A stretch of DNA of 24,000 bases from Nitrososphaerota archaeon. Lineage in GTDB: Archaea; Thermoproteota; Nitrososphaeria; Conexivisphaerales; DTJL01. The notes beneath the pieces are model-generated. The model saw only the letters and a program-made list of their open reading frames with translations. It did no database searches and was not told where the DNA came from. Below, piece after piece: positions 1 through 24,000 of this stretch. The translations under genes were made by a program, and so were the position numbers. The stretch is from positions 35,370 through 59,369 of the forward strand of contig JAJPJS010000022.1 of assembly GCA_021324115.1 (NCBI GenBank), read 5' to 3'. The first letter of the stretch is position 1. The number at the start of each line of letters is the position of its first letter.

Positions 1-1
1 T

Positions 2-1024
2 AACTTCGAGGGGACTATGGTAAGACACCTCTCATTCAGTGATGCGGGAGCAGTTCGGGCCTTCCTTGTCAAGGAGTCCCCGCGCGGGGTTTTTGTATCA
101 TCGGCAAAGTATGATTCTCCGTCTCTGCCGATGGAGGAGAAGGGCTTCATCTCGGCTAATCTGGTCTTTGATATTGATGCCGGAGATTTGGACCTTCCCT
201 GTCAGAGGGAGCACGACTTCTTTGTCTGCGAGACATGCGGGACGCCGAGCAAGTCTCAGATATCCACCTGCCCATCATGCGGGTCTTCAAAGATACAACT
301 TTTAAAATGGTCCTGCGATAAATGCATCAAGGGCTCTCTCAACGAAGCACTGAAACTGATAGACATACTCGAGTCCGACCTGGGGCTAACCGGCTCTTCC
401 ATATCACTTTACTTCTCTGGCAACAGAGGGCATCATGTACAGGTGGCGGATTCCGATTATGATGTTCTTGACCAACCTGCTAGAACCGAGCTGGTTGATT
501 ATCTCACGGGAAAGGGGTTCACCCCTAAGGTCCTGGGCTTCTCTCGCGACTGGTCGAACTTTGACGTTTCCAAACTTCCAGAGAAGGGTGAGCCTGGCTG
601 GAGGGGCAGGTTCGCGAGATTGATTTCAGGTGAGGGTCTGGATGCGAAGCAGGCTGTGGTTGCACTGTTCAACACCCAGAAGGACAGATTCCCCTCCACA
701 ATCCAGCAGATCGTGACGCCACTCGGCGTAAGGATCGATGGAGCGGTCACCACCGATATTCACAGAATATTCAGGATGGCTGGAACGCTGCATGATAAGA
801 GTGGTTTGCTGAAGAAGAAAATTCAAGACTATCAAGAGGATCCATTTGTGTCTGCTGTGGCGATCGACGCTTCACCGGTGAAGGTGAACGTGAACTTCGC
901 GCCGGAGTTCGTATTGAAGGGACAAAAGTTCGGACCGTTCAAGAGTGTCGAAGTGCGTTTGCCAGCGTACGCAGCGGTGTACCTTGAGTGCAAGGGATTG
1001 GCCAGGGTTGTTGAACAGAACTAG
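2..1024 (+). CDS. priS: DNA primase small (catalytic) subunit PriS, 5'-truncated by the window edge
   Basis: The frame is open from position 2 with no upstream stop. It has the archaeo-eukaryotic primase catalytic motif LVFDIDAGD and a Zn knuckle (CETCG...CPSCG). The VRHLSFS...FDID layout matches known PriS, where about 45 more residues precede this point. Confidence 0.9.
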   Translation, partial: NFEGTMVRHLSFSDAGAVRAFLVKESPRGVFVSSAKYDSPSLPMEEKGFISANLVFDIDAGDLDLPCQREHDFFVCETCGTPSKSQISTCPSCGSSKIQLLKWSCDKCIKGSLNEALKLIDILESDLGLTGSSISLYFSGNRGHHVQVADSDYDVLDQPARTELVDYLTGKGFTPKVLGFSRDWSNFDVSKLPEKGEPGWRGRFARLISGEGLDAKQAVVALFNTQKDRFPSTIQQIVTPLGVRIDGAVTTDIHRIFRMAGTLHDKSGLLKKKIQDYQEDPFVSAVAIDASPVKVNVNFAPEFVLKGQKFGPFKSVEVRLPAYAAVYLECKGLARVVEQN

Positions 1025-1113
1025 GAATATACTGACAGGGCTGCTGGATTTTGATCGATAAAAGGGGATAACTCATCTGTTAAAATTATCTCAAGGCAAC
1101 GTCCGAAGCCGAA

Positions 1114-1782
1114 GTGGAAACGAAGTATTCAAACCTGCTGTCGAAACAGTTGAGCCAGCTGGAAGCGCCAGGATTTAACGCTTTTATAGCGTTGGCCAGA
1201 TGCCAACCGCTGGTTATGAGCGAAGAACTCCTGTCCACACTGCAGAGAGAACTCGAAGAGGAGTTGATGACGGAGTCCATGGTTAAGCTGGACCCTGACC
1301 TGTACTCAGCAGTCGCCATCAGAATAAGGGAAATCAGGGAATCTATGGGGAACGGTGATTCCGCTTTTGTGAATAAGCTTCTCGAACGGGAAATTCAGCT
1401 GTTTACCTCCATGGCCGAAGACCTTCTTAAGGTCAGATTGCTGAAGTTTCTTGATAGAGCCATGAAGGGAGCCAATGAGATAAGCCTCACCCCGGAGGAA
1501 AGATACATGGTTGAACCGATGTACGACTCCGTCAAAAGGCTTCTGAGGATCAGGGAAGCGCTGTATGAAGGACACCCGTCGGTACTCGAGGAATCGTCAG
1601 ACAGTTACTCGGTCAAGTATATAGCGGTGAGGTTTTTGCAACATTCCCCGAAGATGGCAGGGATTGATTCCAAACAGTACGGACCTTACCGGAAAGAGGA
1701 CCTTGCGGTCATTCCGATCGATAATGCTAAACCCCTCCTGGAGCGTGGGGTCGTTGCAGAGGCTTGGGTGAGTCAGATTTGA
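1114..1782 (+). CDS. GINS subunit (Gins51/Gins15-like) replication factor
   Basis: ORF directly downstream of priS. It starts at GTG 1114; an in-frame ATG at 1216 would give 188 aa. It has a helical N-domain and a small C-terminal beta-type domain (VKYIAVRFLQHSPKMAGIDSKQYGPYRKEDLAVIPIDNAKPLLERGVV) typical of archaeal Gins51. priS-gins15 adjacency is a known archaeal arrangement. Not verified by search. Confidence 0.6.
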   Translation: METKYSNLLSKQLSQLEAPGFNAFIALARCQPLVMSEELLSTLQRELEEELMTESMVKLDPDLYSAVAIRIREIRESMGNGDSAFVNKLLEREIQLFTSMAEDLLKVRLLKFLDRAMKGANEISLTPEERYMVEPMYDSVKRLLRIREALYEGHPSVLEESSDSYSVKYIAVRFLQHSPKMAGIDSKQYGPYRKEDLAVIPIDNAKPLLERGVVAEAWVSQI

Positions 1783-2060
1783 AGTATCCCAAAACAAGGA
1801 CGATGTATTGTCCCAAATGCAAGAAACACACTGAACATACGGTATCGCTTTACAAGAAAGGAAAGGAACGTGCCTTCGCAGAGGGCACAAGAAGGCATGC
1901 AGAAGAAAAGAAAGGATACGGTGGCCAGAAGTACGCGGAGCTGGTCAGAACCGCAAAGACCACCAAGAAGTCCACACTCATGTTGAAGTGCAAGGTTTGT
2001 GGTTTTGTGGTGGGTAAGAAAGGTATCAGGGTTCGCAAAGTGGAGCTTGTGGAGTCATGA
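1779..2060 (+). CDS. rpl44e: 50S ribosomal protein L44e (eL42)
   Basis: KYPKTRTMYCPKCKKHTEHTV...KCKVCG, a zinc-ribbon L44e signature. The likely start is TTG 1779, overlapping the gins stop at 1780-1782 (tTGa). The ORF track starts at TTG 1764. Confidence 0.9.
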   Translation: MKYPKTRTMYCPKCKKHTEHTVSLYKKGKERAFAEGTRRHAEEKKGYGGQKYAELVRTAKTTKKSTLMLKCKVCGFVVGKKGIRVRKVELVES

Positions 2061-2133
2061 GGGAAGATTGGATAACCGGAAAAAACATTTTTGATAGCTA
2101 CTGCGTTGCTGATTGCTTGGGGTGTAGTGGTGC

Positions 2134-2334
2134 ATGGTGAGAAAGGAAAGGGTGCTGTACCCCCGTCCCAAATCCATGTTTCTACTTGTAAGATGCCCCT
2201 CCTGCAAGACTGAAAGGGTGGTTTATTCTCATGCCACCGTACCCACCAAATGTGATTCCTGCGGTGAAATCTTAACCGAGCCATCCGGTGGCAGGGCTAT
2301 GATACGGGCCGAGATAATTAAGAAGATGGATTGA
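2134..2334 (+). CDS. rps27e: 30S ribosomal protein S27e (eS27)
   Basis: 66 aa with FLLVRCPSCKTERVVYSHATVPTKCDSCGEIL, the C4 zinc ribbon typical of S27e. Confidence 0.9.
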   Translation: MVRKERVLYPRPKSMFLLVRCPSCKTERVVYSHATVPTKCDSCGEILTEPSGGRAMIRAEIIKKMD

Positions 2335-3110
2335 TGCCATTGTCGGTGGAACTTCCAGATGCCGGAGAGATTGTATTCGCCACCGTGAGCCAGATCACCC
2401 AGTTCGGCGCATACGTATCATTGGATGAGTACAACAACATGAGGGGTTTTCTGCACATATCGGAAGTATCCACAGGCTGGGTCAGAAACATAGACAGGTA
2501 CATAAAGCCAGGACAGAAGGTTGTTCTCAAAGTTGTAAGGGTTAACCCTGAAAGAAACGAGGTAGACCTTTCCCTCAGGCAGGTAACTAACGAAGAAAAG
2601 AAGGCGAAACTGATCCAGGTCAAGAGGGAATCAAAGGCAAGAGGAATACTGGATGTTGTCAAGAAGACGCTGGGAATAAGGGACGACGCCGATATAAGAT
2701 CCAAATTCGCTGAGGAGTATGGCTCTCTCTACGATGCACTCGAGGCGATAGCTAAAAAGCCAAGCGAAGCAGATAAACTGGGGCTTGACAAAAAGTATGA
2801 GGAAACCCTGCTAGAGGTTCTGGGGGAGAGGTTCAAGCTTCCCACAGTTGAAGTGAAGGGGATGTTCGAGATGACGTCCCCGAAACCTGATGGGGTCGAA
2901 GTGATCAGGAATTCCTTTCTCGCGGCCATCAAGCAGATGCCTGATGATGTAAAGGTGGACGTAACGTACGGAGGAGCGCCAAGATACTATGTCAGGTTGA
3001 AGGCTGATAACTTCAAGGTTGCGGAAAAGCAGCTGAGGAATCTGGTTGAAACAGTGACAAAACAGGCCGGGAAGAGCGCCGGGGTAAATTTCATAAGAGA
3101 AAAGAGCTGA
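2334..3110 (+). CDS. eif2a: Translation initiation factor aIF2 alpha subunit
   Basis: N-terminal S1 domain (GEIVFATVSQITQFGAYVSLDEYNNMRGFLHISEVSTGWVRNI). It occupies the conserved L44e-S27e-aIF2alpha-Nop10 position. ATG 2334 overlaps the S27e stop (TGATG); the ORF track lists TTG 2331. Confidence 0.92.
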   Translation: MPLSVELPDAGEIVFATVSQITQFGAYVSLDEYNNMRGFLHISEVSTGWVRNIDRYIKPGQKVVLKVVRVNPERNEVDLSLRQVTNEEKKAKLIQVKRESKARGILDVVKKTLGIRDDADIRSKFAEEYGSLYDALEAIAKKPSEADKLGLDKKYEETLLEVLGERFKLPTVEVKGMFEMTSPKPDGVEVIRNSFLAAIKQMPDDVKVDVTYGGAPRYYVRLKADNFKVAEKQLRNLVETVTKQAGKSAGVNFIREKS

Positions 3111-3111
3111 G

Positions 3112-3116
3112 TTTTT
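3112..3116 (+). terminator. Oligo-T run after eif2a (possible archaeal termination signal)
   Basis: A TTTTT run followed by CTTTCT lies immediately after the eif2a stop codon. nop10 follows, so termination may be partial. Confidence 0.25.
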
Positions 3117-3157
3117 CTTTCTGTGCTTAGGTTGAGTGCTTGTACATGCGCTGGCTT

Positions 3158-3295
3158 ATGAGACGCTGCCCGAAGTGTTGGCGTTATACGTTTGCTTCAG
3201 AGTGCCCCGTCGATGGAAGTAAAACTGTACTGCCTCATCCACCCAGGTTTTCTCCCGATGACAAGTACCTAGAACTCAGGTCCCGGCAGAAGTAG
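3158..3295 (+). CDS. nop10: H/ACA RNP component Nop10 (small ORF absent from the ORF track)
   Basis: My translation is [45 protein letters not shown]. This is the Nop10 zinc ribbon plus the PHPPRFSP motif. An alternative in-frame ATG lies at 3146. It sits at the conserved position after eif2a. Confidence 0.82.
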
Positions 3296-5495
3296 AGCTG
3301 CTGTTAGTGCTGGAGACGTTCGAAACGGGTGCCGGATTGTACTTATAAATGAAAACCTGGGCTATGAAGCCCTGGCTATCGGGCGTGCCCGATGACTGGT
3401 AAACGAGTTCGAATGGGTGGGACCCAGGAGGGAAGTTCTGCGAGAGGGTGTAAATCGGCAATTCGATGTAAGTCGATGCCGCGGTGGGGTCATAGTTTGG
3501 TATGATATTCACAACCTGCTGAGTTGATGGGTTGATTTCTGCGTACCCCTGAGGTGAAAGGGGAAACATTCTCCCCAGTGTGGTGTTGGTGAAGAATGAA
3601 TTTGTCGGCATCAGGTTGTAAGGGTTGAGGAGGCCCTCGGAAGTAAGGTTGATCCTGGCGATGGTTGCCATCGCGTCGAATTTACCATCATCACCCCCAA
3701 CGGAGTAGACTCTGCCTAACGTATAGTACCCACCAAATCCGAGCTGACGGAGCGTAAGGAACACGACGACGTAGTTTCCTCCCATGTCTGATACAAGTTT
3801 CGATGCGGTGGTGACATTGGAAAGGAACATGGTTGCCACCTCCGCCATCCTGGTACTGTTGAGGGTGCCGTTGTCGATGAAGGTGGTCCGGTTACCCATT
3901 ACGGAGATCCAGTAACCGTAATCCCACCACGAAATTATCTTTGCGTTCTGTGGAGTGTTCTGGCTGATCCAGGTCAGGGCCTGGAGCCAGTCCGGAATGT
4001 AACTTGTGGTGAGGGCGGTCCCGGCAGTCGTTATGGCATATCCTTTGTTTGCAAATGGGAACCAGACGTATGCGGAGGAAAGCACGATCAGCACGATCAT
4101 TATCATGGCGTAGAACCCCTTTGTCAGATTTACCGAGCTGTTGCTGCTGCTTTTGTTCTTCGGGTCAGTAAGAGAAAATATGCGGCCGCTCAGTTCACCC
4201 AAAGCCACTGCCCCTACAAGGGCTATGGACACAGAAACGAACACCTGGAGCCTTGCAAACGAAGAAGCGACATAGAGCGCCGAGAGGAAGAATATAGCGA
4301 CGGCTATGGAGTATGGCTTCTTCCTTCGGAGGAGGAAATATCCCCCCAGAGGTGCCAGGAATATGAAAATTGTATAGTAGTCCAGCATCTGTGCACCAGT
4401 TGTGGGCTGCTGCTCCGCGACGGTCTGCACGGCAGGAGTTATCGACCTTGCAAACGGGTCAATTGCAGTCAGGTATCTTGAAGTTATATTCTTGAAGGGA
4501 CCGAAAAACACGGCGATCGCGCCCAGTCCTGCCATGCCGGCAGTGGCCAGCCACTTACCGAGTATCTTGTTCCTGTCCGGGAGGTTCTTTGCCACAGCAG
4601 TCACGACGAGCCCACCGAATGCGCCCAGGTACATAACGAACATGGATGGATTCGTGAGGTAACCAAGCCCCGGATTGGCGAAGGCCAGGCCTATGGACAG
4701 GTCAACCACCGTTGCAATTATCGCATTGTACGCCTTATTGTAGTCGGCTGAGAGAAGGAGAGGTACTGCGAAAAATGACACGCCTATGATTCCATTGAAG
4801 TACTCGCCACCTCCCCAATCCACGTTTGAATATCCGAGAAACAGACCGGCCAGCATCGCCCACATCAGCGATTTGCGTCTGTCGTGGGAATCGTACGATT
4901 CCATTATGAAATACAGTGCAAAGACACCAACAAGCATGGAGAGTGGTTCATGCTTGTACCAACCCAGGTCCGCCCTTGATATGAATCCCGGTGTAATAAC
5001 GGCAACCATCGCTGCGATTATTCCGGCCGAATTGCCGTAGATCTTCCTTCCTATGAGGAAAACAGGCACGATCATGAGTGTGGAGAGATAGGCCTGCTGA
5101 ATTATGACATAATCGTAAAGGCTTATCCCCACTCCAAGCACCCTTGTGAAGAATTCGTAGAGCAGAGCCGATGTATAGTAGAATCCTGAGTAGGTCGTGG
5201 TCGCAAGGTTGTACCCTATCGGGTACCAGGCCTGATAGTCGATCACCTTGTAGAAATCAAACAGACCTGCAAGACCCTTTGTATTGAGGTCGTTCACAAT
5301 TACGGAAGTTGCATAGTAGTGAAAGTATGGGTCAAATTCATCCAGGTAATATCCATAAAGGCCCATCTGGAGCCTGAACATCATACCCAGCGCGAACGCG
5401 ATGGCCAGCCCAAGGAAAGTCGCAGCTCTGCTCGGGCTTACAGTGGGTCTATGCACAAACGACCTAAGACGGCTGATAATCCCGAGGTTCGCCAA
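3276..5495 (-). CDS. aglB: Archaeal oligosaccharyltransferase AglB (STT3 family)
   Basis: 739 aa, polytopic N-terminal half. It has the acidic first-loop motif YLDEFDPYF, the catalytic WWDYG motif (ISWWDYGYW), and a soluble C-terminal domain. Confidence 0.93.
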
Positions 5496-5540
5496 CGACC
5501 GTCGCCACCCTGCAAAAGCAACCGTATAATAACTGTAGCT

Positions 5541-5948
5541 TTATCCGAGCAGCCCCTTTAAATATTCCGCATACCCCTTTGCATCGAGCAGGTTGCCTTT
5601 CTCAGATTCCAGGTTCGAGGGACTGATTTCAAAGAACCAACCATCCCCATAGGGGGACTGGTTTACCTTTTCCGGGTGTGTCGAAAGCGTTTCGTTGACT
5701 CTGATAACCCGGCCGGACAGAGGCGATGTCACATCCGCAGAGGACTTCACAGACTCAACACTGCAAACCCTGGAACCCTGTTTCTGTTCACTTCCCTGTG
5801 GTGGCAGTTCGACAAACACGATATCGTGTAGCTGGTCCGCCGCATAGTCTGTGATACCAACCACTGTGGAGTTCGCGCCTACCCTTGCCCACTCATGCTC
5901 CTTTGTGTACAGAAGGTCGTCCGGAATATCATACTTATCTAACTTCAA
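5541..5948 (-). CDS. gcvH: Glycine cleavage system protein H
   Basis: YTKEHEWARV...GITDYAADQL and the lipoyl-lysine motif SVESVKSSADVTSPLSG. Confidence 0.92.
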   Translation of the reverse strand: MKLDKYDIPDDLLYTKEHEWARVGANSTVVGITDYAADQLHDIVFVELPPQGSEQKQGSRVCSVESVKSSADVTSPLSGRVIRVNETLSTHPEKVNQSPYGDGWFFEISPSNLESEKGNLLDAKGYAEYLKGLLG

Positions 5949-7059
5949 CCCTGTTCTTCCTCCTGAAACCGTATAAATCCTGGTCGTAGAATGGCATCTT
6001 GCTGAGCTCTGCCCTGCACCTTGTCCCCCTTATCTCGATTTCCCAGGTATCCCCTACGGCGCCGGCCTCGACAAGCGCCATGCATATGCCTGTTTTGAGC
6101 GTAGGCGAGTATGTGCCACTCGTGACATAGCCGACTACCCTTCCTCCATTCAATACCGGGTTGTGTGCCCTGGGTATAAGACGCTCCCTGCATACCAGTC
6201 CCACGAGCATCCTCGCCGTGCCGGCAGCCTGTTTTTCATGCACGGGTCTGCCTATGTAGTCCTGCTTTGAAAGGTCGACGAATCTTGAGAGCCCAGCTTC
6301 GAAGGGGCTGATTTCCTCCGTTATGTCATTTCCGTGAAGAGCCAAGCCTGCCTCGAGCCTGAGGGTATCCCTTGCCCCAAGGCCGGCCTCAAGACCACCT
6401 TCCTGATACAGCCTCTTCTTCAGCGTTTCCCACAGAGTCAAGCCGTCCCTGGGTTCCTGTTTTGTTATTCCCTCCACGAGTATCTCAAAACCATCCTCGC
6501 CCGTGTAGCCGGTTCTTGCGATCAAACTCCCGTGGCCAGAATATTCCCTGCGGGCAAATCTGAAGCGCTTTATTTCTGAAACGCCAAAATCATAAAGTAT
6601 TTTGCCAGCTGCCGGTCCCTGGACGGCGACCAGTATCGACTCATCCGTTATGTCCGATATCGAGACATCCTTTCCTTCTGACCAGCGATTCAACCACTGG
6701 AAGTCCTTGGCCCGGTTGGAGCAGTTCACCACCATGTAAAAATCGCCTTCGCCGACCTTGTAGGTGATAAGGTCATCGATTACGCCGCCACTCTCGTTGC
6801 ACATGAAGCCGTAGACCGCCCTGCCCGGTTCTGCCCTGGCCACATCCACAGTAAGTACGTGGTTCAGGAAAGACTCCGCATCCTTCCCCACTATTCTGAA
6901 CCTGCCCATGTGGGAGACATCGAACATTCCAACGCTTCCTCTTACAGCGAGAACCTCCTCGATGATACCAGTGAAGAAAAGGGGCATCGTGTATCCGCTG
7001 AATTCCGTCAGTCTTGCGACGTTCTTGTAGGCTGGAAACAGCTGGGTTACCTGTGTCAT
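5935..7059 (-). CDS. gcvT: Glycine cleavage system T protein (aminomethyltransferase)
   Basis: GMFDVSHMGRF...TGYTGEDGFEI...ARDTLRLEAGL, the classic GcvT blocks. It overlaps gcvH by 14 nt, which suggests an operon. Confidence 0.92.
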   Translation of the reverse strand: MTQVTQLFPAYKNVARLTEFSGYTMPLFFTGIIEEVLAVRGSVGMFDVSHMGRFRIVGKDAESFLNHVLTVDVARAEPGRAVYGFMCNESGGVIDDLITYKVGEGDFYMVVNCSNRAKDFQWLNRWSEGKDVSISDITDESILVAVQGPAAGKILYDFGVSEIKRFRFARREYSGHGSLIARTGYTGEDGFEILVEGITKQEPRDGLTLWETLKKRLYQEGGLEAGLGARDTLRLEAGLALHGNDITEEISPFEAGLSRFVDLSKQDYIGRPVHEKQAAGTARMLVGLVCRERLIPRAHNPVLNGGRVVGYVTSGTYSPTLKTGICMALVEAGAVGDTWEIEIRGTRCRAELSKMPFYDQDLYGFRRKNRVEVR

Positions 7060-7082
7060 AGGTGAAGTATCGGGAGGTTATG

Positions 7083-7089
7083 ATATAAA
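7083..7089. promoter_or_regulatory. Central TATA-like box in the 53-nt gcvT/cofE divergent intergenic region
   Basis: ATATAAA (within ttatgatataaag) lies 23 nt from the gcvT start codon (7059) and 23 nt from the cofE ATG (7113). Confidence 0.4.
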
Positions 7090-7112
7090 GCTGATTTTGC
7101 GCAACCCAGTCG

Positions 7113-7886
7113 ATGGAGCTGATCCCGGTAAGGTCGAAGGTGAAGAAGGGAAGGTTCTCAGTACTCAGAGAAATGGAAAGAATGTTAAAGCGGGCAGATG
7201 TGCAACTAATTCAGGACGACATCCTAGCTGTATCTGGGAAATTTCTCGCGATGGCAGAAGGCAGGGTCGTGAAGCTGAGCAGTGTTGTACCACTCAGGGA
7301 TGCGGTGGAGATGGCACGAAAATACTCCATGTCGCCCCAGATGGCGGAGGTTGTTCTCAGGGAATCAAGTGTTGTGCTGAAGGGGATGAATGGTTTTCTC
7401 CTGACGGTGAAGGATGGTGCCTTCTCACCCAATGCTGGGGTTGACAGGTCGAACATAGGTCACGGAATGGTGATTCTGCATCCATCCTTTCCCTCGGAGC
7501 AGGCCAGAAAGATAAGGGATTGGGGGTTTATCCGGTACGGAAAAAGAATAGGTGTTCTGGTGACCGATTCAAGACTTCAACCCTTGCGCAGAGGTACGGT
7601 CGGGATTGCGATAGGCGCGTCAGGAATTCCATCCACACTCGATGACAGGGGAAAGAAGGACCTTTTCGGTAACCTGATGAAGGTTACAAGAAGGGCTGTG
7701 GTGGATGACCTCGCTTCAGCGGCACAGCTACTGATGGGAGAAACGACGGAGGCGACTCCCGTAGTTGTGATAAGGGGTCATGGGTTACCGATAAGGGAGG
7801 ACTTTGATGGCCTGGACATATCGATCCCGTTGTCTGAATGCATTTACGTCAGGGGGCTCAGTGGATACCTGCAAGACGATTCTTGA
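7113..7886 (+). CDS. cofE: Coenzyme F420-0:L-glutamate ligase
   Basis: CofE-type blocks: SGKFLAMAEGR, NAGVDRSN, GVLVTDSRLQPLRRGTVGIAIGASGI, DDLASAAQLLMGETTEATPVVVIRG. Confidence 0.85.
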   Translation: MELIPVRSKVKKGRFSVLREMERMLKRADVQLIQDDILAVSGKFLAMAEGRVVKLSSVVPLRDAVEMARKYSMSPQMAEVVLRESSVVLKGMNGFLLTVKDGAFSPNAGVDRSNIGHGMVILHPSFPSEQARKIRDWGFIRYGKRIGVLVTDSRLQPLRRGTVGIAIGASGIPSTLDDRGKKDLFGNLMKVTRRAVVDDLASAAQLLMGETTEATPVVVIRGHGLPIREDFDGLDISIPLSECIYVRGLSGYLQDDS

Positions 7887-8631
7887 AGCCCTCTGCGTCT
7901 CTGTACATCTGGATTCCGTGAAAGGCGAGGTATGCCTTTTGCGGACTGGCCTTCTTCAGTCCCGTCTCTATTGATTCGTACTCAGACTCCCCGAATCCGG
8001 TCCTGCTGTATCTGTCTGTCCCAAACAGCCTTGAGTACAGCTTTTCATGCCTGTACCCGGGCAATCCCCTAGTGAGGTCCACCGAATGAAGAATGCCCAG
8101 CTCCTCCATGCACGAAATTGTGTCCTCCTCGAGTGGATTCCTGGTTTCAAGGACAACGGTGATGTTTTCGTCTTTAAATTGGGACCATATTTCTCTGGCG
8201 CCGGTGAGTATGGACCTGTTAACCATGAGAGAGGCAGAAGTCTGGAATACGATGCAGCCGGCTTCCAGTATCTTGCACACCCTCACCATATAATTTACCT
8301 CGGCCATTGCTTCGGGTGACGGATGAAGCATGTTTTCGTGAGTGACCGCCCTGTTGCACTTAACCGAAAATTCGAAATCCTGGCTCACCCTCTTTTTCCA
8401 CGACTCAACGAGACGAAAGGAGGGGTTGGAATAGAATGTGCTGTTCACCTCCACAAAGTTGAATCTTTTGGAGTATGAACTTAGCCTGTCACCCGTTACA
8501 TTCAGATACTGCCAGCCCCCGGTACCGATCCTGAGGTCCAATGATCTTATGAGCAACAGGAGATGTTGATACCCCTTTCGGCTGTTCGATACTCCGATCA
8601 AAATTGGCAGGTAACCCAAGTACGCTTTCAT
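7858..8631 (-). CDS. DUF72 (UPF0759) family protein, paralog A
   Basis: RIGTGGWQY...FNFVEVNSTFY, the DUF72 N-terminal signature. The first ~30 codons look like an artefactual extension. A TTG at 8541 would give MDLRIGTGGW, parallel to paralog B. Confidence 0.75.
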   Translation of the reverse strand: MKAYLGYLPILIGVSNSRKGYQHLLLLIRSLDLRIGTGGWQYLNVTGDRLSSYSKRFNFVEVNSTFYSNPSFRLVESWKKRVSQDFEFSVKCNRAVTHENMLHPSPEAMAEVNYMVRVCKILEAGCIVFQTSASLMVNRSILTGAREIWSQFKDENITVVLETRNPLEEDTISCMEELGILHSVDLTRGLPGYRHEKLYSRLFGTDRYSRTGFGESEYESIETGLKKASPQKAYLAFHGIQMYRDAEGFKNRLAGIH

Positions 8632-8678
8632 CGAAAATCTAAACCGTTAAAGGTGCGGGTTTCATGACGTGTCTATAG

Positions 8679-9506
8679 TTGAAGTACGTTAAGCTGATGA
8701 TGGGCACAAGTGGATGGAGCTATGATGAATGGGTCGGGCCATTCTATCCATCAAAGGAAACTCCAAAGCTGACCTACTACTCGGGAGTATTCAACACGGT
8801 GGAGGTGGACAGCAGCTTCTACGCTATGCCAAATCCAAAGGTTGTATTTGGTTGGGTAAAGCATACGCCCACGAACTTCAAATTCAGTCTGAAGCTTCCC
8901 AAAACTATCACCCATGATATGAAGCTGGTGGGGGATGGTGTCGAAGTGGAGCTCAGAAAATTTTTTGAAGTGGTTTCACCGCTTGTCTCTGCAAATAAAA
9001 TAGGAGTCGTTCTTGCGCAGCTTCCACCCAGCCTCAAACAGGACCTCGATCTTTTGGAAAGGTTCCTGAACCTGCTCCCGAAGGAAGGGGTCAGATTTGC
9101 GATTGAATTTAGACACCTATCCTGGTGGAACAGAGATACTTGGCGGGTGTTGAAGAAGGCGAATGTTGCGAACACTATAGTGGATGAACCCCTGCTGCCG
9201 CCCGAGCTCGTGGTTACTGCTCCTTTTGCTTATGTCAGGTGGCATGGGAGGGGGGAAAGGGTCTGGTACGACTACAGGTACTCCGAGAATGAAATTCGAA
9301 CCTGGGCAAAACAGCTCGGGAAAATCCGGTCAAGTGAGGTCTACGGGTACTGGAACAACCATTTCCATGCGAATGCGGTTATGAACTGCCTTGAGATGCT
9401 GGAAGCGGTGGGCGCGATAGGTCCCCACCAGAAGGATGTGCTACAGTCAATAAAACAAAACATGCGGCCCCGTAAGACCTTGTTTGATTTTCAGGGTTCA
9501 TCCTAG
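8679..9506 (+). CDS. DUF72 (UPF0759) family protein, paralog B
   Basis: MMGTSGWSYDEWVGPFYP...FNTVEVDSSFY...YVRWHGR, the DUF72 signature. The likely true start is ATG 8697 or 8700. Confidence 0.8.
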   Translation: MKYVKLMMGTSGWSYDEWVGPFYPSKETPKLTYYSGVFNTVEVDSSFYAMPNPKVVFGWVKHTPTNFKFSLKLPKTITHDMKLVGDGVEVELRKFFEVVSPLVSANKIGVVLAQLPPSLKQDLDLLERFLNLLPKEGVRFAIEFRHLSWWNRDTWRVLKKANVANTIVDEPLLPPELVVTAPFAYVRWHGRGERVWYDYRYSENEIRTWAKQLGKIRSSEVYGYWNNHFHANAVMNCLEMLEAVGAIGPHQKDVLQSIKQNMRPRKTLFDFQGSS

Positions 9507-9546
9507 TTAATAAGCCACTTTATTCCCGGAGGCTGTCGCGAAGTCC

Positions 9547-11196
9547 TTGGCTAAATGGATCGTTTGTGCTGCCTGGCCCTACCTCGATGGGCGACCTCAT
9601 CTAGGCACCTTCATGCAGCTTCTTTCGGCTGATGTATATGCTCGGTACCTGAGATTGATGGGTGATGAAGTCGTATCTGTTTCGGGTTCTGACGTTCACG
9701 GCACCCCTATCGAAGTGGAGGCGCTGAAATCCAAGACCACGCCTCGGGACCTAGCAGAGAAGTATCACAGGCAGATGGTTGACTTCCTGAACAGATTCCT
9801 CGTGGAGCTGGACAATTACACGCAAACCGAGTCGCCGGTGCACGTAAAATTTGTCCAGGACTTCTACACCAGGCTCTATGAAAATGGATTCGTCTACTCG
9901 AAGAAGATATGGCAGCTGTACTGCGAGCGGGACAGGATGTTTCTGCCGGACCGTTTCGTGGAGGGGACATGCCCATACTGTGGCAAGGAAGGGGCCAGAG
10001 GTGACCAGTGTGACAATTGCGGCAGACTGCTCGAGCCGCTGGACCTGGTGTCACCGAAATGTGTGATCTGCGGTCTACCCCCGGTCACGAAGGAATCAGA
10101 ACACTGGTTTTTCGACCTGCCACGCCTTTCTGAACGGCTGAAAAGATACATACAGGACAGCGTCGAGTTTCCGGAAAACGCAAGGAATTTTTCCCTGACG
10201 TGGCTAAAGGAAGGGCTCAAACCTCGTACCTTAACCAGAGACAACAGATGGGGGATACCTGCGCCGTTTCCGGGGTCCGAGGGAAAGACGATATATGTCT
10301 GGATGGAGGCAGTCCTCGGCTACCTTTCTGCCGTCAAGGAGCTGGGCCAGAAAAGGAATGATGACGGGCTTTTTGAAAGGTTCTGGAAGGACGCTAGCAC
10401 AAAGAGCGTTTACTTCATCGGCAAGGACAACATCCCATTTCATACAATAATACTTCCTGGCCTTCTCATGGCGTCCGAAGAAAAGTATGTCCTCCCGACA
10501 CAGGTCTCATCCACAGAGTTCATACTTTTTGAGGGAAAGAAGTTCTCCAAGAGCAAGGGGATCGGAGTCTGGCTTGAAGATGCCGTGAAGGTGGGAGAAC
10601 CGGAGTACTGGAGGTTCGCGCTGATGTACTTCCGGCCGGAGTCCAGGGACTCCAACTTCAGCTGGGTGGAATTCGAAAGAGCCGTCAACAGCGAGATGAA
10701 TGATGTTCTCGGAAATTTCATTCACAGAGTCCTTACGTTTGTCAAGAGGTTCTTTGAGCTGACGGTGCCGGACCCTGGTGAGCTTGATGATGATTCCAAG
10801 GCGTTGCTTCGTGTACTGGCTGAGTCTTGGCAAAGGTACACATCTGATATGAATTCTTTCGCGATAAAGGATGCCGTTAGAGATGCTCTCGACTTGGCGA
10901 GAAGGGGCAACGAATACGTATCGTCACGGGAGCCGTGGGAGAAGATAAGAAAGAATGATGTAGCTTCCGCAGCCCAGACCGTGTATGTAGGGGTGCAACT
11001 TGTTCATACCCTTAGCCTTATGATATATCCATTTCTTCCGAGATCGTCTCTGAAAGTGTGGGAAACGCTCGGATTGAACGGGGACCCGGTCTCAGGGGGT
11101 GCCGGTGGTGGCGGAACGGCGGCGATAAGACCCGGTCATAAGATACTCCCTCCTTCCCCACTGTTCACCAAGGTGAAGGTGGGCGGCACAGGTTAA
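9547..11196 (+). CDS. metG: Methionyl-tRNA synthetase
   Basis: Class I HIGH-type motif (PHLGT), KMSKS-type motif (KFSKSKG), and zinc knuckles CPYCG...CDNCG and CVICG. TTG start. No C-terminal tRNA-binding appendage. Confidence 0.93.
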   Translation: MAKWIVCAAWPYLDGRPHLGTFMQLLSADVYARYLRLMGDEVVSVSGSDVHGTPIEVEALKSKTTPRDLAEKYHRQMVDFLNRFLVELDNYTQTESPVHVKFVQDFYTRLYENGFVYSKKIWQLYCERDRMFLPDRFVEGTCPYCGKEGARGDQCDNCGRLLEPLDLVSPKCVICGLPPVTKESEHWFFDLPRLSERLKRYIQDSVEFPENARNFSLTWLKEGLKPRTLTRDNRWGIPAPFPGSEGKTIYVWMEAVLGYLSAVKELGQKRNDDGLFERFWKDASTKSVYFIGKDNIPFHTIILPGLLMASEEKYVLPTQVSSTEFILFEGKKFSKSKGIGVWLEDAVKVGEPEYWRFALMYFRPESRDSNFSWVEFERAVNSEMNDVLGNFIHRVLTFVKRFFELTVPDPGELDDDSKALLRVLAESWQRYTSDMNSFAIKDAVRDALDLARRGNEYVSSREPWEKIRKNDVASAAQTVYVGVQLVHTLSLMIYPFLPRSSLKVWETLGLNGDPVSGGAGGGGTAAIRPGHKILPPSPLFTKVKVGGTG

Positions 11197-11624
11197 GTAC
11201 TGTAAAGACTGTCATTCGGTTCAAGCATCGCATCCTCAACCATTATGTGAGCATCATAGAATAAAGCCAGGGCAATGGCATCGGACGCCCTGTAACCGTC
11301 AAGGATCAGGCTGTCCTTTTTGCCGGTAAAATACATGTCCCCTCGAAGTGCAGAACCGCTCATGTAAACCTCAACCTTCTCAAGGTGGATACCCAGATGT
11401 TCAGCCAGCTCTTCCACCACGTTGTAAATGGATGGCAGCGAGGACCTGTCCCCTCGTATGAATCGTGACATGTGAAGCGCGACTTCGCCAGAGAACGACC
11501 TCATCGAAAATTTCCTGCCCTCCTTCGACTCCAAGGTGAGGGCCCCCTCAAGACCCTTATCATCTATGAAGCCTACCTGAACCACCCGTGCCTCGACGTA
11601 TCTGCCGGATGAGCCGCTCTGCAC
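11193..11624 (-). CDS. Bifunctional nuclease family protein (DUF151/BFN)
   Basis: 143 aa. The pattern ...SMRSFSGEVALHM... and RASDAIALALFYDAHIMV matches the DUF151 fold family. GTG start. Confidence 0.7.
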   Translation of the reverse strand: MQSGSSGRYVEARVVQVGFIDDKGLEGALTLESKEGRKFSMRSFSGEVALHMSRFIRGDRSSLPSIYNVVEELAEHLGIHLEKVEVYMSGSALRGDMYFTGKKDSLILDGYRASDAIALALFYDAHIMVEDAMLEPNDSLYST

Positions 11625-11644
11625 GAGAAATTTGATTTCAATCT

Positions 11645-11653
11645 AAAATATAA
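11645..11653 (-). promoter_or_regulatory. TATA-like box for the DUF151 gene
   Basis: AAAATATAA lies about 25 nt upstream of the GTG start at 11624. This spacing is consistent with a leaderless transcript. Confidence 0.35.
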
Positions 11654-11687
11654 GTTTGTTCCGCTTTCTGCAGAAATGGGAATATGC

Positions 11688-11693
11688 TTTTAA
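11688..11693 (+). promoter_or_regulatory. TATA-like box for trxB
   Basis: TTTTAA lies 25-30 nt upstream of the trxB ATG at 11718. Confidence 0.3.
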
Positions 11694-11717
11694 CATCCCC
11701 ACGGAACGAGGCTTCAC

Positions 11718-12716
11718 ATGGCTTTAAGGGAACATGTGCCCATCATAATTCTGGGAAGCGGCCCCGCGGGGCTTACGGCTTCGATCTATGCGGCGAGGGC
11801 CGGTTATTCGCCGTTGGTGATCGGGGGCTTCGAAGCCGGTGGCCAGCTGATGCTGACTACGATGGTGGAGAATTTTCCAGGATTCGTGCAGGGAATAATG
11901 GGGCCTGAGCTTATGCAGAACATGAGGAAGCAGGCAGAGCTGGCAGGTGCACGTATAATAGATGACAATGCAACGGCCGTGGACTTCAGAGTGCGGCCCT
12001 TCAAGGTCACGGTCGGTGAAAATAGCTACACTGCGGATTCTGTCATCATAGCGACTGGCGCTTCTGCGAAATGGCTCGGCCTAGAATCTGAAACAAGATT
12101 GAAGGGAAGGGGTGTCTCCTCATGCGCCGTATGTGATGGTGCTTTCTTCAAGAATCAGGATGTGGTGCTTGTGGGAGGAGGGGACGCCGCCATGGAGGAC
12201 GCGATTTATCTGTCAAAGATATGCAGAACTGTCACGGTGGTCCACCGCAGGGATAAGCTCAGGGCCAGCGCGGTAATGCAGGCAAGAGCGTTTGCCCGCC
12301 CGAACATCAGGTTCGTCTGGGACAGTTTGGTCACGGAAGTGATTGGCGACAAGAAGGTTCAAGCCGTCAGGATAAAGAATCTGAAGAGCGGAAGTTCCGA
12401 TACTTTGCCCTGCGCAGCACTGTTCATAGCAATTGGCCACACACCTAATACAGAGATATTCAGAGGACAGCTTGATATTCTGGAAACAGGATACCTCAAG
12501 GTCAGAAATGAAACACTCACCAGCGTGGAAGGTGTTTTCGCGGCGGGCGATGTGGCGGATCATATCTACAGGCAGGCTGTGACCGCTGCCGGACTGGGGG
12601 CAAGAGCGGCACTGGATGCTGTAAGGTATCTTGAATCCAGGGCTACACAGACCCCGGCCGTCCAAAAGGCGATCCTGACAGAGACTAGGGCCGATCCGCC
12701 CCAAGATAGGCCGTAA
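11718..12716 (+). CDS. trxB: Thioredoxin reductase (low-Mr type)
   Basis: FAD motif ILGSGPAGLTASIYAARAG, redox-active CAVCDG, NAD(P)H motif VGGGDAAMEDA, and GVFAAGDV. Confidence 0.92.
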   Translation: MALREHVPIIILGSGPAGLTASIYAARAGYSPLVIGGFEAGGQLMLTTMVENFPGFVQGIMGPELMQNMRKQAELAGARIIDDNATAVDFRVRPFKVTVGENSYTADSVIIATGASAKWLGLESETRLKGRGVSSCAVCDGAFFKNQDVVLVGGGDAAMEDAIYLSKICRTVTVVHRRDKLRASAVMQARAFARPNIRFVWDSLVTEVIGDKKVQAVRIKNLKSGSSDTLPCAALFIAIGHTPNTEIFRGQLDILETGYLKVRNETLTSVEGVFAAGDVADHIYRQAVTAAGLGARAALDAVRYLESRATQTPAVQKAILTETRADPPQDRP

Positions 12717-13812
12717 GTGGTTTCTGCCCTCCCTGATTCACAAGTGAGGAAACGGTTAGTCCGATCCTTCGTGCGACCACATCCCCGTTGGAGCCGAAGA
12801 ATTCTTCGGCAAGAGCCTTCGCAACAGAGACTGCAGATATACCATCTGTTTCAGCCACCTTGAGCGTTCTGCTGCGGGTATGCTGCTTCAGATCGGTGTC
12901 CACAAGAACGAAGGTGACAGTTTTGTATGCAAGGTTATTTGCTGTGAGCTCCCTGGATATATCCTCGGCCATTCTGGTAAGGGGTTCGACAAGGGCTGCC
13001 GGGTCACGCGTATTTTCCTTGAGGGTAACCATCCTCCCTATCTGCTCCCGGGCGTGCTCGACAAGAGGTTCGTCGTCAATCCCCTTGGAGGCCAAGGAGA
13101 AATAGAGTCCGAGCTTGGGGCCGAACTCCGTCTGAAGTGTCTGGAGAGGGGTGTTGGCGAGTTCCCCGATCTTTGAGACTCCGATTTCCCTCAATCTTGC
13201 AGCAGTTTTGCTGCCCACACCATAGAGCGCATCGACTGGCTTATCCGAAAGAAAGCTCTGAACCTCTTCCGGCCTGACTAATTTCAGGCCGCCGGGTTTG
13301 GCCGCGTCGCACGCCATTTTTGCGATGAGTCTGTTCGGTCCAATCCCCACACTGCATATTATCTTTGTTTCCCTGAAGATTCTTTGCTTTATTTCATTGC
13401 CCAGCCTTTCAGCATTCGAAAAGCTTCCTTCTGTCCTGCGAGAAACATCAATGAAGGCCTCATCGATGCTTGCCTGCAAGAATACGTTAGAATATTCTTT
13501 GATGATATTCATGATATCGGATGAAACTTTCTCATAATAATCGAAGTCCGCCTTGGCAAACAGAGAATCTAACCCGTTCAGTAACGAGCGTGCCCTTGCA
13601 AGAGGGATACCGGACTTTACACCATGATTCCTGGCTGGATAGTTCGAAGTGGCCACAGCCCCAGAAATGTCCGTTCGCCCAGAATACATCCCGACAACTA
13701 TGGGCTTGCCGGCGTACGAAGGGTTTCTGAGTTCTTCACACTGCGCATAGAAGTAATCCATGTCAACGGCGATTATGATTCTCTGAGGCTGGGTCGGGAT
13801 CATGATTGTCAT
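12685..13812 (-). CDS. dpo4: Y-family DNA polymerase IV (Dpo4/Dbh type)
   Basis: IIAVDMDYFYAQCEELRNP...KPIVVG...SIDEAFIDV...GIGPNRLIAKMA, the canonical DinB/Dpo4 blocks. Confidence 0.92.
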   Translation of the reverse strand: MTIMIPTQPQRIIIAVDMDYFYAQCEELRNPSYAGKPIVVGMYSGRTDISGAVATSNYPARNHGVKSGIPLARARSLLNGLDSLFAKADFDYYEKVSSDIMNIIKEYSNVFLQASIDEAFIDVSRRTEGSFSNAERLGNEIKQRIFRETKIICSVGIGPNRLIAKMACDAAKPGGLKLVRPEEVQSFLSDKPVDALYGVGSKTAARLREIGVSKIGELANTPLQTLQTEFGPKLGLYFSLASKGIDDEPLVEHAREQIGRMVTLKENTRDPAALVEPLTRMAEDISRELTANNLAYKTVTFVLVDTDLKQHTRSRTLKVAETDGISAVSVAKALAEEFFGSNGDVVARRIGLTVSSLVNQGGQKPLTAYLGADRP

Positions 13813-13893
13813 TCACCTGAATCCAATGTTCTTTGAGTATGCTCCGGAATCAATCCGACGCGACTCATTGGCTATCCGTTATAAGGCATCTTG

Positions 13894-13900
13894 TATATAT
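13894..13900 (+). promoter_or_regulatory. TATA box for tRNA-Leu
   Basis: TATATAT lies 26-32 nt upstream of the tRNA 5' end (13926). Confidence 0.4.
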
Positions 13901-13925
13901 GAATCCATCCGTCAAAGCATGCCCT

Positions 13926-14029
13926 GCGGGGGTCGCCCAGCCTGGTCAAAGGCGTGAGTGCAAAAGGCCACGATGCTTAGGACCTCATCCCGTAGGGGTT
14001 CGTGGGTTCGAATCCCACCCCCCGCACCA
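13926..14029 (+). tRNA. tRNA-Leu (anticodon UAG), class II, genomically encoded CCA, 16-nt intron
   Basis: Acceptor stem GCGGGGG/CCCCCGC, discriminator A73 and CCA. D-loop AGCCTGGTCAA. T-arm GTGGG-TTCGAAT-CCCAC. Long variable arm CCCGTAGGGG. After removal of 13959-13974 the anticodon arm is TGAGG-CTTAGGA-CCTCA. The mature length is 88 nt. Confidence 0.85.
13959..13974 (+). other. tRNA intron (16 nt) at non-canonical position 30/31 with a bulge-helix-bulge motif
   Basis: Central helix CGTG (13953-56)/CACG (13969-72) flanked by 3-nt bulges AGT (13957-59) and ATG (13973-75). Outer helix AGG/CTT and inner helix GC/GC. Cuts after the second bulge nucleotide give the junction needed for the cloverleaf. 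Confidence 0.6.
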
Positions 14030-14036
14030 TATGCCA

Positions 14037-14048
14037 TGGGTTCGAATC
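14037..14048 (+). repeat. 12-nt direct copy of the tRNA-Leu T-arm (tgggttcgaatc)
   Basis: It is identical to 14003-14014 and lies 34 nt downstream. It may be an att-site vestige. Confidence 0.3.
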
Positions 14049-14300
14049 GTATCCAAGAAATCTACTCGTCTCTTAAAAGGAAGGAAATCCACGTATAATA
14101 TGAGCTCTAAAAAACCGATAAATGACTGCGATATTACGTTTCAAATGCTTTTCGACTGCCTAAGAATCAGGGAATTGAGCGGCCGAGAAACAGCACAATT
14201 GCCTGTGCCATGATTCGCCTCTTCGATACTTGGTACTGAGGCAACAAAGCTTGGAAAATTGATTTTATTTTACATACTAGCATTATATCAAGAAGTCATT

Positions 14301-14417
14301 TCACCTAATGAAATCAGCAGTAATCCGCGAACCTCTCACAATGTTGTGGTACCAATTCCTGATGTCGAGGTCATTCATCAACCGGGAATACTTCGGCTTG
14401 ACCCTCCTTTCCAGCAT
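14301..14417 (-). pseudogene. Possible tyrosine-recombinase (integrase) N-terminal fragment
   Basis: My translation is MLERRVKPKYSRLMNDLDIRNWYHNIVRGSRITADFIR*. The W-Y-x-N-x-x-R-G-S-x-x-T-A pattern resembles the N-terminal SAM-like region of archaeal integrases as I recall it. It reads toward the adjacent tRNA. No catalytic C-terminal part is present. Confidence 0.35.
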
Positions 14418-14504
14418 GTGCTCCCTTCTGCGAAGAAATGGAGCTTCGTGTCTTTTAACGTGTTAGAGTTCGATATCACACGATTACGAATCTTACCGGG
14501 CTCG

Positions 14505-14873
14505 CTACATCCAGATTTTCTTTACTTCGGTGAAGTGTGGATCGTCGGTAACGCAAGTGAGATTAAATCGTTTCGCAGTTGCCATTATCAAGGAGTCCGC
14601 TATCGGAATTCTTAACCGATGACTGATTTCTGCGCCTTCTTCAGCAATCTCCGAGTTCACGTCTATCATGTCAAAGTCACGAGTTATTGTATCTACGCGC
14701 ATCTTTGCGACTGTTTTGCCCTCATTTGTGAGGGTCTGTTTGTAAACTTCATAGACCGTGATCTATGAAGCGTAAGCTGTCTTCGCTTTGTTATAGAGCG
14801 ACTTCGGCTTCGCTGTGGTTTCGGCATCCCGGGATGTGAAGACGGCCCAAAAGTAGCGTGTTTCGAACAGCAT
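14505..14873 (-). pseudogene. vapC: PIN-domain toxin VapC interrupted by an in-frame TAG
   Basis: ATG at 14871-14873 overlaps the vapB stop (TGATG). The single frame reads MLFETRYFWAVFTSRDAETTAKPKSLYNKAKTAYAS*ITVYEVYKQ...IPIADSLIMATAKRFNLTCVTDDPHF, with PIN acidic residues in the expected order. The amber codon is at 14763-14765. Confidence 0.7.
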
Positions 14874-15136
14874 CAATCCTCTTCCCTCATTTTGTCGAGT
14901 CGCTTAAAAGCCTCCTCCCTAGAAAGCTCAGATGTACCTGCCAAGTCAAATAGGGATTGGACCTTGGAGAAAATCACCCTATTCCCCTCAACCTCTACCC
15001 TCAGCTTGGACCCCTCTTCAATCCCTAGCTTTCTCCTAACTTCAGTGGGTATCGTCGTCTGGCCGCGCCTCGTCACCACGACCTCCTTGGTCATAAGGAA
15101 ATTATCTTCGATCCTGTTATTAAAGCGCTCGTACAT
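14873..15136 (-). CDS. vapB: AbrB/SpoVT-family antitoxin VapB
   Basis: VVTRRGQTTIPTEVRRKLGIEEGSKLRVEVEGNRVIF, the swapped-hairpin AbrB motif. The likely true start is the ATG at 15094 (MTKEVVV). Confidence 0.8.
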   Translation of the reverse strand: MYERFNNRIEDNFLMTKEVVVTRRGQTTIPTEVRRKLGIEEGSKLRVEVEGNRVIFSKVQSLFDLAGTSELSREEAFKRLDKMREED

Positions 15137-15894
15137 TTGGCGAAGTCCTACGACCGGCCGAATCCTACCGAGTAATAGTTGTTTTCATACAATCGAAGCT
15201 GGCCTAGTGCTTTTTGATCAGGCGGAATCTACCTTGCGAAACCCGGTCGAGAGTCGATCCCACTGGGTCCGAACCCAGTTTTTCATTATGAATTGCTTAC
15301 AAGAGGTTAATTCGCGAATCCCACCTCCGACCCAATTTGCCAACAAGTATCAAAAGTAAAAGATGTAGCAATTATTTATGGTGTCTGCCGCTTCCATTAT
15401 TGAACATAGAGAAGCATAGGAAAAGTTTCCGCACGGGACTCATGATTGGGAAGGTAACCTGTGCGGCCAACCGTTTGCCGTGAGTGCGATGCCTCCTGTC
15501 AGCAGATGAGGAATGAATATCTGTACACCGGCAGCAGGCATGGTGCCGTCGGAGTGGGTTGGACCGATGCTACCAGCGCTACAAATAAGACCGTCGTATA
15601 CGACAATACACGTTCTTAGAAACTGATAAGCAGAGGAAGATAGACGTATGGAGGACTAAAGTTAAGTCCAGAAAGCAGATGTAATGAGATTAATCTGGGA
15701 AGACAAGTCATAAAGGTCCCTGGATCAGACTATGTCCTTCATAATGAGGAGGATTATGGGGGATAATATAAGATCAGCAAGGACAAAGACTCAGAATATT
15801 GAAACGAGGTTAAAAGTAATAGCGTGCGACGCATAAGAATTGCGAGTCTGGCTTACCATTCGTTGTAGGGTTTCTACAGGGTCCGAATTTAGAA

Positions 15895-15918
15895 ACATAT
15901 TAATATATGTAAATACAT
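15895..15918 (+). promoter_or_regulatory. AT-rich promoter/operator candidate upstream of arsR
   Basis: Two overlapping dyads, ACATAT-TAAT-ATATGT (15895-15910) and ATGTA-AA-TACAT (15907-15918), lie 10-30 nt upstream of the arsR start codons. Confidence 0.35.
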
Positions 15919-15925
15919 AGCATGT

Positions 15926-16315
15926 TTGATGCGAATGAGTAAGTCCAAGTATGCGGGTTCTCTGGACAGACTGATCGAACAGGGCATATGCACTCCTTCG
16001 GATATCCAGCAGGCAAGGGTCGAGGCTGAAAAGTTGGAGTCCCCTGAGCAAACCGCAAAGATCAGACAGGCAGAGAGACTCATGGGAGCAATAGGGGACT
16101 CCAACAGAATCAAAATCCTTCTACTCCTGTCCAAGCGGGAGATGTGTGTCTGTGAGCTCGAATCTGCGCTTGGGATGACCCAGCCAACCGCATCACATCA
16201 TCTGGGCATTCTGGAACTGGCTGGACTGGTGGAGAGGCGGAAAAGGGGAAGGTGGGTCTTTTACAAGGCTCTGGACTCGGTTACCCTGGAACTGTTACGA
16301 AAACTGGTCGCATAG
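15926..16315 (+). CDS. arsR: ArsR/SmtB-family metalloregulator
   Basis: NRIKILLLLSKREMCVCELESALGMTQPTASHHLGILELAGLV: wHTH with the CVCEL metalloid-binding motif. Alternative ATG starts lie at 15929 and 15935. Confidence 0.88.
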   Translation: MMRMSKSKYAGSLDRLIEQGICTPSDIQQARVEAEKLESPEQTAKIRQAERLMGAIGDSNRIKILLLLSKREMCVCELESALGMTQPTASHHLGILELAGLVERRKRGRWVFYKALDSVTLELLRKLVA

Positions 16316-16319
16316 CTGA

Positions 16320-17468
16320 GTGATGGCTTTGGCAGGTCAAAAGGCCGGCCGTCTTGGATTTCTCAACAGGTTCCTGACTCTGTGGATATTCCTGGCAATG
16401 GCAGCAGGAGTCGGAGCAGGCTATGCCTTTCCCGATATTTCGAATAGTCTGAATTCGCTGAGCATTGGAACAACCTCCATTCCAATAGCACTGGGGCTCA
16501 TCTGGATGATGTACCCCCCTTTGGCTCGTGTGAGATATGAGGAGCTTCGAAAAGTAGTCGGCGCAAGGGGTTCGAGCAGGATGCTTTCAAGCTCGCTCGT
16601 TTTGAACTGGCTTATGGGTCCTCTTCTGATGTTTATCCTAGCATGGGTCTTCCTGGGGAATTCGCCCGACCTGAGAGACGGGCTGATAATCATAGGTCTG
16701 GCTAGATGCATAGCCATGGTGATAGTGTGGAACAACCTTGCCGAGGGTGACAGCGAGTGGGCAGCGATCCTCGTAGCCTTCAATTCTGTCTTCCAAGTCC
16801 TTTTCTACAGCATCCTGGCATACTTTTACATCACCTTGGCCAGTTCATGGGTATCTGGCCAGGGAATCATAATCAACATCTCCCTCCCCGCCGTGGCTCA
16901 ATCCGTAGCGATATACCTCGGTATTCCATTTTTTGGAGGTGTCATCACCAGGTTCTTCTTCCTGAAACGCAGAGGACGTGAATGGTATGAGAAGAGATTC
17001 ATTCCGAAGCTGGCTCCGACTTCCCTTCTGGCACTTCTGTTCACCATAGTGGTTATGTTCTCACTGAAGGGAGGGTATATAGTGAGCCTGCCGCTTGAAG
17101 TTGTTTCAGTTGCTATCCCGCTGCTGGCTTACTTTGCGATAATGTTCTTCGTCTCGTTTGGTGTTGGTTTATACTTAAAGATGGACTACCCAAGAACCAC
17201 CACGCTGGCTTTCACCGCGGCCAGCAATAACTTCGAGCTGGCGATAGCAGTAGCGGTGGCGGTTTTCGGCCTTGCTTCTCAGGAAGCATTCGCGGCCGTA
17301 ATCGGCCCGCTGATTGAAGTGCCCGTGATGATTAGCCTGGTAAACGTAGCCTTATGGCTCCGGAAGAAGTATTTTATGCGTCAGACTGAATCATATAGCA
17401 AGATGGCCTCCCTCAGCAGTCAGAATCCTGAGGGTAAGCCGGCATCACTTATTTCAGGTGAGACTTAA
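16320..17468 (+). CDS. acr3: ACR3-family arsenite efflux permease
   Basis: [11 protein letters not shown]...[14 protein letters not shown]...[13 protein letters not shown] (conserved ACR3 Cys) in a 10-TM-like profile. It lies 4 nt after arsR. Confidence 0.92.
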
Positions 17469-17894
17469 TTGAAGGAAAATGCTGCTGGAATGAAAGTCCT
17501 TTTCGTATGCGTGGAGAATGCGGGCAGAAGCCAGATGGCAGAAGCATTCGCAAGGAAGAAGGGGCTGCAGGCGTCGAGTGCAGGGACCGTGCCGGCAGAA
17601 GAGGTCAATCCTACTGTCGTTCAGGCTATGGCTGAGAAGGGTTTCGACCTGAAATCCAACAAGCCCAAGATGCTCACACTGGAAATGATCGACGATGCCG
17701 ACCTTGTCATTACCATGGGCTGTGCTGTCGATAAGGTGTGTCCCAGGCCCATGCTCAGTAAGATGCAGAAGAAAGTTATCGACTGGGATCTGGAAGAGCC
17801 GAAGGGGAAGACAATTGACGAAGTACGAAGGATCAGAGATGAGATCGAGAAGCGAATAGAAGAATTTATGCGGGAACACAGGACTGTATCTTGA
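17469..17894 (+). CDS. arsC: Arsenate reductase, LMW-PTPase (thioredoxin-coupled) type
   Basis: KVLFVCVENAGRSQMAEAF (CX5R P-loop) and a downstream Cys pair, MGCAVDKVCP. The likely start is ATG 17490. Confidence 0.9.
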   Translation: MKENAAGMKVLFVCVENAGRSQMAEAFARKKGLQASSAGTVPAEEVNPTVVQAMAEKGFDLKSNKPKMLTLEMIDDADLVITMGCAVDKVCPRPMLSKMQKKVIDWDLEEPKGKTIDEVRRIRDEIEKRIEEFMREHRTVS

Positions 17895-18221
17895 TCATGA
17901 CTCCGGAATTGGCTCAATAACATGCTTGAAGATTCTTTGTGGATATTTGACCGACTCCCATTACTTCAACCTTCTTTTGTATCTAAATGCAATCTGATAT
18001 TATGAATAGAGATGTCTGGCATTTTTAACATTTATCTGAATTGTCCGAGTTTGCTTTATTGCCCTTTTTCAGGCGAACAGGAAACCCTCCTTCACAGCGG
18101 GTTGAGTCTTGCGATCAAACATTAAAGCTGATGTTAGGTTTGGCAAAGATAATTCATCTCTCCTAACGAATACTTTGAATTTGCGTGCTTGGTTTAAATA
18201 AACATACCAACAGTTATTTTC

Positions 18222-19055
18222 GTGGTCGAAATGGACAAAGTTGAACATTTCAGGTCGCTTCACCATTCCGGTAAGATCCTTATACTTCCAAACGCGTGGG
18301 ATGTTCCGACGGCGAAACTCTTTCAAGACGAAGGATTCAAAGCGGTGGCGACTACAAGCGCGGGAATGACGGTCTCTCTGGGCTATGAAGATGGTGAAGA
18401 TATACCAAGGGAGCAATTTTTATCTGCAGTTAAGAGGATTTCAAACGTTCTTACCGTCCCCCTGAGCGTAGACCTGGTGGCAGGATTCGGGAGAAGCGAG
18501 AAGGAAGTCGTTACAACCGTAAAGGCGGTTGCAAACACCGGTGTTGCTGGTATCAACATTGAAGATTTTGAGCATGCAACCAAAAGGCTGTTTAGCATAG
18601 AGGAACAGGTCCAGAAAATAAAGGGGATAAAAAGAATGGGTATCGATATCTTCGTGAATGCGAGGACCGATGCGTTGAGATATGCTCCTGGAACCGAGGC
18701 CGATAAATTCAGGGAAGCGTTGGCAAGAGGGGAGGCCTACAGAGATGCGGGAGCCGACTGCATCTACCCGATGGGTTTAATTGACAAACAACAAATTGCA
18801 AGCTATGTTGATAAACTTGACTTTCCCATCAACGTGATGCTGCGAAAGGGCTTACCTAGCATCAGGGAACTTGAAGAGCTGCACGTGGCGAGGTTGAGTT
18901 TCGGACCTACCGCGATATATGCTGTTATGGGATTTCTGAAGAGAGCGTCTAGGCAGATTCTACAGGAAAGAAGGTATGATATCTTACTTGAAGGGGGAAT
19001 AGACTATGAGGAGCTCAACAGTCTCGCAAAAAGGAAGTCTTCCCCCCTCAGCTAA
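18222..19055 (+). CDS. Isocitrate lyase/PEP mutase superfamily enzyme (methylisocitrate lyase-like)
   Basis: ILILPNAWDVPTAKLFQDEGFKAVATTSAG...LSVDLVAGFG...GINIEDF...NARTDA, the superfamily blocks. The likely start is ATG 18231. Confidence 0.8.
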   Translation: MVEMDKVEHFRSLHHSGKILILPNAWDVPTAKLFQDEGFKAVATTSAGMTVSLGYEDGEDIPREQFLSAVKRISNVLTVPLSVDLVAGFGRSEKEVVTTVKAVANTGVAGINIEDFEHATKRLFSIEEQVQKIKGIKRMGIDIFVNARTDALRYAPGTEADKFREALARGEAYRDAGADCIYPMGLIDKQQIASYVDKLDFPINVMLRKGLPSIRELEELHVARLSFGPTAIYAVMGFLKRASRQILQERRYDILLEGGIDYEELNSLAKRKSSPLS

Positions 19056-20260
19056 AATCTGTCCGACCTTTTCTCTCTAGCAACCGCAACGAATACAAAA
19101 CCAAACAGTACTATAACTGCGCCAAAATAGAAGCCTCCAGCAAGTCCACCGGTGTAATCCGCCAGTACTCCCGTTATGAGCGGGGCCAGAATTGATGAAG
19201 ACATCGCAGCAACGTTCAGCAGCGAAAGGGCGCTTCCTATCTGTTCCTGCCCGATGAATTCCCCCACCCATGCGATCACTAGTGGGTCTAGGGTGAGCTT
19301 TCCAACCACGCCATAGGCGGCTATCGCGAGTATCACAGTTACCAGATTGGAGCCTATTGCCATGAGAAATATCGCGATCGAAGCAAGCGGAAGGATTGTC
19401 ATTGCGATTGCTTTCCTGCCCACTTTGTCTGAGACATGGCTTATGGCTATCGAGCTGGGTATCGCCACGGCAGAAAATATTGCGGTCGCTGCACCGCTGT
19501 AGAGAATGCCTAAACCCCTTGATTCCTGAAGATAGGTAGGGCCCCAGGTCAGAATTACCCAGTAGCCATATAGAGAACAGAACATCGCTGCACAGAGCAT
19601 CGCAAAACTTCTATTTTTGAGAAGTTTGATGTAAATGCTCCGCATCTCTGCACTTTTGCCCTCTGGATGGGGCGGTTCTTCCGTTGCCCTTTTCAGCGCA
19701 TAGGCAACTATCAAAGTCGGTACCGACAACAGAATCAGCATCATCTGCCAGCTGTCAAATAGCTTCAGCACGGGACCCGCCAAAAGAAGACCGGCGATCG
19801 TGCCGAACCCCATGCCTGAATTGATAAGGGAAGCTGTAAGTCCCCTTCTTTGGCTCGGAAGAACGCTTGATATCCTGTAGGCCGTGGGATAATACGCCCC
19901 AGCACCTGCTCCATGGAGGCCCATGAAAAGGACCAACAGAAGATAGCTGTATCCCAGAGCCCCTGCAGCCAGCAGTGAAAGGGCCGCGAGCAGAAAGAAG
20001 TAGAACATTATCCTTCTGTACCCCCACCGTTCTGCGGCAATGGTAGCAGGAATGGTAAAGCCAACGTACGCAAGAAAATAGATGGATACAACAACAGAAA
20101 CCGAAGCGAAAGATAAGCCAAACTGCTGGCGTATCAGGTTTAAAACCGGAGAGATGCTCAACCTGTCTGCGTATATCATAACCCAGCCTGAGCTGAGGGC
20201 GATTATGGGCGTGATTATGCTGCGCATTTCCTTGTTTCCTTCGCCAAAGGAAGCGAACAT
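19052..20260 (-). CDS. MFS transporter
   Basis: 402 aa and highly hydrophobic, with about 12 TM-like segments. The MFS motif-A-like loop is IAAERWGYRR. Confidence 0.85.
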   Translation of the reverse strand: MFASFGEGNKEMRSIITPIIALSSGWVMIYADRLSISPVLNLIRQQFGLSFASVSVVVSIYFLAYVGFTIPATIAAERWGYRRIMFYFFLLAALSLLAAGALGYSYLLLVLFMGLHGAGAGAYYPTAYRISSVLPSQRRGLTASLINSGMGFGTIAGLLLAGPVLKLFDSWQMMLILLSVPTLIVAYALKRATEEPPHPEGKSAEMRSIYIKLLKNRSFAMLCAAMFCSLYGYWVILTWGPTYLQESRGLGILYSGAATAIFSAVAIPSSIAISHVSDKVGRKAIAMTILPLASIAIFLMAIGSNLVTVILAIAAYGVVGKLTLDPLVIAWVGEFIGQEQIGSALSLLNVAAMSSSILAPLITGVLADYTGGLAGGFYFGAVIVLFGFVFVAVAREKRSDRF

Positions 20261-20372
20261 CTAGAAGAGGCCGCGGTAATGACTCTAAAGATGTTTTGGG
20301 TTGAAATCGAGTAGCAGGTTTAAAGAAGAAGTGCTGAGGCCTATAACATAATGATATAGAAATAGAAACAAA

Positions 20373-20655
20373 ATGGTAAGCTGGTTGGAAAGCGGTCCCC
20401 CAAATAAGAAACGAGTCCACTCGTGCGTTCGAATATTGAACCCAACTTCGGGTTCTGGATCTCACAGGCTCGTTTTGAAGGACAAAACGGAAGGCCGCGA
20501 CGTTCAATATCCATTCATAAAGCAGGGATGTAATAGACTGCAACATGTCTGGAGGTGGCTGTACGTACTTTGTTACATGCACAACGAGATGAGTGACAGA
20601 ATCGGGTTCAATGGACAACTGAACCTGATGGAGGTTGTCGCATAAGTTAACAACG
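20373..20655 (+). mobile_element. 3'-terminal remnant of an IS6-like insertion sequence (copy 1)
   Basis: 20473-20652 aligns by eye with 22366-22546 of copy 2, including an identical 25-nt run (20543-20567 = 22436-22460). It encodes ...KDKTEGRD..YP...HVWRWLYV.C.M.NEM, which matches the copy 2 transposase C-terminus. Upstream frames show RSNIE, which resembles KSVTE of copy 2. Confidence 0.6.
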
Positions 20656-20675
20656 CCGACCCGCGACAAGACAGG

Positions 20676-20683
20676 TATAAATA
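20676..20683 (+). promoter_or_regulatory. TATA box upstream of ATPase 1
   Basis: TATAAATA lies about 35-40 nt upstream of GTG 20718, immediately 5' of the tandem dyad repeats. Confidence 0.4.
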
Positions 20684-20720
20684 CTTCTGGGGGTAGAAGT
20701 AACTTCGGGGGGTAGAAGTG
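20683..20720 (+). repeat. 2 x 19-bp tandem repeat, each unit an internal dyad, ending in the ATPase 1 start codon
   Basis: The units are acttctgggggtagaagta and acttcggggggtagaagtg (17/19 identical). The arms are ACTTC(T)/(A)GAAGT. GTG 20718-20720 forms the last 3 nt of unit 2. Confidence 0.8.
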
Positions 20721-21803
20721 CTCTTCGATCCGTCACCGAAAGAGTCTAGGAAGGACTTCTTCGACAGGGAAAAGGAGATCGAGCAGCTGGAATCGCTGAA
20801 GTCGAGGGTTGTTCTCATACTGGGTCTAAGGAGGACGGGCAAGTCGTCGTTGGTGAAGATAGTGCTCAACGACCTCAACTTGCCATACGTCTACATCGAC
20901 CTGAGGAGGTTTGAAGAGATGCCCAATATGACTTACCGTGATCTCATCAGGGAGACAGAAAGAGAAGTAAACCGTTTGAAGTATAGGTACCCTGGCATCG
21001 TTAATTTCCTTAGAGGTCTGAAAGGTGTAGGGGTTATGGGAAACGAGGTTAGGTTTTCCTGGGGGAAGGACAGACTATCTTTCTCGGACCTGCTCGTTTC
21101 TTTAAACGACTGGGCCGAGGATAAGGTGCTGGTGGTGATAGATGAGGCTCAAGAGCTCGGGAAACTCAGAGGGGTCGACCTCCTTCCCTCCTTTGCCTAC
21201 TCCTACGACAATCTCAAGAAGGTTAAGATAGTCCTGACGGGGTCTGAAATGGGATTGCTCCATCGCTACCTAAAGACCAAGGACCCAGACAGCCCTCTGT
21301 TTGGGAGGGCAATGTCAGAGGTGCAACTGAAACCTTTTAGGAGGAATGAGGCGATCGATTTTCTAAAAAGGGGCTTCGAGGAGCAGCGGGTACAGTTTAG
21401 GGAATACGAGATGGTTTACGAAGAGATAGGCGGCATACCAGGTTGGCTAACCTACTTCGGCTTCACCTACACCGAGAGCAGAGACCTCGAAAGGTCGTTA
21501 AAGAAGACTCTGGACCATGCTAAGAAGCTGGTGTTGAAAGAGTTTGAGAACTTTCTCGTCGACAAGCAAACTGCGAGTAAGAGGTACTACACAGTGATGA
21601 GAGTCATGGCGGGGTGTGGTACGTGGAGCGAGGTAAAGAGGTCGCTCGAAGCCCAAGAGGGAGTCAGAATATCGGACTCTACATTGTACAATTATTTGAC
21701 TCACTTGGCGGATTCGTCGTGGATAGTTAAGGAAAAGGGTCTCTATTGCCCTACGGACCCTCTGATTAAAATTGCGTTCAAAGAACGGGCTCAGTTAACC
21801 TAA
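20718..21803 (+). CDS. Archaeal AAA ATPase (Arch_ATPase/PF01637-like) with C-terminal DUF234-type wHTH, paralog 1
   Basis: FFDREKEIEQL, Walker A GLRRTGKSSL, Walker B VLVVIDEAQ, then LTGSEMG...SPLFGRA and a C-terminal helical/wHTH region. GTG start. Confidence 0.85.
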   Translation: MLFDPSPKESRKDFFDREKEIEQLESLKSRVVLILGLRRTGKSSLVKIVLNDLNLPYVYIDLRRFEEMPNMTYRDLIRETEREVNRLKYRYPGIVNFLRGLKGVGVMGNEVRFSWGKDRLSFSDLLVSLNDWAEDKVLVVIDEAQELGKLRGVDLLPSFAYSYDNLKKVKIVLTGSEMGLLHRYLKTKDPDSPLFGRAMSEVQLKPFRRNEAIDFLKRGFEEQRVQFREYEMVYEEIGGIPGWLTYFGFTYTESRDLERSLKKTLDHAKKLVLKEFENFLVDKQTASKRYYTVMRVMAGCGTWSEVKRSLEAQEGVRISDSTLYNYLTHLADSSWIVKEKGLYCPTDPLIKIAFKERAQLT

Positions 21804-21808
21804 GCCCC

Positions 21809-21813
21809 TTTTT
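21809..21813 (+). terminator. Oligo-T run after ATPase 1
   Basis: TTTTT begins 6 nt after the stop codon. Confidence 0.3.
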
Positions 21814-21836
21814 GAGTCGGTTGTCTATCTGATTTC

Positions 21837-22550
21837 GCTCAATTACAAACACTGACGGGACGCATCCAATCCCTCATGGTGGTACTCAAAAGAGAAAGGA
21901 TGCGTCCCGAGGACATATTGTACGGTCTGGACCTGTACTGACAGGACCCGAGTTTAAAGCATGTGGCATACGACTTCGATAGACCCGATTGCTAAAAGAA
22001 GTCATGTAACAGTATGGAAGTGGGTACAGATACTTGGTAAGGACGCCGTAATCTGCAGATGCAGGGTAACCGCATTCCTGGTGGATGAGACATATGTTAG
22101 GATGAGTACAAACGAGGCGCGGGTGTGGATTGCCATAGAGCCTATTCACAGGTACATCCTTGGGGTGTACCTGTCAAGGTTTAGGAATATATGGTTGCTG
22201 AATTCTTTCTAAGAACTCTTGTCAGGATGTACGGAAGGCACATAGTGTACACAGATGAAGGTGTAGTATGGTATCCGGACGCATGTAATTTGCTAGGGTT
22301 GGAACACAGGATTCATACCCCATACGAGAAGAGCGTTACAGAAAGCGCGAACCAATCAATCAATCAATTTATGAAGGACAGGACGGAAGGCTTCGACGAT
22401 CATTATCCCTGCAGGAAGCATGGATGTGACCTGTCACATGTCTGGAGGTGGCTGTACGTATTCTGTTTCATGTACAACGAGATGATGAGGAATAGAATCA
22501 GGTTCAATTGACTACTGAACCTGTTGGAGGCGGTCACAAGTTAACAGAGC
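21837..22550 (+). mobile_element. IS6-like insertion sequence (copy 2), about 0.7 kb, with imperfect terminal inverted repeats and a decayed transposase
   Basis: The left end is GCTCAATTACAAACACTGACGGGACGCATCCAA. The reverse complement of the right end is GCTCTGTTAACTTGTGACCGCCTCCAA. The DDE-type transposase fragments lie between them. Confidence 0.55.
21900..22511 (+). pseudogene. IS6-family-like DDE transposase, broken by at least three frame shifts
   Basis: Four pieces are MRPEDILYGLDLY* (frame 0), LTGPEFKACGIRLR* (frame 2), IDPIAKRSHVTVWKWVQ...FLVDETYV...YLSRFRNI (frame 1), and VAEFFLRTL...IVYTDEGVVWYPDACNLLGLEHR...EKSVTES (frame 0). Candidate catalytic residues lie in the DETYV, YTDEG and KSVTE blocks. 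Confidence 0.65.
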
Positions 22551-22572
22551 CGTGCGATAGGAAGTAACGCTT

Positions 22573-22610
22573 AACTACCACGGTGGTAGTGAACTACCAC
22601 GGTGGTAGTA
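22573..22610 (+). repeat. 2 x 19-bp tandem repeat, each unit a 17-bp palindrome, abutting the ATPase 2 start codon
   Basis: The units are aactaccacggtggtagtg and aactaccacggtggtagta (18/19 identical). The arms are ACTACCAC/GTGGTAGT with a 1-nt centre. The last nt of unit 2 is the A of ATG 22610. Confidence 0.85.
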
Positions 22611-23671
22611 TGATCTTCTCACCGGAGCCAAAGAAGAGAATTGAAGACCTCTTTGGTAGAAATGACGAACTAAAAGAACTGGATAAGCTTGTTAGGAAGA
22701 ACAGAATTATTCTCGTAACAGGTATGAGGAGAATCGGAAAAACATCTCTTGTAAATGTGTATCTAAACAAATTCGTAAAGCAACGGTTTGCACTCGTTGA
22801 CGTAAGAACCTCTGGCAAATCATTCAATGGAATATTCCAAGTTTTCGATGATGTGTTACACCAGCTTGATAGTTGGATTAACATCAAGGATATGTTGAAG
22901 GGAGTCACGGGGGTAACTGTCTTTGGTTCTGGAATATCGTTAAGCTGGAAGGAAAATAGTAGGGCTAACTTGGGAGAAATCTTTGATACGATAAACAAGA
23001 CCGGAAAGAAGTTCCTCGTGGTTCTGGACGAGGCGCAGCGGCTCAGAGGAAACCTATCATACGTTATTCTTGACCTGCTTGCTCACTGCTACGACTACTG
23101 TGACAACATCAAGTTCATCATTACAGGCTCTGAAGCGGGAGTACTCCGAGATTTTATCAGAATAGATGATTCGCAATCGTCTCTCTTTGGAAGACATATT
23201 CCAGAGCTAAGGCTTGATGGTTTTAGCAGGGAAAAGTCCAGGGAATTTCTTATCAGGGGCTTTGGGGAGGCAGGGCTAAAATTCAAACAGGATGTTATCG
23301 AAAAATCCTTTGATTATCTTGACGGTGTTGCTGGCTGGCTCAACGAGTTTGGTCTAAGGTGTATCGAAAAGGGCACGGTTACAGAGAGTATTCTTTCAGA
23401 TGTCTTTGAAAATGCAGTAAAACTGGAGATCGAAGAAGTATCCAGGTTCTCAACCAATTATATTCTAGTGCTAGAAGCATTGGGACAGGGAAGAACAAGA
23501 TGGAGCAGAATAAGAAACTACTTGGAAGGTAAACTCCAGAGAACGGTAAACGATTCCGAGGTTCAAAGATATCTCGAGAAGATGATAAAGAGAGGATATG
23601 TAGAAAAGAGAAATGATGAATACCTCATACTAGACCCAGTTCTCATAAGGTATTTCTCAAAGGAAACATGA
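22610..23671 (+). CDS. Archaeal AAA ATPase (Arch_ATPase/PF01637-like) with C-terminal DUF234-type wHTH, paralog 2
   Basis: MIFSPEPKKRIEDLFGRNDELKEL aligns with the paralog 1 N-terminus. Walker A GMRRIGKTSL and Walker B FLVVLDEAQ, then ITGSEAG...SSLFGRH. The ORF-track start GTG 22583 lies inside the repeat, so ATG 22610 is preferred. Confidence 0.85.
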   Translation: MIFSPEPKKRIEDLFGRNDELKELDKLVRKNRIILVTGMRRIGKTSLVNVYLNKFVKQRFALVDVRTSGKSFNGIFQVFDDVLHQLDSWINIKDMLKGVTGVTVFGSGISLSWKENSRANLGEIFDTINKTGKKFLVVLDEAQRLRGNLSYVILDLLAHCYDYCDNIKFIITGSEAGVLRDFIRIDDSQSSLFGRHIPELRLDGFSREKSREFLIRGFGEAGLKFKQDVIEKSFDYLDGVAGWLNEFGLRCIEKGTVTESILSDVFENAVKLEIEEVSRFSTNYILVLEALGQGRTRWSRIRNYLEGKLQRTVNDSEVQRYLEKMIKRGYVEKRNDEYLILDPVLIRYFSKET

Positions 23672-23813
23672 TAAACACGATCATAGACGAACGCGGGCCA
23701 AGGTACTTTATCCTTGGGTTACAGGTTGTCGCTTAATTCCTTTAATCCATAACGTCATCTTATCTTGATTCAATCAATCATGAACGTAGTTAGGGTGTGG
23801 GCTCCGATGACGT

Positions 23814-24000
23814 TTGAGCACACACCGGAAAAGAGAAGGATACTGGAGAGTATACCATCTCACCCACACCCGTGAACGGGATGAACTGGTAAGAGATATA
23901 GTTACGCTTGTCAGGGAGAATGAACCTCCTCGTAGACAAAGGAGGACAAAGAGGGGAAGAAAGAAAGTCCATTCCTGGCAGAAGCTAATCTGCATCTGCC
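23814..24000 (+). CDS. Possible transposase N-terminus of a different IS, 3'-truncated by the window edge
   Basis: The frame is open from 23811 to the window end: ...RERDELVRDIVTLVRENEPPRRQRRTKRGRKKVHSWQKLICIC. The basic R/K patch followed by HSWxKL resembles N-termini of some archaeal IS transposases. There is no ATG; a TTG lies at 23814. The call is weak. Confidence 0.25.
   Translation, partial: MSTHRKREGYWRVYHLTHTRERDELVRDIVTLVRENEPPRRQRRTKRGRKKVHSWQKLICIC

What the first reader, a model, noticed from the sequence alone, without database searches (positions are those of the whole stretch)
20676..20720. Iteron-like 2 x 19-bp dyad repeat between the TATA box and the start codon of ATPase 1
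Directly after TATAAATA (20676-20683) come two tandem 19-bp units, ACTTCTGGGGGTAGAAGTA and ACTTCGGGGGGTAGAAGTG. Each is a dyad (ACTTCT-N6-AGAAGT in unit 1). The junction forms a third palindrome, GAAGT-A-ACTTC. The GTG start codon is the last 3 nt of unit 2, and the G-run doubles as a Shine-Dalgarno-like element.

This placement, downstream of TATA and covering the TSS and RBS, is typical of an archaeal repressor operator. The encoded protein carries a C-terminal wHTH, so autoregulation is plausible. Alternatively the units form two 5'-UTR hairpins that sequester the RBS and start codon. A further possibility is iteron or ORB-like sites for an Orc/Cdc6-like AAA+ protein.
Basis: partly seen in the sequence, partly recalled or inferred. 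Interest (0 to 1): 0.65.

Follow-up and report, generated by a model that had tools for sequence, protein, structure and literature searches.

The report
Private tandem operator of archaeal ATPases
The two 19-bp dyad repeats in front of this archaeal ATPase gene are real, and nearly every relative of the gene across several archaeal phyla carries its own version, most likely a docking site through which each ATPase controls its own gene.

Summary
TATAAATA lies at 20676-20683, followed by two 19-bp units whose 18-nt cores are dyads (20683-20701, 20702-20720). The second ends in the GTG start of a 361-aa ATPase_2 (PF01637) protein with a winged-helix tail, the orthologue of SSO1545 (PDB 2FNA).

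This is not a local oddity. The neighbouring paralogue (31% identical) has the same layout with a different sequence, 2 x ACTACCACGGTGGTAGT abutting its ATG. A strict repeat score was passed by 58 of 78 homologue upstreams and by 0 of 125 other ORF starts in the same loci. These homologues come from Thermoproteota, Bathy-, Kor-, Had-, Methanomethylic- and Thermoplasmata-type archaea.

- Arms change by compensatory substitutions.
- Orthologues keep their operator.
- Paralogues sharing a genome never share one.
- The distal unit can be flipped.
- Operator similarity tracks the predicted recognition helix.

Best reading: a paralogue-specific tandem DNA operator between the TATA box and the start codon, bound by the gene's own product, most likely for autorepression. 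This is inferred; no binding or TSS data were available. The RNA-hairpin and origin/iteron readings are disfavoured. I found no description of this element in the literature available to me.

The parts
20676..20683 (+). TATA-like box (TATAAATA) of the ATPase 1 promoter. Its last A is also the first base of unit 1.
   Evidence: Read directly. Across 76 homologue loci an AT-rich peak (70-82% A+T) sits 48 to 36 nt upstream of the start codon (-48 to -36), directly 5' of the distal unit. Promoter function is inferred from archaeal promoter geometry.
20683..20700 (.). Distal operator unit 1, ACTTCT-GGGGGT-AGAAGT (18-nt dyad). A20701 is the 1-nt spacer that completes the 19-bp period. Predicted to span about -24 to -7 relative to the inferred TSS (G20707).
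   Evidence: The identical 18-mer stands upstream of SSO1545 in S. solfataricus and of other 56-58%-identical orthologues. In relatives L100 and L199 the same unit is present in reverse orientation.
20702..20719 (+). Proximal operator unit 2, ACTTC-GGGGGGT-AGAAGT. It overlaps the predicted TSS (about 20706-20707). Its G-run is a candidate Shine-Dalgarno element, and its last two bases are the first two of the GTG start codon (20718-20720).
   Evidence: The repeat ends within -6 to +3 nt of the start codon in nearly all loci that carry it. The G-run is on the sense strand in 56 of 57 classifiable proximal units. The TSS position is inferred from the TATA centre plus 26-27 nt.
20718..21803 (+). 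ATPase 1 gene: 361 aa, an ATPase_2 (PF01637) AAA+ domain plus a C-terminal winged helix. Orthologue of SSO1545 (PDB 2FNA). Proposed cognate binder of units 1 and 2.
   Evidence: Walker A (G36..K42 S44) and Walker B (D142 E143) are invariant in the 36-sequence alignment.
21648..21713 (+). Codons for residues 311-332: the H2-H3 turn and the predicted recognition helix (H320-332) of the winged helix. This is one of the two protein segments that co-vary most with the operator sequence.
   Evidence: Secondary structure comes from the AlphaFold model. Partial Mantel r = 0.23 (p = 0.0003) for residues 317-327, against r = -0.04 for the rest of the winged helix. It is one of two peaks in an unbiased sliding-window scan.
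20856..20927 (+). Codons for residues 47-70 (end of the Walker A helix, strand beta2 and the loop after it). This is the second segment that co-varies with the operator. Its position corresponds roughly to where the initiator-specific motif sits in Orc1/Cdc6.
   Evidence: Sliding-window scan peak r of about 0.27; secondary structure. A DNA contact here is speculation, and the peak could also reflect subfamily signal.
22574..22609 (.). Tandem operator of the paralogue ATPase 2. Two perfect copies of the 17-nt palindrome ACTACCAC-G-GTGGTAGT (22574-22590, 22593-22609) with a 19-bp period, abutting the ATG at 22610.
   Evidence: 0 chance matches expected. The arms ACTACC/GGTAGT are conserved upstream of 58-60%-identical orthologues L222 and L223.
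22610..23671 (+). ATPase 2 gene: 353 aa from the ATG, same family, 31% identical to ATPase 1. The longer GTG-started ORF 22583-23671 is an artefact of ORF listing.
   Evidence: The gene callers on the public contigs start it at this ATG. The N-terminus MIFSPEPKK aligns with M-LFDPSPK of ATPase 1.

Best explanation
The two 19-bp units are a double-stranded DNA operator built into the core promoter of the ATPase gene.

**Layout.** Unit 1 fills the space between the TATA box and the transcription start. Unit 2 covers the start site, the short leader and the start codon.

**Proposed mechanism.** The gene's own product recognises the units through its winged helix. This product is an ATPase_2-family AAA+ protein with a C-terminal winged helix, from the SSO1545/2FNA family. 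A second contact from the AAA+ domain may help, as in Orc1/Cdc6. Occupying both units would keep TFB/RNA polymerase off the promoter. The gene would then repress itself and hold its own level steady, and the nucleotide state of the ATPase probably tunes binding.

**Specificity.** Each paralogue has its own private operator sequence, so paralogues in one cell would not cross-regulate. The G-run in the proximal unit probably also serves as the ribosome-binding site of the roughly 11-16-nt leader.

**Shown versus inferred.**
- Shown: the element, its family-wide conservation, its dyad covariation, its paralogue specificity, its orientation tolerance, and its statistical link to the recognition helix.
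- Inferred: binding by the cognate protein, the sign of regulation (repression), the TSS position, and ATP dependence.
For: 1. **The element is real and non-random.**
2. **The paralogue has the same layout with a different sequence.** ATPase 2 carries 2 x ACTACCACGGTGGTAGT with a 19-bp period, abutting its ATG.
3. **The layout is family-wide.** A tandem or inverted two-unit repeat with score >= 7 is found in 58 of 78 homologue upstreams and in 0 of 125 other ORF starts in the same loci (Mann-Whitney p = 1e-28). The period is 19 in 38 loci, 17 in 11, 20 in 6, 18 in 2 and 22 in 1. The repeat ends at -6 to +3 nt from the start codon.
4. **The operator is under purifying selection.** Orthologues only 56-58% identical in protein, including SSO1545 and S. 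acidocaldarius, keep the same 18-mer while the flanking DNA is unalignable. ATPase 2 orthologues likewise keep the ACTACC/GGTAGT arms.
5. **Dyad symmetry is kept by compensatory change.** 91.6% of arm cells are paired, and 10 of 14 pairs show double-sided changes. The covariation score is 0.557 against 0.206 in shuffles (0 of 500 reach it). Slid controls pair at only 25-50%.
6. **The two units of a locus evolve together.** They match at 16.2 of 18 positions within a locus. Between loci outside the ACTTC group the figure is 8.4 of 18.
7. **Operators are private.** In 14 genomes, 16 paralogue pairs have background operator similarity of 0.33-0.60. No single common factor could read them all.
8. 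**The distal unit can be inverted.** This occurs even among close relatives carrying the same 18-mer (L100 and L199 against the window; L224 against L225). The distal core is C-rich in 8 of 57 loci (one of them, L082, probably a misclassification) and the proximal core in 1 of 57. This fits a duplex DNA site.
9. **Operator similarity tracks the recognition helix.** For the 11 residues at the start of the helix, partial Mantel r = 0.23 (p = 0.0003) after controlling for ATPase-domain identity. The rest of the winged helix gives r = -0.04. At matched ATPase identity of 0.35-0.45, same-operator pairs share 44% of these residues against 27%, with 37% against 37% elsewhere in the domain. An unbiased window scan puts one of its two peaks there.
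10. **The tandem operator occurs nowhere else.** Of 36 public loci with two adjacent units of the ATPase 1 type, at least 34 are followed at once by the ATPase N-terminus (the script flagged 35 and missed L142, whose ATPase start is shown by tblastn; one flagged locus, L120, looks degenerate). None of 92 single hits is.
11. **The gene stands alone.** No conserved downstream partner was found.
12. **Geometry fits repression.** The AT-rich box lies 48 to 36 nt upstream of the start codon (-48 to -36), which puts the inferred TSS inside unit 2. From established knowledge, this is the position from which archaeal repressors such as MDR1, LrpA and Phr block polymerase recruitment.
13. **There is a precedent.** Orc1-2 of Saccharolobus islandicus is an AAA+ plus winged-helix protein. 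It is a transcription regulator that footprints on its own promoter (PMC9738581). The closest folds after 2FNA and 2QEN are Orc1/Cdc6 proteins, including DNA-bound 2QBY.
Against: - There are no binding data for any family member, and I could not reach any TSS map covering an orthologue.
- The covariation test is confounded by shared ancestry. The same-operator pairs at low identity come from a few lineages.
- The whole winged-helix domain gave only r = 0.066 (p = 0.066).
- An equally strong peak lies in the ATPase domain at residues 47-70. That may simply mark subfamily-diagnostic positions.
- Pfam classes the winged helix with the MCM C-terminal type, which is not known for sequence-specific binding.
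- A protein that regulates only itself has no evident purpose, so the real function of the ATPase is still missing.
- The conserved GGGG(G)T core could owe part of its conservation to translation rather than protein binding.
- Tolerance of both direct and inverted arrangements is unusual for a cooperative homodimer pair.
Confidence: 0.6

Rival explanations
1. The element is a conserved operator, but it is read by another trans-acting factor rather than by the ATPase itself. One option is a separately encoded small DNA-binding protein that has co-diversified with each paralogue.
For: No binding data exist. The recognition-helix covariation is only suggestive and is confounded by phylogeny. The winged helix is of the MCM_C type in Pfam.
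Against: Operators differ between paralogues in the same genome. A common factor is therefore excluded, and a matching set of unlinked partner genes would be needed. No conserved neighbouring gene accompanies the ATPase. The only DNA-binding domain that always travels with the operator is the ATPase's own winged helix. Its recognition-helix region is one of the two protein segments that best track the operator.
Confidence: 0.13
2. The cognate ATPase binds the units, but the outcome is activation or an ATP-dependent on/off switch (positive autoregulation, as with STAND regulators such as MalT) rather than simple repression.
For: The fold is related to STAND/NLR and MalT-type ATP-driven oligomerising regulators (IniR comparison with SSO1545 in PMC5760070). 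Distant haloarchaeal homologues carry their repeats upstream of the TATA-like box, a position more typical of activators.
Against: In this subfamily the units lie between TATA and the start codon and cover the inferred TSS. In archaea this is a repressing position (established knowledge on MDR1, LrpA, Phr). In Thermoproteus and Pyrobaculum loci the TATA box lies inside unit 1 (L046, L082).
Confidence: 0.12
3. The units act as RNA. They form two hairpins in the 5' UTR that sequester the Shine-Dalgarno-like G-run and the start codon, giving translational control or a thermosensor.
For: Each unit can fold, as two 7-pair hairpins with GGGG loops in ATPase 1. The arms show compensatory changes. Mismatches in the arms are more often G:T (32) than A:C (16). 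The proximal G-run is always on the sense strand.
Against: - The TATA-like box directly abuts unit 1. Unit 1 and the 5' arm of unit 2 should therefore lie upstream of the TSS and not be transcribed (inferred).
- Unit 1 occurs in either orientation.
- Within each locus the two units have the same sequence. A hairpin does not require this, but a shared sequence-specific reader does.
- The fold energy of the ATPase 1 repeats is no better than shuffles (z = -1.0).
- No Rfam family matches.
- The G:T excess is largely the conserved G...T at the edge of the core.
Confidence: 0.08
4. The units are iterons or ORB-like origin elements for an Orc1/Cdc6-like initiator. They would mark a replication origin or a selfish replicon.
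For: The period is 19 bp. Each unit is a dyad with a G-tract, and ORBs are a dyad plus a G-track (PMC9738581). The fold is AAA+ plus winged helix, with Orc/Cdc6 as the nearest neighbours after 2FNA and 2QEN.
Against: - There are only two units, wedged between TATA and a start codon, with no AT-rich unwinding region.
- Several paralogues with different units occur per genome.
- The protein is ATPase_2, not Orc1/Cdc6. Foldseek TM-scores to Orc proteins are only 0.34-0.48.
- No plasmid relative above about 25% identity was found, and no viral relative at all.
Confidence: 0.03

Closest known systems
Orc1-2 of Saccharolobus islandicus (a non-initiator Orc1 paralogue, the DNA-damage response regulator)
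   Same: An AAA+ ATPase with a C-terminal winged helix acts as a transcription regulator in Sulfolobales and binds a motif in its own promoter (PMC9738581).
   Different: Orc1-2 is a true Orc1/Cdc6 family member with an ISM. It reads a 6-nt DDRE (ANTTTC) and controls a global regulon. Here the protein is ATPase_2 (PF01637). The site is a pair of 17-20-bp dyads private to each paralogue, and no other targets were found.
Orc1/Cdc6 bound to origin recognition boxes (ORB), e.g. PDB 2QBY and 2V1U
   Same: The domain order is AAA+, lid, winged helix, and these are the nearest folds after 2FNA and 2QEN. Per PMC9738581, ORBs combine a dyad read by the winged helix with a G-track touched by the ISM. 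The units here combine dyad arms with a G-run.
   Different: The loci are not origins. There is no unwinding element, the G-run sits inside the dyad rather than beside it, the sites lie in a promoter, and each genome has many paralogue-specific versions.
Archaeal repressors that bind between TATA and the TSS (MDR1 of Archaeoglobus; LrpA and Phr of Pyrococcus) and the self-regulating Ss-LrpB of S. solfataricus with its regularly spaced palindromic boxes (from my own knowledge)
   Same: Palindromic sites overlapping the TSS or the core promoter of the regulator's own gene. Repression works by blocking polymerase recruitment.
   Different: Those regulators are small ArsR/Lrp/DtxR-type proteins without an ATPase. 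Ss-LrpB has three boxes upstream of the promoter. None shows a family-wide set of private operators.
Plasmid iterons and Rep autorepression (e.g. RepA of pPS10, RepE of F; from my own knowledge)
   Same: Direct repeats of about 19-22 bp bound by winged-helix domains, with inverted versions at the rep promoter used for autorepression.
   Different: Only two units are present. The loci are chromosomal, there is no Rep protein, no origin and no DnaA boxes. Orientation varies only for the distal unit.
SSO1545 (PDB 2FNA) and PABY2304 (PDB 2QEN), structural-genomics AAA+ ATPases of unknown function
   Same: ATPase 1 is the orthologue of SSO1545 (57-58% identity, TM-score 0.96). SSO1545 carries the identical tandem operator.
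   Different: Nothing differs in kind. What this work adds is the cis-element and a functional hypothesis for the family. I could not read the structure paper.

Membership tests
Pfam ATPase_2 (PF01637) / SSO1545-type AAA+ with C-terminal winged helix (the protein) | Significant match to PF01637 above its gathering score, plus a C-terminal winged helix | tested here: met
   PF01637 scores 76 bits against a cutoff of 33.2, and PF21100 scores 72 bits against 27. 2FNA matches at E 3e-147. The AlphaFold model matches 2FNA with TM-score 0.96.
Pfam ATPase_2 (PF01637) / SSO1545-type AAA+ with C-terminal winged helix (the protein) | Intact Walker A and Walker B motifs | tested here: met
   G36, G41, K42, S44 and D142, E143 are invariant in the 36-sequence alignment, which includes both window proteins.
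Autoregulated repressor-operator pair in an archaeal core promoter | Dyad-symmetric site located downstream of the TATA box and reaching the start of the gene | tested here: met
   for the window. for 78 homologue loci. Dyad covariation.
Autoregulated repressor-operator pair in an archaeal core promoter | The site overlaps the experimentally mapped TSS | tested here: inconclusive
   Only predicted, from the TATA centre plus 26-27 nt: about 20706-20707, inside unit 2. No accessible TSS data set covered an orthologue.
Autoregulated repressor-operator pair in an archaeal core promoter | Operator sequence co-varies with the DNA-reading residues of the adjacent regulator | tested here: met
   Partial Mantel r = 0.23 (p = 0.0003) for the recognition-helix segment, against -0.04 for the rest of the domain. 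It is one of two peaks in the window scan. Operators are private within genomes. This is suggestive, because phylogenetic confounding is not fully removed.
Autoregulated repressor-operator pair in an archaeal core promoter | Direct binding of the gene product to the site, and reduced transcription on binding | not testable with these tools
   Needs EMSA, footprinting and in vitro transcription.
Orc1/Cdc6 initiator with ORB elements | The protein belongs to the Orc1/Cdc6 family | tested here: not met
   The best Pfam families are ATPase_2 and generic AAA families, with no Cdc6 family hit. Foldseek TM-scores to Orc/Cdc6 chains are 0.34-0.48, against 0.96 to 2FNA.
Orc1/Cdc6 initiator with ORB elements | The sites flank an AT-rich unwinding element at one or a few origins per chromosome | tested here: not met
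   The units are contiguous and run straight into the coding sequence. The only AT-rich stretch is the 8-13-nt TATA region. Two or three paralogues with different units were sampled in each of 14 genomes.
Plasmid iterons | Three or more tandem direct repeats next to a Rep initiator gene on a plasmid | tested here: not met
   There are two units only. The distal unit is inverted in some loci. The gene is not a Rep. The plasmid search found only about 25%-identical haloarchaeal homologues.
cis-regulatory RNA structure in a 5' UTR | Match to a described RNA family | tested here: not met
   No relevant Rfam hit in 20300-22800 even at E <= 5.
cis-regulatory RNA structure in a 5' UTR | Fixed strand orientation and a fold more stable than chance | tested here: not met
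   Unit 1 occurs in both orientations. The ATPase 1 repeat folds with z = -1.0. ATPase 2 gives z = -6.3, but that follows trivially from a perfect palindrome.
cis-regulatory RNA structure in a 5' UTR | Both hairpins are transcribed | tested here: inconclusive
   The TATA-like box abuts unit 1, so transcription of unit 1 is not expected. No TSS data were available.

The most novel reading that the evidence does not exclude
The SSO1545-type ATPase_2/winged-helix proteins would be a large, unrecognised class of ATP-switchable, sequence-specific DNA-binding proteins in archaea. The class comprises about 400 clusters at 50% identity with E <= 1e-30.

Each would carry a private, co-evolving operator 'barcode' in its own promoter. 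Each would read DNA in two places, Orc1/Cdc6-style: the winged helix on the dyad arms and an ISM-like AAA+ segment (residues 47-70) on the G-run.

Several features would point to a STAND-like sensor or defence/conflict role:
- the multiplication into orthogonal paralogues;
- frequent decay of gene and operator together;
- IS elements nearby;
- weak similarity to candidate defence ATPases (PADLOC PDC-S01 and PDC-S27).

In that role, autorepression would merely hold a dangerous protein at a low level.
Probability: 0.25. Interest if true: 0.8.

Novelty: new variant of a known kind. Interest (0 to 1): 0.68.

Why it matters
The SSO1545/PABY2304 family has had crystal structures since 2006-2008. It still has no function, and in many archaeal genomes it is expanded into several paralogues.

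A deeply conserved, paralogue-specific tandem operator in each gene's own promoter gives the family its first concrete and directly testable functional handle. It predicts sequence-specific DNA binding and self-regulation by an AAA+ protein outside the Orc1/Cdc6 family. The protein and the 40-bp DNA needed for the test already exist for S. solfataricus.

The family also offers a natural set of dozens of orthogonal regulator-operator pairs from hyperthermophiles. That set is useful for studying how DNA-recognition specificity evolves, and as parts for genetic circuits in archaea.

If the element were only local, it would be a curiosity. Its spread over at least six archaeal lineages makes it a family trait.

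Tried and rejected
- **RNA reading.** The Rfam scan was empty. The fold of the ATPase 1 repeats is not better than shuffles. The G:T against A:C count (32 against 16) is dominated by the conserved edge of the core, so I do not use it as evidence.
- **Regulon search.** The unit pattern ACTTCNNGGGGTAGAAGT gave 8 viral and 120 metagenome loci. All 92 single hits lie in unrelated, mostly bacterial coding contexts and look like chance. Only tandem hits precede ATPases.
- **Whole-domain covariation.** Partial Mantel for the entire winged helix was weak (r = 0.066, p = 0.066). Only the recognition-helix segment carries signal.
- **Mobile-element origin.** There are no relatives in viral contigs or phage records. 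Plasmids hold only distant haloarchaeal homologues. All public contigs carrying ATPase 1 share the window's context.
- **Operon partner.** None is conserved.
- **Experimental TSS.** Wurtzel 2010 and the SSO1545 structure paper are not held. Supplements of three Sulfolobales transcriptome papers contain neither SSO1545 nor the operator sequence.
- **Literature.** Searches on PF01637, DUF234, COG1672, SSO1545, PABY2304 and related terms found no description of the element or of a function. One search was swamped by unrelated 'ATPase2' hits.
- **IS6 terminal inverted repeats.** A guessed pair of repeats around 21787 and 22556 was not confirmed.
Full report
**1. The observation**

The sequence reads as described.

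- TATAAATA lies at 20676-20683.
- Unit 1, ACTTCTGGGGGTAGAAGTA, spans 20683-20701.
- Unit 2, ACTTCGGGGGGTAGAAGTG, spans 20702-20720.
- The last three bases, GTG, open the ORF 20718-21803.
- Each unit has 5-6-bp inverted arms around a G-run, and the junction forms GAAGT-A-ACTTC.

The pair is the top direct repeat of the region: 18 nt, 19-nt spacing, 94% identity. Allowing three mismatches, the pattern occurs nowhere else in the 24 kb. The chance expectation is 0.06, and 0 of 100 shuffles gave two matches.

[quoted passage not shown] The window comes from a metagenome-assembled archaeal genome, GCA_037025425.1.

**2. The neighbouring paralogue shows the same design**

ATPase 2 starts at the ATG at 22610 and is 31% identical to ATPase 1. 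It is preceded by two perfect copies of the palindrome ACTACCACGGTGGTAGT at 22574-22590 and 22593-22609. The period is again 19 bp, and the second copy ends exactly at the ATG. The architecture is the same and the sequence is unrelated. This was the first sign that the layout, rather than the sequence, is the conserved object.

**3. The design is a family trait**

A profile of 36 homologues retrieved 80 loci from a collection of species-representative genomes. The 80 nt upstream of each start codon were printed. Nearly every locus has two adjacent dyad units between an AT-rich box and the start codon.

*Quantified against controls.* I scored the best two-unit direct or inverted repeat with period 16-23 (match +1, mismatch -2). 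A score of 7 or more occurs in 58 of 78 ATPase upstreams and in 0 of 125 other ORF starts in the same loci (Mann-Whitney p = 1e-28).

| Period (bp) | Loci |
|---|---|
| 19 | 38 |
| 17 | 11 |
| 20 | 6 |
| 18 | 2 |
| 22 | 1 |

The repeat ends between -6 and +3 nt of the start codon in nearly all loci that carry it.

*Loci that fail the score.* By eye, most still show two units that are more diverged, have an indel, or have an inverted distal unit. Three loci have only one unit left (L021, L056, L074), and all three have truncated ORFs.

*Taxonomic spread.* By record title, the loci span Sulfolobales, Desulfurococcales, Thermoproteales, Nitrososphaeria, Bathyarchaeota, Korarchaeum, Methanomethylicota, Hadarchaeota, Nezhaarchaeales and a Thermoplasmata MAG.

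*Family size.* The library of representatives clustered at 50% identity holds 404 clusters with E <= 1e-30 and 1394 with E <= 1e-10.

**4. How the sequences behave**

- **Orthologues keep their operator.** S. solfataricus SSO1545 is 58% identical to ATPase 1 and is the protein of PDB 2FNA. It has AACTTCTGGGGGTAGAAGT-T-ACTTCTGGGGGTAGAAGTG. S. acidocaldarius SUSAZ has the same with A in place of G at one position. Flanking DNA is unalignable. Orthologues of ATPase 2 at 58-60% identity keep ACTACC-NGGGT-GGTAGT.
- **The arms change by compensatory substitution.** On 17 gaplessly aligned loci, 91.6% of arm cells pair and 10 of 14 pairs show changes on both sides. The covariation score is 0.557 against 0.206 in shuffles (0 of 500 reach it). 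Slid controls pair at only 25-50%. The loci were chosen for having dyads, so the pairing percentage is inflated. The two-sided changes are not.
- **The two units of a locus evolve together.** They match at 16.2 of 18 positions within a locus. Between loci outside the ACTTC group they match at 8.4 of 18.
- **Paralogues in one genome never share an operator.** Sixteen pairs in 14 genomes have similarity of 0.33-0.60, which is the background level.
- **The centre is usually GGGG(G)T** in nearly all subfamilies.
- **The distal unit can be flipped.** In L100 and L199, unit 2 is identical or nearly identical to that of the window, and unit 1 is the reverse complement of the same 18-mer. L224 and L225 are close relatives with the same unit, inverted in one and direct in the other. 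The distal core is C-rich in 8 of 57 classifiable loci (one of them, L082, probably a misclassification) and the proximal core in 1 of 57 (Fisher p = 0.03; the loci are not independent).
- **The tandem operator is found only in front of these genes.** Among 128 public loci with an exact match to ACTTCNNGGGGTAGAAGT, 36 have a second adjacent unit. The script flagged 35 of these as followed at once by the N-terminus LFDPxPK..FFDRE; one flagged locus (L120) looks degenerate, and the unflagged one (L142) has a tblastn ATPase hit. None of the 92 single hits is; they lie in unrelated contexts and look like chance.
- **No downstream partner gene is conserved**.

**5. DNA or RNA**

Dyad covariation alone cannot separate a palindromic protein site from an RNA hairpin. 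Four observations favour DNA.

- The AT-rich TATA-like box sits 48 to 36 nt upstream of the start codon and directly abuts unit 1; in the window TATAAATA even shares a base with unit 1. With the usual archaeal spacing, in which the TATA centre lies about 26-27 nt upstream of the TSS (established knowledge), transcription should start near 20706-20707, at the arm/G-run boundary of unit 2. Unit 1 and the 5' arm of unit 2 would then not be in the mRNA. In Thermoproteus and Pyrobaculum loci the TATA box lies inside unit 1 and the ATG inside unit 2 (L046, L082). That fits leaderless mRNAs and again a promoter-level site.
- Unit 1 works in either orientation.
- The two units share a sequence, which a common sequence-specific reader requires and a pair of hairpins does not.
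- The RNA fold of the ATPase 1 repeats is no better than shuffles (z = -1.0), and Rfam has nothing.

The one orientation-fixed feature is the sense-strand G-run of the proximal unit. It fits a second job as a Shine-Dalgarno element of a short leader: GGGGGU could pair with the ACCUCC of the 16S 3' end. This is inference, since no rRNA gene was available to check.

**6. Who reads it**

Operators differ between paralogues in a single cell, so a general factor is excluded. The only DNA-binding domain that always accompanies the operator is the ATPase's own winged helix.

The AlphaFold model has pLDDT 93 and TM-score 0.96 to 2FNA. It places the three helices at 284-297, 303-314 and 320-332, followed by a beta hairpin.

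- **Covariation with the recognition helix.** Operator similarity between loci correlates with identity in the 11 residues at the start of the recognition helix (317-327, RISDSTLYNYL), after controlling for ATPase-domain identity. Partial Mantel r = 0.23, p = 0.0003. The rest of the winged helix shows none (r = -0.04, p = 0.81).
- **Matched comparison.** Among pairs with 35-45% ATPase identity, same-operator pairs share 44% of these residues against 27% for different-operator pairs. Identity elsewhere in the domain is equal, at 37% against 37%.
- **Motif pairings seen by eye.**

| Recognition-helix motif | Operator arms |
|---|---|
| SDS | CTTCT/AGAAG |
| NDSE | ACTACC/GGTAGT |
| YDAE | ACTAAC/GTTAGT |
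| PNNT | GTTA/TAAC |
| HNET/YNKT | GTTACA/TGTAAC |

- **Unbiased scan.** A scan with 11-residue windows gives two peaks of r about 0.27, against a mean of 0.04 and sd of 0.09. One covers residues 311-328. The other covers residues 47-70, just after the Walker A helix and strand beta2. The second peak lies roughly where Orc1/Cdc6 proteins carry their initiator-specific motif. It may mark a second DNA contact or only subfamily-specific positions.

These tests are suggestive, not conclusive. Shared ancestry is only partly controlled. The low-identity same-operator pairs come from few lineages. The whole domain gave only r = 0.066.

**7. Mechanism proposed**

Two protomers, or two dimers, of the ATPase would occupy units 1 and 2. 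They would cover the DNA from the 3' edge of the TATA box to the start codon and so prevent TFB/RNA polymerase from engaging. This is negative autoregulation of a stand-alone gene.

Walker A and B motifs are invariant, so the nucleotide state probably modulates binding or oligomerisation, as in Orc1, DnaA and STAND regulators. Binding, the sign of regulation, the TSS and ATP dependence are all inferred.

**8. Comparison with known systems**

After 2FNA and 2QEN, the nearest folds are Orc/Cdc6 chains (including S. solfataricus Orc1-1/Orc1-3 on origin DNA, 2QBY), RuvB, NLR resistosomes and MalT.

- **Closest functional precedent.** Orc1-2 of S. islandicus is an AAA+/ISM/winged-helix protein that regulates the DNA-damage response and footprints on a hexanucleotide in its own promoter (PMC9738581). 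The same paper summarises that ORBs are a dyad bound by the winged helix plus a G-track touched by the ISM. That composition is echoed here.
- **Membership in the Orc1/Cdc6-ORB family fails.** The protein family is wrong, there is no unwinding element, and there are many versions per genome.
- **Membership among plasmid iterons fails.** There are two units, no Rep protein and no plasmid.
- **The promoter position matches** archaeal repressors that act between TATA and the TSS.
- **Defence similarity is weak.** PADLOC gives weak hits to candidate single-gene defence ATPases PDC-S01 and PDC-S27 (E 1e-12 to 1e-13).

**9. Novelty**

Searches of the available literature found the family mentioned only as a structural neighbour. 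The terms were PF01637, DUF234, COG1672, SSO1545, PABY2304 and AAA+/own promoter/Sulfolobus. No function was given and the repeats were not mentioned. The 2009 structure paper could not be read, so prior notice there cannot be excluded.

I rate this a new variant of a known kind. Autoregulatory operators are ordinary. A family-wide system of private tandem operators for a non-Orc AAA+/winged-helix ATPase appears undescribed.

**10. Verdict**

| Claim | Confidence |
|---|---|
| The element is a selected, functional cis-element | about 0.9 |
| It is a DNA operator read by its own gene product, most likely for repression | 0.6 |

Interest is 0.68.

Noticed in passing
window about 20473-20661 and about 21886-22556: IS6-family transposase remnants lie directly upstream of both ATPase promoters, in the same orientation. 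They end 10-15 nt before each TATA-like box. They are about 85% identical to each other, although the two ATPases are only 31% identical, so they look like independent insertions at equivalent spots. The upstream copy is only a 3' fragment. The second has a frameshifted transposase (ORFs 21961-22212 and 22191-22511). Several metagenome contigs break inside it. SSO1545 and a Haloterrigena homologue also have a transposase gene just upstream.
   Followed up: partly
window 21856-21874 / 21891-21909: A 19-nt imperfect inverted repeat (84% complementary, 16-nt loop) lies downstream of ATPase 1 near the left edge of the IS6 copy. Its role is unknown.
   Followed up: no
L218-L221 (haloarchaeal megaplasmids), 60-95 nt upstream of the ATG: Distant (about 25% identical), longer (470-aa) homologues carry a different conserved direct repeat: ACGTTAGT, 2-3 copies, period 15. 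It lies upstream of a TATA-like box rather than downstream. Repeats near the gene's own promoter may therefore be a wider family habit with a different geometry.
   Followed up: partly
L021, L056, L074; metagenome loci L106, L180, L191, L194, L202: Loci that retain only one operator unit all have truncated ATPase ORFs. Several metagenome copies have frameshifts right after the LFDPxPKSS N-terminus. This suggests frequent decay of gene and operator together, unless these are sequencing errors.
   Followed up: no
window 20856-20927 (residues 47-70 of ATPase 1): In the sliding-window scan, a segment of the AAA+ domain after strand beta2 co-varies with operator sequence as strongly as the recognition helix does. 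It lies roughly where Orc1/Cdc6 has its initiator-specific motif.
   Followed up: partly
L222, L223, L224, L225 gene starts: Public gene calls for ATPase 2 relatives start at a GTG inside operator unit 2. In L222 the conserved N-terminus (MLFSPEP) starts at an ATG 9 nt downstream, and the homologous N-terminus likewise begins about 9 nt downstream in L223-L225. The window's own 362-aa ORF (22583) is the same kind of over-extension.
   Followed up: yes

What the first reader, a model, noticed from the sequence alone, without database searches (positions are those of the whole stretch)
22573..22612. Second 2 x 19-bp dyad repeat at ATPase 2, homologous in architecture to that of ATPase 1, with compensatory base changes preserving the dyad
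The units AACTACCACGGTGGTAGTG and AACTACCACGGTGGTAGTA (18/19 identical) are each a 17-bp palindrome, ACTACCAC-G-GTGGTAGT. They end on the A of ATG 22610, and GGTGGT acts as an SD-like element. The period (19 bp), copy number (2) and position abutting the start codon all equal those at ATPase 1. The units also share a core: ACT.C ... GG.GGTAG in both.

Comparing arm positions between the loci, pair 4 changes from T:A to A:T and pair 6 from T:A to C:G. Both arms changed together, so symmetry is retained while the sequence diverged. Such covariation indicates selection on the dyad itself, either as a dimer-binding site that co-evolves with its own wHTH protein or as an RNA or DNA hairpin. I see no clear TATA box between the IS end (22550) and the repeat, so transcription may read out of the IS.
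Basis: partly seen in the sequence, partly recalled or inferred. Interest (0 to 1): 0.7.

Follow-up and report, generated by a model that had tools for sequence, protein, structure and literature searches.

The report
Private self-operator of an archaeal ATPase
The two 19-bp palindromic repeats in front of this archaeal ATPase gene are one copy of a promoter-embedded DNA site found before nearly every gene of this family, and its sequence changes in step with the DNA-reading helix of the protein it precedes, so each ATPase most likely binds and controls its own gene.

Summary
Positions 22573-22610 hold two 19-bp units, each an 8+1+8 palindrome, ending on the A of ATG 22610. ATPase 1 has the same layout at 20683-20720.

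It is not a local oddity. About 65 of 80 homologous loci, plus 7 further loci, carry two 18-20-bp dyads in the same place. The loci come from many archaeal phyla and, by MAG label, from Thermotogota and Caldisericota. The dyads sit directly after a BRE/TATA-like box and end within 2 nt of the start codon. There are 32 different arm sequences, and complementarity is kept.

All four half-sites covary with each other, across units as well as within them. That fits four equivalent protein sites better than one RNA fold. Half-site bases track residues of the protein's own winged-helix recognition helix:
- D315 goes with C at half-site position 2 (35/35 loci).
- K or N at 315 goes with G (26/27).
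- R320 goes with C at position 6 (35/41).
- The position-2 rule held in 7/7 loci not used to derive it.

The best reading is an autoregulatory operator lying between the TATA box and the start codon, with the G-rich centre of unit 2 doubling as the ribosome-binding site. Binding itself is untested. No Rfam family matches, and I found no published description.

IS-driven transcription is not needed. The wHTH domain is PF21100, not DUF234.

The parts
22567..22575 (+). Predicted weak TATA-like box (ACGCTTAAC) of ATPase 2, overlapping the first bases of unit 1
   Evidence: The family-wide T/A box sits at positions -5..-1 before unit 1, preceded by an A-rich BRE-like stretch. Orthologues L005 and L006 have GCGTTTAA and GTGTTTAA at the same place.
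22573..22591 (+). Dyad unit 1 of ATPase 2. Half-sites are ACTACCAC 22574-22581 and GTGGTAGT 22583-22590. Predicted to lie between the TATA box and the transcription start.
   Evidence: Position relative to the TATA box.
22592..22610 (+). Dyad unit 2 of ATPase 2. Half-sites are 22593-22600 and 22602-22609. The centre and 3' arm, GGTGGT, fit the ribosome-binding consensus. The unit ends on the A of the ATG.
   Evidence: GGTGGT fits the T. kodakarensis RBS consensus GGDGRD (PMC4247193). The centre of unit 2 is G-rich in 58/65 loci and never C-rich.
22610..23671 (+). ATPase 2: AAA+ ATPase (PF01637) with a C-terminal winged helix (PF21100), 353 aa
   Evidence: Pfam. AlphaFold pLDDT 92.9. PDB relatives 2QEN and 2FNA.
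23552..23590 (+). Codons for the recognition helix (residues 315-327, DSEVQRYLEKMIK) of the winged helix of ATPase 2
   Evidence: The AlphaFold secondary structure gives helix H315-327 followed by wing strands E331-334 and E337-340. D315, S316, E317 and R320 carry the strongest association with half-site bases.
20676..20682 (+). TATA box (TATAAAT) of ATPase 1
   Evidence: It ends 35 nt before GTG 20718. Leaderless genes of the same window have TATA boxes ending 21-23 nt before their start codons.
20683..20720 (+). The two dyad units of ATPase 1: ACTTCTGGGGGTAGAAGTA and ACTTCGGGGGGTAGAAGTG. The GTG start codon is the last 3 nt.
20718..21803 (+). ATPase 1, a paralogue of ATPase 2 (31% identity), PF01637 + PF21100. 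Recognition helix begins SDSTLYN.
21961..22551 (+). Degenerate IS6-like element. It has frameshifted transposase ORFs at 21961-22212 and 22191-22511, and a right end ...TCACAAGTTAACAGAGCC. It is context only, not part of the operator.
   Evidence: NCBIfam IS6 transposase hits at E 2e-6 and 1e-4, matching profile positions 38-108 and 110-199, both below the curated cut-off. Right end.
20406..20657 (+). Short remnant of the same IS6-like 3' end upstream of ATPase 1. DNA is 80-89% identical to 22369-22552.

Best explanation
The 2 x 19-bp dyads are a DNA operator made of four equivalent 6-7-bp half-sites (here ACTACCA), alternating in orientation.

The operator fills the space from the TATA box to the start codon of the ATPase gene. 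The gene's own product, an AAA+ ATPase with a C-terminal winged helix, reads the half-sites with the N-terminal residues of its recognition helix.

Occupancy of the stretch between the TATA box and the transcription start, and of the first ~12 transcribed bases, should block RNA polymerase recruitment or promoter opening. That would make the gene negatively autoregulated.

The G-rich centre of unit 2 doubles as the Shine-Dalgarno-like element of a short leader of about 10-12 nt. This explains why it is strand-fixed while the centre of unit 1 is free to flip.

Each paralogue has its own half-site sequence, so paralogues in one genome do not cross-talk.

What is shown:
- the architecture and its conservation;
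- the covariation of all four half-sites;
- the association between helix residues and half-site bases.

What is inferred:
- physical binding;
- the position of the transcription start;
- the sign of regulation;
- any role of ATP.
For: (1) Conservation. About 65 of 80 homologous loci from Thermoproteota, Thermococci, Methanomethylicia, Bathyarchaeia, Nitrososphaeria, Marsarchaeota and Brockarchaeota have two 18-20-bp dyads ending -2 to +2 nt from the start codon. Seven extra loci, including P. abyssi, F. placidus and S. shibatae, have them too.

(2) Specificity. A strict scan of 448 kb finds the motif only at starts of this gene family, including one unlisted paralogue at L045:3181. It finds none in shuffles.

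(3) Promoter geometry. A T/A box with an A-rich BRE-like stretch directly abuts unit 1. In this window the TATA boxes of leaderless genes end 21-23 nt before their start codons, whereas that of ATPase 1 ends 35 nt before its start. In T. kodakarensis the TATA box lies a median 23 bp upstream of the transcription start (PMC4247193). Unit 1 and most of the 5' arm of unit 2 should therefore be untranscribed.

(4) Four equivalent sites.
- Arm identity between unit 1 and unit 2 is 0.86 within a locus and 0.53 between loci.
- The mutually exclusive cross-unit plus junction pairing covaries at least as well as the within-unit hairpins: 89.4% paired and score 0.615, against 83.5% and 0.523.

(5) Unit 1 shows no sense-strand G:U bias (17 G:U against 19 A:C). 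Its centre is C-rich (flipped) in 7 loci and mixed in 14. The centre of unit 2 is never C-rich.

(6) Protein-DNA association.
- Residue 315 is the first residue of the recognition helix in the AlphaFold model.
- D at 315 goes with C at half-site position 2 in 35/35 loci, K with G in 12/12 and N with G in 14/15.
- Presence or absence of D predicts C versus non-C in 72/76 loci. The best residue elsewhere in the protein reaches 60/76.
- R320 goes with C at position 6 in 35/41 loci, and N320 with T or A in 25/25.
- Parsimony on a tree built from the ATPase domain alone needs 5-8 changes of these residues.
- Out of sample, the residue-315 rule was right in 7/7 loci and the R320 rule in 2/3.

(7) Paralogues that share a genome have different half-sites: W1/W2, L006/L010, L025/L042, L037/L068 and the two genes of L045.

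(8) Six homologues on contigs labelled Thermotogota or Caldisericota keep 19-bp-spaced dyads, placed after a -10-like TATAAT and before a separate AGGAGG.
Against: No binding, footprint or transcription-start data exist for any member that I could reach.

The residue-base correlations are confounded by phylogeny. Only about 5-8 independent changes underlie them, and the rules for positions 4 and 5 failed in some out-of-sample loci.

Unit 2 does show a sense-strand G:U excess (24 against 6). That would also fit an RNA hairpin, although pressure for a G-rich ribosome-binding site could produce it.

Tandem repeats can be homogenised by slippage or gene conversion without selection.

The transcription start is inferred from typical TATA spacing, not measured.

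Repression rather than activation, or mere loading, is inferred only from the position of the site.
Confidence: 0.68

Rival explanations
1. RNA-level element. The units form hairpins in the 5' leader that sequester or present the Shine-Dalgarno-like G-run and the start codon. They would control translation or mRNA stability, with or without a bound protein.
For: Unit 2 abuts the start codon and contains the SD-like G-run. Unit 2 shows a sense-strand G:U excess (24 against 6). The two-unit RNA of ATPase 2 folds at -26 kcal/mol with z = -4.6. Covariation of the arms is strong.
Against: The TATA box abuts unit 1, so unit 1 and most of the 5' arm of unit 2 are predicted to be untranscribed.

Unit 1 has no G:U bias (17 against 19), and its loop flips to CCCC in some loci.

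Mutually exclusive pairings covary equally well.

The ATPase 2 unit has a 1-nt centre. When unit 2 is folded on its own, it does not adopt the unit hairpin.

An RNA hairpin gives no reason for the arms to track recognition-helix residues, or for unit 1 to equal unit 2. There is no Rfam match.
Confidence: 0.12
2. The dyads are the specific loading or assembly site for the ATPase's real job, in the way Orc1/Cdc6 assembles at origin recognition boxes. The job might be DNA remodelling, or sensing as part of a defence or conflict system. Autoregulation would then be a by-product of where the site lies.
For: After 2FNA and 2QEN, the closest characterised structures are Orc1/Cdc6 proteins bound to origin DNA (2QBY, 1FNN, 2V1U). 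There are weak PADLOC hits to the candidate defence families PDC-S27 and PDC-S01. The family has many paralogues, variable genomic contexts and no conserved partner gene.
Against: In all loci the site is locked to the TATA box and the start codon of the gene itself, which is what a regulatory site needs and a loading site does not. No second copy of the operator occurs in the 24-kb window. Whole genomes could not be scanned.
Confidence: 0.12
3. The repeats belong to mobile-element biology. They would be ends or target sites of the adjacent IS6-like element, or a MITE-like palindrome, with expression driven out of the IS.
For: IS6-like right ends lie 59-73 nt upstream of both ATPase starts. AAGTTAAC recurs upstream in L075 and L077.
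Against: None of the 80 other loci has an IS6 transposase nearby, yet nearly all have the dyads. The IS copies are 80-89% identical while the dyads and ATPases are deeply diverged (31% protein identity). The dyads are anchored to the TATA box and the start codon, not to the IS end.
Confidence: 0.03
4. An operator for a different, shared trans-acting regulator rather than for the gene's own product.
For: Palindromic operators downstream of the TATA box are the usual format for archaeal repressors in general.
Against: There are 32 distinct arm sequences. Paralogues in the same genome differ. The residue that best predicts half-site position 2 anywhere in the protein lies in the encoded protein's own recognition helix.
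Confidence: 0.05

Closest known systems
Archaeal autoregulated repressors with palindromic operators downstream of the TATA box (for example Phr, LrpA, MDR1 and the Lrs14 type; named from general knowledge)
   Same: A dyad-symmetric site lies between or over the TATA box and the transcription start of the regulator's own gene. It is read by a (winged) helix-turn-helix. The expected mechanism is a block of RNA polymerase recruitment.
   Different: Here the regulator is a ~355-aa AAA+ ATPase, not a small transcription factor. The site is always two tandem 19-bp dyads (four half-sites) fused to the ribosome-binding site and start codon. It is conserved as an architecture across many phyla, while its sequence is private to each paralogue.
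Orc1/Cdc6 initiators and origin recognition boxes (PDB 2QBY, 2V1U)
   Same: An AAA+ module plus a C-terminal winged helix. These are the nearest characterised structural relatives after 2FNA and 2QEN. They recognise dyad-containing DNA elements in a sequence-specific way.
   Different: The proteins here are not sequence members. TIGR02928 scores 12.8 bits against a cut-off of 181. The sites lie in the protein's own promoter, not at a replication origin. Half-site specificity is diversified among many paralogues.
SSO1545 (PDB 2FNA) and PABY2304 (PDB 2QEN), archaeal PF01637 ATPases of unknown function
   Same: Same protein family: E 8e-44 and 4e-47 by sequence, TM-score 0.81-0.85. A P. abyssi family member (P0042/P0043, locus L129) carries ACTACC dyads like those of ATPase 2. 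I did not establish whether it is the 2QEN protein.
   Different: In the library I could search, no function, DNA target or upstream motif is reported for these structures.
Promoter-embedded iterons bound by the product of the operon (for example parC/ParR of type II partition systems; from general knowledge)
   Same: Tandem repeats at about 10-bp phasing overlap the promoter. They serve as the binding site of a protein encoded immediately downstream, which gives autoregulation.
   Different: These genes have no partition partner and are chromosomal multi-copy paralogues. There are only two units, and the units are dyads rather than direct iterons.

Membership tests
PF01637 (ATPase_2) + PF21100 (MCM_C-type winged helix) archaeal AAA+ ATPases | Pfam domain hits above the gathering score | tested here: met
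   ATPase 2 scores 73.2 bits on PF01637 (cut-off 33.2) and 29.4 bits on PF21100 (cut-off 27). ATPase 1 scores 76 and 72.4 bits.
PF01637 (ATPase_2) + PF21100 (MCM_C-type winged helix) archaeal AAA+ ATPases | Fold equal to the solved family members 2FNA and 2QEN | tested here: met
   phmmer gives E 8e-44 and 4e-47. Foldseek gives TM-scores of 0.85 and 0.81. The model has pLDDT 92.9.
   DUF234 was not among the Pfam hits at E <= 0.01 for either protein. The C-terminal domain matches PF21100.
Autoregulatory operator of an archaeal promoter (a kind, not a homology family) | The site lies between or over the TATA box and the transcription start of the regulator's own gene | tested here: met
   A T/A box abuts unit 1 in 65 loci. 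The TATA-to-start spacing was calibrated on leaderless genes of the same window and on PMC4247193. The transcription start itself is inferred.
Autoregulatory operator of an archaeal promoter (a kind, not a homology family) | The site sequence co-varies with the DNA-reading residues of the encoded protein | tested here: met
   D315 goes with C2 in 35/35 loci, K or N with G in 26/27, and R320 with C6 in 35/41. D315 is the best predictor in the whole protein (72/76 against 60/76). The position-2 rule held in 7/7 out-of-sample loci.
Autoregulatory operator of an archaeal promoter (a kind, not a homology family) | The protein physically binds the site and changes transcription | not testable with these tools
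   This needs EMSA or footprinting and in vitro transcription.
Orc1/Cdc6 initiator with origin recognition box | Sequence membership of the orc1/cdc6 family | tested here: not met
   TIGR02928 scores 12.8 bits against a cut-off of 181.3. The similarity is structural only, with TM-score about 0.5.
Orc1/Cdc6 initiator with origin recognition box | The site lies at a replication origin | not tested
   No origin analysis was done. The site recurs at every paralogue's promoter, which argues against an origin role.
Structured cis-regulatory RNA (any Rfam family) | A covariance-model match | tested here: not met
   There is no match at the repeats even at E <= 10 across 20000-24000.
Structured cis-regulatory RNA (any Rfam family) | One specific secondary structure is supported over alternatives, with sense-strand G:U tolerance | tested here: inconclusive
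   Two mutually exclusive pairings covary equally well. A G:U bias is present in unit 2 (24 against 6) but absent in unit 1 (17 against 19).
IS6-family insertion sequence (the element upstream) | An IS6 DDE transposase and terminal inverted repeats | tested here: inconclusive
   NCBIfam IS6 hits score 21.9-27.4 bits against a cut-off of 125 and cover profile positions 38-199 in two frames. Only the right end was found, with no matching left repeat. It is a degenerate remnant.
Shine-Dalgarno element | A match to an archaeal RBS consensus at suitable spacing from the start codon | tested here: met
   GGTGGT lies at -9..-4 in ATPase 2 and GGGGGT lies at -10..-5 in ATPase 1. Both fit GGDGRD (PMC4247193). 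The 16S 3' end of this organism was not available.

The most novel reading that the evidence does not exclude
Members of the PF01637-winged-helix ATPase family form self-contained 'reader plus private operator' modules. Each would be a nucleotide-switched DNA binder whose only high-affinity target is its own promoter. The modules would have diversified into dozens of orthogonal specificities by a simple helix code (position 1: D for C, K or N for G; position 6: R for C:G, N for T:A). They would also move between genomes and even between domains, from Archaea to Thermotogota. Such modules could act as autonomous sensors, for example of invading DNA or nucleotide state as in STAND or defence ATPases, rather than as conventional regulators of other genes.
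Probability: 0.25. Interest if true: 0.8.

Novelty: new variant of a known kind. Interest (0 to 1): 0.66.

Why it matters
PF01637 ATPases are among the most expanded uncharacterised gene families in archaeal genomes. Two crystal structures exist, but no function or DNA target is known.

This analysis gives the family a concrete, testable molecular activity: sequence-specific binding to a defined 38-bp site in the protein's own promoter.

It also offers a natural library of more than 30 matched pairs of winged helix and operator. The residue-base relationships look interpretable, which is useful for studying recognition codes, paralogue insulation and orthogonal parts for archaeal synthetic biology.

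Finally, it flags systematic start-codon mis-annotation in the family.

Tried and rejected
- Rfam scan of 20000-24000 at E <= 10 found nothing at the repeats.
- A metagenome-wide scan for the exact 17-mer was meant to find other targets in the same organism. It returned 43 unrelated chance hits, and the two double hits lie in a coding peptide repeat (L108). The organism's own contig was not returned.
- I looked for experimental transcription starts.
  - Wurtzel 2010 is not held.
  - The T. kodakarensis table of transcription starts is held, but no KOD1 family member appeared among the 120 listed hits.
  - The P. abyssi paper has no held supplement.
- A viral-contig scan found no relatives.
- A search for a conserved neighbouring gene found none beyond the synteny of close orthologues.
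- A search for the left end of the IS6 element found none.
- Aligning the AAGTTAAC-containing upstream regions of L042, L075 and L077 with the IS ends showed no homology beyond the short motif.
- Five literature searches found no description of the motif.
- Rejected: simple local duplication, IS-end or MITE origin, and a shared global regulator (see the rival explanations).
Full report
**1. The observation**

Positions 22573-22612 read AACTACCACGGTGGTAGTG AACTACCACGGTGGTAGTA TG. Tandem Repeats Finder reports a period-19 array at 22573-22609 (100% match, score 74) and a second at 20683-20719 (score 67).

The 17-mer palindrome ACTACCAC-G-GTGGTAGT occurs only at these two positions in the window. 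With up to 3 mismatches, 0 matches are expected in shuffles. The ATG at 22610 is the start codon. The N-terminus MIFSPEPK aligns with (V)LFDPSPK of the upstream paralogue, whose GTG start at 20718 forms the last 3 nt of its own second unit. The 'shared core GG.GGTAG' is an out-of-register coincidence.

**2. The genes**

Both ORFs are PF01637 AAA+ ATPases with a C-terminal PF21100 (MCM_C-type) winged helix. DUF234 was not among the Pfam hits at E <= 0.01. They are 31% identical to each other. They belong with the structural-genomics proteins 2QEN and 2FNA.

An AlphaFold model (pLDDT 92.9) places the winged helix at H282-292, H298-309, recognition helix H315-327 and wing 331-340. After 2FNA and 2QEN, the closest solved structures are Orc1/Cdc6 proteins on origin DNA.

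Upstream of both genes lie remnants of one IS6-like element, 80-89% identical in DNA. The NCBIfam IS6 hits are weak. These remnants are far younger than the ATPase duplication.

**3. Family survey**

A genome-collection scan with an alignment of relatives returned 80 loci from many archaeal phyla, plus contigs labelled Thermotogota or Caldisericota. Printing the 90 nt before each start shows two tandem dyads of 19 bp (sometimes 18 or 20) abutting the start codon in nearly all archaeal loci.
- Dyad centres lie at about -29, -19.5 and -10. That gives four half-sites of alternating orientation.
- The 3' edge of unit 2 lies -2 to +2 nt from the start codon in all 65 clean loci. There are 32 different 7-nt arms.
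- A strict two-dyad detector run over 448 kb hits only the starts of this family. This includes a second, previously unlisted paralogue in L045 and four bacterial-type loci where a separate AGGAGG follows the dyads. It hits nothing in shuffled sequence.
- Seven more loci fetched later, including P. abyssi, F. placidus, P. kukulkanii, Vulcanisaeta and S. shibatae, also carry the dyads.

**4. Covariation**

On 33 gapless 38-mers, the within-unit pairing gives 83.5% standard pairs against 65.5% in shuffles (0/500 shuffles reach it). The covariation score is 0.523 against 0.218, and 0.03-0.19 for slid partners. Positions 2, 4, 5 and 6 of the arms each show two to four Watson-Crick pair types.

The mutually exclusive pairing joins the 5' arm of unit 1 to the 3' arm of unit 2, and adds the junction dyad. 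It covaries even better: 89.4% paired, score 0.615, and the junction dyad is 92.6% paired. Arm identity between unit 1 and unit 2 is 0.86 within loci and 0.53 between loci. The data therefore describe four equivalent half-sites, not one particular fold.

**5. DNA or RNA?**

A conserved T/A box (TTTAWA or CTTAA), preceded by an A-rich stretch, directly abuts unit 1.

Within this window, the TATA boxes of leaderless housekeeping genes end 21-23 nt before their start codons. The ATPase 1 TATAAAT ends 35 nt before GTG. In T. kodakarensis the TATA box lies a median 23 bp upstream of the transcription start, and the RBS consensus is GGDGRD (PMC4247193).

The predicted transcription start therefore falls at the G-run in the centre of unit 2. 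Unit 1 and most of the 5' arm of unit 2 would be untranscribed, and the leader would be about 11-12 nt, beginning with the SD-like G-run. GGTGGT and GGGGGT both fit GGDGRD.

Other evidence points the same way:
- Unit 1 has no sense-strand G:U bias (17 G:U against 19 A:C).
- The centre of unit 1 is C-rich in 7 loci and mixed in 14. The centre of unit 2 is G-rich in 58/65 loci and never C-rich.
- Unit 2 does show a G:U excess (24 against 6). I attribute this to pressure for a G-rich RBS, but it keeps an RNA contribution open.
- The ATPase 2 unit has a 1-nt centre. Folded alone, it does not adopt the unit hairpin.
- Rfam has no match.

**6. Who reads the site?**

Sorting loci by the recognition-helix sequence sorts them by half-site as well.
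- Residue 315, the first residue of the helix, is D in all 35 loci with ACT half-sites, K in 12/12 loci with GGT or AGT, and N in 14/15 loci with a G at position 2.
- Presence or absence of D predicts C versus non-C at half-site position 2 in 72/76 loci. The best residue anywhere else in the protein reaches 60/76.
- Residue 320 (helix position 6) is R with C at half-site position 6 in 35/41 loci. It is N with T or A in 25/25 loci.
- D315, S316 and R320 are the top mutual-information columns for half-site positions 2, 4 and 6. Six of the top 20 columns fall in residues 313-340, a region that makes up 24 of the 337 columns.
- Parsimony on a tree built from the ATPase domain alone needs 5-8 changes of these residues.
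- In seven loci not used to derive the rules, residue 315 predicted position 2 correctly in 7/7. R320 predicted position 6 correctly in 2/3. The rules for positions 4 and 5 were less reliable.

The pairings (Asp with C, Lys or Asn with G, Arg with a C:G pair, Asn with T:A) are chemically conventional; this is my own knowledge. The differences between ATPase 1 (SDSTLYN, ACTTCT) and ATPase 2 (NDSEVQR, ACTACC) follow these trends. Paralogues that share a genome always differ in half-site.

**7. Mechanism proposed**

The element is an autogenous operator. The ATPase's winged helices occupy four half-sites between the TATA box and the start codon, which should block RNA polymerase recruitment or promoter opening. 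The centre of unit 2 serves in addition as the ribosome-binding site.

Binding, stoichiometry, ATP dependence and the sign of regulation are inferred. My confidence is about 0.68. The rivals are listed with their evidence in the rival explanations: an RNA hairpin, a loading site for another function, an IS-related element and a shared regulator.

**8.

Read-out from the IS is unnecessary. ATPase 2 keeps the family-typical T/A box (CGCTTAAC, against GCGTTTAA in the Marsarchaeota orthologues). The IS end lies upstream of it.

**9. Novelty**

Five full-text searches found no description of this motif or of a DNA target for the family. The search terms included PF01637, COG1672, SSO1545, PABY2304, 2FNA, 2QEN and arCOG identifiers.

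The kind of mechanism, autoregulation through a promoter operator, is ordinary. Three things appear to be new:
- the family, which consists of AAA+ ATPases with Orc1/Cdc6-like architecture;
- the fixed two-dyad format fused to the RBS and start codon;
- the diversification of operator specificity, private to each paralogue and shared in format across many phyla.

Noticed in passing
window 20406-20657 and 21961-22551: Both ATPase genes are preceded by the 3' end of the same IS6-like element, which ends 59-61 nt before each start codon (AAGTTAAC motif at -71 and -73) (...AAGTTAACAACGCC and ...AAGTTAACAGAGCC). The two ends are in direct orientation and flank ATPase 1. Copy 2 has frameshifted transposase ORFs, and copy 1 is a ~250-bp stub. 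The near-identical insertion distance upstream of two paralogues that share only 31% identity is unexplained. It could reflect target preference for these promoters or an IS26-like translocatable-unit history.
   Followed up: partly
L075 at about -75, L077 at -97 and -69, L042 at -69, L013 at -82 (all relative to the ATPase start): The 8-mer AAGTTAAC (or GTTAAC) recurs 69-97 nt upstream of distant homologues that have no IS6 transposase nearby. L077 has two copies 28 nt apart that resemble the IS ends in the window. Alignment shows no homology beyond the short motif, so this may be chance.
   Followed up: partly
window, upstream of 7059(-), 7113(+), 11718(+), 18222(+), 9547(+): Housekeeping genes in the window have TATA-like boxes ending 21-23 nt before the start codon and no SD-like sequence. 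They are probably leaderless mRNAs. The two ATPase genes are the exceptions, with a leader of about 11-12 nt.
   Followed up: partly
L006, L007-L009, L011, L023, L031, L033, L035, L038, L041, L044, L081 (start region); L134:301; L129:1501 against 1570: Many family members have a non-canonical codon (ATT, ATA, ATC, ACG or CTG) at the position aligned to Met1. At least the checked cases (L006, L008, L033, L134) also have an in-frame GTG 9 nt upstream, inside unit 2 (GGGGTG). The S. shibatae annotation uses that GTG. The old P. abyssi annotation starts 69 nt too far upstream (387 aa against 364 aa). Start-codon annotation in this family is unreliable.
   Followed up: partly
L020, L023, L032, L044, L049, L058, L071, L072, L077, L130, L134 (unit 1): In some loci the centre of unit 1 is the complement (CCCC or ACCC) of the centre of unit 2 (GGGG). 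The two units then form one long inverted repeat rather than a direct repeat.
   Followed up: yes
L026, L030, L051, L064, L080, L084: Homologues on contigs labelled Thermotogota or Caldisericota keep 19-bp-spaced dyads (for example ACTCAA-N6-TTGAGT). Here the dyads are placed just after a -10-like TATAAT and are followed by a separate AGGAGG. The module therefore looks transferred between domains, with its operator re-fitted to a bacterial promoter. These are MAG labels and were not verified.
   Followed up: partly
window 20718-21803 and 22610-23671: Both proteins give moderate PADLOC hits to the candidate phage-defence families PDC-S27 (E about 1e-12, nearly full length) and PDC-S01. No conserved neighbouring gene was found, and no relatives were found in IMG/VR.
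   Followed up: partly
L045:3181-3221: A second, unlisted ATPase paralogue lies 1.3 kb downstream of the first. It has its own ACTAAC dyads (period 20), and its GTG start codon is formed by the end of unit 2, as in ATPase 1 of the window.
   Followed up: yes
L108:3459-3520: The exact 17-mer of ATPase 2 occurs twice, 45 nt apart, inside a 377-aa ORF of an unrelated metagenome contig. There it encodes a repeated peptide, VVVTDYHGGS. This is a chance match to the palindrome.
   Followed up: yes
window 7858-8631(-) and 8679-9506(+): Two divergently oriented DUF72 paralogues give the longest inverted repeat in the window (8432-8475 with 8778-8821, 75% complementary). This simply reflects the gene duplication.
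   Followed up: no
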